A DNA stretch of 60,348 nucleotides, counting the filler, from Candidatus Zhuqueibacterota bacterium (lineage in GTDB: Bacteria; BS750m-G25), in NCBI GenBank assembly GCA_016783505.1. It is 5 parts of 5 records of this genome, joined end to end, with 100 filler letters (N's around TTAATTAATTAA, not from the genome) between each part and the next. Parts side by side here need not be neighbours in the genome. Positions count along the whole stretch, not along the records: positions 54,264 to 60,348 come from JADHWK010000084.1; 4 more parts are not named here. One strand, written 5' to 3'. The notes under the pieces are model-generated. The model had not been told where the DNA came from, ran no database searches, and worked only from the letters and a program-made list of their open reading frames with translations. Position numbers and translations under genes: made by a program. This document shows positions 1 to 60,348 of this stretch, one piece after another; the first letter of the stretch is position 1; every line of letters begins with the position of its first letter.

Positions 1-346
1 CCGTCAGCTTTCCCCTGCCCTGATAAAGGGAAATCCGGTGGTGCTTAAACAGCTTTTCTATCCCCTCAACCAGACCGGATACCACCCGGTTTTTTCGCGC
101 CTGGATTTTTTCCCAATCGAAGGAAATGGAGTCCGACAGAATGCCGAATTCCCCGGCTCGGCGGGCCTGATTCAGGACACGGCAGGAGGCCAAAAGGGCC
201 TTGGTGGGAATGCACCCCCGGTTAAGGCAGACCCCCCCCAGTCTGTCCTCTTCCACCACCGCCACCTTAAGCCCCAGTTGCGCCGCCCTAATGGCGGCCA
301 CATATCCCCCGGGGCCAGCGCCTATTACGATAACATCGTAGTCCAA
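1..346 (-). CDS. lpdA: Dihydrolipoyl dehydrogenase, 5' part (runs off the window edge; absent from the ORF track)
   Basis: Manual translation from TTG at 346 gives MDYDVIVIGAGPGGYVAAIRAAQLGLKVAVVEEDRLGGVCLNRGCIPTKALL, with the FAD-binding GxGxxG and the redox CLNRGC motif. Confidence 0.9.
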   Translation of the reverse strand, partial: MDYDVIVIGAGPGGYVAAIRAAQLGLKVAVVEEDRLGGVCLNRGCIPTKALLASCRVLNQARRAGEFGILSDSISFDWEKIQARKNRVVSGLVEGIEKLFKHHRISLYQGRGKLT

Positions 347-360
347 TTATCAGTCAACTC

Positions 361-1812
361 TTATTTTGCAAGCACCATTTTCATGACTTTCAAAAACCTT
401 TTTTCTGTCGTCTGGGACAAGGATTGGGCTTCAATTCTTAAGAGGTATACACCAGAAGCAAACCCATTAGCATTCCAGTTGACTATGTGATATCCTGTGT
501 CCCTATGTTCATCAACCAATGTTGCTATTTCTCGCCCGAGGATGTTAAATATCCTCATAGTTACCTTTGACTCTTCAGGAAGCCTGTATTTGATAATGGT
601 TGTTGGATTAAACGGATTCGGATAATTTTGATACAAAGTAAATCCATTAATTACCCTCCCCTCATTCTCAATTATCCCGGTGGGTGGTTCTTCTACAAAA
701 TTGCCAGTGCCGTCATTAAAAAGAATATGTAAATTTCCCGGTAAATAGCTATGAATATAATGTATAGTAATTATATCATTCCAACCATTATCATCTAAAT
801 CTGCAGAGAAACATCCTATACAATATAAATTAGCGCAATAACTTATTTCCTCTGAAAAGGTTCCGTCCGCATTATTCATTCTTAAGAAAACTTGATCTAA
901 ATCTGGTACATCTTTTGTATAAATTATATCTAAATAACCATCATTATTAATTTCCACTATTTGTAGATCAAAAATTCCCCCTAAGACTTGAACTTCATAT
1001 TCAAGAGTGAAATTACAGCTATCATCATTTTCATAAATTTGCAAAAAATGTTGTAAATGGGGAGCCCCATATCTGGAGACTATTAAATCATTATCCCCAT
1101 CATTATCTATATCCGCAATCTTTAATTCATTCTGGTAATTTGTTTCATCAACCAAAATATATTCAAAACCATATGTATAACTAAGATAAACTTCTAATTT
1201 TAACCCACAGACAACAATATCATCCCTGCCATCATTATTTAGATCACCACAAGCAATACCCCCCGGATAGTAATCTACATAATAATATTCGGGCGATGAA
1301 AATTGGCCCGTACCATCATTTCCCATAACTCCCCAAAACTGTCCACTATGAGAGGCTACCACTATATCTATGTCATTATCATTGTCTATGTCGCCACTTG
1401 AAATTATTCCAACTCCTTCATTAGTGTTTAAAGAAAAATGAGATATATCACCAAGATTGAAATTATTAATAATAGCAATATATTCATTTTCCTCTTCAGA
1501 GTTATAATGTTTTGCAATTATTTCAGGGAATTCATTTAAGTTTAAATTTTTAATTTGTATATCTGGTTGCCAAGCAAATAAAAATATGGAATCAATTAAT
1601 GTAAATTCACCCTCTCCATTGTTTTGTAAAATAGAAACACCACCCCATTCGGTTTGGCTATTATAATTATGCCCCACAACAATATCTTTATCCCCGTCTA
1701 AATCTAAATCTTCAGCATAAACAGAATAGGCAGCACGGGGAACGGTGTATTCTGCGGCGAAGATGCTGGTAAAAACTAACAAAATTGAGCATATTAAAAT
1801 TGAATACTTCAT
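361..1812 (-). CDS. Secreted FG-GAP/VCBS-repeat protein with T9SS-type C-terminal sorting domain
   Basis: Signal peptide MKYSILICSILLVFTSIFA; repeated DxDxDGDxD motifs; C-terminal LYQNYPNPFNPTT...SGVYLLRI. Start at 1812 overlaps the rtcB stop (ATGA). Confidence 0.85.
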   Translation of the reverse strand: MKYSILICSILLVFTSIFAAEYTVPRAAYSVYAEDLDLDGDKDIVVGHNYNSQTEWGGVSILQNNGEGEFTLIDSIFLFAWQPDIQIKNLNLNEFPEIIAKHYNSEEENEYIAIINNFNLGDISHFSLNTNEGVGIISSGDIDNDNDIDIVVASHSGQFWGVMGNDGTGQFSSPEYYYVDYYPGGIACGDLNNDGRDDIVVCGLKLEVYLSYTYGFEYILVDETNYQNELKIADIDNDGDNDLIVSRYGAPHLQHFLQIYENDDSCNFTLEYEVQVLGGIFDLQIVEINNDGYLDIIYTKDVPDLDQVFLRMNNADGTFSEEISYCANLYCIGCFSADLDDNGWNDIITIHYIHSYLPGNLHILFNDGTGNFVEEPPTGIIENEGRVINGFTLYQNYPNPFNPTTIIKYRLPEESKVTMRIFNILGREIATLVDEHRDTGYHIVNWNANGFASGVYLLRIEAQSLSQTTEKRFLKVMKMVLAK

Positions 1813-3248
1813 CTTTTCTTCTTCCGCCGCCGCCACCCCGGGGCCCGGTGGGAGGTATCGTCCTTGATCACCCCGATGGGCTTCAGTTTTGCCACCACTT
1901 GAGCCAGCCCGGCCACTACCACCGAATCAATGATCTCGTCAATATCCTTATATGCCAGCGAGCACTCGTCCACCACCGACCGGTAGTTGCGGGCGTTCAT
2001 CAACACATTCCCCAGCGCCCGTTCAAACTGCTCTTGGGTGATAATCTTGGTGGCCCGCTTCCGGGACATCACCCTACCGGCCCCATGATTTATTGAGGAA
2101 TAACTCAGCCGGTTGCCCTCGGAATCCACTCCCACCATAATGTATGAGGCGGTGCCCATGGACCCGGGCAGGATTACGGGGTGACCGGTGTTGAACCAGC
2201 GGCTCCCCTTCAGCAGGGGATGCCTGGGGGGCAACGCCCGGGTGGCCCCTTTGCGGTGCACCCAGAACCGCTCGCCAAAGTGCTCCTCCAGCATGGCGTT
2301 GTTGTGGCAGACGTCGTAGAGGAGGCTCATCTTGACACCGGGGAATACCTTTTCTATATTCTGCATCACGTATTTGGCCATCACCGCCCGGTTTTCAACG
2401 GCGAAGTTCAGCGCCGACCTCATCTCAGCAATGTAGTGTTGACCTTCAGGGGTGTCAACCCCCATATACATCCCATCCCGATCCAGGTAGGTGATGCCCA
2501 GCCGGTCGAATTTCTTCCGGGTAGTGGTCACCCAGTAGTCGGCGATCTGATAACCCAGGTTGCGGCTTCCCGAGTGGACCATGGCGACGATTTGATCCTT
2601 CCTTAAACCCCATTTCTCAGCGATGTCCGTATGGATCTCTTCCACCACCTGGATTTCGATAAAGTGATTGCCGCCCCCCAGGGAACCCACCGATTTCATG
2701 GCTCTCTTAATGACATCCCCCGACAGGTGCTCCATGACCGGAATGTCCTTGGAAATCCGAAAGGGTCGGTGCTCCCGGATCTCGGGGTCATCGGAGGAAC
2801 GTCTACCCCGGAAAATGTCGAACAGTTCTGATTGGGTCTTAGTGTCGAAGGAACGAACCTTCTCGCCTAAGGGGATGTCGTGAAGAATGCCGTCCATAAG
2901 GGCTCTCACCTGAGCCCGATTGATCTCACCGTTCGTCCTCAGATCGTGGACATTCAGATTTGTGAGAATGAGTCTCATCCCGCAGCCGATGTCCACCCCC
3001 ACCGCCCCCGGGGAGATAATGGTCTTCGAGGCGGCCACGCAACCGATGGGGCAGAAATACCCATGATGGGCGTCGGGGGTGATTACCACATCATCCACAC
3101 CCGGGGTCAGGATCACATTCCTGGCCTGACGGTAGACACCCTCCTCAATCTGTTCCAGGATTTTCTCGTTGGCGATGTATTTGATCGGCTTTTTGCCCTT
3201 AATCTCCTCAATGTAGAAATTAGTCCCAATTTTCTTGAGCCCGTTCAT
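1809..3248 (-). CDS. rtcB: RtcB family RNA ligase
   Basis: Motifs PDAHHG, VGVDIGCG, GGGNHFIE, HSGSR, HRKGAT, HGAGR. Start reassigned to MNGLKK (3248). Confidence 0.92.
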   Translation of the reverse strand: MNGLKKIGTNFYIEEIKGKKPIKYIANEKILEQIEEGVYRQARNVILTPGVDDVVITPDAHHGYFCPIGCVAASKTIISPGAVGVDIGCGMRLILTNLNVHDLRTNGEINRAQVRALMDGILHDIPLGEKVRSFDTKTQSELFDIFRGRRSSDDPEIREHRPFRISKDIPVMEHLSGDVIKRAMKSVGSLGGGNHFIEIQVVEEIHTDIAEKWGLRKDQIVAMVHSGSRNLGYQIADYWVTTTRKKFDRLGITYLDRDGMYMGVDTPEGQHYIAEMRSALNFAVENRAVMAKYVMQNIEKVFPGVKMSLLYDVCHNNAMLEEHFGERFWVHRKGATRALPPRHPLLKGSRWFNTGHPVILPGSMGTASYIMVGVDSEGNRLSYSSINHGAGRVMSRKRATKIITQEQFERALGNVLMNARNYRSVVDECSLAYKDIDEIIDSVVVAGLAQVVAKLKPIGVIKDDTSHRAPGWRRRKKKR

Positions 3249-3424
3249 AGTAACCCCTTTGAAATGCCTTAAAAAATAATGATAAAAATAGGATTTGTCA
3301 AGATTTATTTTAAATAAAAACCCACACCGGTCAGGTGTGGGGAAGTCAATGAGTGGTCGGTGAATCGGAAAACACCGTCGGCCCGAAGGGTCTTGGGAAA
3401 CGATCTTGGGAAATGACACTGAAA

Positions 3425-3494
3425 TGATTGCTGATTGCTAATTGCTGATTGTTGCTGGAGCCTGGGTTTTAACAATTAGCAATTAACAATCAAC
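3425..3494. repeat. Inverted pair of 7-nt tandem repeats (GATTGCT-like / AGCAATT-like) forming a hairpin
   Basis: gattgctgattgctaattgctgattgtt ... aacaattagcaattaacaatc. Confidence 0.7.
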
Positions 3495-3536
3495 TTTTTA
3501 ATGGTTTCAGTGTTGAATTCCCGGATTTAGTATAAT

Positions 3537-3743
3537 CTAACCCTGTCCTTTTTGCTCCTTTTTCTCCTCTACGTCCTCTTCAATCTGGACCTTATCAATC
3601 TCATCTTTAATGTCCCGGGCACCCTTTCGAAACTCGGTAATCGCCTTGCCCAAACCCCGGGCAATCTCGGGAATTTTCTTGCCCCCAAAAAGGAGCAGGA
3701 TCACCAGACAGATGACGATCAATTCCCAACCACTCGGAAGCAT
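3537..3743 (-). CDS. tatA: Twin-arginine translocase TatA/E subunit
   Basis: GWELIVICLVILLLFGGKKIPEIARGLGKAITEFRKG; RBS AAGGAGG upstream. Confidence 0.93.
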   Translation of the reverse strand: MLPSGWELIVICLVILLLFGGKKIPEIARGLGKAITEFRKGARDIKDEIDKVQIEEDVEEKKEQKGQG

Positions 3744-3900
3744 GCTAATATCCTCCTTGATAATAATATATTTTATTAAATATAACCAATATTACCCGTA
3801 TTGTCAAGTTAAATAGTCAACCGCCATATCAAGAAAACTTTTGACATCCCCTCTGGTTCTGAACTACATCGCTTACTGTCATTCCAACCCCTTCATTTCA

Positions 3901-3954
3901 TGTCATTCTGACCCCGCCCCTAGATCGTCCCGAAAGTTTCGTGAGAAGAATCTC
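3901..3954. repeat. REP-like arm (TGTCATTCTGA...GAAGAATCTC) containing a degenerate TCCCGA palindrome
   Basis: Same ends as the arm at 12838-12927; internal tcccgaaagtttcgtga at 3928-3944. Confidence 0.6.
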
Positions 3955-4014
3955 GTCTTTAAAAACCGTTGAACTGGGTTTTTTCTATTTTTCAGCTTTG
4001 CATGTAGAGTGAAA

Positions 4015-4467
4015 TTAAACTCTCCTGACCACCTCGATAACTTCGGCTGGACTCTGGGCGGTCAGCAGCCCCTCCCTGAAGTCATTCCGTTTGAGAAGCC
4101 TGGTGAGTTTGGCCACCATTTTCAGGTATTCACTGACCAGATGTTTGGGGATGCCGAAGAGAAATATAAATCGGGCCGGCTCCCCATCTTGACCCCCAAA
4201 ATCAATACCCTTCTGGGAACGGCCGAAGGCGATGATGGTATCGCTAACGGTATCGGTACGGGCATGGGGAAGGGCCGCTCCCTTCTCCAATCCAGTTGGC
4301 ACCTCCCGTTCCCGATTCATCACATCCTTCTGAAACCGATCCAGGTCTTTAATCTGGGGGTTTCCAGCCAGCCCCTGGATGATCTCACGGATGGCATCCA
4401 TCTTTTCAGCGGCCTTAAGGTCGAGAAAAACGGCTTCCTCCCGGAGCATTTCAGACAGTGACTTCAC
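4015..4467 (-). CDS. PTS EIIA (Ntr/fructose-type) domain protein
   Basis: REREVPTGLEKGAALPHAR phospho-His motif; GIDFG. Confidence 0.9.
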   Translation of the reverse strand: MKSLSEMLREEAVFLDLKAAEKMDAIREIIQGLAGNPQIKDLDRFQKDVMNREREVPTGLEKGAALPHARTDTVSDTIIAFGRSQKGIDFGGQDGEPARFIFLFGIPKHLVSEYLKMVAKLTRLLKRNDFREGLLTAQSPAEVIEVVRRV

Positions 4468-4673
4468 GAACTTTAAATATCCTTAATATCATATTCACAA
4501 TTGCTCAATATTATCTCCCTTACAGTTTATTGGATAGCTGTTATATATTTTAAAAACCGCTCTAAAGAGGCGGTTCTGGATAAATAATTGCTAAATAAAG
4601 CATTGACCAGAATCCTATCTTCAGATAGGTTGAGTATGGCTTTCCCAAACCGGATGGGTCCCGGTCTGTCCAG

Positions 4674-5606
4674 TTAAGGGAAAAATTGACTTCGTCGGGC
4701 TTTTATTAATGCCTTAATTCGTTCAACCAATCCCCTTCTTTTCCGCAAGATGTGCTTGATCTCCGACACTCGGCCCCGTGTCTCTTCAATCCCATCATGG
4801 ATCAGGCTGTTCATCTCCCGAAACTGGGCCCAGTGAACGTTCCTCTCCCGGGGGTGAAGGACCAGGTCAGCATCGGCCAACAGGGTGTCTTTAAAGCCAT
4901 ACATGGTGATGCGGTTGGCCTGAAAGATGACATCAATAACGTTATTCGGATGATCCTCCAGGGTTAAGCGTTGACTCACGTCCACCCCGATAACCACATC
5001 CGCCCCCATCTGCCGGGTTTTGGCGGCGGGGACCAACGCTACCACACCCCCATCCACCAGCAGCCGATCCTCCCAGACCAAAGGGGGCAAATATCCGGGC
5101 ATGGAGGCACTGGCCTGAACGGCCCGTTGAATGTCCCCCTGCCGGAACAAGACCCCTTCGCCGGTAACCAGATCGCAGGCCATCGCGGCAAAGGGAATCC
5201 GGGTATCCTCAAATTTTCCCGGATCAACGAGAAAGTGGATCACCCCCTCCAGCCGTTTGGAATCGGCAATAGAGATACGGGTGATGGAGAGATTGATCAC
5301 CAGCCGCTCCCGCACCCGCTTGGCCATCTGCCCGAAGAAGTTCTCCCCGTTTTTGCTCCGGTTGAAGATATCCATCCCGCTGCGGCCGAACTCATCGCTT
5401 TCCAAAAACGCCCTGAATTTATCCTCCACGTAGTCAGCCGATGGATGTTGGGCGTACATAGCCCCTACCACGGCCCCAATGCTGGTCCCCACCAAAAGGT
5501 CAATGGGGAAGCCCGCTTCCTCAAAGCCCTTCAGCACCCCGATGTGGGCCAACCCCCGGGCTCCCCCACCCCCCAGGGCCAGACCAACCTTTAGTTTTTT
5601 GGCCAT
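4674..5606 (-). CDS. Patatin-like phospholipase (RssA/NTE family)
   Basis: GGGGARGLAHIGV, GTSIG nucleophile, DGG. Confidence 0.92.
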   Translation of the reverse strand: MAKKLKVGLALGGGGARGLAHIGVLKGFEEAGFPIDLLVGTSIGAVVGAMYAQHPSADYVEDKFRAFLESDEFGRSGMDIFNRSKNGENFFGQMAKRVRERLVINLSITRISIADSKRLEGVIHFLVDPGKFEDTRIPFAAMACDLVTGEGVLFRQGDIQRAVQASASMPGYLPPLVWEDRLLVDGGVVALVPAAKTRQMGADVVIGVDVSQRLTLEDHPNNVIDVIFQANRITMYGFKDTLLADADLVLHPRERNVHWAQFREMNSLIHDGIEETRGRVSEIKHILRKRRGLVERIKALIKARRSQFFP

Positions 5607-5782
5607 TGGACATAAAACAATGAATTACGACAATCTTTGTTCTATCAAGGTTGAACCTCCGCAATGCTTCAAGGTGCAACCTTTAAGCAACAGAAATTAA
5701 CAAAACTAAAAGTAAAGATAAAAAAGCATTTTGTCAAGAAAAATAAAAAGCCCCATCGCTAAACAGGGCTTTCTTTCTGAAT

Positions 5783-5873
5783 GTAGCCGCAGGTTACGCC
5801 ATAGGCGGATCTGCCTCAGGCATGACTTTATGCCTGAGGATGACAACCCCGCACCCATAAAGGGTACAGCTAT
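5783..5873. repeat. GTAG-type REPIN, copy 1 (carries a 32-nt insert)
   Basis: gtagccgcag[gttacgccataggcggatctgcctcaggcatg]actttatgcctg...cgcacccataaagggtacagctat; matches 6833-6896. Confidence 0.75.
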
Positions 5874-5994
5874 TTCTGCAATAAGTAGGGTTATTTCAAA
5901 GAAAAGGAAAAGCCGCCGCATCCAGCAGGCCATAGCGGATAAGATTGGTCTGCCGGTGGAGGAGGTTTTTCCGCCACGGAAGAAGGTTAGATAA
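5874..5994 (+). pseudogene. Probable 3' remnant of a Ner/Cro-like phage HTH regulator
   Basis: Frame reads SAISRVISKKRKSRRIQQAIADKIGLPVEEVFP; the upstream part of the ORF is REPIN sequence. Confidence 0.4.
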
Positions 5995-6039
5995 TAACAT
6001 TAAAATAACATTTGACAATATAGAACTTCCAATTTATAT

Positions 6040-6540
6040 CTATTTAATAAACAAACCGTAAATCGCTAAACTAAGACCGCAAATTGAAATAGCGGTTGCG
6101 AAAATCGCAATTACAAAATTTACTTGGTTTTTATGATTCATTTGAAGTTTTACGAAATTATCAGCAATTATAAACATATTAATATTAAGTCGATTTATCA
6201 TGTTTGATAAAAGATTTGTAAAATGTAGCACCCCAAGTTCTCTTTCTTCGTCTTTAATAAATGTAAAATTTGGATTATATAAAAATTTGGTTGCTAATGC
6301 ATCCCATTCCCTAAAATCCTTCTGCAAATCCTCCATTGGTTGATAAAATGCTTTTAATCGAGATTTTTGACAAAAAAGAAAGACTCTTGGCTGTTTTAAA
6401 TCATGAAGTTGTTTATTGATGGTGTTCCATTTTTGCATTATAAGATCAAATCTATCATAGATCTTATAATAATCTGGATTCTTATCGCGGCTAAGTCCTA
6501 TTCTATGCCTTCTAATTTGACTACAATTATCTGATGTCAT
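6040..6540 (-). CDS. Hypothetical helical protein with C-terminal TM segment, AT-rich
   Basis: 166-aa ORF with a hydrophobic C-terminus, visibly more AT-rich than its flanks. Confidence 0.6.
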   Translation of the reverse strand: MTSDNCSQIRRHRIGLSRDKNPDYYKIYDRFDLIMQKWNTINKQLHDLKQPRVFLFCQKSRLKAFYQPMEDLQKDFREWDALATKFLYNPNFTFIKDEERELGVLHFTNLLSNMINRLNINMFIIADNFVKLQMNHKNQVNFVIAIFATAISICGLSLAIYGLFIK

Positions 6541-6647
6541 ACACTTACTTTAACTAATTTGTTTTGAATAAATGTCTTGGTAGCCCCACTTTGGAATTAA
6601 TATAATAATATAGAAAGGACTTTCTCAACGACTATTTCAAAAAAAGA

Positions 6648-6805
6648 AAAGGCTCGGTTGTTGTCTAATCAGCTCAGCCTATTAGACTTGAGCCAGAAGC
6701 CTGAACCCGGATCGTTCAATATTGCTTCAGAATTGCAGCATTCACTGTCTGAAGGAATTCGTAGGTCCGGGCTTTCTCGTTATCAGGAAGCAGCTCAGAT
6801 CCTTT
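6648..6805. ncRNA. Candidate structured ncRNA (about 160-nt rod-like fold), family and strand unresolved
   Basis: Nested complementary segments aaagg/ccttt, cccggatc/ggtccggg, cttcaga/tctgaag, gtctaat/attagac; terminator-like gagcc+T-run on the minus strand. Confidence 0.3.
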
Positions 6806-6832
6806 AATTTAGAAACCATCTTTTATATAAAT

Positions 6833-6896
6833 GTAGCCGCAGACTTTATGTCTGCGTTTGGTCATATAATTACGCACCCATAAAGGGTGAGGCTAC
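6833..6896. repeat. GTAG-type REPIN, copy 2
   Basis: gtagccgcagactttatgtctgcg...cgcacccataaagggtgaggctac. Confidence 0.8.
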
Positions 6897-7012
6897 CTCT
6901 ATTCATAGGACTTATTTCAGCAGTATCATCCAAAGTCTCGAAGTAAGGCTCTGGCGGATAAATACCTCCACCTGGAGAGCATAATCTTTTTCATAGTTTT
7001 AACAAGTAAAGC

Positions 7013-7576
7013 TTATTCCTTGGTAATATAAACCTTCTCCATCACCATCTTTTCCAGGGGGTTATTCCTTTCGTCAGTAGGGACAGCGGCGATCTTATCC
7101 ACCACATCCATCCCCTCGATCACCTGGCCGAAGACGGTATAGTTACTGTCCAGATGGGTAAGGGGTTTCAGACAGATGAAAAACTGAGAGCCAGCGGAGT
7201 TGGGATTCTCCGATCGCGCCATGGACAGGGTTCCCTTTAAGTGGGGCCGGTCGTTAAACTCTGCGTCAATGGTATATCCAGGTCCTCCAGACCCGTCGTT
7301 CATTTGGTCATCATCCTTACTCAGGAGGTCGCCGCCCTGGATGACAAAATCCGGGATAACCCGATGAAAGGTAGTACCGTCATAAAACCCCTCTGAGGCC
7401 AGCTTCTTAAAATTGGCCACATGGCCGGGGGCCTCTTTGGGAAAAAATTCCAACACGATCTTGCCCTTGTCGGTCTCGATAACCGCCACTTCTTTTACCC
7501 CCTTTCCACATCCCCCCAACAGCAGCAGGGCACAAAGGGCCATTATTGTTACGGTCCGAATCATCGGTTCCTCCAT
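7013..7576 (-). CDS. Cyclophilin-type peptidyl-prolyl isomerase, lipoprotein
   Basis: [33 protein letters not shown]; lipobox LGGC. Confidence 0.93.
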
Positions 7577-7795
7577 GGATTATTTAGTTCTGATACAAAA
7601 TTATCATTTTGACCCCTAAGGGATGCTTTCACACTGTTTGTAACAATGTGTTATATGCGGTGTGAGTTTAAACTTCTGCTCCGAAAAAAAATTGTCATTC
7701 CTCATAATGCATACTTGTCGGCATGAGGGTTTGTCAAGGATTAACAATACACCCGTAGGGTGTAAGATCGGTTTAAAAGTATTTAGCACCAGAAA

Positions 7796-8175
7796 CTACT
7801 TAAAGATAAAAATGAAGTAGAAACTAATCACGTAAACGACCACGATCACCAGGGACTGCCAGCTTAATCTAAGGAATTTACCCTTAGCCGGATTTTTGAT
7901 ACTGAAGATAACGAACAGGGTAAGCAGGATGCCGGCCGCCAGGGTCAACCCATGGGTCGGTGACACGACGGCCAGGATTGACCCATTGGGGTAAGCGAGG
8001 TCGGCAAAGAAGATGATCAGCATGTTGGCCATATTGCTCCCCAGCACGTTCCCGAAGGCCATGCCCGCCAGACCCAACCTCAGGGCGGAGAGGGATACCA
8101 CCAGTTCGGGAAGGGAGGTGGCGGCCGCCAGGAACAGGCTTCCCACAAAGGTCCTTCCCCAGCCCGTAATCTGGG
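7796..8175 (-). CDS. Sodium:calcium antiporter (YrbG/CaCA family), 3' part cut by the gap
   Basis: ATSLPEL and GNVLGSNMAN alpha-repeat motifs. Confidence 0.88.
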
Positions 8176-8275
8176 NNNNNNNNNNNNNNNNNNNNNNNNN
8201 NNNNNNNNNNNNNNNNNNNTTAATTAATTAANNNNNNNNNNNNNNNNNNNNNNNNNNNNNNNNNNNNNNNNNNNN
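8176..8275. other. Assembly gap with artificial TTAATTAATTAA linker
   Basis: N-run with a central linker that reads as stop codons in all six frames. Confidence 0.97.
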
Positions 8276-8526
8276 AGCCCGGAGGATATGGGTGCAGTAT
8301 CGAAGAACTCGACAGATTGGTCGATATTGCTTCTCACGTAGAGGGAGTGATAGGAGCTAGATTAACTGGTGCAGGTCTTGGAGGATGTGTAGTCGCTATC
8401 GTTAAAGCAGAAAAGGTGAAAAAGTTTAAGCAGGCTATAAGAGAAAATTATTACATTCCTAAAAAACTACCTTTTGGGGATGACGTGTGTGTTACCGTAG
8501 GAGGTGCTGGAATATTGGATCTGTAG
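8276..8526 (+). CDS. GHMP kinase (galactokinase-like), C-terminal fragment
   Basis: GARLTGAGLGGC GHMP motif III. Confidence 0.8.
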
Positions 8527-8572
8527 ATAACTACACAAGCTATGCGGGACTATTTAATAAAGGGAGGCCAAA

Positions 8573-9610
8573 ATGGGTAAGGCAAGGTTAGGGTTCGGTA
8601 TAATTGGTTGTGGCACTATTGCCCCATTTCATGTTAATGGTATAATGAAAAACAAGGATGCAGATCTTGTTGCTGTATCCGATGTAAGAGAGGATAAAAC
8701 GAAAGAGTTTGCTGGAAAATATGGTATTGATTGGTATACGGATTTTCATCAACTATTGAGAAGAAATGATATAGATATCGTTAGTATTTGTACGCCTAGT
8801 TCGATGCATGCGGATATGACCGTTGCAGCTGCAAAGGCAGGAAAACACGTGATTGTGGAGAAACCTTTGGGAATCAACTTAGAACAAACTGACAGGGCTA
8901 TAAAAGCGTGTCAAAAGGCAGGAGTGAAACTCGCCGTTGCCTTTCAGCTGCGCCTCGAGGGCACTTTTAAAGGGGTTAAAAGAGCAATCGATGAGGGTGT
9001 ATTGGGAAACTTGATACTTGGAGATACATACATAAAAAGCTATCGGTCGCAGGAATATTACGACTCTGCCGATTGGAAAGGAACATGGGAATTTGACGGT
9101 GGCGGTGCACTTATGAATCAAGGTATTCACGGTATAGACTTGTTGCTTTGGATGATGGGACCGGTGGACACCGTTTATGCTTATACGGGTACATTGGCTC
9201 GGAACATACAAGTAGAGGATACGGCTGTGGCTGTTTTGACCTTTAAGAATGGAGCCTTTGGAGTTATTGAGGGAACAACTTCTGTGTATCCGGGATTAGA
9301 GCCACGCTTAGAGATACACGGCACAAAGGGTACGGTGGTTATGGTAGGTAACAATATAGAAAGGAGGGAGATTATTGGTGAGGAGAAAGAGAAGCCAATA
9401 TACAAAGAGAGTAGTGTAGGTAGAGGAGTGGCTGAGCCAACAGACATTGGCATGGAAGGGCATAGATTGCTGATCGAAGACATGATAGAAGCTATGAAGG
9501 AGAATAGGAGCCCGGCTATTAACGGCTCAGAGGGAAGGAAAGCTGTGGAGTTAATTCTAGCCATATACCGATCTGCACGAACCAACAAAGCAGTTAAATT
9601 AGGAACCTGA
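8573..9610 (+). CDS. Gfo/Idh/MocA family oxidoreductase
   Basis: GIIGCGTIA, HVIVEKP, GGGALMNQGIHGID. Confidence 0.93.
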   Translation: MGKARLGFGIIGCGTIAPFHVNGIMKNKDADLVAVSDVREDKTKEFAGKYGIDWYTDFHQLLRRNDIDIVSICTPSSMHADMTVAAAKAGKHVIVEKPLGINLEQTDRAIKACQKAGVKLAVAFQLRLEGTFKGVKRAIDEGVLGNLILGDTYIKSYRSQEYYDSADWKGTWEFDGGGALMNQGIHGIDLLLWMMGPVDTVYAYTGTLARNIQVEDTAVAVLTFKNGAFGVIEGTTSVYPGLEPRLEIHGTKGTVVMVGNNIERREIIGEEKEKPIYKESSVGRGVAEPTDIGMEGHRLLIEDMIEAMKENRSPAINGSEGRKAVELILAIYRSARTNKAVKLGT

Positions 9611-9800
9611 TTTATCACAGGTATTCGACTATTTTATAATTTTGGTAGCATAAAAAACTCTTGACATTTTGAAAAATAAGGCATAAGTTACCACTCCAAG
9701 TTTATCAAGTATAACATACGAAAGGAGGAGCCTATGCCTAGGGTAAGGGTCGGGATTGATTTTGAGCTTAATTTAAGGGATGACAGCTTCAATGTCAACA

Positions 9801-9826
9801 TCTTTCAGTCGGGCGCCTGACCGATT
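9801..9826 (-). repeat. AATCGGTCAGGCGCCCGACTGAAAG repeat family, copy 1 of 4
   Basis: Other copies at 14852-14872 (degenerate), 27418-27442 and 36678-36702. Confidence 0.8.
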
Positions 9827-9910
9827 TCAAGCAAATAGGTAATTTTTCTAATCGGTTAACCAAGAGGTTGTTTGAAGAAATCCTTATTTTCATCTAACAA
9901 TGGATATTAA

Positions 9911-11242
9911 ATGTTGAAGGCTGGAGCATCGAAACTTGATATAACACCACAAGTTGGTACAGATTTAGCTGGGTACTTAGATAGAGAAGAGAGCTCCCAA
10001 GGGGTGCATGACGATTTGTATGTAAAGGCGCTAGTGCTGGATGATGGAAAGCAAAAAGTGGCTATCGTCACTTGTGATTTGCTGGCTATCTGTAGAAGTT
10101 CAGTCAATGTAGTTCGCAAAGCGATTGAGGAGGTAATTGGGATAAATGGAGATAATGTAATGATTACTGCCACGCATACGCATTCTGGACCGGCAACTAT
10201 CTCCTCCTTAGGCCTTGGCGAAGTTAACCGAGCTTGGCTAAATGTCCTGCATAAGAAGATGATTGACGTCGTCTATGATGCCACTAAAAATATGCAACAA
10301 GTTACTATAGGCGCGGGAAAGGGAAAGGCTGAGATTGGGGTCAATAGGGAAGGTAAGATTCCAAGCGGTAGCTTAATCCTGGTTCCGAATCCGAGGGGGC
10401 CGATCGATCCAGAAGTTGGTGTTGTCCGGATAAATGATAGAAATGAGAATATCTTTGCGTTACTGATAAACTTTGGCTGTCATGCAGTGGTTTTAGAATC
10501 TGATAATCTATTGATTTCGGCAGACTTTCCAGGCTACGCTACAGAAATGGTAGAGAAAGCTAAAAATAATGGTGTGATAGCATTATTTACTAATGGAGGG
10601 GCTGGGAACGTAAATCCTAAAAGACGAGGAACTTTTGAAGAGATCGCTAAACTGGGCACCACTTTGGGTTCAGAGGCGCTAAAAGTTGCAGAACAGATCG
10701 AAACTACACACGACGGTAATCTTGACGTATATAAGGAACTGATAAAGCTGCCCTTGAAAGTACCAACTTCAAAAGATATTGAAGAGACAATTAAAGACTA
10801 CGAGGGGAAAGTAAAGGAATCGGTAGAAGGTAAAGCATCCAATCTAGATATAAAAATTGCCAAAACTCTTTTGAAATGGGCAAAACGAACACAAGCGGTT
10901 ATGAAGCAGAAAAGGATGCAGAAAAATATATATATAGAAGTCCAAGTATTTATCATAAATAATATTGCGTTGATTGGTATCCCAGGTGAGCCATTTGCCG
11001 AGTTTGTATTGGAGATTAAGAACAAATCGAAGTTTGAATATACATTTGTAGCTGGTTATGCCAATGGATATTATGGATATATTCCTCATAAAAACGCGTA
11101 TAGAAGAGGAGGGTATGGAGTAACGGATGCCTTCAAATACTTCGGATTTCCTGGAGCTTTAGCGCCAGAATCAACAGTGCACCTGAGTAATAGCATACTG
11201 GAATTGCTGCACGGTAGTGTTCCTTCTGACCGTTCTTTTTAA
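9911..11242 (+). CDS. Neutral/alkaline ceramidase-like amidohydrolase
   Basis: DITP, HDDLYVKAL, ATHTHSGP, NFGCHA, ISADFPG, PGEPF. Confidence 0.85.
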   Translation: MLKAGASKLDITPQVGTDLAGYLDREESSQGVHDDLYVKALVLDDGKQKVAIVTCDLLAICRSSVNVVRKAIEEVIGINGDNVMITATHTHSGPATISSLGLGEVNRAWLNVLHKKMIDVVYDATKNMQQVTIGAGKGKAEIGVNREGKIPSGSLILVPNPRGPIDPEVGVVRINDRNENIFALLINFGCHAVVLESDNLLISADFPGYATEMVEKAKNNGVIALFTNGGAGNVNPKRRGTFEEIAKLGTTLGSEALKVAEQIETTHDGNLDVYKELIKLPLKVPTSKDIEETIKDYEGKVKESVEGKASNLDIKIAKTLLKWAKRTQAVMKQKRMQKNIYIEVQVFIINNIALIGIPGEPFAEFVLEIKNKSKFEYTFVAGYANGYYGYIPHKNAYRRGGYGVTDAFKYFGFPGALAPESTVHLSNSILELLHGSVPSDRSF

Positions 11243-11394
11243 CTAAACCATTGAAAAACCGATTTATTGTATTGTCTTGAGCGATTTGCAATCGGTGTAA
11301 TTAATGATATAATCGTAAGTTATAGATTGTGGAATTTGACCCCTTGTATATTCTGTTTTTAGTTGTAAGTTAGGGGGTCGAAGTGTAGGAGTGT

Positions 11395-12756
11395 TTGGAA
11401 ACGGCTCAACTTACCCGTAAACTCAATCTCAGCCATACCCTAGCCATCATCGTGGGGACGGTGATCGGGTCCGGGGTATTTATAAACGTTCCCGTGGTGG
11501 CTAAGGTGACCGGAAGTCCCCTGCTGGCAGCCATAGCCTGGCTGGTGGGGGGGCTGATCTGGATCCCCCAGGTGCTGGTTATGGCTGAGATGGCCACCGC
11601 CTACCCGGAGGAGGGATTTGGTTACCTCTACCTGAAAAAGGCGGGCAGCAAGTTCCTGGCCTTTCTCTACGTATGGACGGTGTTCTGGACCAGCGATACG
11701 CCGTCCATATCCATCCTGGCGGCCGCCGCCGCTTCGGCTTTAGCCGTCTTTTACCCCCCATTGGACGGTACCCTGATCGGAAAAGGATTTGCCGTCCTCA
11801 TCATCGTGGTGCTCACCGCCGTCCACTACCGGGATGTGAAGATGGGGGGTAACCTCCAGATTGTCCTTACTGTCATTAAGGTCTCCCCGTTGATTCTGTT
11901 GGTATTTCTCGGTTTTGCCCATTACGGTTCCGGTCAACTATTCTTACACCCCACTGGTGAGGCGGCCCAGCGAGGCATATTAACCCTGCTGTTGGGGGGG
12001 ATGGCGGCCACGGTGTGGTCCTACTCCGGGTTTCCCAATGTCCTCTACATGGCCGGAGAGATCAAGAATCCCCACCGCAACCTGCCAAAGGCCTTAATCG
12101 GTTCTACCATCGGGGTCATGGTGGTCTACGTGCTGGTAGCTCTGGGAACCTCGGCCATCGTCCCCCATGGGGAAGTAGTGGCCTCCACGGGGTCCTTTGC
12201 CAATCCTTTTCGCTACCTACCATTATTCGCCAGCATCGCCGCCGGGTTCTTAGCCGTCAGTGCCTTTATATCCATGGTCGGGTGCAACTCGGCCTGTATT
12301 ATGGTCCAGCCCCGGATCGAATACGCCATCGCCCGGGATGGGCTGTTCCCCAAGTTCTTCGGCCACGTGCACCCACGATTTGCCACCCCGGATTTCTCAA
12401 TTCTCATTCAATCGGGTCTGGCGGTGGTTTTGGTCTTTCTCACCAGCATCGAAAATCTGCTGGGTTATTTTACCCTCTCTTACCTGATTCAGAACGCCAT
12501 CGTTTACCTTGCTATTTTCATCTTGAGAAAAAAGTCCGACTACAGGCCGACTTTCAAAGCCCCACTTTGGTGGCTGATGGCGGGTTTTTCCATCGCCGTT
12601 ACCATGGGCCTAGCTTATGGGACTTTTATTGCCTATCCTGCCGGCGGGGCGATCACCGCTGCGGCTCTCATCGCTACCGGATTCCCGGTGTATTTCTTTT
12701 TCCGCAACCGGCCCAACCCCTATGCTGAAGGGCCCCAATTCGACCTTTCCCCTTGA
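11395..12756 (+). CDS. APC-family amino acid/amine permease (FrlA/LAT-like)
   Basis: GTVIGSGVF, WSYSG, GEIKNPHRNLPKA; about 12 TM segments; TTG start after AGGAG. Confidence 0.88.
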   Translation: METAQLTRKLNLSHTLAIIVGTVIGSGVFINVPVVAKVTGSPLLAAIAWLVGGLIWIPQVLVMAEMATAYPEEGFGYLYLKKAGSKFLAFLYVWTVFWTSDTPSISILAAAAASALAVFYPPLDGTLIGKGFAVLIIVVLTAVHYRDVKMGGNLQIVLTVIKVSPLILLVFLGFAHYGSGQLFLHPTGEAAQRGILTLLLGGMAATVWSYSGFPNVLYMAGEIKNPHRNLPKALIGSTIGVMVVYVLVALGTSAIVPHGEVVASTGSFANPFRYLPLFASIAAGFLAVSAFISMVGCNSACIMVQPRIEYAIARDGLFPKFFGHVHPRFATPDFSILIQSGLAVVLVFLTSIENLLGYFTLSYLIQNAIVYLAIFILRKKSDYRPTFKAPLWWLMAGFSIAVTMGLAYGTFIAYPAGGAITAAALIATGFPVYFFFRNRPNPYAEGPQFDLSP

Positions 12757-12837
12757 TAAAGAAAAAAATAATTTGTATATTAGCGAAAGAATGCAGCTTT
12801 TATGCTGTCATTGTAAAGGAGTGAAGTATCCATCCCT

Positions 12838-12978
12838 TGTCATTCTGAGTGTAATCCCGATTTACCTGCCTGGCGCCCGCCTGCCGGACGGGCAGGGCAG
12901 ACAGGTCGGGATGGAATGAAGAATCTCTATATTCGGTAATGAGAGAAAAAGAGATTCTTCACTGCGTTCAGAAAGACA
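12838..12978. repeat. REPIN-like inverted pair with three further palindromes nested in the left arm
   Basis: tgtcattctga...tgaagaatctc (12838-12927) versus gagattcttcactgcgttcagaaagaca (12951-12978); inserts occupy 12855-12916. Confidence 0.8.
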
Positions 12979-13014
12979 ATATTATGGAGTGTCATTCTAA
13001 ACCCTACTGTTCCA

Positions 13015-13047
13015 GGCGGATGTTGCCCTAAGGGCGGGTCATCCGCC
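13015..13047. repeat. GGCGGATG...CATCCGCC palindromic repeat family
   Basis: The reverse complement matches 23520-23552 and 48283-48339 (the latter with an insert). Confidence 0.75.
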
Positions 13048-13103
13048 GGAATCTGAGCTGATAAAGCTGCTATCAAACAAAACAATAAAAGAGGGAATTA
13101 CTT

Positions 13104-13796
13104 ATGGGTTCGGCTAAAGATATTGCCGGATACATTGACCATACTTTTTTGAAACCCGAAGCGACCGAGGAGGACATCAGGAGGCTGTGCCAGGAGGCCC
13201 TGCAGGCCCATTTTGCCACCGTCTGCGTCAATCCTACATATGTTAAGCTGGCCGCAGGGTTGCTTAAGGGCTCACCGGTAAAGGTGTGTTCCGTGGCCGG
13301 CTTTCCTCTGGGGGGAAACCTTCCTGAGATCAAAGCCCTGGAGGCCCGCCGGGCCATTGGGGATGGGGCAGGGGAGATTGACATGGTGATCAATGTGGGG
13401 GCGCTGAAGAGCGGTGACTACGGGCGGGTGCTCCGGGACATCTCCGCCGTGGTGGAGATCTGTCACGCTGGCAAGGCCCTGTGTAAGGTTATCATCGAGA
13501 CGGCCCTGCTCACTGATGATGAGAAGGCCAAGGCTTGCCGGCTAGTAAGGGAGGCCGGGGCTGATTTTGTGAAAACCTCCACCGGCTTTGGTCCGGGTGG
13601 GGCTACGGTTTCCGATGTGGCCTTGATGTGCGAAGCGGTCAAGGATACCTCCATGGGGGTTAAGGCTGCGGGGGGCATCAGGTTTTATGCGGATGCTAAA
13701 AAGATGATCGAAGCAGGGGCCACCAGAATCGGCACCAGCGCCGGTATGAATATAGTGGAGGAAGCAAGGCAACTCTCTGAAAGTGTTGGGTGTTGA
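13104..13796 (+). CDS. deoC: Deoxyribose-phosphate aldolase
   Basis: [41 protein letters not shown]. Confidence 0.95.
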
Positions 13797-13931
13797 TTGT
13801 GCGACTGTTTGGCTGAATGTTATCCATTTTTTCCAGTTAATCCGTTGGAGTTAATCCGTAAGGATTTTACCTGCCAGACAGCAGGCGGGTAAAAGGCTGA
13901 TTCCTTAACTCCTTAATATTCAGTATATTCA

Positions 13932-14009
13932 GTAGTATGGGTGAAGGAACGAAACCCATCCTTTCGACAGTAAAGATGGTGGGTTTCGCTACCGCTGTAC
14001 CCACCCTAC
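13932..14009. repeat. GTAG-type REPIN
   Basis: gtagtatgggtgaaggaacgaaacccatc ... gatggtgggtttcgctaccgctgtacccaccctac. Confidence 0.7.
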
Positions 14010-14044
14010 TGATGAGTGTTTTAGGGAAAGGAGGTCTTCCAAAA

Positions 14045-14833
14045 ATGGATTGGGGAATGAAGAATAGGCTATCACGAATTATCAAACCGGATACGGGCCG
14101 CACCGTTATGTTAGCAGTTGATCACGGATATTTTCTGGGCCCCACCAGCGGGCTGGAGAACCCCCGTAAAACCATTGCGCCGCTTCTCCCGCATACGGAT
14201 GCACTGATGCTCACCCGTGGGGTCTTGCGCACATCCGTTGATCCTAATAACGATATACCCGTGGTTCTTAGGGTTTCGGGTGGTACCAGTATTCTGAAGG
14301 AAAACCTGGATAATGAAGGAATTACAGTTTCCATGAAAGATGCCATTCGACTCAACGTGGCCGCGGTGGCTCTTTCCATTTTTGTGGGCTCCGATCACGA
14401 AAAGGAGACCCTTCTGAACCTTGCTAATCTGGTGAACGAGGGGGAGGAATATGGAATTCCTGTCCTGGCGGTTACCGCTGTTGGTAAAAAAATGGCGCGG
14501 GATGTCCGCTACCTCAGCCTCTGCTGTCGGATTGCCGCTGAACTGGGGGCTCATTTCGTCAAAACCTACTACTGTGATGAATTTGAAAAGGTGGTGGAGA
14601 GTTGTCCCATACCGGTGGTTATTGCTGGTGGAAAAAAGCTCCCGGAACGTGAGGCTCTCAAGCTCGCCTTTGATGCCATTCAAAAGGGAGCGGTTGGTGT
14701 GGATATGGGCAGGAACATCTTCCAATCAGACCATCCGGTGGCCATGATCCAGGCGGTACGGGCGGTGGTCCATGAGAACGCTTCCGTAGATCAGGCTTAC
14801 GACCTGTTCGAAAGTGTTAAGAGCAGTAAGTAG
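14045..14833 (+). CDS. lsrF: LsrF-family class I aldolase/thiolase
   Basis: MDWGMKNRL, AVDHGYFLGPT, VKTYYC, AGGKK, GVDMGRNIFQ. Start reassigned to 14045 after AAAGGAGG. Confidence 0.9.
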   Translation: MDWGMKNRLSRIIKPDTGRTVMLAVDHGYFLGPTSGLENPRKTIAPLLPHTDALMLTRGVLRTSVDPNNDIPVVLRVSGGTSILKENLDNEGITVSMKDAIRLNVAAVALSIFVGSDHEKETLLNLANLVNEGEEYGIPVLAVTAVGKKMARDVRYLSLCCRIAAELGAHFVKTYYCDEFEKVVESCPIPVVIAGGKKLPEREALKLAFDAIQKGAVGVDMGRNIFQSDHPVAMIQAVRAVVHENASVDQAYDLFESVKSSK

Positions 14834-15084
14834 AATAATGGAAGCTGGAATATCGGTCAGGCACCAGACTGATCGGTTGCATCTATTCTTTTATTTTTGG
14901 TACCCAAGATTAAAATCGTGGGTTTCTTGATGAGTATCTTGCCGATTTGAAAGATCGTTGAGATTGGAAGACTGTACCAAGACCTGTAAGGGAAGGGTGG
15001 AAGATAGGCTCCCAGCCTGTAGGTAAGGTTGAACCCTAGGTTCCATCCATTTCTCCATTCATCCATTATTAAGGGGAGAGAGCG

Positions 15085-16110
15085 GTGCGGGTGGCGATGT
15101 ATTATAATAACCGGGATGTACGGTTAGAAGACATGCCAAAGCCACAAATCGTTCCTGGGGAGCTGCTGGTGCGGGTGATGGCCAGTGGCATCTGCGGCAG
15201 CGATGTGATGGAATGGTATCGGATCAAGCACGCCCCCCTGGTGCTGGGACACGAGATGGCTGGGGAGATTGTGGAAATGGGAAAGGGGGTAGAGCGGTTC
15301 AAGGAGGGTGATCGAGTCTTCGTATCCCATCATGTCCCGTGCAATACCTGCCCACATTGCCTGAATGGAAATTACTCGGTATGCGATACCCTACGTTCGA
15401 CGAATTTTGATCCCGGTGGCTTTTCCGAGTACATTAGGGTCCCCCCAATCAACGTGGACAGGGGTACCTTTCTTTTACCCGACGGGATGTCTTTTGAAGA
15501 GGGGTCCTTCATCGAACCGCTGGCCTGCGTCCTGCGCGGGCAGAGGCTGGCACGAATAGAGCCCGGTCAATCCGTGCTTGTCTTGGGCAGCGGGATTTCA
15601 GGGCTGCTTCACCTACAACTGGCCCGGGCCCTGGGAGCCGGCCGGGTGGTGGCCACGGACATTAGCCACTACCGGCTGAAGGCTGCCCAGCAGTTCGGGG
15701 CTGATGCTGCCATCCACGGCGAGGAGGACGTCCCCAACAGACTTAAAGAGATCAACGACGGCAGATTGGCCGACCTGGTGATAACCTGCACCGCAGCCAT
15801 TCCAGCCATCGCCCAGGCATTTCAATCAGTGGAAAGGGGGGGGACTATTCTCCTCTTCGCCCCTACAGAGCCTGGGGTAACCATCCCTTATCCATTTTAC
15901 GACCTCTGGCACGATGGAATTACCATAACCCATTCCTATGCCGGCAGCCCCAGGGACATTTTTGATGCAATTGAATTGATCAAGGCCGGTAGGGTAAGGG
16001 TGGGTGAGATGATCACCCATAGGTTAAGTCTTGCCGAGACGGGCCTGGGTTTCCAGCTTGTCGCTAACGCCCAGGACTCCATCAAGGTGATCATCGAGCC
16101 GTACAGATAA
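15085..16110 (+). CDS. Zinc-dependent alcohol/polyol dehydrogenase (L-iditol 2-DH-like)
   Basis: GICGSD, GHE, CNTCPHC...C structural zinc site, GSGISG. Confidence 0.9.
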   Translation: MRVAMYYNNRDVRLEDMPKPQIVPGELLVRVMASGICGSDVMEWYRIKHAPLVLGHEMAGEIVEMGKGVERFKEGDRVFVSHHVPCNTCPHCLNGNYSVCDTLRSTNFDPGGFSEYIRVPPINVDRGTFLLPDGMSFEEGSFIEPLACVLRGQRLARIEPGQSVLVLGSGISGLLHLQLARALGAGRVVATDISHYRLKAAQQFGADAAIHGEEDVPNRLKEINDGRLADLVITCTAAIPAIAQAFQSVERGGTILLFAPTEPGVTIPYPFYDLWHDGITITHSYAGSPRDIFDAIELIKAGRVRVGEMITHRLSLAETGLGFQLVANAQDSIKVIIEPYR

Positions 16111-16218
16111 TAAGGGACGATGGGGGTCTTCAGTGTATCCGATTTGGGAAGAGCCGCCCAAATCTTTCCGGATTAAGAAACGGTTGACAAAGACTATTCT
16201 GCCATATAGACACAAAAG

Positions 16219-16254
16219 AAAAGCCAGCCTATTAATTAAGGCCGGCTTTTTTTT
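16219..16254 (+). terminator. Intrinsic terminator
   Basis: aaaagccagcct-attaatta-aggccggctttt followed by a T-run. Confidence 0.7.
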
Positions 16255-16347
16255 AGGGTGAGTTATGACTTTATGGTCAGCGGTGATAGCAAAAACCCTT
16301 AATCTACAAAGCCAAGATGCCCCTGACGATTCAGGAAGGATTGGTAG

Positions 16348-16447
16348 NNNNNNNNNNNNNNNNNNNNNNNNNNNNNNNNNNNNNNNNNNNNTTAATTAAT
16401 TAANNNNNNNNNNNNNNNNNNNNNNNNNNNNNNNNNNNNNNNNNNNN
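16348..16447. other. Assembly gap with artificial linker
   Basis: N-run with TTAATTAATTAA. Confidence 0.97.
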
Positions 16448-17620
16448 GTCTGGATGGCCCTCGACTATCGTTCCGCCCGGGATTTCGGGGGGCCGAACGT
16501 GGTGCAGAATCTGCTCAGGGAATATGAGAAGGATCGGGTGGTTGATCCAGAACTAACATTTTTCACCTTTGACACCAACGCCCCAGCCAATACCATCGCC
16601 TACGCTGATAATCAGATGGTCTGCCGCAATTTCGCCCTACAGGAGGGCATCAGGGTGTTCGACGTAGATGCGGGAATCGGCACCCACGTGGCCTTAGAAC
16701 AGGGGCTGGTGGTGCCCGGGGATACGGCGGTGGGGACGGACTCCCACTTCAACATCATGGGGGCCATAGGAGCTTTCGGCCAGGGAATGGGGGATCAGGA
16801 CGTGGCCTTCGCCTTCCGAACGGGGAAGACCTGGTTTGAGGTACCGGGAACGATCAAAATTTCAGTTAAAGGCAGACTACCGGAGAACTGCACCTCCCGG
16901 GATCTTACCCTGAAAATTGTGGGCCTCCTGGGTTCCAAAGGGGCTTTGGGCAAAGCGGTAGAAATTTACGGGGAAGCTATTGACGATCTATCCTTGGCCG
17001 GGCGGATTACCTTAGCCTCCATGGCCACCGAGACGGGGGCCATCTCCTACTTTTTGGTGCCCAATCAGGAAGTCGTAAATTTTTGCCAGAACCGGTCCGG
17101 TCGCAATGATTTTCCCATCATCGAGGCCGATCCGGATGCGGTCTATGAAAAAGAGATTGAGATTGACGTTATGGACCTGAAGCCCCAGATCGCCTGCCCC
17201 CCCCGACCGGATAACGTGGTGGATGGAGACAGGGTGTCCGGGAAAAAGGTGGACTCTGTCTTTTTGGGTTCCTGCACCAACGGGCGTTTTGAAGACATGA
17301 AAGCGGCGGCGGATATTCTGCAGGGTCAAAAGGTGGCCCCCGGGGTGATGATGCGGATAGTGCCGGCCACTAAAGAGGTTTACGGCCAGATGCTAAAGGA
17401 GGGGCTCTTGCAAATTTTTTATGAGGCCGGGGCCATCGTGTCCAATCCCGGGTGTGGGGGGTGCGCTGCCGGGCAGATCGGGATGACGGGGAAGGGAGAG
17501 GTGCAGGTCTCCACCTCCAACCGTAACTTTCCCGGCAAGCAGGGGGCGGGCGAGACCTATTTAGCCAGTCCGGTTACGGCGGTATGGTCTGCGGTAAGGG
17601 GGACCATTGCGGTTAGGTAA
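16448..17620 (+). CDS. 3-isopropylmalate dehydratase/homoaconitase-type large subunit (5' truncated)
   Basis: GTDSH, FLGSCTNGR, PGCGGC, STSNRNFPGK. Confidence 0.9.
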   Translation, partial: VWMALDYRSARDFGGPNVVQNLLREYEKDRVVDPELTFFTFDTNAPANTIAYADNQMVCRNFALQEGIRVFDVDAGIGTHVALEQGLVVPGDTAVGTDSHFNIMGAIGAFGQGMGDQDVAFAFRTGKTWFEVPGTIKISVKGRLPENCTSRDLTLKIVGLLGSKGALGKAVEIYGEAIDDLSLAGRITLASMATETGAISYFLVPNQEVVNFCQNRSGRNDFPIIEADPDAVYEKEIEIDVMDLKPQIACPPRPDNVVDGDRVSGKKVDSVFLGSCTNGRFEDMKAAADILQGQKVAPGVMMRIVPATKEVYGQMLKEGLLQIFYEAGAIVSNPGCGGCAAGQIGMTGKGEVQVSTSNRNFPGKQGAGETYLASPVTAVWSAVRGTIAVR

Positions 17621-17745
17621 TTTTTTTATACTTTGTTGTATTATATCATGAAATATAAAATATGATCATTGAAAAAAGATGATGGGCAGTCAATAGGTAA
17701 TCGTAGATGTATTTTTAGTAAATAGACTAAAAGGAATGTCGGCTT

Positions 17746-18255
17746 ATGAAACCTACCAAAATCGGCGGTCGCGTGTGGGTTATCCCCGAACATGACATTG
17801 ACACTGATATGATCTTTCACAATCGTCATCTGGCGATCACCGACCTCAAGCAGATGGGACAGTTCACCTTTGGGAACCTGAAGGGCTGGGAGGATTTTCC
17901 CAAGCGCGCCCGAAAGGGCGACATCGTAGTGGTGGGGGATAACTTCGGCTCCGGATCGTCCCGCCAGCAGGCGGTGGACTGTTTCCGGTCGTTGGGTATC
18001 TCCTTTATCATCTGTCAATCCGTTGGGGCGATCTATAAACGGAACGCCATCAATTCGGGGTTTCCTCTGCTGATCTGTCCCGGTATCTTAGATTCAGGGA
18101 TCGAAAGCGGGCATGAATTAGAAGTGAACATGGTAAATGGCGAAATCAAAAATCTAACCAAAGACCGGATGATAAAGGCCCAGCCTTTCTCCCGGGTGCA
18201 GATGGATATTTATCAGGCTGGGAATTTGTTTGAGTACGGGAAAAAGCTGCAATGA
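17746..18255 (+). CDS. 3-isopropylmalate dehydratase-type small subunit
   Basis: DIDTDMI, NFGSGSSRQQA, IYKRNAINSG. Confidence 0.9.
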   Translation: MKPTKIGGRVWVIPEHDIDTDMIFHNRHLAITDLKQMGQFTFGNLKGWEDFPKRARKGDIVVVGDNFGSGSSRQQAVDCFRSLGISFIICQSVGAIYKRNAINSGFPLLICPGILDSGIESGHELEVNMVNGEIKNLTKDRMIKAQPFSRVQMDIYQAGNLFEYGKKLQ

Positions 18256-19355
18256 AATCCATCTCCCTATATTGCCTTTCTTACATTTTGATTCTAGTTT
18301 TAACAAGTGGGTCTTTTGCAGTCAACGAAGGAACCCCACGGGCTGATTACCTTCTGTTGGGGATAAGGCCCTCTTCGTTAGGGGGTGCTTTTACTGCCCT
18401 CAGCGATGAGGCGGTGGGGGCCTATTATAATCCGGCAGGTTTGGCTTTTAGTCCAAAGTTTTCAGGTGAGTGGTTCTTACTAAGATCACAGAGCCAATGG
18501 TGGAGTTATGGGGTGGATTATCCTTTATATCACGTTAATATTTCTTACCGATCGAATCGTTTGGGAACCCTGGGATTTAACTATGTAAAAATTTCTTACG
18601 GACGAGATATTAGAACTGACGAAACAGGCCAAATCATAAAGGATTCAGATATATATGACAAATCCTATCTGGTTAGTTTCTCAAAGATTTTCTTTTCTAA
18701 TCTTTCTTTTGGTATAAATCTCAAATTTCTACAGGATATTATCTATTTTGAAACCGATGAATTTTATCGGGACACCTATTCTTGGGATATGGGGTTGCTA
18801 ATCCGAAATTTATTTCCAAAACTTACTTTTGAAGGCGGGAATAACTCCTTGATAGATAGGCAACGAGGTTTATTAGTTGCAAATTCGGAAGGATTAAGCT
18901 TAGGGTTTAGTTTGATGAATATGGGTTTGTTCACCAATCATTCGGACCGGGGGATGCGATTCTATTTCCCCCAAATTGTTCGGGTCGGTATGGCCTATCG
19001 TGCAGTCAAGACCCCATCCATTCAATTACTGGTTGCAGGGGATGTGGAATATATAAATCTGGATGACAGATCCTTTATGCTTCAAGGCACTGCCGGTTCG
19101 ACACTTATTGGCGGACATTTTAGTAAAAAAAACCGGTGGATTCCTCATTTTGGCCTGGAGATAAGGTTGCACGGTTTTGTTTTTATGAGGATGGGAAGTT
19201 ATCGCTTTTATGATGATTATGAATATAATTGGGTGAAGTCTTTTGGTCTAGGTTTTGGAAATAATCAATTAAATATGAATTATTGTTGGGAATACTGGCC
19301 CCACTTTCCCCGAGGTCATAGTGCCTTTTCGATTCGGACAAATATTGGAATGTAA
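18252..19355 (+). CDS. PorV/PorQ (UPF0164)-like outer-membrane beta-barrel
   Basis: Signal peptide; LLLGIRPSSLGGAFTALSDEAVGAYYNPAGLAF. Confidence 0.75.
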   Translation: MKSISLYCLSYILILVLTSGSFAVNEGTPRADYLLLGIRPSSLGGAFTALSDEAVGAYYNPAGLAFSPKFSGEWFLLRSQSQWWSYGVDYPLYHVNISYRSNRLGTLGFNYVKISYGRDIRTDETGQIIKDSDIYDKSYLVSFSKIFFSNLSFGINLKFLQDIIYFETDEFYRDTYSWDMGLLIRNLFPKLTFEGGNNSLIDRQRGLLVANSEGLSLGFSLMNMGLFTNHSDRGMRFYFPQIVRVGMAYRAVKTPSIQLLVAGDVEYINLDDRSFMLQGTAGSTLIGGHFSKKNRWIPHFGLEIRLHGFVFMRMGSYRFYDDYEYNWVKSFGLGFGNNQLNMNYCWEYWPHFPRGHSAFSIRTNIGM

Positions 19356-20034
19356 AGAGACCCAAAAGCAGATAGTCAAAAGGATTAATGATATTTTAGA
19401 GGAACGGTTGGGCATCCCTCGCTGGAATGGAAAACATGATCCCCTTGATTCATTGATTAGGACCATCCTTTCCCAAAATACCAACGACCGCAATCGGGAC
19501 AGGGCCTATCAGTTCCTCAAGAAAAAATTTCCCACCTGGGAATCGGTGAGGCGGGCGGGGGTTTCTGAAATTTCAGAAGCCATAAAGGTCGGGGGGCTGG
19601 CGAACCAGAAGGGAAGAAGAATTAAGGGGCTTCTAAATTGGATTAAAGAAAAGCATGGGGATTTCAACCTGGATTTTATGTGCCGAATGCCGACCGAAGA
19701 GGTTTTCAAAACCTTTCTTCCGCTGAAGGGGGTTGGGGTGAAAACACTGGCGGTGGTTCTGATGTTCGCCTGCGGCCGGGACATCTTCCCGGTGGACACC
19801 CATGTCCATCGGGTCTGCCGGAAGCTGGGGCTGGTGCCCAATCCGTCCACGGCGGAGAAGACCTTTTATTCGATGCAGAATTTAATCCCTGAGGGGAAAT
19901 CCTATTCCCTGCACCTAAACATGATCACCTTCGGCCGCACCATCTGCCAGGCCCGAAACCCCCAATGTTACCGCTGCTTTCTTTTCTCCGAATGTGTTTT
20001 TGAAGACAAAGTGGTCTATGCCCAAAGTGCCTAA
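19321..20034 (+). CDS. nth: Endonuclease III family DNA glycosylase
   Basis: ILSQNTND, HhH LKGVGVKT, FPVDTHVHRV, CQARNPQCYRC...C 4Fe-4S motif. Start codon uncertain. Confidence 0.88.
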   Translation: MPFRFGQILECKETQKQIVKRINDILEERLGIPRWNGKHDPLDSLIRTILSQNTNDRNRDRAYQFLKKKFPTWESVRRAGVSEISEAIKVGGLANQKGRRIKGLLNWIKEKHGDFNLDFMCRMPTEEVFKTFLPLKGVGVKTLAVVLMFACGRDIFPVDTHVHRVCRKLGLVPNPSTAEKTFYSMQNLIPEGKSYSLHLNMITFGRTICQARNPQCYRCFLFSECVFEDKVVYAQSA

Positions 20035-20347
20035 AAAACCGAAGCCGAGGATTCCACTGCCCAAGAAGCCTCCCAAGGTTGAACCCTTGAAGAAGGTTTA
20101 TTCACGAAAGAAAAAACATAAAAAAGAGGGCGAAGAGCTTCTTAATGAGGTGAAGGTGCCCGTCTTGTGTGCCAACAAGCCCAAGCCCGGACCCCCGGAG
20201 GGGACGGCTTACACCCTGACTATTTTAGTGGCCGATTCATACATGAAAGAAGCCCTGTCTCATCCCAATCCACAGGAGGCCGCGTGGGCGGTGGTTAAGT
20301 CGCTTAAGGACTGGTGGGAGCAGATAGGGTTATTAAGCAATCCGTAA
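20018..20347 (+). CDS. Hypothetical protein with Lys/Pro-rich N-terminus
   Basis: MPKVPKKPKPRIPLPKKPPK...RKKKHKK; overlaps the nth stop. Confidence 0.5.
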   Translation: MPKVPKKPKPRIPLPKKPPKVEPLKKVYSRKKKHKKEGEELLNEVKVPVLCANKPKPGPPEGTAYTLTILVADSYMKEALSHPNPQEAAWAVVKSLKDWWEQIGLLSNP

Positions 20348-20405
20348 CAGTTTACCACTAAGTTCTATTTCTGAATTCTTTGGCCTTTTTAAAAACCCCC
20401 ATTTG

Positions 20406-20454
20406 AAATCCCCCCTTATTCCCCCCTTTAATAAAGGGGGGCTGGGGGGGATTT
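20406..20454. repeat. Poly-C/poly-G palindrome
   Basis: Arms aaatccccc.../...gggggattt around an inner hairpin ccccccttta-a-taaagggggg. Confidence 0.65.
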
Positions 20455-20551
20455 AGCGGGAGAATTGACATAGAACCAAATTTTAGAATTATCATATTTG
20501 TTTTTCTTTGTGCTTTGACGACTGAACTGTTACCCCTTTGAAATTTTTGTA

Positions 20552-23446
20552 ATGAAGACATTTATTAAAGAATTAAAAATATCCCAGGACTTTGCTGATC
20601 AAATCGTCCACCATGAGGTGATCCAGGCTCGGAAGGGGGTCTATCAAAAGACCAAGCGTCCTCTGTCTTCACCGGTGGCCCGGGCACTAAAAAAAATGGG
20701 GATAACGGAACTTTACTCCCATCAGGCCAAGGCCATTGATTTCGTCCGAGGGGGCAGTAACGTGGTGGTGGTAACCCCCACCGCCAGCGGGAAGACATTG
20801 ACCTATAATATTCCGGTGTTGGAATCCATCCTCAGGGATAAAAATACCAAAGCCCTTTACATCTTTCCTTTAAAAGCCTTAGAGCAGGATCAGCTAAAGG
20901 GGCTTGATGGGTTTGGCGCCCTATTAGGGGGGGAAAGGGGGGGGCAAGCGGCAATCTATGACGGGGACACCTCTGCCTACAGGCGGAAAAAGATTAAGGC
21001 GGATTTCCCGAATATTATTCTTACCAACCCCGATATGATCCACCAGTCCATCCTCCCCTTTCACCCCCAGTGGGAACCGTTTTTCAGGGGCCTGAAATTT
21101 GTTATCATTGACGAACTGCACACCTATCGGGGGATCTTCGGCTCCCATATCCTTCAGGTCTTAAGGAGGTTTTCCCGCGTTTGTAAATTTTATGGCGCGC
21201 AACCACAATTCATCACCTGTTCTGGTACCATCAATAATCCCAGGGAACTGGCGGAGACGCTGGTGGGGGCGCCTTTTGAGCTGGTGGCAGATAACGGGGC
21301 TCCCCAGGCGGAAAAGCATTTTCTTTTCTTAAATCCAGTCTTAAGTCCCTATACAGAAGCTGCCAAGATCTTTCGCCGCTGTCTGAAGCGGGGGTTCAAG
21401 ACCATCGCCTTTACTAGATCGCGCAAGGTGACCGAACTCATTCACGCCTGGACCTTAGATGCTGAACCGGAACTGGCCCCCTTGGTGAGCTCCTACCGGG
21501 CCGGGTTTCTCCCCGAGGAACGGCGGGAGATTGAGGAAAAACTTTTCTCGGGTGAGCTTTTGGGGGTGATCTCTACTTCGGCCCTGGAGATGGGGATTGA
21601 CATCGGGGGGCTGGACGTGTGCCTTCTGGTAGGCTACCCGGGGACGGTCATTAACACCTGGCAGCGGGGGGGAAGGGTGGGACGGGGCGATAACCCTTCA
21701 TTGATTGTTTTGATCGCCCTTCCCAATGCTCTGGATCAATACTTCATGCGACATCCGGGGGATTTTTTCGGCCGGAGTTTTGAAAAAGCAGTGGTGGACG
21801 GGGAAAACCCGGAAGTAATAAAGGACCATCTGGTGGCAGCAGCTGCTGAAGTTCCCCTGTCCCAGGAGGAGACCTCATTTGATCTGATCCGACATCAGGG
21901 GGTTCTGCGGGGGTTGGTGAAGGAAGGTTGGCTTTTGGAGAGCGCCGCCGGGAATCAGTATTTTTCCGCCCGCCTCCGGCCCCAACGGGAGGTGGACATC
22001 CGCTCCATTGGGGAATCCTTTACCATTTATGAGGGGGAGAATAAACGATTGGTGGGGCAGGTGAATGGGGGTACGGTGTTCGGGGAGTGTCACCCCGGGG
22101 CCGTCTACCTCCATCGAGCACGGCAGTATCTGGTCAGAAATCTGGATCTGGAAAAAAGGGAGGTCCTGGTTGAACCGGTGGAGGTTTCCTATTATACCCA
22201 GCCCCTTTCCGAAAAGGAGACCGAAATCCTGTCGGTAGAGAGGTCAAGACCGGTAGAGAATTTCCTCTTGAGGCAGGGGCGGCTGAGGGTAACCGAGCAG
22301 GTGGTGGGTTTTCAGAAGAGACGGATTTTCAGCCAAGAACTCTTGTCCGTCCATGACCTGGATTTGCCAGCACAAACCTATGAAACGGTGGGCATCTGGC
22401 TTGAAATCGAGGGTCTGATCCAGGAATACACACAGAAAAAGAATTACCATTTCATCGGTTCCCTGCACGGGGTGGAACACGCGGTTCTGGCCCTCTTTCC
22501 CCTGTTCGCTCTCTGCGACCGCTGGGATTTAGGGGGAATATGTTATCCCATCCACCCCCAGGTGCAGAAAGCGGCCATCTTTTTCTACGATGGCTACCCC
22601 GGCGGGGTGGGCCTGACCCCGAGGGGGTATGAAGTCATCGAGTCCCTGTTAGAAAGGACCTTAAGTTTAATCGAAGGGTGTCCATGCGAGGAAGGCTGCC
22701 CCTCCTGCATCCATTCCCCCAAGTGTGGTTCTGGGAACAAACCCTTAGATAAACAGGGGGCCCGGGAAGTGCTGAGGATTTTGTTAGGGAAAATAAGTTT
22801 TGGGGAGGTAAAAGAGATGATCGAGGGATTAAGCCCTGTGTCCCACCGAAAGGAGGTCGCTTTCCGAGAAAAGCGGGTTTCCCCTTCGGACCGCAAAAGG
22901 GTCCTGTTTTTCGATCTGGAGACCCAGCGGTCAGCCGATGAGGTGGGGGGGTGGGGGAACATCCACCTGATGCGGCTAGCGGTGGGGGTTCTCTATGATA
23001 GTTTAGAAGAAAAATATTTTAACTTCTACGAAAAGGATGTGGATAATTTAATTGAATATTTGAAGAAAGCAGATTTGGTGGTGGGGTTTAATATTAAGCG
23101 GTTCGATTACCGGGTGCTGATGGGATATTCTGATGAGGATTTCGATCAAATTCCTACTTTTGATATCCTGCAGGATGTACAGCGAAGATTAGGCCACCGG
23201 TTAAAACTGGATAGTTTGGCCCGGAGCACCCTGAAAGTGGCGAAAACGGCCGATGGGCTTCAATCTATCGAATGGTTTAAGCAGGGGGAGATTGACAAGG
23301 TGCGGGACTACTGCCAGCGAGATGTGGAGATCACCCGGGATTTGTTTCAATTCGGCGTCCGGAACGGTTATCTGCTTTACGAAAAGAAGAATATGGGAAC
23401 CGTAAGGCTGCCGGTGGATTGGGATCTGGAGGAGATTGTTGGGTAA
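20552..23446 (+). CDS. DEAH-box helicase with DUF1998 (MrfA/Hrq1-like) fused to a C-terminal DEDD/RNase H-like exonuclease (MrfB-like)
   Basis: TPTASGKT, DELH, QRGGRVGR, CPCEEGCPSCIHSPKC, then FDLETQ / GFNIKRFD / YCQRDV. Confidence 0.9.
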   Translation: MKTFIKELKISQDFADQIVHHEVIQARKGVYQKTKRPLSSPVARALKKMGITELYSHQAKAIDFVRGGSNVVVVTPTASGKTLTYNIPVLESILRDKNTKALYIFPLKALEQDQLKGLDGFGALLGGERGGQAAIYDGDTSAYRRKKIKADFPNIILTNPDMIHQSILPFHPQWEPFFRGLKFVIIDELHTYRGIFGSHILQVLRRFSRVCKFYGAQPQFITCSGTINNPRELAETLVGAPFELVADNGAPQAEKHFLFLNPVLSPYTEAAKIFRRCLKRGFKTIAFTRSRKVTELIHAWTLDAEPELAPLVSSYRAGFLPEERREIEEKLFSGELLGVISTSALEMGIDIGGLDVCLLVGYPGTVINTWQRGGRVGRGDNPSLIVLIALPNALDQYFMRHPGDFFGRSFEKAVVDGENPEVIKDHLVAAAAEVPLSQEETSFDLIRHQGVLRGLVKEGWLLESAAGNQYFSARLRPQREVDIRSIGESFTIYEGENKRLVGQVNGGTVFGECHPGAVYLHRARQYLVRNLDLEKREVLVEPVEVSYYTQPLSEKETEILSVERSRPVENFLLRQGRLRVTEQVVGFQKRRIFSQELLSVHDLDLPAQTYETVGIWLEIEGLIQEYTQKKNYHFIGSLHGVEHAVLALFPLFALCDRWDLGGICYPIHPQVQKAAIFFYDGYPGGVGLTPRGYEVIESLLERTLSLIEGCPCEEGCPSCIHSPKCGSGNKPLDKQGAREVLRILLGKISFGEVKEMIEGLSPVSHRKEVAFREKRVSPSDRKRVLFFDLETQRSADEVGGWGNIHLMRLAVGVLYDSLEEKYFNFYEKDVDNLIEYLKKADLVVGFNIKRFDYRVLMGYSDEDFDQIPTFDILQDVQRRLGHRLKLDSLARSTLKVAKTADGLQSIEWFKQGEIDKVRDYCQRDVEITRDLFQFGVRNGYLLYEKKNMGTVRLPVDWDLEEIVG

Positions 23447-23519
23447 ATAAAAGTTAATCAATCATAGTTATAAGTCAGTAATCATCAGTAGACTATTCTA
23501 TCATTACCTCAGAAATTCC

Positions 23520-23552
23520 GGTGGATGACCCGCCCGTAGGGCAACATCCACC
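23520..23552. repeat. GGCGGATG family palindrome, empty copy
   Basis: ggtggatgacccgcccgtagggcaacatccacc. Confidence 0.75.
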
Positions 23553-23573
23553 GGGAGCGAGGGAGTTGAGGAG

Positions 23574-23957
23574 CTATAGATTGTCGGAACGATCTTGGAA
23601 ATTGGGGAGCTGACTTATTAATTTCTCGATCTCATTAAGGTTAAAGGGCTTTTTCAGGAACCCGTCAGCTATTTGGAGTAAAGGGCCCAGTTGCCAGTCC
23701 GGAGAGCCTGTAATCAGGATCACCGGTAGTTGAGGATTTTTAGTTTTGACCGCCTTAAGCAATTGTCCCCCGTTCATGTGGGGCATTCTGAAGTCGGTGA
23801 TGATGAGATCTACCGGGGTTTGGATCAGAATCTGTAGGGCTTCCCGTCCGTTTTCCGCAACTATCCCTACGTGTCCCATGGTTTCAATCATTTCCTGCAG
23901 CAAAAGGCGGGCATCCTTTTCATCATCAACGATCAACACCGTTTTCTGGGCGGCCAT
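23574..23957 (-). CDS. Single-domain response regulator (receiver)
   Basis: VLIVDD, IITDFRMPHMNG, KP. Start reassigned to MAAQKT after AAGGAG. Confidence 0.9.
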   Translation of the reverse strand: MAAQKTVLIVDDEKDARLLLQEMIETMGHVGIVAENGREALQILIQTPVDLIITDFRMPHMNGGQLLKAVKTKNPQLPVILITGSPDWQLGPLLQIADGFLKKPFNLNEIEKLISQLPNFQDRSDNL

Positions 23958-23981
23958 GGTTTTATCTCCTTGGGGAAGAAT

Positions 23982-24191
23982 AAAAAAACCTCTGGCAAGC
24001 TTAACTGAAACGGGGTATCTTGTATGTATGTTGGCACACACACAAACAGCCAACTCCGCCTCAATGCTCGCCAGAGGTATCCTTATCCGTGGAGAATAAA
24101 GATACCTCACATTTCAGTTTTGTTTAAGGCGGAATCATGCTACTTGTATGCGTGCCATCAATAATTTAGCAAAATAACTTTTAAAATGCAA
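23982..24191 (-). promoter_or_regulatory. Sigma70 promoter followed by a long structured leader with terminator/antiterminator potential
   Basis: TTGCAT-17nt-TAAATT with extended -10 TG (24191-24163); stem CCTCTGGCGAGC/GCTTGCCAGAGG plus T-run; alternative pairings available. Confidence 0.6.
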
Positions 24192-24220
24192 GAGATTTCT
24201 TATGAAAGGCGAACGATTCC

Positions 24221-24910
24221 ATGAAGAAATCCTTTACCATTCATGATCTACCGATTTCCGAACGTCCTAGGGAGAGGTTATTGAAGCTGGGTTCGGAAGC
24301 CCTGTCCGCCCAGGAGATTCTGGCTCTGATTCTGGGTCGGGGGGTATCCGGGGAGTCGGTGATGGTCACCGCCCAGAGGCTGCTCTCCCGGTTCGGTAGC
24401 CTTCAGGCCATTGGCAGCAGCAGTGTTGAAGAGCTTTCCCAAGTGCGGGGGATCGGGCTGGCCAAGGCCGCCCAGATCAAGGCTGCCTTTGAGCTGAGCA
24501 AAAGGGTCGGGGGGTATCCGGAGACCGAAAAAAGATTGACTGTCAAAACCCCAGAAGATGCGGTGAAGCTGGTGCGAAATAGGTTGAAGGATAAGAAAAA
24601 GGAATATTTCCTGACCCTACTCCTGGATTCTAGAAATAAGCTCATCCGAACCGCTGAGATCTCCGTGGGCAGTCTGAACGCCAACATTGTCCATCCCCGG
24701 GAGGTTTTTAAGGAGGCCATCTCCGCCTCGGCAGCGGGGGTCATCTTGGTCCATAATCATCCATCGGGGGACCCGGCCCCATCCGAGGACGACATTAAGA
24801 TTACGAAAAGACTGGTAGAAGTGGGAAAGGTGATGGATATTGACGTTCTCGATCACATCATCGTGGCTGGGAAGGATTATCTGAGTATGAATAATAAAGG
24901 ATTGATTTGA
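24221..24910 (+). CDS. radC: RadC/JAB family protein
   Basis: RPRERL, HhH, VHPREVF, HNHPSGDPAPSEDD, DH. Confidence 0.95.
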   Translation: MKKSFTIHDLPISERPRERLLKLGSEALSAQEILALILGRGVSGESVMVTAQRLLSRFGSLQAIGSSSVEELSQVRGIGLAKAAQIKAAFELSKRVGGYPETEKRLTVKTPEDAVKLVRNRLKDKKKEYFLTLLLDSRNKLIRTAEISVGSLNANIVHPREVFKEAISASAAGVILVHNHPSGDPAPSEDDIKITKRLVEVGKVMDIDVLDHIIVAGKDYLSMNNKGLI

Positions 24911-25000
24911 TATTGTTATATCAAATGTCAAATAAAAGCCAAATGTTCTGAATTTAATGACAGGAAAAATACCAGTACACAGTTTGGATTTTGGTTAATT

Positions 25001-25657
25001 ATGAATATTAAAGAAAAACACCACAGGCGTTCAATCAGGTTGAAAGATTATGATTATTCGCAACCTGGTGGGTATTTTATTACGATCTGTTTACAACACC
25101 GACAATGTTTATTAGGCGAAATTGTGAAACGGGAAATGAAATTGAATGCCCCCGGTAGGATGATTGAAAAATGGTGGATGAAAATACCCGTTAAATTTCC
25201 GGGAACTGAAATTGACGAGCATATAATCATGCCCAACCATTTTCATGGTAACGTAATGATTGTAGGGGCAGTCCCACGTGTCTGCCCGAATAATATACGT
25301 ATTTGCCAAAATGATAGGGGCGAACCCATGTGTTCGCCCCTACGGGACAATGATAGCAAACGTAGGGGTTCACCCCTACCAAAAATCATACAATGGTTCA
25401 AAACAATGACAACAAATGAATACATTCGTATGGTAAAAAATGCAGGGTGGATATCATTTCAAGGCAAATTATGGCAGCGCAATTATTACGAACACGTCAT
25501 CCGAAATGAAGATGAATTAAATCGAATTCGTGAATACATCATCAACAACCCGTTAAGATGGGAATACGATAGAGACAATCCTGATGGAAAACCTGAAAAG
25601 GCAGAAAATAAATTCTGGAAGGATTTTGTCCGAGGTGTGAAGATAAGAGACCATTAG
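25001..25657 (+). mobile_element. REP-associated tyrosine (Y1/HUH) transposase, RAYT/IS200-like
   Basis: HRRSIRLKDYDY, YFITIC, MPNHFH (HUH), WQRNYYEHVIRN, YIINNP (catalytic Tyr). Confidence 0.9.
25262..25379. repeat. Three GTAG-type REP hairpins inside the RAYT coding sequence
   Basis: gtaggggcagtcccacgtgtctgccc; taggggcgaacccatgtgttcgcccctac; gtaggggttcacccctac. Confidence 0.8.
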
Positions 25658-25690
25658 TAAATTGTACGAAGGACTAATTTGAACTAGGAA

Positions 25691-27340
25691 TTGAAAATGA
25701 TCGTAACCGAAAAAAAACCCTTCGATGAGATATTAAGATCACTGGAGGGGGAGGAAAAGATATTCATCGTCGGCTGCGGGGACTGCGCTGACCTGGCTCA
25801 GACAGGGGGGGAGAAGGAGGTGGAGGATATGGCGGTCAGGCTGGCGGAAAAAGGCAAGGAAGTGGTGGGGACTTTTGTAAGTGAGGGCCCCTGTCACGTT
25901 CTGCGGACAGCCCGAGAACTGCGAACCGTCTCTGAGGAGTTGAATTTAGCGGACTCGGTACTCGTCTTGGCCTGCGGCGCCGGGATTCAGACGATCGCTG
26001 ATCTGGTGGACAAACCTGTCCACCCGGGGCTGAATTCCCTGTTTCTGGCTAATGTCAAGCGCTACGGCTGGTTTGAGGAGCGGTGCAGCCTGTGCGGGGA
26101 ATGTGTGCTGGACTTTACCGGGGGAATCTGTCCCGTTACCCGCTGTGCCAAATCCTTAGTCAACGGGCCCTGCGGGGGGGCAGAGGAAGGCAAGTGCGAG
26201 ATAGGGAACGGCCGGGAATGCGTCTGGCAGTTGATCTATGATCGGCTGAAGAAAAGAGGTCAACTGGACCGACTGTTGAAATATCAGGTAATGAAGGACT
26301 TTGAACGCTCCATCAAGCCGGGTGTGCTGGACCTGAGGGGGGAGACCCAGGATGAACGCAGTATCCGCATAGGGAATGCCGATCAGGCCCGGGCGTCCTG
26401 GCATCCCGAGTTCGAATTCGGGCACCGGAACTGGGAGATTCAACTTGAAAATGTAAGGCCCAGGGGACTGACGGAGCTACAAAAAGCCTTAGATGGGGAC
26501 CGGTTCGTGGTGACCTGCGAGCTGGTGCCCCCCAAGGGGGTGGATGTAAACCAGGCCTTGCAGGATGCCCGCTCGGTGAAGGATTATGTTACCGCCGTCA
26601 ACGTCAATGAAAATCCCTCTTCTAAGATGAGGTTAAACTCCCTTTCCCTGTGTCATCTTCTGGTGGAAGGGGGGATCGAACCCGTCTTTCACATCACCAC
26701 ACGGGAGCGGAACCGCTTAGCCCTGCAATCAGAGTTGTTAGGGGCCTATGTGCTGGGGATCCGGAACGTGGTGGCCATGACCGGGGATCACCAGTCCATG
26801 GGGGATCATCGGGAGGTCAAACCGGTCTACGACTTAGATTCGGTGCAGCTCTTAAGACTGGCTATCGAACTTATGGGGGGGAAAGACTACAACATGAACA
26901 ATCTGAATGGGGCGCCCCAATTTTACCTGGGGGGGGTTATCAACCCTGATTCCGATCTGCTTGAGCTTCAGATCATTAAGATGAGAAAGAAAGCCCGGGC
27001 CGGGGCCAGCTTCTTTATCACCCAGGCCATTTATGACCTAGAGAAGTTCTCCGATTTTCTGGATCAAGTGAAGGATGTAAAGGCCTATATTATCGCCGGG
27101 ATCATCCCCCTTAAGTCGGCCCGGATGGCCCGGCATATGAACGCAAATATCCCCGGTATTCATGTTCCCGAAGGATTGATCGAGAGAATGGAAAAGGCCC
27201 GGGATAAGGGGGTTGAAGGGGTAGCCATTGCCCGGGATCTGGTCCGGGGCTGCCGGGACCTGTGTCAGGGGGTGCACCTGATGCCCATCGGGTGGTATGA
27301 TAAGGTGCCACAGATTCTTGAAGGGATTGTATCCGTTTAA
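25691..27340 (+). CDS. MetV-MetF fusion (methylene-THF reductase with N-terminal Cys-rich MTHFR_C domain)
   Basis: N-half GCGDCA, ACGAG, CSLCGEC, CPVTRCAKSLVNGPCGG; C-half ELVPPKG, RERNRLALQSELLGA, GASFFITQ. Confidence 0.88.
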   Translation: MKMIVTEKKPFDEILRSLEGEEKIFIVGCGDCADLAQTGGEKEVEDMAVRLAEKGKEVVGTFVSEGPCHVLRTARELRTVSEELNLADSVLVLACGAGIQTIADLVDKPVHPGLNSLFLANVKRYGWFEERCSLCGECVLDFTGGICPVTRCAKSLVNGPCGGAEEGKCEIGNGRECVWQLIYDRLKKRGQLDRLLKYQVMKDFERSIKPGVLDLRGETQDERSIRIGNADQARASWHPEFEFGHRNWEIQLENVRPRGLTELQKALDGDRFVVTCELVPPKGVDVNQALQDARSVKDYVTAVNVNENPSSKMRLNSLSLCHLLVEGGIEPVFHITTRERNRLALQSELLGAYVLGIRNVVAMTGDHQSMGDHREVKPVYDLDSVQLLRLAIELMGGKDYNMNNLNGAPQFYLGGVINPDSDLLELQIIKMRKKARAGASFFITQAIYDLEKFSDFLDQVKDVKAYIIAGIIPLKSARMARHMNANIPGIHVPEGLIERMEKARDKGVEGVAIARDLVRGCRDLCQGVHLMPIGWYDKVPQILEGIVSV

Positions 27341-27380
27341 CTATGTGAATTGGACAATGGATTAGAAGGTATTAGAATGG

Positions 27381-27492
27381 GAGAGCAGGGGTGCAAGGGA
27401 GCTGAGGAGCAAGGGAGAATCGGTCAGGCGCCCGACTGAAAGGGGATAGGAATTCTTTCCCCTCTGCTCCCCAGCCCCTCCGCTCCTCTGCT
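27381..27492. repeat. Inverted 8-nt tandem-repeat hairpin with an ATCGGTCAGG element in its loop
   Basis: gcaggggt/gcaaggga/gctgagga... versus ...cccctctgc/tcccc/ctcctctgc; element at 27418-27442. Confidence 0.65.
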
Positions 27493-27533
27493 GTTTTCTA
27501 ACTTAAGATGACTAAACAGCTACAAAGGATTTA

Positions 27534-29180
27534 ATGAAAAAACATTCAGTTTTCGTTTTTTTGGCCAGTATTGCCATCGGTTATGCCCAGATTCAGTATG
27601 AAGAAGGGGATTGGGTCAGCTATACCGATTCCCGGTATCTGACCGGGGTGGATGTGGGCGAAACCTATGTTTACTTTGCTGGTATGGTGGGGATATTACG
27701 CTACCATCGCTATCGGAATGCCTGGGATTTGCCCTTCACCGCCCTGCGGACCTCAATAGAGAGCCGGCCCTTAGGGGGGGTGGAAATTGTGGCTTACGAT
27801 CCCGATACCGACTACCTCTGGGGAACAACCACCCAGGGGCTGGTGGTCTATGATCCCATCCGACAGCGCTGGGATGTCCATCCGTACACCAAACTCGGGC
27901 TCCCCGGTCAGATTAAAGCCATCGGGGTGGGTCAGAACTATATTTGGTTAGAGTCCGGGGAAAATTATTATTACGGGAACAAACAGGTGGGGGGCTTCTT
28001 CCCCGTTAGTTCTGAACAGGAGATGAAAGAATTAGACCCAGTTATAAAAATGCACTATGCCCCGGGTCGGATTTCGATGGAATTTCCAACCCTTTTTATG
28101 GATAGAGGGTATCTGTTTTTCAATGAGGGCTATATTACCGACCGAAACCTCCGTCGGTTTTACATTACCAATTACGCCTACGATGACTGGGGCAACCTCT
28201 GGTTGACCACGAAGGGATTGGGGGCCGCGGTGGCTGATCTTAAGGGCAAGAGGCTGACCCTTCTGGAATTTGGCCCCATAGGGGGGGATGTTCGGGCTCT
28301 GGCACTGGACGGGAATAGTATGTGGATGGGGGGATTCTCCGGCAGTTCCGGGAGCATGGGGATCTCAACTTGGGAACGGGGTTTGGGGAGGTGGATCTAT
28401 TACGAAGCCTCCTACCTTATGGGTCTTCAGAGCGACCAGGTCTGGGCCATCCAGCCCGATGGGAAGCTGATGTGGGTGGGAACAGAAGAGGGACTTTCGG
28501 TTTACGACAAAAAGAAGGGTAATTGGAGAACGTTTACAACCTTTGACAATCTATGGGGTAACCGAGTGCGGGCGGTGGCTCCCGATGGGGATTCGGTTTG
28601 GGTGGCCACCGACATGGGGATCAATATCTTCCTTAAACATCCGGAGGATTCGAAAAAGAAATTTAAGATTGAAAGGATAAAAGATAATCGCCTGACCAAT
28701 CTTACCATTTACGACTTGGCAGCGGAAAGGGATTACGTGTGGGCGGCCACCGACCTGGGACTTTTCCGTTATCACAAAAGGCTGAAGGTCTGGGGGTTTG
28801 TGGAGGGGAAAACGGGTACTCCGGCCTGGTCAGTAAGGACGATTTCTGTCAGCCCCGATGAGGTCTGGCTGGGGACGGAGACCGGGGTGGTTCGTTTCGA
28901 TAAAAAAACCGGGGAATGGTCATCCTACCCAGCAGGGACCGTTCAGCCTTACGGTCCGGTGAACGATGTGGTAGCGGACCAGAAAAACGTCTGGGTGGCC
29001 CGGGATGATGGGGTGATAAAATACGACCGGGGGCGAAACTACTGGCATCATTATACCGAAGCGGACGGCCTTGTTGAGAACCGGGTTCATGTTGTCCTGC
29101 TGGAAGGGGACACCGTATGGTTCGGGACCCGAAGGGGGTTGACCCGCTTTAACTGGGCCAAATATGCCTCACGTGATTGA
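27534..29180 (+). CDS. Secreted beta-propeller protein (Reg_prop-like repeats)
   Basis: Signal peptide; repeated W(V/A)xTxxG and 'GLxxNxV' blades. Confidence 0.8.
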   Translation: MKKHSVFVFLASIAIGYAQIQYEEGDWVSYTDSRYLTGVDVGETYVYFAGMVGILRYHRYRNAWDLPFTALRTSIESRPLGGVEIVAYDPDTDYLWGTTTQGLVVYDPIRQRWDVHPYTKLGLPGQIKAIGVGQNYIWLESGENYYYGNKQVGGFFPVSSEQEMKELDPVIKMHYAPGRISMEFPTLFMDRGYLFFNEGYITDRNLRRFYITNYAYDDWGNLWLTTKGLGAAVADLKGKRLTLLEFGPIGGDVRALALDGNSMWMGGFSGSSGSMGISTWERGLGRWIYYEASYLMGLQSDQVWAIQPDGKLMWVGTEEGLSVYDKKKGNWRTFTTFDNLWGNRVRAVAPDGDSVWVATDMGINIFLKHPEDSKKKFKIERIKDNRLTNLTIYDLAAERDYVWAATDLGLFRYHKRLKVWGFVEGKTGTPAWSVRTISVSPDEVWLGTETGVVRFDKKTGEWSSYPAGTVQPYGPVNDVVADQKNVWVARDDGVIKYDRGRNYWHHYTEADGLVENRVHVVLLEGDTVWFGTRRGLTRFNWAKYASRD

Positions 29181-29348
29181 GGGGAAATTTTCAATAAAAG
29201 CATTTGGTTCTGATTAATAAAGTTCGATTTTTTCGGAAGGAGAAATGGGCGAAGTTATTCGTCAATCCAATAGTTATGCAAAAGCCTGAGTAATATTAAC
29301 AAGCAAAGCCGTAAGTTATGATGACAAGATTTAAAGGAGTGATTAATA

Positions 29349-30125
29349 ATGGAAAGAATAGAGATAATTGATACGAATGCAGACAATATTCTTGAATACG
29401 GAGTCTGCGGGTACAAAAATATTAAGAGAGCAGGATACACAGAAAAGATTGAGTGGTTAAAAGATCGTTTCCAAGAAGGTATGAAAATAAAAACATTGTT
29501 ATCAGATAAGGACGGAAATCAAGGTATGATCGAATACATTCCAGGTGAATATTGCTGGAGACCGGTTGAAGCAAGTGGATATATGTTTATTCACTGTATA
29601 TTTCTCGGTTTTAAACGTGCTTACAAAGGGAAAGGTTATGGTTCGCTTTTAGTGGATGAATGTTTAAAAGATGCTAAAAAAGAAAATTTGTATGGGGTTG
29701 CTGTGGTAACTCGTAAGGGGTCATTTATGGTGGGTAAGGAATTATTCGTAAAAAACGGTTTTGAGATTGTTGATACGGCGCCACCTGATTTTGAGTTACT
29801 AGTGAAAAAGTTCAATAAAGACACACCTACACCGAAATTCAAAGGAGATTGGCAGAAAAGACTGAATCAATATGGCAAAGGCCTAACGATAATTAGAGCA
29901 GACCAATGTCCTTACACAGTTAAAAATGTTAAAGAAATAAGTGATACTGCAGAGAAGGAATACGGAATAAAACCAAAAATAGTTGAATTAAAAAATTGCG
30001 AGGAAGCCCAAAATAGCCCATGCGCGTTTGGAACCTTCTGTATAATATATAATGGAAAAGTGATTGCGGATCATCCCATAAGTAATAAAAGGTTCATCAA
30101 TATTATGAATAAGGTTTTAAAATGA
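29349..30125 (+). CDS. YoaP-domain GNAT acetyltransferase
   Basis: IEYIPGEYCWRPV, YKGKGYG, QCPY, AQNSPCAFGTFCIIYNGK. Confidence 0.85.
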   Translation: MERIEIIDTNADNILEYGVCGYKNIKRAGYTEKIEWLKDRFQEGMKIKTLLSDKDGNQGMIEYIPGEYCWRPVEASGYMFIHCIFLGFKRAYKGKGYGSLLVDECLKDAKKENLYGVAVVTRKGSFMVGKELFVKNGFEIVDTAPPDFELLVKKFNKDTPTPKFKGDWQKRLNQYGKGLTIIRADQCPYTVKNVKEISDTAEKEYGIKPKIVELKNCEEAQNSPCAFGTFCIIYNGKVIADHPISNKRFINIMNKVLK

Positions 30126-30900
30126 TACTGCTTAAGAATTGTTTTTACGTTGCTACCTTTAATGATAGAGAAGATGAGCTAAAAAACCATGACATTTTGA
30201 TCAGGGAAAATGTTATAGAAAAGATAGCTCCTGCCATACAGTTATTCCCCCAGGAGTTAATGAACACCGAGGTGATAGACTGCTCCCGGTTTCTGGTAAT
30301 ACCCGGAATGATCAACACCCATCACCATCTTTTTCAAACGCTTACAAGGAATCTTCCCGGGGCGCAGAACGCAAAACTCTTCGACTGGCTTGTTTATCTT
30401 TATCCCATATGGGGGCGCATGGATGAGGAGGCCATTTATTATTCCACCCTTCTGGGGAGCGCTGAACTGCTGAAAACCGGTGCCACTACAACCACAGACC
30501 AGATGTACCTGTATCCTGAGGACTTCAAAGGTGACATGATGGGAATTCAGTTTGAAGCGGCTGCGAGGGCCGGAATACGATTTTCTCCCTCAAGGGGATC
30601 TATGACAAGGGGCGAAAGTGATAGGGGGCTGCCCCCAGATCATGTGGTTCAAAACACCGAAGAGGTGATCAGAGACATGGTGAGGGTGCAGACCTTGCCC
30701 TGTATGATATGTTTAAACTCCAGTACGCGGGTGCGCTTGAAGATCCCCTTGCCGCCATCGTTTTTTCAGGTTATAACCATGAAACGGCGTATACGATCGT
30801 GAATGGAGATGTTGTTGTCAGGGAAGGGGAAATTGTGGGCTATGATGAAGAGGAGATTGTTGAGAGGGTGAATGCGATGGCGGGAAGGATTGTGGGATAG
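30122..30900 (+). pseudogene. 8-oxoguanine deaminase/AtzB-like amidohydrolase with an internal deletion and frameshift
   Basis: N-terminal part (PGMINTHHHLFQTLTR...VIRDMVRV) joins near 30687, out of frame, to the C-terminal GADLALYD...DPLAAIVF...TIVNG; the catalytic middle is missing. Confidence 0.8.
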
Positions 30901-30992
30901 ACGATAATCGAAGGGAAATTTTTCAACAAAAGACTTGATTCTTTCCAATTATTTTTGTAACATAATCCTCAGCGTGAGAGAACATATTTTTT

Positions 30993-31015
30993 AAAAAAGC
31001 CTTCAAAGGCTTTTT
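30993..31015. terminator. Short bidirectional terminator-like hairpin
   Basis: aaaaaagcct-tcaa-aggcttttt. Confidence 0.55.
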
Positions 31016-31059
31016 CGTGCTTTAAGAAAGTTCATCTTTTTCGGAAGAAATTAATGTAA

Positions 31060-31291
31060 GGATCACGTGTGGCTATTGGTCAGACACAAGCTGGTCGGTA
31101 TCTGCGTGTTATTTATGTACCGGACCCAGAGCCTAAAGATGAAGCAGAATAAATTTCCACCCGGATGGGACGAAAACCGAGTCCGTCGTGTTTTAGCCAA
31201 TTACGAGCGTCAGACCGAAGAGGAAGCCTTAGCAGGAGATAAAGCAGCGGGTCAGGGAAGCAGCGGACATCCTGGGCAAGATTCAAATTAA
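31060..31291 (+). pseudogene. Remnant type II toxin-antitoxin pair (BrnT/DUF4258-like toxin fragment plus truncated partner starting at 31139)
   Basis: GSRVAIGQTQAGRYLRVIYVPDPEP with no start codon, then MKQNKFPPGWDENRVRRVLANYERQTEEEA. Confidence 0.6.
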
Positions 31292-31369
31292 GAAATTTGA
31301 ATTAACTTATGAGGGTAAAGAACGGGAAGAAGATGTCCCTACACATAGCTGACAGGTAAGTGAGGAACA

Positions 31370-34300
31370 ATGGAAGCAAAGAAATATTGGCAAATAGATA
31401 CAGAGAAATTAGCAGAAGACATTAAAGAAATTGCTCGTAGAGTCAAAACAGAAGAAGACCTCAAAATGGGCATGGAACCATTGCTTCAAAAAACGTTTAA
31501 GAAGATGGGTGTTGATATTAACATTGTCAGGTATGAGAAAACAAGCACAACTTTCCGAGGAAGATCTGACGCGGTCTATGGTTATCTAACTATAGAATAT
31601 AAAGTTCCAAGCAAATTATCAAGAAAGACAGACGTCAAAGTAGCTACAGAACAACTTAAACGCTATTTAGGTGAACAGGCTGTACACTTTGGACAACAGA
31701 GAGAAGATTTTTTGGAGAAAGCGGTCGGTGTGGCCACTGATGGCAAACACATACTTTTCCTGAGATTTACAAAGGTTCCCACAACTTTACAAACGCCCAT
31801 ACCTATCGGAGAGGCACAGGCTGCTCTTTTCCCCGAGATTGAAGCCAAGCGTGGGTTTCAAGTCTTGGGTCCATATCCAATAAATAAAACAAGTCTTGCA
31901 AATCTATTGATATTCGTCCGAGCTTCCGCTCGGCGTCCTTTAACTGCAAAAGACTTGGCTATAGTGTTTGCCCCTACATGTCAGATAGCGCAACAAGCAG
32001 TGTCTGGACTGTATTCCATGCTAATGAGAGCCCAGAGAAGGCAGACACCCTCCCGAATAAAGGTATTCTTTCAGGAATGGGATAAAAATTTTGGTGTTGT
32101 ATATGGTCAAGAATTGGAAAAAGCAAAGAAATCAGCCGCAGAAACAGCGGAATTATATCGGATGCCAGCTGGCGTTAGACTTAAACAATTGCTTTTTGCG
32201 ATTCATACTTTCTATGCCTTTCTTATGAAGATTATTTCCATTGAACTTGTTTCATTGCAAGGTGAAAGCACAGTAAAGTCTTTTGTTAAAGGACTCACTG
32301 CGATGGACGATGACGAATTAAAGGATAGACTATCTTATCTAAAGAGTGGAGCAGACTTCTATAACCATGGAATTGTAAACTTTTTAGAAGCAGATTTCTT
32401 CTCCTGGTATCTTGACGGATGGGATCCACATATCGCAAATGTATTTCGCGCTATTGTAAATGCACTTTCTGATTTTGAACCCGCGACTCCAATGCTTGAA
32501 CCTGAATGGACAAGAGACCTACTTCAAAGGCTATATGAATTACTCGTTCCTCGGAAATTAAGACATGATTTAGGAGAGTATTATACTCCTGAATGGCTTG
32601 CAGGCTATGTGGTAGATAAAAGCGGATATAAAGGAGTAATTGGCTCTCGTTTTCTTGACCCTGCCTGTGGATCAGGCACTTTTCTGGTTCAGGCTATTAA
32701 TAAAGCAATTAGACATGCTGAAGGTGATAGAAAGACGGTGGCACGCCACATACTTGAAAATATTGTAGGTTTTGATTTGAATCCAATTGCGGTGTTGTCA
32801 GCCCGGACAAATTATCTAATCGCATTTTCGAGGCTCATTTCCTATATACGTCCAATTTCCATTCCTGTCTACTTATGTGATTCTATACTCACACCGACCC
32901 GTTATGTAGAAGAAGGAAAACTTCAACTTGAAAATACAATCATTTTTACCACAACAAAAGGTAATTATACTTTCCCCATTTCAATGAAGGAAAAGACTCA
33001 TATAGATAAGTTCACTTCAATGATGGATGTTGCCTTAAGAGGAAAAGTTAAGCCAGAAAACTTTAAAAATGAGGTTAAGACAGAGTTTAATTTACCCGAA
33101 AAAGAAATCTCTCTTCTTGTTAATATTTACAAACGCATAAAAGAGTTAGATGATGCAGGCGAAAATGGGTTTTGGGCACGATACATAAAGAATGCCTTTG
33201 CTCCTGTATATCTGGGTAAATTTGACTTTGTTATTGGTAATCCACCCTGGGTTAGATGGGATTATCTCTCAGACGATTACCGAAAAAGAACGCTTAAATT
33301 ATGGCAGAGATATGGGCTTTTCTCTCTGAGAGGTTATGAGGCAAGATTAGGAGGTGGGAAAAAAGATTTTTCTATGCTGTTTACTTATGCATCTGCAGAT
33401 AATTACCTCAAAGACAATGGCATTCTGGGCTTTTTAATTACTATGGAAGTTTTTAAATCAAAAGGAGCGGGTGAAGGATTCAGGCAGTTTGAATTAAAGG
33501 ATAAAAAAGTCCCCTTTAAAGTTTTGAGTATGGAAGATATGGTTGATTTGCAGCCTTTTCAATCTGCTAACAAGACATCCGTATTTTTCATAAGAAAAGG
33601 GGAGAAAACAACTTATCCTGTCAAAGTTATTGAATGGAAGCGAAAACCTGGTATTGGTCGTATCCTACCTGATTGGTCTCTGGATATAGTAGAGGCAAAT
33701 TGTAAGGTAAAACAGATACAGGAAATACCTGTTAATCCAGATAAATTATCTTCATCTTGGCAGACCGCAAAAACTGCAGAGTTAACTGTATATTCTAAAT
33801 TGAAAGGACAAAATCCATATAAGGCCTATACAGGTGCATTTACCACCCCTTATGGTGTTTTTTGGTTACAGGTTAAAGAAGTAAGACCAGACAATATTCT
33901 TGTCGTTGGGAATTTACATGAAAGAGGAAAATGGGAGGTAAAACCTGTTCATACAGCAATAGAGCCTAATTTAGTATTTCCGGCAGTAAGCGGTGGTGAT
34001 ATATTAAAATTTGGTGTAAGATCTTATTTTTATTTACTGATATCACAAGACCCTCATAAAAGACGTGGATATGATGAAGAATATTTAAGCACAAAATTTT
34101 CTCTCACCTATGCTTACCTTGTCCAGTTTAGAGATATACTTGTTAAACGAGCAGCATACAAAAAATATTTCTGTAAAGAAGTTAAAGAAAAAGGGAAAGT
34201 AATTGACTATAAGCCTATTGCTCCATTTTATTCTCAGTTCGACATTAGTGAATTAACTTTTGCCAGATATAGAGTAACTTGGAAACAAATGGCGTCAAAA

Positions 34301-34663
34301 ATGTCTGCGGTTGTGCTATCAAGTATTAGAACTGATTTCGGGACAAAACCGATGATTTCTACTCATACATCCGCATTTTTCCCAGTAGATAATAGAGAAG
34401 AGGCACATTATCTTTGTGCCATATTAAATTCAGATATTGTTAATAACTTCATAAAAAGTTTCTCGGCAGCTGGACGAGGATTTGGCACCCCATCTATTAT
34501 GAATAATTTTGCTATCCCACGCTTTAATAACAATAATGAAACTCATAAGAGACTTGCTAGACTATCAGAGAAAGCACATGAGCTGGTTAAAAGGGGCAAG
34601 AGCACAGAGGACCTTGAAAAGCAAATAAACACGGTGGTTAAAAAACTATGGAATATAAAATAA
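31370..34663 (+). CDS. Type IIG-like restriction-modification fusion (N6-adenine MTase with putative N-terminal nuclease and C-terminal TRD)
   Basis: GEYYTP, motif I FLDPACGSGTFL, motif IV GNPPW; N-terminal RSDAVYGYLTIEYK resembling D..ExK; 1097 aa; AT-rich. Confidence 0.85.
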   Translation: MEAKKYWQIDTEKLAEDIKEIARRVKTEEDLKMGMEPLLQKTFKKMGVDINIVRYEKTSTTFRGRSDAVYGYLTIEYKVPSKLSRKTDVKVATEQLKRYLGEQAVHFGQQREDFLEKAVGVATDGKHILFLRFTKVPTTLQTPIPIGEAQAALFPEIEAKRGFQVLGPYPINKTSLANLLIFVRASARRPLTAKDLAIVFAPTCQIAQQAVSGLYSMLMRAQRRQTPSRIKVFFQEWDKNFGVVYGQELEKAKKSAAETAELYRMPAGVRLKQLLFAIHTFYAFLMKIISIELVSLQGESTVKSFVKGLTAMDDDELKDRLSYLKSGADFYNHGIVNFLEADFFSWYLDGWDPHIANVFRAIVNALSDFEPATPMLEPEWTRDLLQRLYELLVPRKLRHDLGEYYTPEWLAGYVVDKSGYKGVIGSRFLDPACGSGTFLVQAINKAIRHAEGDRKTVARHILENIVGFDLNPIAVLSARTNYLIAFSRLISYIRPISIPVYLCDSILTPTRYVEEGKLQLENTIIFTTTKGNYTFPISMKEKTHIDKFTSMMDVALRGKVKPENFKNEVKTEFNLPEKEISLLVNIYKRIKELDDAGENGFWARYIKNAFAPVYLGKFDFVIGNPPWVRWDYLSDDYRKRTLKLWQRYGLFSLRGYEARLGGGKKDFSMLFTYASADNYLKDNGILGFLITMEVFKSKGAGEGFRQFELKDKKVPFKVLSMEDMVDLQPFQSANKTSVFFIRKGEKTTYPVKVIEWKRKPGIGRILPDWSLDIVEANCKVKQIQEIPVNPDKLSSSWQTAKTAELTVYSKLKGQNPYKAYTGAFTTPYGVFWLQVKEVRPDNILVVGNLHERGKWEVKPVHTAIEPNLVFPAVSGGDILKFGVRSYFYLLISQDPHKRRGYDEEYLSTKFSLTYAYLVQFRDILVKRAAYKKYFCKEVKEKGKVIDYKPIAPFYSQFDISELTFARYRVTWKQMASKMSAVVLSSIRTDFGTKPMISTHTSAFFPVDNREEAHYLCAILNSDIVNNFIKSFSAAGRGFGTPSIMNNFAIPRFNNNNETHKRLARLSEKAHELVKRGKSTEDLEKQINTVVKKLWNIK

Positions 34664-35478
34664 TAACTCCAAGCGATTCTAAATATCCACAGAAACTTAT
34701 TAAAAGTCTGGGTGATAAATGTCCTGACAAAATTTATTATAGCGGCCCATTAGAATTTCTTGACCATTTTACTATGGCGGTAATTTGTTCAGATAAAAGT
34801 GGTGGGATTGCACTGATGGAGACAAACCAAGTCCTTTTTACAGTGCGAGAATACGAAATGAATTATATTGGTGGTTGGCATTCAGTAATAGAGACTGAAA
34901 TTTTCAGACTGAGTTTATTTAGAAAAAACACAACGACCACTCTCTTCTCTGCAAAAGGATTAGCTGTAGAGACATTTGAATCTTTTCTGAAAGACAGGTT
35001 TTATCCACCCTTGCATGAATTTCCTGAAAGAGATGAGTATTTCAGACGGGCCAAAAACAGTGAGTTGTTGGTACTTTCTGTTAGTAACCCCAACGAGACA
35101 AGACAGTCGCGAAAGAATGTAATTGAAAGAAACTGGACATCCTGTGTTCTTGCAGACATTGTTTTTGTCCCGTATGGGCCAAAAGGTTCAAAGACTTACA
35201 CAATGGCAAAAAGAATTCATGAAGCAAATATACCCGCCTTTACAATTGAAAACGACGGATGTAAAGATCTCCATGAACTTGGTATTCCTGGATTCAATCG
35301 TAAAACTGTTAGGGCCTTTCTCGAAGACAATGGTGCAAAACGGGCAATTCCACAGAAAGAGACAAGGAAATCTGTCGAGGCATATAAGAGACCAATAAGT
35401 CAGCAACTGTCCTTTGTAAAAGAGCCTACCCAGAAAGAACTGAAATTTAAAAAGAATAGCAAGAATAGCAATCTGTAA
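34648..35478 (+). CDS. DprA/SMF-like (SLOG Rossmann-fold) protein
   Basis: SDSKYPQKL...YYSGPLEFL, IGGWHSVIE, ERNWTSCVLADIVFV, GSKT; overlaps the R-M stop by 16 nt. Confidence 0.65.
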   Translation: MEYKIITPSDSKYPQKLIKSLGDKCPDKIYYSGPLEFLDHFTMAVICSDKSGGIALMETNQVLFTVREYEMNYIGGWHSVIETEIFRLSLFRKNTTTTLFSAKGLAVETFESFLKDRFYPPLHEFPERDEYFRRAKNSELLVLSVSNPNETRQSRKNVIERNWTSCVLADIVFVPYGPKGSKTYTMAKRIHEANIPAFTIENDGCKDLHELGIPGFNRKTVRAFLEDNGAKRAIPQKETRKSVEAYKRPISQQLSFVKEPTQKELKFKKNSKNSNL

Positions 35479-35691
35479 GTGTTTTTAGTTATACTGGAAG
35501 AAACAAGGATTATTGCACTCCTTTCTTTCAAGCTCTGAGAGAAGGGGAATACAGAACCCTTAAGTAAAAGATTTAGGCTGAGTCAGAGGAGATATGATAA
35601 AAATCAGTTGGATAAAAGGCAAGAATTTTTCCCCCAAATCCCGAGGCTTCGGGATCGGGCTTTCTTTTAGCCGTAAGCCGTTTCCAGTAAT

Positions 35692-36633
35692 TTGATCCTA
35701 ACAGTGACAGACAATGAAAAACTAGCCATCGGCCTGGACTATGGGGGGAAGAACATCAAGGCGGGACTGATGGCCCGCGATGGGTGCATCCTAACTGAAC
35801 ATCAGTCCGCAACCGGGGCCGAGCTGAGCTACCAGGCGGTGGTGGAAAAGCTGGTGCTGGCCATCCGGGAACTACTGGTGGGGAACGAATCCCGGGTCAT
35901 CGGGGTCGGCATTGGGTCGCCGGGCCTGATTGACCTGGAAGGCACTACTATCTTCACTTCCCCCAACTTCCTCTACTGGAAAGACCAACCATTAAAAAAA
36001 GATTTACAAAAAAGTATTGACCTTCCCATTTTCATCAATAATGATGTGAACATGCTGGCCATCGGGGAGCACCGGTTTGGGGCTGCCAGGGGCTGCCGAA
36101 ATTTTATCTGTCTTGCCCTGGGCACGGGAGTTGGGGGCGCCATCTTTGTTGATGGGGAACTCTACCGGGGGGCTACCGGGACTGCCGGGGAACTTGGTCA
36201 TATGACCATTAACTTCGATGGTCCCATTTGTAAATGTGGTAATCGAGGAGATCTGGAGAGTTATATCGGGGCTGACTACTTGGTGAAGAGGGCCAGCAAG
36301 AAAATAAGGGGTTGCCCTGAGCTTACCCCAAAGATCATTGCTGAGATGGCCTATCAGGGGGATAGGGATGCGGCGGAAGTTATGGCGGAAACAGGACGTT
36401 ACCTGGGAGTAGCCTGTGCCAGCTTCATCAATATTTTCAACCCGGAAAAGATCATCATCGGGGGTGGTATTGCTCAGAGCGGGGATATTCTGTTCCGGGC
36501 CATTCAGGACGAGGTCGGGGAGAGAGCCTATACCCAATTGGTTAAAAACGTTGAAATTATCCCGGCTCAATTGGGAAACCGGGCCGGGCTTATGGGGGCG
36601 GCAGCGACGGTGTTTGAAAGTATTAGGGGATAG
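35692..36633 (+). CDS. ROK family sugar kinase (glucokinase-like)
   Basis: GLDYGGKNIK, NDVN, LGTGVGG, ELGHM, CKCGNRGDLE. Confidence 0.92.
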   Translation: MILTVTDNEKLAIGLDYGGKNIKAGLMARDGCILTEHQSATGAELSYQAVVEKLVLAIRELLVGNESRVIGVGIGSPGLIDLEGTTIFTSPNFLYWKDQPLKKDLQKSIDLPIFINNDVNMLAIGEHRFGAARGCRNFICLALGTGVGGAIFVDGELYRGATGTAGELGHMTINFDGPICKCGNRGDLESYIGADYLVKRASKKIRGCPELTPKIIAEMAYQGDRDAAEVMAETGRYLGVACASFINIFNPEKIIIGGGIAQSGDILFRAIQDEVGERAYTQLVKNVEIIPAQLGNRAGLMGAAATVFESIRG

Positions 36634-36647
36634 ATTTTAGGTAATAG

Positions 36648-36749
36648 TTCACCACAGATACCCACAGAATAACACAGAATCGGTCAGGCGCCCGATTGAA
36701 AAGACTTTCGTGTAGTTCCGTGATCCCGAATGCTCGGGACTGTGGTGAA
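36648..36749. repeat. Inverted CACAGA-repeat hairpin carrying both an ATCGGTCAGG element and an ATCCCGA palindrome
   Basis: ttcaccacaga...tgtggtgaa; inserts at 36678-36702 and 36723-36740. Confidence 0.65.
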
Positions 36750-36778
36750 TTGTTACGATTCTAGATAGGGAATAAAAC

Positions 36779-38902
36779 ATGAGGTCTCCCCTTCATATTG
36801 CCTTTCTCTGGCACATGCACCAACCTTACTACTGGGACCCCTTTACTGAAAAATATCGGCTGCCGTGGGTGCGCCTGCACGGGGTAAAAGATTATTACGA
36901 TATGGTGGCCATCCTGAAGGATTTTCCCGACATCCGGGTCACCTTTAATCTGGTCCCCTCACTATTAGATCAACTAGAAGGATATGTTCTGGGGATCACC
37001 GATCCCTTTTTAGATATTACGTTGAAGTCGGACTACGATGGGGATGACCGGCTCTTCCTGCTGAAAAATTATTTCGCATTGAACATTCCCCGTATGGTCA
37101 GGCCTTATCAGCGGTATTGGAGGCTTTTTCAACTCAGGGGCGGGGGATCGGGGATTAACCGGGGTTTTAAGGATCAGGAATTTCGCGACATAGCGGTATG
37201 GTTTAACCTGGCCTGGTGTGGCCATACGCTGCGGATTACCGATAGCGTGCGCGGTCTTCTGCAGAAGGGTAGAAATTTTACCCATAGGGACAAAGAACTC
37301 CTCATTTCTGAACAAAATCGCTTAATCGAAAAAATTATTCCCACCTACCAGGAATTTGCCCATCAGGGTCAGATTGAGATTACCACCAGTCCCTACTACC
37401 ATCCCATATTGCCATTGTTAATAGATACCGGTCTAGCCCGACAGGTCGATCCCGCCCTTAATCTTCCCCAACACAGCTTTAACCGCCCTGAGGATGCCCG
37501 CTGGCAGATTGGTGCCGCCGCCGAGGCCTATCAACGTTGTTTCGGCATCCCACCCCGAGGACTTTGGCCTTCCGAGGGGTCCCTGTGCCGCCAGGCTATT
37601 CCCATGATGGCGGATGCCGGTTTTCATTGGACGGCTACTGACGCCGAAATCCTGCGCCGCAGTTTAGGAAAAGGAAGGTTGGCTCCTAAAGAACTCTACC
37701 GACCTTATCGGATAACCGTAGACGGAGGGGAATTGGTGGTTTTTTTCCGGGATTCCACCTTATCCGACCTCATCGGGTTTACATATGCCGGATGGGACTC
37801 AGTACGGGCGGCGGATGACTTCGTCCACAGGCTTGCGGCCATCCGGGAGGGACTTCCCGATGACGGGCGGTCCTATGTTATCTCTATTATTTTAGATGGG
37901 GAGAACGCCTGGGAGCACTACCCCAACAACGGCTGGGATTTTTTAACCAGCCTCTACGGGAAATTGCAGCAATCCACAAGGTTTAAGACGGTGACGTTTT
38001 CTGAATTCCTGAAAGGGGAGGAAAGGCCGGAGGAATTGAGCAGAATCGTTCCGGGTTCCTGGATTAACGGCAATTTTGATACCTGGATCGGTCAGCCCGA
38101 GAAAAACAGGGCCTGGGACCTGTTGGCGGGGGCCCGGACCGGGGTGGGGAGAAGCCTGATCGAAGGGGATGGCGGGGCCCCTGAGGGGCTACACCAGATT
38201 TACATCGCCGAGGGCAGTGATTGGTTCTGGTGGTTGGGGGAGGGCCAATACAGTCTCTATGAGAATGAGTTTGATTCCCTCTTTCGGAATCATTTGAAGA
38301 AGGCCTATTCCCTGATCGGTCGTCCCATTCCTGCCACACTGGAGGAGCCTCTCACCAGGGGGAAGGCAATGGGAGTATTCGTTCCCCCCACCCATCTGAT
38401 AAGTCCGGGGGTTAACGGGGCCTCCGATCTTTATTATGATTGGACGGCGGCCGGCTATTGCCAGGCGCGGGAGGGGGCCATTCACCGAACTTACCGGTTG
38501 CTGAAAAAGTTATACTTTGGCTTCGATTTGGAAAATCTTTACTTGAAGCTGATTCTGGACCGGCCCAGATTGGAAGCCCTGCGGGACAATCCCGCCCTGG
38601 AGTTTAAATTTTACCGGCCGGTGAGGGGGAGGCTTCGAGTCACCCTATTCAGGGACGGATACAAACTTATATTTGTCCTTGATGATAGGGAGAAGGAGAT
38701 TCCGACGACCAACTTTTCAATGACAAAATCCCTGAAGATTCGGCTGCCCTTTGTGGTTTTGGGGGCCAGGGCCGGGGATCCGGTGGAATTTTACCTCTCC
38801 TTGACCATCAACGATAACGAGGTCGAAAGACTGCCCGGCGATGAGCTGATTGACCTGGTCGTCCCATCAGAGGAATTTGAAGGAGAGAATTGGTATGTTT
38901 AA
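36779..38902 (+). CDS. GH57 glycoside hydrolase (amylopullulanase-like)
   Basis: WHMHQP, WPSEGS, ILDGENAWE, AEGSDWFWW. Confidence 0.92.
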   Translation: MRSPLHIAFLWHMHQPYYWDPFTEKYRLPWVRLHGVKDYYDMVAILKDFPDIRVTFNLVPSLLDQLEGYVLGITDPFLDITLKSDYDGDDRLFLLKNYFALNIPRMVRPYQRYWRLFQLRGGGSGINRGFKDQEFRDIAVWFNLAWCGHTLRITDSVRGLLQKGRNFTHRDKELLISEQNRLIEKIIPTYQEFAHQGQIEITTSPYYHPILPLLIDTGLARQVDPALNLPQHSFNRPEDARWQIGAAAEAYQRCFGIPPRGLWPSEGSLCRQAIPMMADAGFHWTATDAEILRRSLGKGRLAPKELYRPYRITVDGGELVVFFRDSTLSDLIGFTYAGWDSVRAADDFVHRLAAIREGLPDDGRSYVISIILDGENAWEHYPNNGWDFLTSLYGKLQQSTRFKTVTFSEFLKGEERPEELSRIVPGSWINGNFDTWIGQPEKNRAWDLLAGARTGVGRSLIEGDGGAPEGLHQIYIAEGSDWFWWLGEGQYSLYENEFDSLFRNHLKKAYSLIGRPIPATLEEPLTRGKAMGVFVPPTHLISPGVNGASDLYYDWTAAGYCQAREGAIHRTYRLLKKLYFGFDLENLYLKLILDRPRLEALRDNPALEFKFYRPVRGRLRVTLFRDGYKLIFVLDDREKEIPTTNFSMTKSLKIRLPFVVLGARAGDPVEFYLSLTINDNEVERLPGDELIDLVVPSEEFEGENWYV

Positions 38903-41036
38903 AAAAATTAACTTTATTTTTGGTGTTCACTGCCACCAGCCGGTGGGTAATTTCGACCATGTGTTCGAGGAGGCCTATCAGAAAAGCTACCTGCCATTCC
39001 TGGGGGTGCTGGAACAATTTCCCCAAATTCGGGTAGTCCTCCACTACAGCGGTTCCCTTTTGGAATGGATTGAGGATCGGCACCCAGATTTTTTAAACCG
39101 GGTTAAGGAAATCATTCATCGGGGTCAGGCGGAACTTTTAACCGGGGGGTTCTACGAACCCATTTTGCCAATTATCCCCGATGAGGACAAAATCGGTCAG
39201 ATCACATCGTATACGGAGCTATTAACCAAAAGATTCGCCTGTCATCCCCAGGGCCTGTGGCTTACCGAGAGGGTGTGGGAGCCCCATCTGGCGAAACCCC
39301 TGGCCCAGGCTGGGGTTCGATACATTGCGGTGGACGATTATCACTTCAAGAGCACGGGGATGGGGGAAGGGGAACTGGGGAGATATTTCATGACCGATGA
39401 ATTGGGCAAAACCCTGGCCATCTTTCCCATCAGCGAACGGTTGAGGTATTTGATCCCCTTTGAAAAGCCCGGGGATACCATCGAATATCTTAGATCGTGG
39501 GCGGACCCGTCCGGGGAAAGGCTGCTGGTGCTGGCCGACGACGGAGAGAAGTTCGGTCTATGGCCGGGGACCTATGACTGGGTCTATGGACAAAAATGGC
39601 TGGAGTCCTTTTTCAGGGATCTGGGGGAAAACGCCGATTGGATTTCAGTCACCACCTTCTCTGATTTTATGGAAAAGCATCCCCCGGCCGGTCGGGTTTA
39701 TCTGCCCACCGCCTCCTATTTCGAGATGAGCCAGTGGACCCTGCCGGCCCAGAGCGGGGAGAAATTTGAGGCCCTGGTTGAGGACCTTAAGGAGAAAGGC
39801 CGGATTGAGGAGTATAAACCCTATTTAAAAGGGGGTTTCTGGCGAAACTTTCTGGCCAAATATCCTGAGAGCAACAATATGCACAAACGTATGCTCCGGG
39901 TCAGCGGGATGATTCATCATTACGAGAAGGAAAAAGGCGTCCTTTTAAGAGAAGAGCGACGGGAACTCTATCGGGGCCAGACCAACTGCGGCTACTGGCA
40001 TGGGGTGTTCGGTGGGCTTTACCTGCCCCACCTCCGGGATGCCGTCTACCGCCACCTTCTAAAAGCCGAGCGGCTGCTGGAAGCACGGATTCATTCCGGT
40101 AAGGATTGGATCGAGGTGGAAAGGACGGATTTTGACAGGGATGGGTCGGATGAGATAATCGTTAACACTAAAAGTTTAAGCCTGTTTTTCTCACCGGGGG
40201 ATGGGGGTCATCTCTTTGAGCTGGACTACAAACCCACTGATTTTAACCTGATCAACACCCTGGCCCGGAGGCCGGAGAGCTACCATCGGGGGATTCGGGA
40301 GTACCATCCAGGGCAGCAAGAAGGGGAAAGGGAAACCAGCATTCATGACCTCACCCGCCCGGTGGACGAGGATTTGAAGAGATTTCTGGTTTACGACCGG
40401 GCCCGCCGGGTTTCCCTGATTGATCATTTTCTGGGTCCCACCACCGACCTGGACGGGTTCCGACTGGAAAGGTATAGGGAAGCCGGGGATTTTATAAAGG
40501 GGAGATACCAGGCTGCCGTAAGGGAGAGCAGGGGGAGGGTTCGGGTGCAGATGTCCAGGGAAGGGCGGGTAGTCGCAGATGGCCGCGAGGGAAAGCTTTC
40601 GGTTACAAAAACCATACAAATTCTGACTGGACGTGATGTTATTACTATTGATTATGCCCTGCGCAATCTGGCGGCAGAGGGTGTTAAGCTATGGTTTGGT
40701 TCTGAGTTTAATTTTTCCATGCTGGGATCCAAAAATAAAGGGGTCAGATACGTGATTCCAGGCGAAGATCTAAAGGCCAACGGATTGGGGGACAAGGGGG
40801 AATTGGTCGGGGTTCGAACCTTTCAGATTGTTGACGACCGCCAAGGAATAGAGATTTCATTGGACTTTTTAGCGCCGGTAACCCTGTGGTATTTTCCCAT
40901 CGAGACCATATCCCAATCAGAAAGTGGGTACGACAAATTGTATCAGTCTTCAGTTGTATTCCCGAATTGGAAGATTGATCTTAAACCGAAGGGAGCCTGG
41001 AAGGTTCGGTTTTTTTTAAGAATAGATTCAATATAA
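38895..41036 (+). CDS. GH57 4-alpha-glucanotransferase/alpha-amylase (DUF1925/1926)
   Basis: HCHQPVGNF, WLTERVWEP, DDGEKFG, YWHGVFGGLYLPHLR. Start reassigned to MFKK. Confidence 0.92.
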   Translation: MFKKINFIFGVHCHQPVGNFDHVFEEAYQKSYLPFLGVLEQFPQIRVVLHYSGSLLEWIEDRHPDFLNRVKEIIHRGQAELLTGGFYEPILPIIPDEDKIGQITSYTELLTKRFACHPQGLWLTERVWEPHLAKPLAQAGVRYIAVDDYHFKSTGMGEGELGRYFMTDELGKTLAIFPISERLRYLIPFEKPGDTIEYLRSWADPSGERLLVLADDGEKFGLWPGTYDWVYGQKWLESFFRDLGENADWISVTTFSDFMEKHPPAGRVYLPTASYFEMSQWTLPAQSGEKFEALVEDLKEKGRIEEYKPYLKGGFWRNFLAKYPESNNMHKRMLRVSGMIHHYEKEKGVLLREERRELYRGQTNCGYWHGVFGGLYLPHLRDAVYRHLLKAERLLEARIHSGKDWIEVERTDFDRDGSDEIIVNTKSLSLFFSPGDGGHLFELDYKPTDFNLINTLARRPESYHRGIREYHPGQQEGERETSIHDLTRPVDEDLKRFLVYDRARRVSLIDHFLGPTTDLDGFRLERYREAGDFIKGRYQAAVRESRGRVRVQMSREGRVVADGREGKLSVTKTIQILTGRDVITIDYALRNLAAEGVKLWFGSEFNFSMLGSKNKGVRYVIPGEDLKANGLGDKGELVGVRTFQIVDDRQGIEISLDFLAPVTLWYFPIETISQSESGYDKLYQSSVVFPNWKIDLKPKGAWKVRFFLRIDSI

Positions 41037-41041
41037 AATTA

Positions 41042-41103
41042 CCCGCCAAGGGCGGTCAGACCCATACGGGGGCTACGCTCCGACCCGTAGGGGGTAACTC
41101 CGG
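41042..41103. repeat. CCCGCCAAGGGCGGTCAGACC...CGACCCGTAGGGGGTAAC repeat, long copy
   Basis: Matches 44396-44440 but has about 17 extra internal nt. Confidence 0.75.
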
Positions 41104-41190
41104 CATTGTAGTTTATCATAATGATGTCGGGGATGAAAACATCCCCGACGAGCAGTAGAACCACAGATTTAATGAAGGAGAGTCACCACC

Positions 41191-42219
41191 ATGCCCGAAC
41201 TGAGACACGACCCGATTCAGAAACGGTGGGTTATCATTTCCACGGAAAGATCGAGGCGACCCTCGGATTTTAAGGTGACCAGCCCCCCCCCTGACGACAA
41301 ATTCTGTCCCTTCTGCGAGGGGAACGAGGATAAAACCCCGCTCGAAATTTATTCCATCCGCCGGGACGGCACCCTGCCCAACACCCCCGGCTGGGAGGTG
41401 CGGGTGGTGCCCAATAAATTTCCCGCCCTGATGATCGAGGGGGAGCATGACCGGGCCGGGGTGGGGCTCTATGACCGGATGAACGGCATTGGAGCCCATG
41501 AAGTGATCATTGAAATCCCCGATCACGGTAGTTCTATGGCTGACAGGCCGCTGGAAAATCTGGTGAAGGTATTCACTGTCTATAAAAACAGGCTTATAGA
41601 CCTGATAAAGGATAGGCGGTTCAAATATATTTTAATCTTTAAAAACCACGGTCGGGTGGCCGGGGCCTCCCTCTCCCATCCTCATACCCAGATAATCGCC
41701 ACCCCGGTGACCCCCCGTACGGTGGCGGTGGAGCTGGAATCGGCCCGCGCTCACTATCAGCTTAAGGAGCGATGCATCTTCTGCGACATCATCAAGCAGG
41801 AGATCGAGGCCGGGGACCGGATCATCTGCATTGACGAAAATTATGTGGCCATTGCCCCTTACGCCTCCAGGCATCCCTTTGAGGCCTTCGTGGTCCCCCG
41901 GGCACACCGGCACGACTTCGGCGAATCCACTGAGGAGGAAATCTATCAACTGGCCGTTATGATGAAGGATCTGCTCGTTCGCTTAAAGCTCAGTTTAGGG
42001 GACCCGCCCTACAACTTTCTTTTCCACACGGCACCTAACGTGATCCCCCAACCCCGGCGGCCGGGCTATTGGGAGACGCTGTCCTTGGACTGGCACTGGC
42101 ACATCGAAGTGCTGCCGCGGCTGACCCGAACGGCGGGGTTCGAATGGGGCACGGGCTTTTACATAAACCCTACCCGGCCGGAGGATGCGGCGAAGTTTTT
42201 GAGGGAGGTAGAAGTATAA
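41191..42219 (+). CDS. galT: GalT-family (HIT) hexose-1-phosphate nucleotidyltransferase
   Basis: ELRHDP, CPFC, VVPNKFPAL, GASLSHPHTQ, AGFEWGTG. Confidence 0.88.
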   Translation: MPELRHDPIQKRWVIISTERSRRPSDFKVTSPPPDDKFCPFCEGNEDKTPLEIYSIRRDGTLPNTPGWEVRVVPNKFPALMIEGEHDRAGVGLYDRMNGIGAHEVIIEIPDHGSSMADRPLENLVKVFTVYKNRLIDLIKDRRFKYILIFKNHGRVAGASLSHPHTQIIATPVTPRTVAVELESARAHYQLKERCIFCDIIKQEIEAGDRIICIDENYVAIAPYASRHPFEAFVVPRAHRHDFGESTEEEIYQLAVMMKDLLVRLKLSLGDPPYNFLFHTAPNVIPQPRRPGYWETLSLDWHWHIEVLPRLTRTAGFEWGTGFYINPTRPEDAAKFLREVEV

Positions 42220-42533
42220 CTCACAAGAACAGATCACTAAACAACTATTTGATTTTTCAATAGGGGGGTGTTTTGGAATGCATCGTCCGTCTTGTCACCG
42301 TATATCGTTTATCCCGAAGCTTCGGGAAGCCCGTATCGAAGCCTGGTATTGAGCATTCGTAACCCGGCTTCCTTTAAGAAATGCCAGGAGACAAAAACCG
42401 ATGAGATTGGCCGAAGGCCGGGCAACGAAAGCCGTAACCGATACAGGCAGCGTCACCGATAAACCGGTCACGATTATCGTCTAATTTATTTTTACAATAG
42501 TTTAGAGACCAATAACTTTTTCCTGGAGTCAAC

Positions 42534-44240
42534 ATGAAAAAGCCTTACGGATATTTTTCCTTTGTTTTACACAGCCATCTGCCGTATGTCCTGGCTCACG
42601 GCGGCTGGCCCCACGGGACCGACTGGCTGTTCGAGGCGGCGGCTGAGACCTATCTTCCACTGTTGAACCTCCTGTTTGACTTAAAGGAGACAGGGATAGC
42701 CCCGAAGTTGACCCTGGGGATCACCCCGGTGCTGGCTGAGCAGTTGGCCGATGACCGCTTCAAGGGGGGATTGGCTGATTATTTGGAAATGAAGATAAAA
42801 TCCGCCCAGGAAAATAAAAAGGAGTTTGAAAGTGTCGGGCAGCCCCACCGGGCCGCCCTAGCCGGGATGTGGAAGGACCATTTTGAGGGGCTTCGGAGCT
42901 CTTTTAACGACCGTTATCACCGGGATCTGGTCGGGGCGTTCCGAGAGCTTCAGGATGATGGGACCATTGGGATTATCACCTCGGCGGCCACCCACGGCTA
43001 CCTTCCCCTGCTGGAGACGGACCAGAGCGTCCAGGCCCAGATAAAATGTGGGGTCGCTTCCTATGAGAAGCATTTCGGCCGCCGGCCCCAGGGCATCTGG
43101 CTGCCCGAATGTGCCTACCGACCGAGTTACCAATGGGCCTCGCCGTTGGGGGGAGAGAAGCCCTATCTACGGAAAGGCATCGAAGAGGTTCTGGCTGATG
43201 AGGGAATTCTTTATTTCATCGTTGACTCCCATCTTTTAAAAGGGGGACGGGCCATCGGGGCCTATCTGGATCGCTTCGAGGCCCTGAAGGTCTTGTGGCA
43301 GCGGTTTGCCGAGAGCTACCAGCCCCGGGAAGAGGATAAGGAAAAATTTTCCTGTTCGGTATACCTGGCTGGGTCGGAGGGGAGCCCCAAGACCACCGCC
43401 TTTTTTGCCCGGGATGAAAAGACAGGGCTTCAGGTCTGGTCAGGGGAATGGGGTTACCCCGGGGACGGCTGGTATCTGGATTTTCATAAAAAGCATTTCC
43501 CAGGGGGACACCGCTACTGGAGGGTTACATCGGCCAAGGCGGACCTGGCCGATAAGCACGAATACGATCCTGCCAAGGTGGATGAAATTCTGGGCAATCA
43601 GGTTCACCATTTCGTCGAGCTCGTCAAGGAAACGCTGAAATCGCATTTTGAAAGGACGGGTGAGGCCGGGGTTATCTGTGCCCCTTACGATACCGAGCTT
43701 TTCGGCCATTGGTGGTTCGAGGGACCCCGATGGATCGCCGGGGTGCTAAAACGAATTGCCCAGGACCCGGAAATAGAGCTCACAACCCTGGGGGAGCATC
43801 TGGGTCGGGCCCAGCCCCGGGGGGTGGTCTCCCTGTCTGAGGGATCCTGGGGGGAAGGGGGTTTCCATTACATCTGGTTCAATGACTGGAACCGCTGGAC
43901 CTGGAGGCATATCTACGATGCCGAGAAGAGGATGATCGGGCTGGTCAAATCCAGCCCAAGAACGGCTGATGGGAAGCTATACCGGATTTTAAAGCAACTG
44001 GCCCGGGAGCTTTTGCTTCTGGAAAGCTCAGACTGGCAGTTTCTGATCAGCACCTGGTCGGCCCGGGACTACGCCGAAGGGCGGGTGGTCCTGCATACGG
44101 AAAACTTCAACCGGTTGGCCGAAATGGCTGAAAAGTTCCTCGGAGGGAAAGAAATTGGGGATGGGGATTGGGCGTTTCTGGATACGCTGGAAAGAAACGA
44201 CTGCCTGTTTCCAAACGTTGATCCTTCCTGGTGGCTATGA
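42534..44240 (+). CDS. GH57 1,4-alpha-glucan branching enzyme (DUF1957)
   Basis: HSHLPYV, WLPECAY, PYDTELFGHWWFEG, LLESSDWQF. Confidence 0.93.
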   Translation: MKKPYGYFSFVLHSHLPYVLAHGGWPHGTDWLFEAAAETYLPLLNLLFDLKETGIAPKLTLGITPVLAEQLADDRFKGGLADYLEMKIKSAQENKKEFESVGQPHRAALAGMWKDHFEGLRSSFNDRYHRDLVGAFRELQDDGTIGIITSAATHGYLPLLETDQSVQAQIKCGVASYEKHFGRRPQGIWLPECAYRPSYQWASPLGGEKPYLRKGIEEVLADEGILYFIVDSHLLKGGRAIGAYLDRFEALKVLWQRFAESYQPREEDKEKFSCSVYLAGSEGSPKTTAFFARDEKTGLQVWSGEWGYPGDGWYLDFHKKHFPGGHRYWRVTSAKADLADKHEYDPAKVDEILGNQVHHFVELVKETLKSHFERTGEAGVICAPYDTELFGHWWFEGPRWIAGVLKRIAQDPEIELTTLGEHLGRAQPRGVVSLSEGSWGEGGFHYIWFNDWNRWTWRHIYDAEKRMIGLVKSSPRTADGKLYRILKQLARELLLLESSDWQFLISTWSARDYAEGRVVLHTENFNRLAEMAEKFLGGKEIGDGDWAFLDTLERNDCLFPNVDPSWWL

Positions 44241-44395
44241 GAGTAGGTCCGAAATGAAGTTTGAAGTGTGAAATGCGAAGCTCGGAGTCACCGCTTTAGC
44301 GGTTTATAGATTTTATATTCATTCTGGGCTATCCAAAGACCACAAGAATCAAAGATAAGAAGGAATATTCTTTCTTATAAATTATATTTGTTGTG

Positions 44396-44440
44396 CCCGC
44401 CAAGGGCGGTCAGACCTCGACCCGTAGGGGGTAACACCGG
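44396..44440. repeat. CCCGCCAAGGGCGGTCAGACC repeat, short copy
   Basis: cccgccaagggcggtcagacctcgacccgtagggggtaacaccgg. Confidence 0.75.
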
Positions 44441-44448
44441 ATTAGTTA

Positions 44449-45207
44449 TTGTTTTTCTTAAATAAAATGATCTCATTTACGGAGAGGAAACTTCACATCG
44501 GCACTTCGGGATATTATTATAAACATTGGGTTGACCTATTTTATCCCAAGGATGTGAGGAAGGAGAGATGGCTGGAGTTCTACGCCGGGCGTTTTGGCAC
44601 CGTGGAGATTAACTCCACCTTTTACCACCTGCCCCGGGAGAAGATGGTGGACGGCTGGCGAAAAAGGGTTCCGGATAATTTTTTATACACTTTTAAGGTC
44701 AATCGCCGGATCACCCATGTTAAAAAACTTAATGAAGCCCGGGAGGACCTCTACCGATTTCTTCACCTGATCAAGCCCTTAAAAGTGGCGGGAAAGCTGG
44801 GGACCCTGCTGTTTCAACTGCCACCGAGCATGAAAGTCAACGCCAAGAGGCTGGAAGAATTTTTGGAAATTCTGCCCACCGGGTATAAATGCGTATTCGA
44901 ATTCCGTAATCCTAGCTGGTTCAGTGAACAAATCTATTCTCTGTTAAGGAAATACGGGGCCGGGTTCTGCATTATGGATCTGCAGGGGTTTAAACCTGTC
45001 ATCAGGGCTACGGCCCCGTTCGTCTATTTCCGCTTCCATGGGCCTAATGTCCCCTACAGTTCTCCCTATTCAGACCAGGAACTTAAGATGTGGGCGGGTC
45101 ATATACGGGGATTTCTAAAAGAGGGCAGGGAGGTTTTTGCCTATTTCAACAACGACATCGGGGGGTATGCGGTCGGGAACGCCCTAACTTTAGAACAATT
45201 GGTGTAA
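44449..45207 (+). CDS. DUF72 (YecE-like) protein
   Basis: IGTSGY, VEINSTFY, QLPPS, EFRNPSW, YFRFHG, YFNND. Confidence 0.92.
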   Translation: MFFLNKMISFTERKLHIGTSGYYYKHWVDLFYPKDVRKERWLEFYAGRFGTVEINSTFYHLPREKMVDGWRKRVPDNFLYTFKVNRRITHVKKLNEAREDLYRFLHLIKPLKVAGKLGTLLFQLPPSMKVNAKRLEEFLEILPTGYKCVFEFRNPSWFSEQIYSLLRKYGAGFCIMDLQGFKPVIRATAPFVYFRFHGPNVPYSSPYSDQELKMWAGHIRGFLKEGREVFAYFNNDIGGYAVGNALTLEQLV

Positions 45208-45242
45208 GTCAGGTTTTTTATCCGTTTTTAGTTGTTCTTACA

Positions 45243-46505
45243 ATGAGAAAATCCCAGGTAGAAATAGAGAAGGAAATCCAGTCCCGGATCGATCGGGTGA
45301 TCGAGACAATCATGTCCTATCTGGATATACAGAGCATCAGGGACAAGTTTCTGGACCTTATTGTCTCGGAGATCGGACCTCTGCTATCCATCACCCGGGG
45401 ACGCATCTGGGAGGCCCGAAAGGACCATTATGAATGCGTAAAAGAGATTGGTGAGAGTCAAGAATCGGTGGGGAAGACCGTTTCCAAGGATTATCCACCC
45501 ATCCGGAGGATCATCGAAGAGGGGTTCGTCATCTACTCCCAGAAGGAGGCCATCGCCGACCCGGAAGTGGAGGGGGAGATAAAGACGGGGTTTATGTCCA
45601 CCGGGGTGGCTATCGGAGACCAGGCCGATCTAATCGGGGGGTTTACCGTTAAGGGTAAGTTCAAATGGCAAAGGCAGATGCTGGAAAGGATGCTGAAGCG
45701 CATCTCCCGGGGGACCTCCATCGCCCTGCACAACGCCGAACGGTATCAGCAGGCAGTTAAGGATTTCACGGACATGGAGCGGCAGATGTTGATCGCCCGC
45801 ATCATTCAGGAAAAGCTGCTCCCCAAATCCCCGAGATTTGAAGGATTTGACATCTACGGTAAGCTGATCAGTTCCAAATACGTGGGAGGGGATTATTATA
45901 ATTTTCTGAACCTGGGGGACGCTGGCCTGGGGATCGCCATCGCCGACGTGGCCGGCAAGGGGCTTCCGGCGGCCCTGCTTACCAATACCCTGGACGGAGC
46001 CCTGGGGATGAAGGTGCAGGATGAATCCAAGGTGAACACCATCGTACGGAGGCTGAATAACTTCTTGACAGAAAAGACGAGCCAGGAGACCTTCATCACC
46101 TTTTTCTACGGCGAACTTTCACGGGAGGGATTATTTAGTTATTGCAACGCCGGCCATAATGCTCCACTGCTTTTTTCGGGACAGCAGATTTCGGAGCTGG
46201 ACGCCGGGGGTCCCCCCCTGGGGTTAGTGGAAAAGACACCCTATCGGCTGGGGTCGGTACAGATGGAAAAGGGGGATATTTTAGTCCTGTTCACCGACGG
46301 TATCAGCGAGGCCCCGGGCCAGAAAGGGGGGGAATTCGGGGTGGAACAGATAAAGATTGTTGTATCCAAAAACAGGGGATTGAAGGCCATTCAATTGGCC
46401 AATCGGATCTTCAACGCGGTGGAGATGCACCAGTGGGGTTACGTCGGGGATGAACTGGAGACCGACGATAAGACACTGATTGTGGTAAGATATTTAGCAT
46501 CGGAT
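45243..46505 (+). CDS. PP2C/SpoIIE (RsbU-like) phosphatase with N-terminal GAF-like region; stop lost in the gap
   Basis: VGGDYY, DVAGKG, NAGHN, FTDGISE, DDKT. Confidence 0.9.
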
Positions 46506-46605
46506 NNNNNNNNNNNNNNNNNNNNNNNNNNNNNNNNNNNNNNNNNNNNTTAATTAATTAANNNNNNNNNNNNNNNNNNNNNNNNNNNNNNNNNNNNNNN
46601 NNNNN
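46506..46605. other. Assembly gap with artificial linker
   Basis: N-run with TTAATTAATTAA. Confidence 0.97.
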
Positions 46606-46701
46606 CAACGACTCTGGCCAGTGGATAATTCCCAAAATTTTTGACTGCCGCAGTAAGGACATTTTTTCATAGCTGAAAAATAACTATTTTTCAGCTAGTT
46701 A

Positions 46702-47901
46702 TCAATACCTTTTAGTGTAATTTTGATGGGCCATTACCTTATATTTAATGTAATCCTCAGGGGCGGTGGCTTTCAGATAAAGATCGTTGGCATCGTTGTA
46801 TTCTGAACATTTGCTGATATATTCATTAAAAGTATAAGCAGCACCGGCTATGCTGGCTGTGCCCCCGATCACAAACAGCCACCCTCGAATCTTCTTCTCA
46901 GCATACAACTGCCCCCAGCCCGGGAAAAGGGTTGACCTTAAAAAGGCCTTTCCCCGGGTTCTCCCTAAATACTTCAGGTTCACTTTCAGCGGGGTGGTCT
47001 TACCATGCACTATGGTGACTCGTTTTCTATCTTTTCTGTATCCCTCCATCCCTGTATCCAGCCAGTATTCTCCCTGGGCAAGATCCACCTGAAAGGGAAT
47101 GCTTCCCAGCGGATTTTCCTCCCAGAATACATCGGCTCCCATCGGTTCTCCGCTTATGTCCAAGGTGCCCGTCCCCTCCAGCTCATAGGAGACCGTTTTC
47201 ACCTTCCCTTCCTCTACCACAACCGAGTCAAGAACATCGGCATAGGTGGGGGCGGATAGTTTCAACAGGTAGGTTGAAGGTCTTATATTCATCAATACCA
47301 ACGGGGTCGTCCCCCCCGGCTTCCCATCCAATAAAACCCTGGCACCGTCGGGAACCGAGGTCACCTTCAGAGAGCCGGTTCCCTCTTTGATCTTTTCCTC
47401 AAGGACCATTTCTGGTGAAAAATCAGCCATTCGCTGGGCCAGAATCTTCAGCGTATTCTCCATCAGCTCGTATAAAGAACCTTCACACCGCTCATTATAG
47501 CTCACCAATGTTTTCCTGCCCTTTACATCAACCATCTTTACGGTCACCGAATATACAAATTCTTCCTCCCCAATTTCCCCAACAAACACCCGATCAGCCC
47601 CTGAAATCTTCCCTATCTCCACCAGATCGGCAAGACTTCGACTTACTAATAAACTTTCTTTCCCCTTTTTCTTCAACCATTCCTCCACCTGGGATTTGCC
47701 AAAGACCCGGAAACCACCCGTTTTTTCTAACTTCTTTCCAAATTCATCGGATAACATATTCATCATGACCCTGGTGAGCATGGAGGATTTCCCCATGGGC
47801 TTAAAATCTAATACAACACTTCGTAGCTTTGGGGAAGCCTGACCATATAAAAGTTGACCGGAAACAAACAGGACACCAACAAAGAACTCTTTACACTTCA
47901 T
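46702..47901 (-). CDS. PEGA-domain protein (CsgG/TolB_N-like N-terminus, DUF5683-like C-terminus, possibly truncated)
   Basis: VTSVPDGARVLLDG..GTTP, ISGEPMGADV, RSTLFPGWGQLY. Start uncertain (47901 or 47952). Confidence 0.75.
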   Translation of the reverse strand: MKCKEFFVGVLFVSGQLLYGQASPKLRSVVLDFKPMGKSSMLTRVMMNMLSDEFGKKLEKTGGFRVFGKSQVEEWLKKKGKESLLVSRSLADLVEIGKISGADRVFVGEIGEEEFVYSVTVKMVDVKGRKTLVSYNERCEGSLYELMENTLKILAQRMADFSPEMVLEEKIKEGTGSLKVTSVPDGARVLLDGKPGGTTPLVLMNIRPSTYLLKLSAPTYADVLDSVVVEEGKVKTVSYELEGTGTLDISGEPMGADVFWEENPLGSIPFQVDLAQGEYWLDTGMEGYRKDRKRVTIVHGKTTPLKVNLKYLGRTRGKAFLRSTLFPGWGQLYAEKKIRGWLFVIGGTASIAGAAYTFNEYISKCSEYNDANDLYLKATAPEDYIKYKVMAHQNYTKRY

Positions 47902-48282
47902 ATCTTGTATTGAGAACAATATTTCAACAAAAAACCCCATCCAGTTCTTCAAAACCGTCAGGGGTCAATAATTCAAAGTTGGCAACTTCAGAGTGTAAAA
48001 AAAACCCCTGAAAGCCTTCACCAGGCAAACTCTCTTACGATAGCCAAACCACTAATAGACTTACCTGAGTGAAAAAGGCCATTAGGGACAGCCTTTCGAT
48101 AAGGATGCCCGGTTATCGCAGGTAATTCCAAAATAGTGATTTAACTAATAGAAGTATACGAAATAAAAGTTGCTTTGTCAAGAAAAAAGTTCAAAAATCG
48201 GCTTTTCAGAAATTTTTATGTTGCTCTCCATGCTCGTTGAGGAGCCTATCATCCTCGACAGATTTGTTGGTATCGAATTTCT

Positions 48283-48339
48283 GGCGGATAACCCGCCACT
48301 ATCCCGAAGCTTCGGGATGGCGTATAGGTAACATCCGCC
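48283..48339. repeat. GGCGGATG family palindrome filled with an ATCCCGAAGCTTCGGGAT element
   Basis: ggcggataacccgcc[actatcccgaagcttcgggatggc]gtataggtaacatccgcc. Confidence 0.75.
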
Positions 48340-48434
48340 GGGAGCGCATAAAACTATATTCGCATCAAAAAACACTTGTAAACTTCCCATTTTTTCCTTA
48401 TATTTTCAGGTAATATTTTAGGAGTTATCATCCC

Positions 48435-50234
48435 ATGATGAACAAATTGAGAAAGAACACCGCCTTTATCCTCTGGATTTTGCTGTTCGCCTTTATCGGA
48501 ACCATCATCTTCAGTTGGGGAATGGGCGGGTTTAAGAGCAAAGCCAGTAAGGGCATCATCGCGGTTATCAACGGTCTGGAGGTCAAATACGATACCTATA
48601 TGAACAGCATCCAGCGTGAATACGCCCGCATGAGGGACGAACAGGGCGAACTGAGCGATCGGGAGACCCGCCAGATCCGCCAGCGAGTATGGGACGAGAT
48701 GATCAACGAAATCCTGATCGGTCAGGAGGTGAAAAAAGCCGATCTCAAGGCCACCGACGAGGAGATCGTATTCTTCGTCCGAAACAGCCCCCCGGATTTT
48801 TTGATAAGCAGCGAGGCCTTCCAGACCGATGGCCAGTTTGATTACGAAAAATATCTAAAGGCCCTGGGGGACCCTTCCATTGACTGGACACCCATTGAGG
48901 AGTTCCTGAGACATGAGATCCCCAAAGATAAACTCAGGCGCCGGGTTTTAGCCTCCGTCTTCGCTTCCGATAACGAAGTGAAAGAAAAGTTTATTGAGGA
49001 TAACCAAAAGGCCACTGCTTCCTACATCTTTTTTGACCCCAATACCTTTCAAACAGACAGCACCGAAATCTCCGAAGCGGAGATTTTATCCTACTATCGG
49101 GACCATCAAGAGGATTACCGGGTGCCCGAGAAGCGGAAGATTGATTATGTTCTGTTCCATAATCTTCCCACCCTTGAGGACAGCGCCGAGACGTGGGAGG
49201 ATGGCCGTGAACTGGTCGAAAGGGCCCGGGAGGGGGAGGATTTCGCCCTCTTGGTTCAGGACTTTTCACAGGACCGAGCCACGATAAGCCGGGATGGTGA
49301 CCTGGGCTATTTCCCCAGGGGCCGCTGGCCGGATGAGTTTGACAAGGCCGTCTTCGGGGCCAAAATCGGTGGGGTAATCGGCCCCTTGAAGACCAATCGG
49401 GGGCTGCATATCGTCAAAATCGAGGATAAGAGGACCATAGACGGCGGCCCGGAGGTAAAAGCCAGCCACATTCTGCTCACCTTCGAGCCCAGCGCTGACA
49501 CCCGGGAGGTCGTTCGGGAATCGGCCTATGATTTTGCTGAGGCGGTCAAGGAAGATGATTTTTATGAGACAGCGGAGATATGGGGGTATGAAGTAAGAAA
49601 TTCGGATTTTTTCGCCGCCGGGGGCTTCATTCCCGGGATCGGCAGGAGCGTTAGTGCCTCCCGCTCCATCTTCAACGCTGACCTTGAGGACGTAAGTGAG
49701 TCTTTCCCGATGCTAAACGGCTGGTTCGTCTTCAGGGTGAGTACTATCGAGAAAAGCACTATCCCGAAGCTTCGGGATGGGGTGAGGGATATTATTATGA
49801 GGACCCTGATCCGGCAGAAGAACCTCGTAAAGGCAGGACAGGTCTGCACCGATGTTCGGTCCAAAATGGAGGATGGAACCGATTTTGAGAAGTTGGCAAC
49901 GGTGGAATCCTTAGGAATAAAGACCATTGACCGGGAGTTTACCATCGGTAGTTACCTGCCCGGTATCGGCAGGGACCGAAATTTCACCGCTGCTGCTTTC
50001 AAACTGAACCCCGGGGATATTTCATCGCCCGTGGAGGGCATTAAGGGATACTATCTTATCAAATTATTGTCAAAGTCGGCCTTTGATTCCACCGCCTTTG
50101 ACAAAGAGAGGGAAAACCTGAAGGATAAAATCTTAAGGCAAAAGCAGCAGACGGCCTATGCCGCCTGGCTGCGGGGTCTTCAAAACCGTGCCAAGATTGA
50201 AGACTATCGCTATTACTATTTCAGGGATTACTAA
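48435..50234 (+). CDS. PpiD/SurA-like periplasmic chaperone with parvulin PPIase domains
   Basis: N-terminal TM anchor ILWILLFAFIGTIIFSWG; FSQD...DGDLGYF; ASHILL. Confidence 0.88.
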   Translation: MMNKLRKNTAFILWILLFAFIGTIIFSWGMGGFKSKASKGIIAVINGLEVKYDTYMNSIQREYARMRDEQGELSDRETRQIRQRVWDEMINEILIGQEVKKADLKATDEEIVFFVRNSPPDFLISSEAFQTDGQFDYEKYLKALGDPSIDWTPIEEFLRHEIPKDKLRRRVLASVFASDNEVKEKFIEDNQKATASYIFFDPNTFQTDSTEISEAEILSYYRDHQEDYRVPEKRKIDYVLFHNLPTLEDSAETWEDGRELVERAREGEDFALLVQDFSQDRATISRDGDLGYFPRGRWPDEFDKAVFGAKIGGVIGPLKTNRGLHIVKIEDKRTIDGGPEVKASHILLTFEPSADTREVVRESAYDFAEAVKEDDFYETAEIWGYEVRNSDFFAAGGFIPGIGRSVSASRSIFNADLEDVSESFPMLNGWFVFRVSTIEKSTIPKLRDGVRDIIMRTLIRQKNLVKAGQVCTDVRSKMEDGTDFEKLATVESLGIKTIDREFTIGSYLPGIGRDRNFTAAAFKLNPGDISSPVEGIKGYYLIKLLSKSAFDSTAFDKERENLKDKILRQKQQTAYAAWLRGLQNRAKIEDYRYYYFRDY

Positions 50235-50258
50235 TCAATTCATAAAATAAAGCATTAC

Positions 50259-50296
50259 AAAAAAAACCAGTCCAAAAAAATGGCTGGTTTTTTTTT
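50259..50296. terminator. Bidirectional intrinsic terminator between convergent genes
   Basis: A-run, ccag-tcca...tggctgg, T-run. Confidence 0.75.
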
Positions 50297-50300
50297 ATGG

Positions 50301-51086
50301 TTATTTTTTTAAAAAAATCTTAATGGCCTCTTCAATCTCTGAAACATTGGTATAAGTATTTTTACAGGGACCCTCGGGCCTTACGTTGGGGATGGCAATC
50401 ACAGGAATTTTGGAAACTACATCCTCGATGCCGGTCACCAGATCACGTTCGCAGGCTACGGCGATGATACCGGTGGGCCGGATTTCAGCGATCTTGACAC
50501 GGGCCGCCTCCCCCCCCGAGACCGTGTAGACCTCACAGTCATTTCTCTCAGCCAGCAATAGAATTTCCTGACGGTTCGCCTTCTGGAGACATCGGGGCAG
50601 GAGAATCATCAGCTTATTCCCCCGGATCCTTCGCCTGGCGGCCCGGATCAAGGCGTTGCTGACCTTGATGAAGGAACTACTAATTCGGTCCCGGGAAATC
50701 CCGAACCTCCGGCCCAGGTTGATGACGATGGGAACCAAAAAGGTGAGGGAATATTTCTTTTTCCCAAAATAGAAGGCCAGGTCCTTACCGATAATGATGG
50801 AGAGAAGCATCAGGGCAAACCAAATCCCCAGTGCTAGCACAAATCCCAGGATGAGGAGACCCACTACCAACGACAGGTAGGGGTGGATCATGTTCAGTCG
50901 GGGGGTAATCAGCCACCATGCAAATAAGGAAAGCAGCGAAATCAGAACCATGACTATGGTGGCGAAACCCAGGAAAATCCGTTTACCGCTGTCTACATTC
51001 TCCTCAGCCTTTCCGGACCAGTCCAGCCACTCGTCCCCCAGCCGGCGGCCGCCGGGCGGACCCTGCTGCTGACCTTTGTTAGCCAT
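50301..51086 (-). CDS. DUF116 membrane protein
   Basis: LLPRCL, IAVACERDL..GI, RPEGPCKNT; two N-terminal TM segments. Confidence 0.85.
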   Translation of the reverse strand: MANKGQQQGPPGGRRLGDEWLDWSGKAEENVDSGKRIFLGFATIVMVLISLLSLFAWWLITPRLNMIHPYLSLVVGLLILGFVLALGIWFALMLLSIIIGKDLAFYFGKKKYSLTFLVPIVINLGRRFGISRDRISSSFIKVSNALIRAARRRIRGNKLMILLPRCLQKANRQEILLLAERNDCEVYTVSGGEAARVKIAEIRPTGIIAVACERDLVTGIEDVVSKIPVIAIPNVRPEGPCKNTYTNVSEIEEAIKIFLKK

Positions 51087-51475
51087 ACTATTCCTTATCC
51101 CAACGTTCCTATTAGCAATACACCCCAATTTAATACATTTTGAGGGGAAATGTCAAGGGAAAAGATCAATAAATTGATTGTATGTCCCCTGTAGCGATCT
51201 TGGGAAATGACCTGAAAAAATGGGGGGCATCCCTCATCAAACCCGTTTATGCTTTGTATGCTATCAACAGAAAAATTCAACGGCTTATCTTTACCAAAAA
51301 AGTATTTCCCTCAAATATTACTTTAAGTGATTAATTTTTTCTTACACAATTCTTAGCCACATTCACCCACAAAGGGCAAGATAATGATTTTTCTCTTGAC
51401 AAAATTTGTAATATACATTATATTGAAACCCTACAAGATAATCCCAGTATTTCCTAATTCCTACTCCCCCAATTT

Positions 51476-53881
51476 ATGGCTCGAAGATCCTCGTCGCAAA
51501 AATCTTCCTCCCTTAACCTTTTTGGCGAACCCCAGGAGGGGGTGTCTTCCCCGTCCCAGACCCGCTTTTTGACCGAGGACGATTTAGAGATTAAGACAGA
51601 TCCTTATCGGGTTATTGAAAAACCCGCCAAGGAAATCATCGTCCCCATCGAACCCGTGCTATCTGATAACGCCCTCCGGGTGCTGGAACGGCGGTATCTC
51701 CGAAAGGATAAGGAAGGAAAGATCGCTGAATCCCCGGCTGAGATGTTCTCCCGGGTGGCCCGGCACATCGCTTCGGCAGATCTAAAATATGACCCCGATA
51801 CTGATGTCAGGAAAACGGAGATTCGTTTTTTCAACCTCATGGCCTCCCTGGATTTTCTCCCCAATTCCCCTACCCTGATGAATGCCGGTCGCGAGCTGGG
51901 TCAGCTCTCCGCTTGTTTCGTCCTCCCGATTGAAGATTCCATGGATCAAATTTTTGATACGGTAAAGAACACCGCCCTTATCCACAAGAGCGGTGGGGGA
52001 ACGGGATTTTCCTTCTCCCGCTTACGTCCCAAGAACTCAGTCGTTCGATCAACGGCGGGCACTGCTTCAGGTCCCGTTTCCTTTATGAGCGTGTTCAATT
52101 CCGCCACCGAGACCGTCAAGCAGGGGGGTACCCGTCGGGGGGCCAACATGGGTGTATTAAGGATGGACCATCCGGACATCCTGGAGTTTATCGGCTGCAA
52201 GCATAGCGAACGGGATCTTAACAATTTTAACATATCGGTAGCGGTGACCGACGAGTTCATGGAGGCAGTCAAGAGCGGCGGTACTTATTGGCTGTTTGAT
52301 CCCCACACCCAGAAACGGGTCAGCCGGATGATAGCCAGGGAGGTGTTCGATCAAATCGTGGAACAGGCATGGCAAAATGGGGAACCGGGGATCATCTTCC
52401 TGGATAAAGTCAACGCCCATAATCCCACCCCCAGTTTAGGCCTAATTGAGTCCACAAATCCCTGTGGCGAACAGCCACTCTTACCCTACGAATCCTGTAA
52501 CCTGGGCTCCATCAATCTATCCACGATGGTTTCCAATGGCAAATTAGATTGGGATAAGCTGGAGGAAACGGTTTGCACCGCTGTCCATTTTCTGGACAAC
52601 GTCATTGACCTTAACCAGTATCCCCTGCCCCAGATCCGGGAGATGACCTTTGGAAACCGCAAGATCGGCCTCGGGGTAATGGGATTTGCCGACATGTTGG
52701 TGCAGTTGGGCATCCATTATGATTCGGAGGAGGGGTTGAAGACCGCCGAGGGTGTGATGGAATTCATCCACGCCTGTGCGCGAAAGAAATCGGATGAATT
52801 GGCCCTGAAGCGGGGTCCATTCCCCAACTGCCCGGACAGCATCTTCACCACCCCCACCCGCAACGCTACCGTAACCACCATCGCCCCCACCGGCACCTTG
52901 TCCATGATCGCTGAAACCTCTGGGGGAATCGAGCCCCATTTCTCCTTAGTTTATATCAAAAAGGTCATGGATAATGAGGAACTGCTGTATGTGAACAGGG
53001 TTTTTGAAGAGGTGGCCCGAAAGGAGGGATTTTACAATCCTGAAATGATGAAAAGGGTGTCTGCCAGGGGCTCCCTGCAGAATATTGATGGGATTCCGGA
53101 CCGTGTCAAAGAAATTTTTCGCACCTCCCACGACATTACCCCGGAGTGGCACGTCCGTATGCAGGCCGCCTTCCAGAAATACACTGATAATGCCGTTTCC
53201 AAGACTATTAATTTCCCCCACTCCGCTACCAAGGATGATGTCCATCAGGCCTACCTTTTGGCCTATGAGCTGGGATGCAAGGGGTTGACCGTCTACCGGG
53301 ATGGCAGCAGGGAGGAACAGGTTCTGAACGTGGGCTCCCAGATAAAAGAGGGACGGCTGGCTAATGGGGAAAAACTCCATCCCCGCAATCGTCCCCCCAT
53401 AACCAGCGGAATAACCGAGAGAATTCGCACCGGTGAGGGTAATTTATACATTACGATCAATGAGGACGACTTTGGCCTCTGTGAGGTGTTCGCTTCCATC
53501 GGCAAGGCCGGGGGCAACGCCGCCGCCCAATCGGAGGCCATCAGCCGACTTATCTCGTTGGCCATGCGCTCGGGTATCAACACCAACGAAATTATCGAAG
53601 AGCTGAAGGGCATCTCCGGCCCCAATCCGGTGTGGGACTTGGGCGAGCTTATACTTTCCGCCCCCGATGCCATCGGAAAAGCCCTGGAACGGTATCTGAC
53701 CCGGATGGAGCGGATGAATGAATTGGATAAGGAAGATCAAGGTGAGAGAAAGACCAGCTTTATCGAGGAGAACTTAGAAGTCATCCCCCGGGGTGACGTC
53801 TGCCCCAAGTGCAACGGCCACATGGATATGATCGAGGGCTGTGCCACCTGTCGTTCCTGCGGTTTTTCTAAGTGTGGTTAG
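51476..53881 (+). CDS. nrdJ: Class II (B12-dependent) ribonucleotide reductase with C-terminal TSCPD/Zn-ribbon
   Basis: PNSPTLMNAG, LSACF, TNPCGEQPL, CNLGS, TIAPTGT, CPKC...CRSCGFSKC. Confidence 0.93.
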   Translation: MARRSSSQKSSSLNLFGEPQEGVSSPSQTRFLTEDDLEIKTDPYRVIEKPAKEIIVPIEPVLSDNALRVLERRYLRKDKEGKIAESPAEMFSRVARHIASADLKYDPDTDVRKTEIRFFNLMASLDFLPNSPTLMNAGRELGQLSACFVLPIEDSMDQIFDTVKNTALIHKSGGGTGFSFSRLRPKNSVVRSTAGTASGPVSFMSVFNSATETVKQGGTRRGANMGVLRMDHPDILEFIGCKHSERDLNNFNISVAVTDEFMEAVKSGGTYWLFDPHTQKRVSRMIAREVFDQIVEQAWQNGEPGIIFLDKVNAHNPTPSLGLIESTNPCGEQPLLPYESCNLGSINLSTMVSNGKLDWDKLEETVCTAVHFLDNVIDLNQYPLPQIREMTFGNRKIGLGVMGFADMLVQLGIHYDSEEGLKTAEGVMEFIHACARKKSDELALKRGPFPNCPDSIFTTPTRNATVTTIAPTGTLSMIAETSGGIEPHFSLVYIKKVMDNEELLYVNRVFEEVARKEGFYNPEMMKRVSARGSLQNIDGIPDRVKEIFRTSHDITPEWHVRMQAAFQKYTDNAVSKTINFPHSATKDDVHQAYLLAYELGCKGLTVYRDGSREEQVLNVGSQIKEGRLANGEKLHPRNRPPITSGITERIRTGEGNLYITINEDDFGLCEVFASIGKAGGNAAAQSEAISRLISLAMRSGINTNEIIEELKGISGPNPVWDLGELILSAPDAIGKALERYLTRMERMNELDKEDQGERKTSFIEENLEVIPRGDVCPKCNGHMDMIEGCATCRSCGFSKCG

Positions 53882-53905
53882 AAGCAATGCTATAAGGATC
53901 AAAAA

Positions 53906-53936
53906 GAACCAGCATCATTTCGGTGCTGGTTTTTTT
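53906..53936 (+). terminator. Intrinsic terminator after nrdJ
   Basis: aaccagcatc-attt-cggtgctggtt followed by a T-run. Confidence 0.8.
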
Positions 53937-54163
53937 GTTTGAATGAGAGAGGGTTACACAAAAAAAGGCGGACAATCTGCTGTGACTATCCGCCTTTTGA
54001 AATAAGTGGGGGGAACAAAACCCCCTATGTATTATCCCCCAAAAAAGAAATTGACTCCAAACATCACCTGGCTTAGATCTATTTTCGGGACGTCATTTAT
54101 TTTTACATCATTGGACTTCCAGTTGTTTTTGTTTATCGAGCAATAGAAGTAGCCCAGGTTCCC

Positions 54164-54263
54164 NNNNNNNNNNNNNNNNNNNNNNNNNNNNNNNNNNNNN
54201 NNNNNNNTTAATTAATTAANNNNNNNNNNNNNNNNNNNNNNNNNNNNNNNNNNNNNNNNNNNN
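54164..54263. other. Assembly gap with artificial linker
   Basis: N-run with TTAATTAATTAA. Confidence 0.97.
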
Positions 54264-54303
54264 CGCAGGATATAGCCCGTCCATCTTCATGCCTTTGTTA
54301 TGT
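54264..54303 (-). other. attC site, partial (cut by contig edge)
   Basis: R'' ACATAAC (54303-54297), 8 nt after the stop, followed by the start of an arm. Confidence 0.7.
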
Positions 54304-54311
54304 CATATGTT

Positions 54312-54788
54312 TCACAGTGTTGATTGGATCCTTGCTATTCTTTCTTCCAAATCAGCAATAAATTCGTCCGGTATCCTATCTTTTGCTAATTCATTAAAAT
54401 GCCGGGCTTCTTCAAACATTGTCTCATAACTGAGTTCTAAAGATTTCAACACATCCGTCCAAAATCTTTTACGTACGTCAGGTGGGTTACATGGACCATC
54501 CGCATCATTTTTGAATCGATCAGGTGCTATAACTAACAAGTCTTCATATGGAATCCCAAGTTTTTCCGCTTGATCCTTTAACAATTCCCGCCCTTCCCAA
54601 TTATCAAACCAGTGTTCACCATAGTCATTGTCCAGCGTGAACAGTCTCCCGATCCAGACCACAGGGTTCCATTCAATCAACCCAAGAATTTCAGAGATGC
54701 GTCGGTATTCATTTGTAACAAGAAAAGCATCAAGTTGATCAATATACTTGAACACTTTGACGGTTTTCATGCTAATTATCTGCCTCAT
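54312..54788 (-). CDS. Cassette-borne hypothetical protein
   Basis: 158 aa, Trp/acidic-rich (EWNPVVWIGR, DNDYGEHWFDNW); starts about 10 nt after R'. Confidence 0.8.
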   Translation of the reverse strand: MRQIISMKTVKVFKYIDQLDAFLVTNEYRRISEILGLIEWNPVVWIGRLFTLDNDYGEHWFDNWEGRELLKDQAEKLGIPYEDLLVIAPDRFKNDADGPCNPPDVRKRFWTDVLKSLELSYETMFEEARHFNELAKDRIPDEFIADLEERIARIQSTL

Positions 54789-54797
54789 CTGAGTTGG

Positions 54798-54859
54798 ACA
54801 TAACGTCTCTTTTCAGCGGGCGCGCTTTTTTGCGTTCCGCTGCAAAAGCATTGTTAGCC
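54798..54859 (-). other. attC site (62 bp)
   Basis: GGCTAAC-AATGC-TTTTGCAGCGG...CCGCTGAAAA-GAGAC-GTTATGT. Confidence 0.92.
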
Positions 54860-54862
54860 ATT

Positions 54863-55519
54863 TTAATATTGTGTAAAAGTCTCAACCCCACTACAAAATT
54901 GATATCTCATAAAATCACTAAACCCGGTCCATAAAAAATGCTGTGATGTATAGGCGCACTGGAAAATAGATGTTTTCTTTGCAAGTATGGCTGGGTTTAG
55001 AAAGGTGGACTCAATATGTTTGCCAACCTCTTTCTTCCGAGGATTTTGAACACCAGGGCATAGAAAATGCCAAATATTAAGACCATCCTTGCTTTTATTC
55101 TTAAAATAATCTCCTAAGATTTTGTGATTGATATGACCATATTCTCCATCAATGTTATGTGTAAAAATAATGTCAAAATTGTCAATACTGACTTTATTCA
55201 ATTTTTGAGTTACCTCAGAAATATTTATGTGGTTTTCATTTTGTGTGTCTACCATAATATTGATAAATTCATATTCTAACTTCAGATTATCTGATTGGAT
55301 CTTATATTCATAAACAGCTTTTTGTAGCTCAATTCCTCGGTCATCATTTTCTTTGTGAGTCGAAATGAATATCTTCCAATTCCAATCGCTTCTTGAGAGT
55401 ATGGTTCCCCCCATCCAGATAGTTTCATCATCAGGATGTGCCGAGAAAATCGCAGCTTTTATTGGCTTTATGTCACTACTTGGTATCAGGAAATTATGTT
55501 CTTCGTTATATTTCATCAT
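54863..55519 (-). CDS. PIG-L/LmbE family deacetylase (cassette)
   Basis: AHPDDE metal motif; THNIDGEYGHINH; YTSQ. Confidence 0.85.
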   Translation of the reverse strand: MMKYNEEHNFLIPSSDIKPIKAAIFSAHPDDETIWMGGTILSRSDWNWKIFISTHKENDDRGIELQKAVYEYKIQSDNLKLEYEFINIMVDTQNENHINISEVTQKLNKVSIDNFDIIFTHNIDGEYGHINHKILGDYFKNKSKDGLNIWHFLCPGVQNPRKKEVGKHIESTFLNPAILAKKTSIFQCAYTSQHFLWTGFSDFMRYQFCSGVETFTQY

Positions 55520-55559
55520 AGATTTTACCGATTATATCGCACAGTTTCTCGTTGCGGAT

Positions 55560-55631
55560 GGCTAACGACAGGATCACTTGCGGCTATGGAGCAACAGCGG
55601 AATAGCCGTCAAGTGCATCCATTGGTTGGGC
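55560..55631 (-). other. attC site (72 bp)
   Basis: GCCCAAC...GGATGCACTTGACGGCTAT...ATAGCCGCAAGTGATCC...GTTAGCC. Confidence 0.92.
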
Positions 55632-55653
55632 GAATTAAGTATTGTCCCCAGAA
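55632..55653. repeat. 22-bp inverted repeat, left copy
   Basis: gaattaagtattgtccccagaa; reverse complement matches 57807-57828 at 21/22 positions. Confidence 0.9.
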
Positions 55654-55755
55654 TTTAGGGATTGGATCATTTTCGGGAATCGCCTCCTGGAGAAAGACCT
55701 TCAGGGAATTCCAATTGCAACTGCTCGGGTCGGTGACAAGTTATCAATCATAACC

Positions 55756-56349
55756 TCATTTTTTAATAAACTCAACCAGTTCTGTATCCGTAGATATTTC
55801 CTTGATCATAGCCACGAGGGCCTGATTCAGCGAGCTCTTCCATCCTGCTAATCCACCGCCCGTAGTATATGCTCCTTCGTATGACTTCATAAAAACACCT
55901 TTTTCTGTGGGTATACAGCTAATCATTATTTTCACACCAGTATGAGCAGTTTGGTTAGTAGAAAAAAGGCGTTGCTGAACTCTATATGTAAAATCGTAGA
56001 TACTTCCTTCAACGATGAAATCTGCCTTAACATCCGACGAAATATTGACAAATTTGTGACCGTTTCTTTCCAATTCTTTTCTTATCTGATTGGCTACAAA
56101 CGTTGTTATCGGTTGATCTAATACCAATGTATGCGCACCCACTTGTGCCACTAAAGCTGGATCGTCAACATTTCTGACACGCTTAAATTCTTTGAAAGCA
56201 AAGGTTTTGGAAGGCACGCCACGCAATGGGCTACCCGTCTGCAATGTAGAGAAATCACTGGTTTTCAGAATATGGGTACATCCCGTAACTAATAAGATTG
56301 CGACCATTAATGATACGATACTATGTGGGTAACTGCTGCGACCTTTCAT
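55756..56349 (-). CDS. Lipoprotein (YajG-like, tentative), cassette gene
   Basis: Lipobox VTGC; RBS GGAGGTG. Confidence 0.75.
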   Translation of the reverse strand: MKGRSSYPHSIVSLMVAILLVTGCTHILKTSDFSTLQTGSPLRGVPSKTFAFKEFKRVRNVDDPALVAQVGAHTLVLDQPITTFVANQIRKELERNGHKFVNISSDVKADFIVEGSIYDFTYRVQQRLFSTNQTAHTGVKIMISCIPTEKGVFMKSYEGAYTTGGGLAGWKSSLNQALVAMIKEISTDTELVEFIKK

Positions 56350-56360
56350 TTTTCACCTCC

Positions 56361-57128
56361 TTACTTAAGATATACGAAATCATAAGCCAGGTTTTGCCCG
56401 GCCTTCTCTATGATCGCGTCGAGCTCTTTCAATCCGTTTTCTTTATAATAGTTAAGTGTATGTACTTCAGGAGATGACAGAACTTCCTCTCGGTCCCATA
56501 CTATTTTCCCTGAGCGCAGGTACGTCAATTGACCCTGCACGTGGATCTGGAGGCCAAAATTATCACCAGCAAGGTGAGTAAGGGAAATATTTTTGATGAC
56601 CAACCGGATTACGGCATTATAACCTGCGTCCGATAATTGGTGGTCGTCATTAATCTTGTTCTTTATATAGTCAACACGATCAAAGCACGAAGCCTTTCTG
56701 ATGGGTGTGGTAAAAGCTTGAACAATTTTATCTTCAATGCTGCTTATATCGATTTTGGTTCCTATTTCTTTAGCAGATGCACTGTCTGTGTGCGCCCTTT
56801 CTGCGGCAGTCCCAATAGCAACATAAGGCAATATAAGAAGAGGTGCGAGTACTGCAATCGCAAGACCTAGACCGGCTGCGCCCGTACCTTCCTGCGTGGC
56901 AGGAGTTACATCCAGGGCGTTGGCTGAAGCAAGAATTGCCACTTTTTTGATGCTCGAAAGGCTGTTGCTCGTCAGGTAAGTTTCTTTTGGAGGAGCCGAT
57001 GCGCAGGAAACAAGGAGCAATGCCATGCAGATACATAGACATCGGCGCAATCGCATTTTCATCAAGGCATTCATCCTGGGAACACGGGTTGAATCGTTAG
57101 CTTTAACTATAAACCAGATGAGCCTCAT
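56361..57128 (-). CDS. Lipoprotein with glycine-zipper-like segment, cassette gene
   Basis: Lipobox LVSC; GTGAAGLGLAIAV. True start may be downstream (MKMRLRR). Confidence 0.75.
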   Translation of the reverse strand: MRLIWFIVKANDSTRVPRMNALMKMRLRRCLCICMALLLVSCASAPPKETYLTSNSLSSIKKVAILASANALDVTPATQEGTGAAGLGLAIAVLAPLLILPYVAIGTAAERAHTDSASAKEIGTKIDISSIEDKIVQAFTTPIRKASCFDRVDYIKNKINDDHQLSDAGYNAVIRLVIKNISLTHLAGDNFGLQIHVQGQLTYLRSGKIVWDREEVLSSPEVHTLNYYKENGLKELDAIIEKAGQNLAYDFVYLK

Positions 57129-57190
57129 CTTTTTATCTCCCTTCTTTTATGTGATCCTTCCTCAATAGTTCAGATGCAGACTCCTCTGCA

Positions 57191-57730
57191 TTACTTGGCA
57201 CGTAAGTTTTGTGCTTGTTGATTGAGTTCATCGAGGAAGGCTTCAGTACGTGGAACTCCTTGGGGTTTGTTTTTATCAAGCATCACCGGTAATATTAGTA
57301 ATTTGCTTTTCCCTTTGATGAACCAACCATCGACATCACTGAATATAATAAAATCGCTATTACCAATAGGATAGGATGCCGGGTTGCCATTATGGCGCGC
57401 GACAGAAACAGAATCAAATATGCGTCGTTTGGCTATAGCATCTACATTGAATTGATAAGCATTTCGACTAACAGCGGTGAAGAAATCGATTTGTTCTTGG
57501 CTAACTCTGGTCCCGCTAAAAGCTTTGATCAAACGTTTCTGTATTTCAACGTCCGATGGGATAATAATCAGGGCTGCACCTCCCACAGGATTTTGATTAG
57601 GCTTTATCTCTTTGATAATGTTAGAATATATTTCTGTATTCTTTTGAAGTAGTTCGGAATGATTCAAACCGCAGGCAATTAAAAACATGAATGTTATAAC
57701 TATAAAAGTAACCAGAGTTAATCTTCTCAT
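57191..57730 (-). CDS. Hypothetical lipoprotein, cassette gene
   Basis: MRR + hydrophobic stretch + LIAC; RBS GGAGG. Confidence 0.78.
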   Translation of the reverse strand: MRRLTLVTFIVITFMFLIACGLNHSELLQKNTEIYSNIIKEIKPNQNPVGGAALIIIPSDVEIQKRLIKAFSGTRVSQEQIDFFTAVSRNAYQFNVDAIAKRRIFDSVSVARHNGNPASYPIGNSDFIIFSDVDGWFIKGKSKLLILPVMLDKNKPQGVPRTEAFLDELNQQAQNLRAK

Positions 57731-57806
57731 GGAGTCCCCTCCCTACTTTATGTTATCTCCTGTCGGGCTGGATGCCTATCAGCGGTTGGCCCCATAATAA
57801 GAATAG

Positions 57807-57828
57807 TTCTGGGGACAATACTCAATTC
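57807..57828. repeat. 22-bp inverted repeat, right copy
   Basis: ttctggggacaatactcaattc. Confidence 0.9.
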
Positions 57829-57842
57829 AACCATTTCTTTCG

Positions 57843-57933
57843 GCCCAACGACCTAAATCAGCGGCGGGGCTACGACATTTGCTGAAAATCGCACCGCGGC
57901 TTATTCCCCGTCCGCTGGATTTGCTTGTTAGGC
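57843..57933 (-). other. attC site (91 bp)
   Basis: GCCTAAC-AAGC-AAATCCAGCGGACGGGG...CCCCGCCGCTGATTT-AGGTC-GTTGGGC. Confidence 0.92.
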
Positions 57934-57956
57934 ATTTAATACTGTTCATTTGTCAA

Positions 57957-58003
57957 ATGTTAAGACTTGACACCAATCTCTTCTCATGTCAAGACCTGAC
58001 ACC
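57957..58003. repeat. 18-bp direct repeat pair next to attC
   Basis: atgttaagacttgacacc (57957-57974) and atgtcaagacctgacacc (57986-58003). Confidence 0.8.
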
Positions 58004-58056
58004 TTTTCCACCTTTATTGGTTATGCTTCCTGATTCATTCTTGTCTTGACAAAAAC

Positions 58057-58683
58057 TTACTTACTCGCGCTTAGAATCTGGTCATTCATTTTTTCCAAGG
58101 CATACACCAAGCTACCCCTGACTGATTCGATAAGTTCAAATTTCCCGGCGCTTCCGGCTTGGAAACCTCCCATAGCACCGCCGCCGCCACCACGATAACC
58201 GATCTCTTTAGAATATTGCCCAACAGATGATCCCTCCGTTAATACGGACCAATTCTTATCATATAATTTATAGACTAATTCTGTTGTGCTTGACCATTCT
58301 TTTACCGCAAGGGGGAAAATTTTTGTCGTCCTCAACTCAATGTCAGTCTTCTGACCAAATTCAATTGTAATGATTCTGTCAATATCTTGAGGTGCTTTGT
58401 TTTTATCTATAAAAAGAGAAACAGATGAAAAGACTTTTCCCAAAGATGCAACAGCTTCCGATTCAATAGCTTCACCTAGCAAAGCTTTATTAATACCTAC
58501 TCCCACAGGCATCATATAAGCCTTCGTTTTATCGCTGAGGTAGAGGCCTGCTTTAAGAGGTATTATTTCTGATCTGCCCGTATACGAAGCTAAGTCGCGC
58601 TTAATGACGTATCTTTCTCCCTGACAGCTCATTAAAAAAGTTAAAATCATTAACACTAATAAACCGATATTTTTTAGTTTCAT
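58057..58683 (-). CDS. Hypothetical lipoprotein, cassette gene
   Basis: MKLK + hydrophobic stretch + LMSC; RBS GAGGAGG. Confidence 0.78.
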   Translation of the reverse strand: MKLKNIGLLVLMILTFLMSCQGERYVIKRDLASYTGRSEIIPLKAGLYLSDKTKAYMMPVGVGINKALLGEAIESEAVASLGKVFSSVSLFIDKNKAPQDIDRIITIEFGQKTDIELRTTKIFPLAVKEWSSTTELVYKLYDKNWSVLTEGSSVGQYSKEIGYRGGGGGAMGGFQAGSAGKFELIESVRGSLVYALEKMNDQILSASK

Positions 58684-58741
58684 CGTCGCGTCCTCCTCAC
58701 CTTATTATTTCAAAGTAATTATGCAAAAATTAATCTTGCGG

Positions 58742-58804
58742 GCCTAACGCATAAGGTCAGCGGCGGGCAGCTTTTTGCCCGTCCGCTGTAGTGAGTTGTT
58801 AGGC
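58742..58804 (-). other. attC site (63 bp)
   Basis: GCCTAAC...CAGCGGACGGGCA-AAAAGC-TGCCCGCCGCTG...GTTAGGC. Confidence 0.92.
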
Positions 58805-58865
58805 AAAATAAATCTGTCCCCTTTTACGTTTTATAGATACAAGTCACAAAGAACAAATGATCGAT

Positions 58866-59516
58866 TTATTTTGACAAAACAGAAACATAATCATGCATAA
58901 AGTCATTCATCATTTCTGTTGCTAGGTTGTTACAGGCAATTTTGAGCATGACTTCATGAATTTGCTCCTGTGGAATTACACTCTTATCCTTCTCCTCACT
59001 CATTATAGTATGTTTTTTCTCCCAAATACTCTTTGAAGTTCTTGCATCAACGATTTTCAAATTTGCTGATGCAATAGCATAACCTTCCCAATTAGTATTG
59101 GCAAAACCTAGTGCTATGGGTGAGGTTACAATAAAGGCAGTAAAATAGGCTATAGCTATATTCCTATCACCTGCATTTGAACCAGCTACAAACTTGTCTA
59201 TTTCACCAGTGATAATATAATCAATACTTTCCTGTACTGATGAGTCGATATCTTCATTCACTGAACGATTATAAATAACCTGAAATCCCTTAGATCCTTC
59301 TAAGCATTCTTTAACCGTCTGCTTGAAACATTCCCCGCCTTGGTTCTTGAATCCTTTTATTAATACATTTTTTACTTTTGTAAATCCGCTCAGATATTTC
59401 CGTTCCGTTAATTTCGTCGTTGGTTGAAAATTCGTGGAACAACCATATAAAGAAATCAGGATTAAAATTATGAACAACCTTAAGTTTCTCAAATACTTAT
59501 AATTATTCACATTCAT
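58866..59516 (-). CDS. Lipoprotein (CsgG/LpoB/DUF799-like fold, tentative), cassette gene
   Basis: Lipobox LYGC; DYIITGEI...LKIVDARTSKSIW. Confidence 0.72.
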   Translation of the reverse strand: MNVNNYKYLRNLRLFIILILISLYGCSTNFQPTTKLTERKYLSGFTKVKNVLIKGFKNQGGECFKQTVKECLEGSKGFQVIYNRSVNEDIDSSVQESIDYIITGEIDKFVAGSNAGDRNIAIAYFTAFIVTSPIALGFANTNWEGYAIASANLKIVDARTSKSIWEKKHTIMSEEKDKSVIPQEQIHEVMLKIACNNLATEMMNDFMHDYVSVLSK

Positions 59517-59541
59517 ATATCCACCAGTTGTTAATCCTATA

Positions 59542-60195
59542 TTATTGTGCCTTCTCTATCTTTCCACCAGTCGAAATACGTTTCATAAATGAAGCTTGAC
59601 CTTCCGCAATCAGATTTAGAAAGTTTATTAGAAAATCTTTACTATCGCCACCGAATCCGCCCATAAATCCGACACGTCTATCAGATGATTTATAAAGGAT
59701 CTTTTTTGTTTCTGGTGCTCGGATATCTATTTCAACTTGAGCCTTTGCTGCTCCTGCACCAAAACCGACAAAATATCTTAATGCTCTATTACCAGGTTCT
59801 AATTCTGAAAGAGATGACTCCAAAACAAGGGTTTTTCCAGTCTGCTTATTAGGGTCTGAAATAGCAGCGGTGTCATCAGTAACTTTAGTAAATAATCCGG
59901 TATTATTCATATTTTTGATTAATTGCTTTATAAAATAAATATTTAGCTCTTCAAGATCAATATCAGTTTTTGGTATATTTGGCGAAATAGGTAAGCCAGA
60001 TATGATTAAAGTTTCATACCCTTTAAAATCAAAACCTGGGGATAAATATACCATCCCAGCATCTTTATCTTCTATCATCTGAAAATCTTTATGAGAAATA
60101 TTTTCTACGGGAGTCATTCTATGAGCACCACAACCAATAAGTGACAACAACAATAAAGCTAAAACAATCTTTTTCATTTTCATTCTCCTTTTCAT
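59542..60195 (-). CDS. DUF4410/DUF3313-like lipoprotein, cassette gene
   Basis: Lipobox LIGC; PGNRALRYFVGFGAGAA. Start may be 60183 or 60177. Confidence 0.8.
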   Translation of the reverse strand: MKRRMKMKKIVLALLLLSLIGCGAHRMTPVENISHKDFQMIEDKDAGMVYLSPGFDFKGYETLIISGLPISPNIPKTDIDLEELNIYFIKQLIKNMNNTGLFTKVTDDTAAISDPNKQTGKTLVLESSLSELEPGNRALRYFVGFGAGAAKAQVEIDIRAPETKKILYKSSDRRVGFMGGFGGDSKDFLINFLNLIAEGQASFMKRISTGGKIEKAQ

Positions 60196-60205
60196 TTTTA
60201 TTAGG

Positions 60206-60333
60206 GCCTAACGGGCAGCGAGATGAGCCGCCGTCGGTTGGGGGCGGAAATTGCATGCTAATGCAATTTTCCGTGCCAACCGACCGAGCGGAGCGAAGCC
60301 CGGAGGGGGTCGGCTCGATTGAGTTTGATAGGC
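60206..60333 (-). other. attC site (128 bp) with non-canonical R''
   Basis: GCCTATC...GAGCCG...GTCGGTTGG...CCAACCGAC-GGCGGCTC...GTTAGGC. Confidence 0.75.
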
Positions 60334-60348
60334 GGAGCGCCTTTGGCG

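Follow-up and report, generated by a model that had tools for sequence, protein, structure and literature searches.

The window analysed here is a stretch of 60,348 nt in which several contigs of a metagenome-assembled genome (MAG; GCA_016783505.1, 2.5 Mb, 60% complete) are joined by N spacers. The contig at 54,264-60,348 (JADHWK010000084.1) is 6085 nt long, holds cassettes only and is co-oriented, with 8/8 ORFs on the minus strand. It includes an integron cassette of three lipoprotein genes with a terminal inverted repeat near each end, laid out as follows:

57841..57935, minus strand: attC of the upstream cassette, found with a custom covariance model; the crossover in its R' box GTTGGGC (57849-57843) starts the three-gene cassette
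55566..57848, minus strand: the whole three-gene integron cassette, 2283 bp, running from TTGGGC after the R' crossover to the G of the R' of its own attC
57829..57842, minus strand: 14 nt left over from the 3' end of an ORF for a Y1 transposase, recognised in an alignment (A6) with loci L019, L017 and L036
57807..57828, minus strand: right terminal inverted repeat (IR_R), inner side facing R', outer side facing ORF1
57191..57730, minus strand: ORF1, 179-aa lipoprotein, lipobox LIAC, no family match
56361..57128, minus strand: ORF2, lipoprotein with lipobox LVSC, start probably at 57062 or 57074, without a family match
55756..56349, minus strand: ORF3, 197-aa lipoprotein, Lipoprotein_16 (PF03923, 34.3 bits)
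55632..55653, minus strand: left terminal inverted repeat (IR_L), inner side abutting R'', outer side facing ORF3
55558..55633, minus strand: the cassette's own attC, with R'' GCCCAAC (55631-55625) and R' GTTAGCC (55566-55560), from covariance model and fold

Lipoboxes were identified by inspection in all three ORFs (LIAC, LVSC and VTGC), and upstream of ORF1 no promoter-like site reached 9/12. The plus strand reads GTTGGGC at 55625-55631 and GCCCAAC at 57843-57849; on the minus strand these are therefore the R'' box GCCCAAC and the R' box GTTGGGC, which are exactly complementary and are partners in the circular cassette. The inverse core sites of attC (RYYYAAC and GTTRRRY), which pair with each other, are present at the 3' end of the cassette. 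A covariance model of attC, built here from 4-12 local sites in two versions (R1 and R2) and run with filters off over 54265-60348, gave matches at 54796-54861, 55558-55633, 57841-57935 and 58740-58806 (27-76 bits, all on the minus strand), along with a weak additional match at 60204-60335. The upstream attC scored 87.1 bits with R1 and 75.8 bits with R2 (13 bits on the plus strand); the cassette's own attC scored 70.9 bits with R1, whose training set includes it, and 60.8 bits with R2, and sites outside the training set scored 27-37 bits. Inside the cassette the best score was only 6.7 bits (E 3.8), within ORF2; an earlier note on this DNA had taken 55566-57848 to be one three-gene cassette with no internal attC, and that description holds.

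At least three of the four sites that folded cleanly displayed an extra T on the 3' arm of the plus strand, and a fifth, at the contig end, gave no clean attC fold. The bottom strand was assigned from the position of these bulged bases, on the arm that faces the plus-strand AAC triplet; extra-helical bases on that arm mark the attC bottom strand in the portion of Nivina et al. 2016 (PMC5027507) available to us. The loop motif of the cassette's own attC is common to other attCs of the same genome. Other tools were less useful: attC finders based on regular expressions and on energy gave either no matches or 105, mostly false, and were dropped, while MAFFT alignments A1-A3 (6-8 attCs) were misaligned and only the 4-sequence alignment A4 was retained.

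A public contig (JACKQG010013313.1, 7089 nt) is a longer version of the array and is identical to it over 6000 nt. Contigs with zero differences span 54775-58782 in two runs of two studies, and in a third run one contig spans 54776-60239; the source sample may be among these runs. Neither intI nor attI was found beside the array on the 6085-nt contig or its 7089-nt public version, the MAG being 60% complete; the sole integron-type integrase found in the MAG lies on another contig (C44) and is an internally deleted relic, which matches TIGR02249 at positions 1-55 and 262-304 only. Rfam, searched at gathering thresholds, gave no matches in the window.

The same cassette recurs behind other attCs at two further loci, L016 (90.2%, 2188 nt) and L018 (91.6%, 1207 nt). 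Counting the window, three MAGs with different phylum labels have the identical 5' boundary, each time preceded by a different attC. Near position 57850 identity rises abruptly, from 0.3-0.4 to 1.0, and the break falls at R' in the window, L016 and L018 alike. The locus is, with high confidence, a real, horizontally moving three-gene integron cassette that carries both terminal inverted repeats of a TIRtron, a transposon described below, inside-out relative to its genes. In its co-orientation, its R'' and R' boxes, the extra-helical bases of its bottom strand and the different attCs upstream, it resembles the integron cassettes covered by the accessible text of Nivina et al. 2016 (PMC5027507), and it departs from them in its three genes and 2283 bp, in the TIRtron ends at both of its ends and in the lack of an integrase on the contig.

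The two arms of the repeat match at 21/22 positions, IR_L directly abutting R'' and IR_R lying 14 nt from R'; these positions, and the exact complementarity of R'' and R', had been reported in the earlier note and were verified by direct reading. With up to three mismatches the motif occurs twice in the window versus 0.01 occurrences expected (0/100 shuffles reached two) and twice only in the whole 2.5-Mb genome, and the inverted repeat, extendable to 27 nt at 89%, is the best on the contig. It is absent from the 22 other attCs of this genome. In motif searches at family, class and phylum level, where the window's own genome is the only one in the collection searched, that genome alone matched, and viral contigs yielded 0 matches. 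The 3' UTRs of the two neighbouring cassettes bear a weak likeness to other TIR left ends (p 0.01-0.02 before correction for 30 comparisons) and were not counted.

The kind of element to which the repeat belongs was recognised from a metagenome contig, L019, which holds a complete unit: IR_L, 36 nt, a gene for a 220-aa Y1_Tnp protein, and IR_R overlapping the stop codon. Its transposase matches PF01797 (Y1_Tnp) at 48.6 bits and the NCBIfam model REP_Tyr_transpos (NF047646) at 75.4 bits, where the cut-off is 80; the TTCTGG tips of its repeats point outward and the AATTC ends point towards the gene. At four more loci the motif adjoins 5' or 3' relics of the L019-type gene, with tails of 130-180 nt in L017 and L036. 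A scan of 596 Gb for the exact motif returned three loci, about 0.3 being estimated by chance, and all three (3/3) have further homology; matches in G008, within a permease gene, and in G014 look like chance. The TIRs are 22-24 nt long, with the 24-nt variant GGGGACAC in L019, L036 and genome G012 and GGGGACAA in the window, and by inspection the motif has no GTAG tag and no internal palindrome and is not self-complementary. The family is moderately repeated, with lone copies, nine of them in genome G002 and seven in G012.

The earlier note had likened the motif to the ends of IS200-like or RAYT Y1 transposase genes. The link to a Y1 transposase stands, given the inverted motif on both sides of the L019 gene, although the element is a TIRtron and neither a classical REP/RAYT nor an IS200 element. 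In the available text of Di Nocera, De Gregorio & Rocco 2013 (PMC3733652), a TIRtron is a gene for a RAYT-like Y1/HUH transposase (TIRYT) flanked by TIRs, and TIRYTs largely correspond to the TnpA-Y1 subclass 2.1 of Quentin et al. 2018 (PMC6006769, available text); GGGGWSAS is the TIR consensus in the corresponding portions of both. L019 shares with these, as there described, a Y1/HUH gene between long TIRs, a right TIR that overlaps the 3' end of the gene, and GGGGWSAS at 8/8 positions of GGGGACAC; the window's GGGGACAA agrees at 7/8. No HTH domain is detectable by Pfam in the L019 protein, in contrast to the subclass 2.1 TIRYTs, all of which have an HTH in the available text of PMC6006769. 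The window itself is a relic or derivative of a TIRtron and not a member, because only the last 14 nt of the gene are present. Its genome has three Y1 genes (on C89, C32 and C80), flanked by REP-like hairpins unrelated to the motif, and no close homologue of the L019 transposase (best identity 30%; MAG 60% complete); none of the three resembles the cognate transposase envisaged in the earlier note.

Comparison with L019 and its relatives allowed each end in the window to be oriented. The 14-nt spacer between IR_R and R' is the tail of the transposase ORF, its TGA stop codon (57829-57827) running into IR_R, and IR_R itself is identical to those of L019 and L017. The repeats carry an end-specific base at position 17: it is C in the window's IR_R and in 4/4 right ends defined by a transposase tail, and T in the window's IR_L and in 3/3 left ends defined by a transposase leader. 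IR_L aligns locally to the L019 gene leader with a score of 39, where 300 shuffles reach at most 24. The transposase-facing sides of both repeats are turned towards attC, as had been predicted, and attC therefore occupies the place of the transposase gene in the circular cassette. In linear form the cassette starts with TTGGGC, then come the final 14 nt of the transposase ORF and IR_R, and at its other end IR_L is fused to R''. Excision as a circle would bring these parts together as a 130-nt succession of IR_L, attC (72 nt), transposase tail and IR_R.

Because both ends are present in one cassette, excision would rebuild the transposon shell around attC, and the circle would very probably hold a 130-nt TIRtron that lacks its transposase and has attC in place of the gene. 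In such a circle the repeats would lengthen the attC hairpin (the predicted fold energy of the cassette's own attC is -40.8 kcal/mol with the extra stem versus -22.6 kcal/mol). Present movement would depend on the integron integrase only, the repeats presumably being inert without their transposase. A circular joint was sought in the contigs of four sequencing runs and none was found, which is not evidence against circles.

A tie between motif and attC, as supposed in the earlier note, also appears in other genomes. In G002 and G012 four cassettes with unrelated upstream genes end in a common module, IR_L followed by 52 nt and an attC, and homology between the modules starts exactly at the outer end of IR_L; the copies are related to each other and hence represent few independent events. 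IR_L abuts an R''-like heptamer at three more loci, which make two independent junctions, and lone left and right ends each adjoin attCs in G002 and G012. In L017 an attC is followed by the transposase tail and IR_R, a weak second case of the window's right-hand arrangement, with a degenerate R' and 17 bits under a model not trained on it. In all, at least three genomes, from two distant lineages, have this TIR family fused to attC, always in the same orientation.

To our knowledge, the question of how a gene acquires an attC, and with it how integron cassettes are born, is unsolved. The explanation that we favour for this cassette, at a probability of roughly 0.4, is that it originated from a TIR-bounded element which carried attC and seeded cassettes. 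An attC would first have become joined to TIR ends, making a TIR-bounded carrier of attC that was not autonomous; with a Y1 transposase working in trans, copies of the carrier would then have come to lie beside ordinary genes; and integrase recombination between two such attCs flanking the lipoprotein operon could have released the cassette with one carrier reconstituted. The general mechanism that this implies, in which a TIRYT provided in trans moves a transposase-less TIRtron miniature with attC as single-stranded DNA, attC sites are thereby set next to ordinary genes or operons, and the integrase lifts adjoining genes as cassettes, is put forward tentatively and leaves ample room for doubt. 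The arrangement hints that Y1-type elements may bring recombination sites to new genes.

Several observations favour an origin from such a carrier. The homology of the modules ends at the tip of the TIR, which is what transposition leaves; a lone left end cannot transpose, and a two-ended attC element split by an integrase crossover would leave lone ends. The complete unit in L019, the homology of the spacer to the transposase tail, the agreement of the end-specific bases, the mobility of the cassette, the IR_L/R''-like junctions and the second succession of attC, tail and IR_R in L017 point the same way. The reading is weakened in that the loci inspected around motif matches included no free-standing IR_L-attC-IR_R unit, the form expected in the earlier note, and by the 22 repeat-free attCs, the lack of a close transposase homologue in the genome and the missing circle joint. 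An attC of the module family without IR_L (G002:C182), which is not an outgroup, fits repeated gain or loss equally. Also counting against it are ascertainment bias (it was the presence of both ends that drew notice to the cassette, and G002 has lone ends near attCs), the derivation of the attC model from 4-12 local sites, and the fact that in Di Nocera et al. 2013 (PMC3733652), as far as its available text extends, biochemical assays of TIRYT activity are only proposed.

Alternatively, the repeats may be two separate transposon scars with no role in making the cassette, TIRtrons landing preferentially at the feet of attC hairpins, where single-stranded hairpin DNA would suit Y1 enzymes; we regard this as possible, at appreciably less than even odds. 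One TIRtron would have landed 5' of the cassette's R'' and degenerated until a lone left end remained; another, just 3' of the upstream R', would have been shortened to its last 14 nt, probably when the integrase recombined the attC with a GTT in the transposase tail. Both kinds of lone end do occur singly beside attCs in G002 and G012, and the module-family attC that lacks IR_L and the manner in which the cassette drew attention are again in favour. R' GTTGGGC aligns at 5/7 positions with GCGGGGC in the transposase of L036, so that a GTT inside the gene may have served for the crossover, and in L016 a different, resident TIR element is inserted 16 nt from the position of the window's IR_L, showing that such elements do enter the cassette. 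(L016 was also considered as an ancestral intermediate and rejected, its 3' end being a repeat with at least six copies resident in that genome.) Scars would nonetheless require two insertions of a family otherwise absent from the genome, plus two truncations exactly at attC boundaries, and the integrase cuts R' and not R'', which leaves the IR_L/R'' junction unexplained. A lone end cannot insert itself, yet the junction of IR_L, 52 nt and attC is identical in four cassettes with homology from the TIR tip. Finally, R'' GCCCAAC pairs without mismatch with the cassette's own TTGGGC, although the R'' boxes found elsewhere on the contig and on its longer public counterpart read GCCTAAC (three times), GGCTAAC and ACATAAC.

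Integron integrases recombine at GTT secondary sites, which counts for a further, improbable explanation: that the operon lay beside a complete TIRtron, on a chromosome or on circular DNA, and that the integrase recombined an attC of the array with a fortuitous GTTGGGC in the transposase tail and so drew the operon downstream of it into the array, the 3' attC and left repeat being joined by a later deletion. In L019, L017 and L036 genes of the same orientation do follow immediately downstream of the unit or relic, as they do in the window, and the R' box overlaps transposase-derived sequence. When worked out on paper, however, the products of a single crossover leave attC between IR_R and ORF1, or IR_L downstream of attC, neither of which matches the window, and a second TIR copy downstream and an unexplained precise fusion of IR_L to R'' would be needed as well.

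The 22-bp repeat encloses 2.15 kb of genes that include no transposase, as would the ends of a transposase-less cargo transposon (a MITE or mobile insertion cassette) inserted with the three genes between two attCs, but this is contradicted by polarity, the window's tips facing inward to the genes where those of L019 point outward, and by the transposase tail, which lies outside the bracket on the attC side; no target-site duplication was found either, and the idea is very hard to sustain. Chance similarity or an assembly artefact, in favour of which nothing speaks but the shortness of the contig, is contradicted by the shuffles, by the matching contigs of three runs and the identical public contig, and by recurrence of the motif in other genomes with conserved flanks, and has a negligible chance of being correct.

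Carrier-borne attCs would differ from the known associations of mobile elements with attC. IS1111-attC insertion sequences and group IIC-attC introns home to attC, which they interrupt or follow, and encode a DEDD transposase or a reverse transcriptase of their own. The present family is like them in recurring at one position and in one orientation with respect to attC and differs in that the ends of a Y1 transposon enclose an intact attC. IS200/IS605 elements have subterminal hairpins and no TIRs and insert 3' of a short target. They and REP/RAYT systems belong with L019 in one enzyme superfamily (PF01797) and use single-stranded DNA substrates; the L019 ends are plain inverted repeats, in contrast to IS200/IS605, and the window repeat forms no GTAG-tagged palindromic hairpin of the REPtron kind, consistent with the NF047646 score below cut-off. 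A literature search for a link between Y1/TIRYT elements and attC found none: in the available text of PMC3733652 and PMC6006769 the word 'integron' occurs 0 times, and 'attC' occurs 0 times in one and as a sequence string only in the other, and the available text of PMC7923331 has only an IS200/IS605 element beside a cassette cluster.

If cassettes do arise from TIR-bounded attC carriers, this would be a mechanism for de novo cassette formation that extends to ready-made operons and multi-gene cassettes, and HUH transposons would for the first time be linked functionally to integrons. If the repeats are scars, TIRtrons would join IS1111-attC and the group IIC-attC introns as a third kind of mobile element that prefers attC.

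The three genes, which the earlier note had suggested seeking without attC or repeat, were not found outside cassettes. ORF2 was not found in 400 other Omnitrophota genomes (among 401, only G003 matched) or in any of the 401 genomes of the phylum of G002. Its relatives form 69 clusters in 5.8 billion proteins; relatives P0003-P0007 have 77-87% identity, the exact protein is encoded on a 14-kb contig, and more distant relatives (45-50%) are encoded on contigs of 57-350 kb.

The window is made up of MAG contigs and is not a single molecule, so whatever lies across its joins has no physical linkage to the cassette array; one example is the gene at 51476-53881, which resembles a class II ribonucleotide reductase. 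The cassette contig, G000:C39 (6085 nt; window 54265-60348), holds solely co-oriented minus-strand ORFs with attC-like hairpins between them, and is identical over 6000 nt to a longer public version, JACKQG010013313.1 (7089 nt). attCs were located with covariance models, R1, built from four local sites (alignment A4), and R2, in which R1 was widened with untrained matches; the R2 sites below were obtained with filters off.

8176-8275, N-run join with TTAATTAATTAA spacer
16348-16447, N-run join with TTAATTAATTAA spacer
46506-46605, N-run join with TTAATTAATTAA spacer
54164-54263, N-run join with TTAATTAATTAA spacer
54796-54861, minus strand, attC
55558-55633, minus strand, attC
57841-57935, minus strand, attC
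58740-58806, minus strand, attC
60204-60335, minus strand, weak attC

All sites scored much higher on the minus strand, and in the plus-strand folds the arm opposite the AAC triplet carries the extra base; since this base marks the attC bottom strand, as described by Nivina et al. 2016 (PMC5027507), the minus strand is the top strand, as the earlier note had assumed. No attC was detected inside the cassette (best internal score 6.7 bits, R2, filters off), and with the positions of the flanking sites this defines 55566-57848 as a single 2283-bp cassette of three lipoprotein genes; the note had proposed just this, and all its coordinates were correct on direct reading. ORF3 matches Lipoprotein_16, and ORF1 and ORF2 have no family match. 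The 22-nt motif, with up to 3 mismatches, occurs twice in the window versus 0.01 expected, and these are the only occurrences in the 2.5-Mb genome.

Three consecutive cassettes here (58057-60195 and 55756-57730; three-gene, one-gene and two-gene) hold six lipoprotein genes, with lipoboxes recognised by inspection; the two-gene cassette has a DUF4410 match (37.8 bits) and a weak GNA1162-like one (17.4 bits, below cut-off), and outer-envelope lipoproteins seem over-represented in the array. Elsewhere in this MAG, at least 22 attC matches are scattered over many contigs, and G000:C44:2911-3190 (1305-1632 of locus L003) carries an integron-integrase relic, 5.6 kb from an attC on the same contig, that matches only positions 1-55 and 262-304 of TIGR02249, the middle of the gene being deleted.

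The cassette is real and mobile. Four sequencing runs, drawn from four studies and some possibly of the source sample, contain the same array without differences and show no circle joints. The exact motif was sought across 596 Gb, with one genome for each species and about 0.3 chance matches estimated; three MAGs contain it, their labels being Proteobacteria, Desulfobacteria and Omnitrophota. In two of these, at loci L016 (90.2% DNA identity) and L018 (91.6%), the same three-gene cassette follows an attC and an upstream cassette that differ from case to case, and precisely at R' identity to the window jumps from 0.3-0.4 to 1.0. Its first ~60 nt (R', spacer and right repeat) are 97-100% identical versus ~90% elsewhere, which is only a hint of constraint, because the ORF2 signal-peptide stretch (two overlapping windows) is equally conserved. 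In L018 (1-135; Omnitrophota MAG), ORF2 stops matching after residue 161 and unrelated sequence follows, which points to insertion or deletion, or else to a chimeric contig.

L016 departs from the window 16 nt before the left repeat (IR_L) and continues into a different Y1 gene, within which the contig ends; a paralogue at G001:C416 combines Y1_Tnp with a sub-threshold DnaA_C helix-turn-helix. Because the divergent sequence is a resident repeat, present at least six times in that MAG, we read L016 as a probable later insertion by a resident element, and not as the ancestral state. The repeat forms a second TIR family (core ATAGGGGACGTATTAAACAATTAAACTTGA), mostly without transposase, with at least six copies in this 'Proteobacteria' MAG (L016 3034-3077; G001 C184, C281, C484, C148 and C263), one of them inside the three-gene cassette, 16 nt from the window's IR_L position.

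The cassette repeats are TIRtron ends. A link of the motif to Y1 transposases, raised in the earlier note, was borne out on a metagenome contig (L019), where a 220-aa gene (P0001; PF01797 Y1_Tnp, 48.6 bits; NCBIfam REP_Tyr_transpos, 75.4 bits, below the cut-off of 80) has the motif 36 nt upstream and an inverted copy overlapping its stop codon. The motif also stands beside relics of the transposase gene, namely 3' tails (130 nt and 180 nt; L017 and L036) and 5' leaders (L061 and L082). "TIRtrons" are described as RAYT-like genes with flanking terminal inverted repeats, their enzymes as "TIRYT", and their TIRs as sharing GGGGWSAS (Di Nocera et al. 2013, PMC3733652; confirmed in PMC6006769); the 24-nt repeat variant fits this motif at 8 of 8 positions and the window copies at 7 of 8. 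Comparable inverted repeats flank most related Y1 genes in G001-G003, clearly in six of nine examined. A REP hairpin and an IS200/IS605 end were both ruled out as the repeat's identity. G000 holds no close relative of the L019-type transposase (best 30% identity), and its own three Y1 genes have REP-like hairpins unrelated to the cassette repeat, clustered on both sides of each gene in the classical REPtron manner:

C89:1050-1250 and 1690-1890, hairpin clusters
C32:19800-19880 and 20330-20400, hairpin clusters
C80:1960-2100 and 2680-2790, hairpin clusters

In the window, the 14-nt spacer between R' and the right repeat (IR_R), together with GGGC of R', is homologous to the 3'-terminal codons of the transposase ORF (alignment A6), with a relic of its TGA stop at 57829-57827. 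Repeat base 17 is end-specific, being C in 4/4 right ends defined by the transposase tail and T in 3/3 left ends defined by the leader; in the window it is C in the copy beside the tail and T in the copy at R''. The side of each repeat that faces the transposase gene is thus turned towards the attC, the orientation that had been predicted, and its tip towards the three genes. Circularisation of the cassette would place IR_L, attC, tail and IR_R in that order within a 130-nt unit, whose predicted fold is -40.8 kcal/mol versus -22.6 for the attC alone. Neither repeat occurs on any of G000's 22 other attCs.

This TIR family has repeatedly been fused to attCs, in one orientation. The 24-nt form is found 9 times in G002 and 7 times in G012, two members of one small class, and is absent from G000, G001 and G003. 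Four cassettes with unrelated upstream genes (G002:C60, G002:C54, G002:C231 and G012:C45) share a module of IR_L, 52 nt and attC, headed by the left repeat, and their homology starts at the outer tip of IR_L; the attCs, where scored, reach 28.7, 21.1 and 12.3 bits, and the G012 copy is internally deleted. IR_L also abuts an R''-like CCCTAAC at three more loci, representing two independent junctions, with no attC detectable behind it, and at L017 an attC whose R' is degenerate is followed by 20 nt, then by a transposase tail of 23 nt and by IR_R. Given the attCs detected by the models (at least 16 in G002 and at least 8 in G012), chance adjacency is unlikely, but the module copies are related and reflect few independent events. 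In G002:C182 (L094) an attC of the module family lacks IR_L, and this copy is not an outgroup of the others; compared with C60, C54 and C231, its R''-L'' arm differs and the rest is ~93% identical, a mosaic which suggests recombination inside attC sites.

We tentatively favour an origin, with a probability of roughly 0.4, from a carrier, that is, a TIR-bounded, transposase-less attC unit moved by TIRYT in trans. A homology boundary at the TIR tip is the hallmark of transposition, and a lone end is unable to move on its own; an integrase crossover would split a two-ended element with an internal attC into exactly the lone left and right ends observed, and a single recombination between two flanking carrier copies would produce the window's cassette. 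The chief rival, itself quite possible, is that independent TIRtrons inserted at the feet of attCs and were trimmed by deletion or by integrase at GTT in the transposase tail; the L016 insertion and the C182 attC lacking IR_L speak for it, as do the free-standing unit never having been seen and ascertainment bias, the cassette having been noticed because both ends are present. It is improbable that, by secondary-site capture, the integrase recombined an array attC with a fortuitous GTTGGGC in a transposase tail, drawing in the downstream operon, as the product topology does not fit. A transposon carrying the genes as cargo is excluded by the repeat polarity, and chance, the least credible of all, is contradicted.

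TIRtron or RAYT ends enclosing or heading attCs were not reported in the literature searched; the nearest report found describes an IS200/IS605 element next to a cluster of cassettes (PMC7923331).

The two upstream cassettes have 3' UTRs (57934-58056 and 58805-58865) with direct repeats of the form GGTGTCA(A/G)GTCTT... and with AAAAGGGGACAG directly adjoining R''; their likeness to left ends of other TIRtron families was not significant (p 0.01-0.02, uncorrected), and they were rejected as such. Left ends are nearly always preceded by AA. At two loci, four tandem 24-nt TIR copies lie within ~180 nt, after stuttering partial copies (AATTCTGG...), and may have arisen by insertions nested within one another or because the element prefers its own tip as a target:

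G012:C321:5046-5221 (L072), tandem 24-nt TIR copies
G002:C3:7959 (L081), tandem 24-nt TIR copies

Follow-up and report, generated by a model that had tools for sequence, protein, structure and literature searches.

In a genome of Candidatus Zhuqueibacterota bacterium, three successive integron cassettes carry short motifs at their 3' ends that are probably the terminal inverted repeats (TIRs) of three TIRtron families, present there as transposase-less relics or miniature derivatives. In a TIRtron, inverted repeats of the GGGGWSAS type enclose a gene ('TIRYT') for a RAYT-like tyrosine transposase of the Y1 (HUH) class. The ends of these Y1 elements join the attC boundaries base-to-base (0 nt in cassettes c3 and c1; 23 nt in c2) with one polarity, and in c3 the attC site occupies the exact place of the transposase gene in the parent element.

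The cassette array and its motifs

The window, i.e. the whole stretch of 60,348 nucleotides analysed, includes at positions 54264-60348 a separate contig of ~6 kb (G000:C39), joined to the remaining window through an N/TTAATTAATTAA linker and carrying a cassette array that reads on the minus strand and includes six attC sites. These sites are placed after the genes of each cassette and are intact, with the R'' and R' boxes (RYYYAAC/GTTRRRY) paired, an imperfect inner stem and bulged bases as judged by folding. The attC covariance model was built from 8 sites and recovers the sites of the array (A1-A4: 56-80 bits) together with 9 non-training sites of the same genome. Site A0 (54264..54303, minus strand; R'' box 54297-54303) is cut by the contig end, the complete site measuring 129 nt in a longer public copy of the contig (L019 4351-4479). 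Site A1 (54798..54859, minus strand; supported by its fold and 58 bits) belongs to cassette 4, which carries a PIG-L-like gene recognised by Pfam (54863-55519, minus strand), a stop-to-R'' gap of 3 nt and no motif. Site A2 (55560..55631, minus strand; 56.5 bits; R'' GCCCAAC at 55625-55631) is that of the three-gene cassette c3, whose lipoprotein-like ORFs lie on the minus strand at 55756-56349, 56361-57128 and 57191-57730, the first matching Pfam Lipoprotein_16; A2-like attC sites are present in many of the 401 genomes searched. Site A3 (57843..57933, minus strand; R'' box 57927-57933; 67 bits) belongs to cassette c2, and its R' core (57843-57849, minus strand) marks the 5' boundary of c3. Site A4 (58742..58804, minus strand; R'' box 58798-58804; 79.5 bits) belongs to the two-gene cassette c1. 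The upstream end of the array on the contig is formed by A5 (60206..60333, minus strand; 128 nt), which obtains only 11.6 bits from a covariance model that scores long sites poorly. No integron integrase was found above the cut-off in the MAG (best 86.7 bits vs 265), which is ~60% complete; the 6-kb contig may be mis-binned.

An earlier note on this DNA had described the motifs just inside the R'' boxes, and its coordinates, distances, gap lengths and orientations all proved correct when every string was located by script. The motif M1 (GAATTAAGTATTGTCCCC as read on the plus strand, 55632-55649) lies 0 nt from the R'' box of A2; taken as a left-end-type TIR it covers 55632..55653 on the minus strand (TTCTGGGGACAATACTTAATTC), immediately before R'', and the remainder of the 124-nt 3' untranslated gap of c3 follows at 55654..55755 (minus strand). 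The motifs M2a and M2b are tandem left-end-oriented TIRs at 57957-57974 and 57986-58003 (minus strand; GGTGTCAGGTCTTGACAT, 11 nt, GGTGTCAAGTCTTAACAT), M2a beginning 23 nt beyond the R'' box of A3. Beside the stop codon, 9 nt (GTCTTGACA, 58043..58051) repeat part of the M2 core in inverted orientation, perhaps as no more than a consequence of the dyad within each M2 unit. The left-end-oriented TIR-type motif M3 (58805-58825, minus strand; AAAAGGGGACAGATTTATTTT) lies 0 nt before the R'' box of A4. As measured from the ORF ends to the located boxes, the stop-to-R'' gaps with motifs are long (124, 123 and 61 nt) and those of the motif-free cassettes short (3 and 8 nt). On the plus strand the CCCC/CACC ends are all directed away from attC; all copies upstream of R'' are thus left-end-oriented, with the GGGG end distal and the transposase-proximal side towards attC.

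The description of these motifs as REP-like did not hold. None of the three motif-bearing gaps folds better than shuffles (z -1.08 to +1.73), hence the motifs are not hairpins of the REP type; searches allowing up to 3 mismatches yielded no repeats elsewhere in the genome, M1 being represented by its two copies, M2 by the tandem pair and M3 by a single copy; and the three Y1_Tnp genes of this genome are flanked by unrelated GC-rich hairpins. The REP/REPIN repeats and their RAYT (TnpA-REP) do share with the elements described here the transposase superfamily, the best NCBIfam model being that of the REP-associated tyrosine transposase, and the occurrence of inverted doublets able to fold as one long hairpin. 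However, M1 and M3 are not palindromes, a GTAG/CGTC tag is absent from the motifs, and the copy numbers of 2, 2 and 1 in this genome compare with tens to hundreds for REP sequences; identification as REP/REPIN was therefore rejected.

It is scarcely credible that the motifs serve the cassettes as regulatory or structural signals, whether as operators, as terminators or as promoters of the cassette that follows. The M2 units are operator-like in forming imperfect dyads (TGTYAAG-W-CYTGACA) 29 nt apart, but promoter-like sites (18 vs 18.1 +/- 3.7 expected) and terminator-like sites (2 vs 4.9 +/- 2.5 expected) are not in excess, the motif gaps do not fold, a search of Rfam up to E = 10 yields no match, and these motifs flank transposase genes elsewhere.

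Relation of the motifs to Y1 transposase genes

Sequence comparison with other genomes identifies M1 and M2, and probably M3, as TIRs of three families of small ssDNA Y1 elements of the TIRtron/TIRYT kind. The link drawn in the earlier note between such motifs and the ends of Y1/HUH transposase genes was borne out for the M1 and M2 families, both of which flank Y1 genes in other genomes. A metagenome scan for M1 returned 5 stretches on 4 contigs. In L016, and likewise in L024, M1 occurs as an inverted repeat on both sides of a Y1_Tnp/RAYT-like ORF, which in L016 encodes 222 aa, has a stop codon overlapping the TIR, and scores 48.6 bits against PF01797 (cut-off 23) and 75.4 bits, below the cut-off of 80, against NF047646 (REP-associated tyrosine transposase). 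Among the 77 related Y1 loci for which both flanks are available, an M1-type TIR is found on the left (upstream) side in 62, on the right (downstream) side in 53 and on both sides in 43, the M1-family core (consensus GGAATTCCGGGGACACCATACTTAATT) being present in 6.7% of random 130-nt windows as background. Among 49 family tails, the one most similar to the tail of M1 after GGGGAC is at an edit distance of 2, and none of 1869 genomic GGGGAC sites is as close.

The M2 family, GG(G/T)GTCA(G/A)GTCTTGA(C/A)AT, occurs in 138 of the 401 genomes, the reversed-pattern control giving 0-2 matches per genome. Inverted pairs of this family 40-220 nt apart are common, with exact M2b copies in G439 and G388, and such a pair flanks RAYT-like Y1 genes in 5 of the 27 Y1 loci scanned. 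The protein of one M2-family locus (L174) scores 82.3 bits against NF047646, above the cut-off of 80.

For M3, the exact 21-mer is found ~20 nt before an attC site in the integron-rich genome G041, the motif heads MITE-like TIR dimers of roughly 145 nt in G047, and a near relative lies upstream of a truncated Y1 gene fragment; M3 flanking a complete Y1 gene was not found. Its tail is at an edit distance of 3 from the family tails, and 2.3% of the 1869 genomic GGGGAC sites do as well. An exact M3 17-mer also lies inside an ordinary sugar-dehydratase-like reading frame, therefore part of M3 can arise otherwise. At the outer end, M3 (GGGGACAG) fits GGGGWSAS at 8/8 positions, M1 (GGGGACAA) and M2b (GGTGTCAG) at 7/8 each and M2a at 6/8, and the dominant form of the M2 family (GGGGTCAG) at 8/8. 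A close TIRYT gene was not detected in this MAG, ~60% complete, the best match to the M1-type TIRYT profile being 51.8 bits on C62.

IS200/IS605 elements have subterminal hairpins without inverted repeats and a TnpA of about 130-160 aa. The motifs, being inverted repeats without hairpins, were rejected as IS200/IS605 ends, and the associated proteins of 222 and 281 aa were rejected as IS200/IS605 TnpA, scoring 16.9 and 16.7 bits against NF033573 (cut-off 55). IS1111-attC elements and group IIC-attC introns, both known to target attC, insert inside it and bring along a DDE transposase or an intron RNA of their own. Like the elements described here, they are mobile elements located at attC in fixed orientation, whereas the motif ends flank an intact attC from outside, with attC on the inner side. 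No transposase-sized extra ORF lies between the cassette genes and attC, which rejects an IS1111-attC element here, and Pfam names no transposase among the 8 cassette proteins. A group IIC-attC intron was likewise rejected, Rfam giving no match at E up to 10 and the attC sites being intact.

The TIRtrons, TIRYT and the GGGGWSAS consensus were described by Di Nocera, De Gregorio & Rocco 2013 (PMC3733652), and TIRYT corresponds to subclass 2.1 of TnpA-Y1 in Quentin et al. 2018 (PMC6006769); the word 'integron' is absent from the text of both papers. As presented there, TIRtrons are RAYT-like Y1 genes between inverted repeats with a GGGGWSAS core, which may overlap gene ends and also occur as scattered single copies and dimers, and M1 and M2, and probably M3, match such TIRs in sequence and in placement relative to Y1 genes of other genomes. 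The repeats of the array differ in lying within integron cassettes, facing attC and without a transposase gene, and the pair on the c3 circle (see below) in enclosing an attC site. A Y1/HUH single-strand transposon adjoining an attC cluster is also seen in Halorhodospira halochloris, where an IS200/IS605 element lies beside a CALIN, and the authors remark on the clustering of ssDNA-requiring elements (PMC7923331); it is a complete IS with hairpin ends after the last attC and not TIR-type ends fused to attC boundaries.

Paired ends around the attC site of cassette c3

A right-end-type TIR that partners M1 is located at 57807..57828 (minus strand; GAATTGAGTATTGTCCCCAGAA) and aligns with its right-end counterparts in L016, L020 (two copies) and L024. 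M1 and this partner form 27-nt arms that are 89% complementary. Their alignment score is 20; shuffles give 7.0 +/- 1.5 (max 12), a level that none of the other three cassettes exceeds. Between the R' core and this TIR there are 14 nt (57829..57842, minus strand) that represent a remnant of the 3' end of the TIRYT reading frame, CGAAAGAAATGGTTGA in both C39 and L017 corresponding to the last codons ...GAAAAAGAGAYATGGMTGA in L016, L020 and L024. At its 5' boundary c3 carries a right end and the tail of a transposase gene directly behind the R' core, and the excised circle would therefore read left end-attC-right end. In the array the arms are 2153 nt apart with three genes between them; in the circle 86 nt lie between them. 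The fold of the circle junction reaches -40.8 kcal/mol, whereas attC by itself reaches -22.6 and shuffling of the 5' flank leaves -27.4 +/- 2.0; the other cassettes gain little from such folding. Cassettes c1 and c2 have the left end only. No target-site duplication, such as would accompany the TIRs of a short non-coding MITE, was seen at the outer ends of the c3 arms on reading the sequence. TIR dimers with spacers of 18-157 nt were found in 5 loci.

The c3 cassette has a complete pair, its left end abutting R'' of A2 and its right end, with the reading-frame tail of ~14 nt, following the R' core. The arms bracket the three genes in the array form and would bracket attC in the excised circle (left end-attC-tail-right end), which would have the arrangement of a TIR dimer or of a miniature TIRtron with attC replacing the gene; when single-stranded, the arms would extend the attC stem by 22 bp.

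The locus L017 allows a comparison with a related copy. It carries the c3 ORF stretch at 89.6% identity and the segment 55670-55739 of the 3' gap at 94% identity; the homology stops at 55670, where L017 has a variant left TIR followed by the start of a transposase gene. This TIR and the encoded N-terminus (56% identity over 16 aa) stand where C39 has M1 and attC. L017 ends 17 codons into this gene. On the other side, at the 5' boundary of c3, L017 matches C39 as far as the R' core and then continues into a different attC, which establishes that the cassette boundary is real and demonstrates its mobility. A complete TIRtron lies inside a cassette in L024.

Origin of the TIR-attC junctions

The earlier note had proposed that such transposases repeatedly target or build the attC boundary. 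Targeting of attC by TIRtrons at large is not supported, since a motif lies within 60 nt of 0/12 attC sites on the other contigs of this genome and 1/52 in G041. A bias in orientation is real on this contig, the 4/4 copies upstream of R'' being alike; a general enrichment at attC is not seen. The building of the attC boundary by Y1 transposases is a possibility and not a result.

A passive origin, in which TIR repeats that settle throughout these bacteria in the short non-coding stretches behind genes were captured along with those genes and lie close to attC because cassettes hold little other non-coding DNA, is rather improbable, though of some weight. The TIR families are dispersed, and in other genomes attC lies beside only a minority of the copies found; the attC sites with a motif number 0/12 on the other contigs and 1/52 in G041; in L174 the preceding gene shares its stop codon with a TIR, a location typical of gene ends; and the motifs occur only in the three long-gap cassettes. 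Against this, a TIR lies at 0 nt from R'' twice (c3 and c1), and a single orientation is shared by the 4/4 copies upstream of R'', the M3 copy in G041 and a four-copy unit of that genome. Of the nine TIR copies in G041, five have an attC match no farther than about 1 kb away, the arrays being estimated at a few percent of the genome. Further, in c3 the R' core is directly adjoined by the right end and its reading-frame tail, therefore attC and not the genes is on the inner side of both ends.

A simple insertion next to attC is hard to reconcile with this geometry, in which attC is on the side of the ends that faces the transposase gene. The integrase IntI crosses over at G|TT of R', and hence the R''-side junction was not made by IntI. 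Since integron integrases and Y1 transposases both act on folded ssDNA, the preferred reading of the motifs as TIRtron relics or derivatives may be extended to TIRYT-driven insertion, end-joining or deletion at TIR ends as the source of the TIR-attC junctions.

A bolder proposal, which we regard as quite doubtful, is that a mini-TIRtron containing attC, moved in trans by TIRYT, introduces attC sites next to ordinary genes. By recombining two such sites, IntI would then release the genes between them as a new cassette that opens at the 5' side with a right end and closes at the 3' side with left end-attC. Cassette c3, which reads right end-three genes-left end-attC, would have originated in this manner. 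The layout of c3 is exactly as predicted, TIR dimers of such geometry exist, and the R''-side junction is impossible for IntI. The four-copy unit of G041 couples a left TIR, through 62 conserved nt, to an R-box palindrome (GCCTAAC...TTTAGGC) resembling R''/R', but this mini-palindrome is without the inner stem of attC and obtains at most 12 bits from the attC model. A second copy of the unit left end-attC A2-right end was not found in 401 genomes, A2-like attC sites and TIRs being matched separately; c1 and c2 have the left end only, and mobilisation by TIRYT is a supposition.

The origin of attC sites in integron cassettes is, to our knowledge, a long-standing question without an answer. Literature linking TIRYT or RAYT repeats with attC, or pairing 'attC sites' with 'REP-associated', was not found; among the matches listed, texts with both attC and RAYT appeared to contain attC as sequence strings or in comparisons. 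A 'native mechanism of cassette genesis' is mentioned in PMC8352920, in a passage that names none. The L024 TIRYT gene, the TIRs and attC A2 offer substrates for tests. On the modest reading, in which TIRtron relics colonise cassette ends, they represent a third class of ssDNA elements in cassette arrays besides IS1111-attC elements and group IIC-attC introns. If true, a portable attC would plant recombination sites beside ordinary genes and thus give rise to new integron cassettes.

Cassette array of contig C39

The motifs considered here lie on C39, a separate contig of 6085 nt (window 54264-60348) that is discontinuous with the remainder of the window and belongs to a 2.5-Mb MAG (hereafter G000) of 89 contigs and about 60% completeness. 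The window is a chain of C20, C21, C22, C25 and C39, joined by N44-TTAATTAATTAA-N44 linkers at 8176-8275, 16348-16447, 46506-46605 and 54164-54263; a 50-nt probe taken from C25 has a further match on C41, which may indicate redundant contigs in the MAG.

The long ORFs of C39 are all on the minus strand and are separated by six attC sites, located (in plus-strand coordinates) at 54264-54303 (A0, truncated at the contig end), 54798-54859 (A1), 55560-55631 (A2), 57843-57933 (A3), 58742-58804 (A4) and 60206-60333 (A5). The sites show attC-type folds in which the R''/R' boxes pair and bases bulge out, and A1 to A4 score 56-80 bits with a covariance model trained on eight sites, which also detected nine non-training sites on other G000 contigs. 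The eight sites, which are of similar length, replaced a poor MAFFT alignment of five sites of unequal length. A home-made scanner based on paired AAC...GTT boxes and folding was dropped, three true sites being absent from its 1077 hits, and fuzzy attC half-site patterns were used for leads only. The array consists of cassettes c1 (two genes, with A4), c2 (one gene, A3), c3 (three genes, A2), c4 (one PIG-L-like gene, A1) and c5 (one gene, A0). Several products are lipoprotein-like, with Lipoprotein_16 and DUF4410 over the Pfam cut-offs and a GNA1162-like match under its cut-off (17.4 vs 25.9 bits).

No integron integrase above the family cut-off was identified in this MAG; integrase-like gene fragments, all under the cut-off, occur on C44 (2911-3190) and C82. 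Twelve further attC-like sites, single or paired, are distributed over ten contigs (C2, C13, C17, C31, C44, C53, C72, C73, C77 and C84). A longer public assembly of C39 is represented by loci L018 and L019; the latter (7089 nt) extends about 1.09 kb past window 54264 and carries, in the stretch L019 4351-5478, the complete 129-nt A0 (4351-4479) and then a GC-rich gene whose product start appears, by eye, P-loop-ATPase-like. The array gave no Rfam match at E-values up to 10, promoter- and terminator-like sites were at or under the shuffle level, and a search of 40 'relatives', all sharing only the domain, was uninformative, with a single 58-nt match in one of them.

Identity of the motifs upstream of R''

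Three short motifs stand in the gaps between stop codon and R'': M1 (55632-55653), the pair M2a (57957-57974) and M2b (57986-58003), and M3 (58805-58825). Their positions were reported correctly in the earlier note, as were their distances to R'' (0, 23 and 0 nt), their common polarity beside attC and the gap lengths (124, 123 and 61 nt vs 3 and 8 nt in motif-free cassettes). The motifs are not repeats in G000, since at up to three mismatches M1 has two copies, M2 forms the tandem pair and M3 occurs once; nor do the gaps resemble folded REP-type elements, their folding being no better than that of shuffled sequence. The proposal that the motifs mark the ends of Y1 transposase genes holds for M1 and M2, which flank such genes; for M3, a close variant was found near a truncated Y1 gene.

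The second copy of M1, in inverted orientation at 57807-57828, stands at the opposite end of c3, where 14 nt separate it from the R' core that forms the 5' boundary. The inverted pair scores 20, as against 7.0 +/- 1.5 for shuffles, and such an inverted bracket is absent from the other C39 cassettes. A scan of metagenome contigs with the exact M1 pattern identified five stretches on four contigs, including locus L016, in which inverted M1 copies lie on both sides of a 222-aa ORF, the downstream copy overlapping the stop codon. The ORF product has at least 8000 homologues. It matches Y1_Tnp with 48.6 bits (cut-off 23), and among the NCBIfam models the REP-associated tyrosine transposase fits it best (75.4 bits, slightly under the cut-off of 80). 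A profile built from 24 homologues identified 589 relatives in species-representative genomes, and 80 loci were kept, of which 77 have flanks of 100 nt or more on both sides. Among these 77, a GGG(G/T)AC-type repeat is present within 130 nt upstream in 62, downstream in 53 and on both sides in 43; the background for the core of this terminal inverted repeat (TIR) is 6.7% of random 130-nt windows in related loci. The consensus of the L016-type TIR is GGAATTCCGGGGACACCATACTTAATT, with its outer G at a median of 53 nt ahead of the protein match. Relative to it M1 has a 2-nt deletion, owing to which an ungapped weight matrix missed M1 and was dropped; with similarity measured as edit distance after the GGGGAC anchor, the M1 tail is nearer to the TIR family than all 1869 other GGGGAC sites of G000. 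The layout is that of the TIRtron, a RAYT-like Y1 transposase gene (TIRYT) between TIRs with a GGGGWSAS core, as set out in two published accounts (PMC3733652; PMC6006769). The three Y1 genes of G000 itself have flanks of another, hairpin type.

The outer (GGGG) end of the TIR was also seen to 'stutter', with partial tandem copies such as AAATTCTGG / AATTCTGGGGACA ahead of full copies in L207 (G050:C321; up to about ten), L128 (G041:C27), L130 and L024 (3193-3210), a pattern suggestive of several rounds of cleavage and joining there.

Repeats of the M1 kind from other families are represented by M2 and M3. The M2 gap had no significant match within G000 and the loci then gathered. A pattern search of 401 genomes from the phylum of G041, a Desulfobacterales MAG, identified the M2 family, GG(G/T)GTCA(G/A)GTCTTGA(C/A)AT, in 138 genomes, with up to 39 copies per genome vs 0-2 for a reversed-pattern control, inverted pairs spaced 40-220 nt being common and exact M2b copies occurring in two genomes. 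Of 27 Y1_Tnp loci from five multi-copy genomes (one row, a second piece of the same gene, having been dropped), five carry a forward copy at 48-85 nt upstream together with a reverse one past the gene, and two an upstream copy only; a 281-aa protein with M2-family flanks passes the RAYT model with 82.3 bits. In L174, a methyltransferase-like gene precedes a TIRYT gene, whose left TIR (1419-1436) extends over the final codons and stop of that upstream gene.

M3 matches GGGGWSAS exactly. Its exact 21-mer occurs in G041 about 20 nt ahead of an attC, it leads two copies of a ~145-nt unit ending in an inverted, related arm in another genome (G047), and the truncated Y1 gene has its close variant of M3 at 68 nt upstream; a complete gene flanked by M3 was not found. 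Because M3 overlaps the final part of a 39-aa ORF in L115, descent from the 3' end of a coding region was considered; it was rejected, the identity being a sharp 21-nt block with unrelated flanks. An exact 17-mer of M3 at L124 1501-1517 (G041:C9) lies within a dTDP-glucose-dehydratase-like reading frame (...NNGDRFIFWYG...), either by chance or as a possible source of the motif. M1 and M2 are assigned as TIRtron ends with high confidence and M3 with fair confidence, the last being the weakest of the three identifications.

Geometry of cassette c3 and its copy in L017

On the cassette strand, all copies upstream of R'' run GGGG...AATT toward attC. A TIRtron left end is oriented in this way, with its AATT side toward the transposase gene. 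In c3 the inverted partner is a right end, and the 14-nt interval separating it from the R' core of the 5' boundary aligns with the last transposase codons of L016, L020 and L024. With a left end at R'' and a right end with its tail at R', attC thus lies inside both ends, and in the excised c3 circle the left end would be followed by attC (72 nt), the 14-nt tail and the right end. Since five related loci contain TIR dimers, with 18 to 157 nt between the repeats, the circle represents a known layout with attC as the spacer. The single-strand fold of the circle junction reaches -40.8 kcal/mol vs -22.6 for attC alone and -27.4 +/- 2.0 with the 5' flank shuffled; the folding gain at the junctions of other cassettes is 2.5 to 6.8 kcal/mol. 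Secondary-site capture, with TTGGGC at the c3 5' boundary taken as a transposase tail, was judged less likely, this hexamer being exactly complementary to the R'' box of c3 itself. The c3 5' leader (window 57731-57806) holds GGCCAACCGCTGATAGGC, a sequence similar to the 3' half of attC sites of the local type (CCGCTGA...TAGGC) and perhaps left over from an earlier attC.

A copy of c3 in locus L017 is 89.6% identical. Its 5' end matches c3 through the R' core and is followed by a different attC and a different cassette, so that c3 has a genuine cassette boundary here, with the right end moving along with the cassette. The 3' homology ends at window 55670. Past this point L017 shows a variant left end (GGGGACGTATT...) and, after a further 61 nt, the ATG of a reading frame beginning MPRKSRIDAPGAMHHII, which is 56% identical to the L016 protein start over 16 residues; there the contig ends. 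Thus, L017 has a transposase gene where C39 has M1 and attC, and either state may be the older.

TIRtrons, attC sites and the origin of the junctions

The L016 gene has its nearest genomic relative (92% identity) in G041, within a cassette and between two attC sites that are 338 and about 198 nt away. This genome has 51 attC hits and nine TIR copies (at up to two mismatches), five of which are no more than about 1 kb from such a hit, and two more of its Y1 genes lie near arrays. A ~125-nt unit present in G041 in four copies (L129, L130, L131 and L132, on C85, C18, C21 and C44 of that genome) consists of a left TIR, 62 conserved nt and GCCTAAC-N11-TTTAGGC, an R''/R'-type palindrome without the inner stem; the C44 copy has a longer attC-like stem in place of the palindrome, and three of the four have an R''-like YYAAC box 14-40 nt ahead of the TIR. 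Five G041 attC sites (L105, L108, L116, L119 and L121) share a cassette 5' leader, GGGGAGAATGCGGCAGTT, 13-17 nt past R'.

The counts speak against a general TIR-attC rule. In G000, motifs beside attC are confined to C39: a forward copy lies within 60 nt upstream of 3 of the 18 G000 sites, all three on this contig, with none at the 12 sites on other contigs, and at 1 of 52 sites in G041 (57 rows minus two reverse-strand duplicates and the three weakest); reverse copies within 60 nt were seen at none of the 18. The Poisson excess in G000 (3 vs 0.46 expected) is indicative only, because the relaxed pattern was shaped on the motifs themselves. That the attC is itself portable is regarded as improbable; the left end and A2 never occur together in 401 genomes, and A2-like attC sites and TIRs are present, separately, in 53. 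Two matches in genome G058 that cross the left end-A2 junction by a few bases were set aside as TIRs with unrelated DNA and no attC by the model.

One paper notes an IS200/605 element adjoining a CALIN (PMC7923331); in the texts of the papers searched, no link between attC and TIRYT or RAYT repeats was found.

The integron integrase IntI exchanges strands in R', and the TIR junctions on the R'' side therefore cannot be its products. Hence c3 needs a transposase-linked event, or the deletion of a transposase gene between the left end and attC. Pure hitch-hiking of TIRs with cassettes is considered unlikely, though less so than a portable attC. The favoured reading is that TIRtron relics, or a mini-TIRtron, would have been joined to attC through events tied to the processing of single-stranded DNA.
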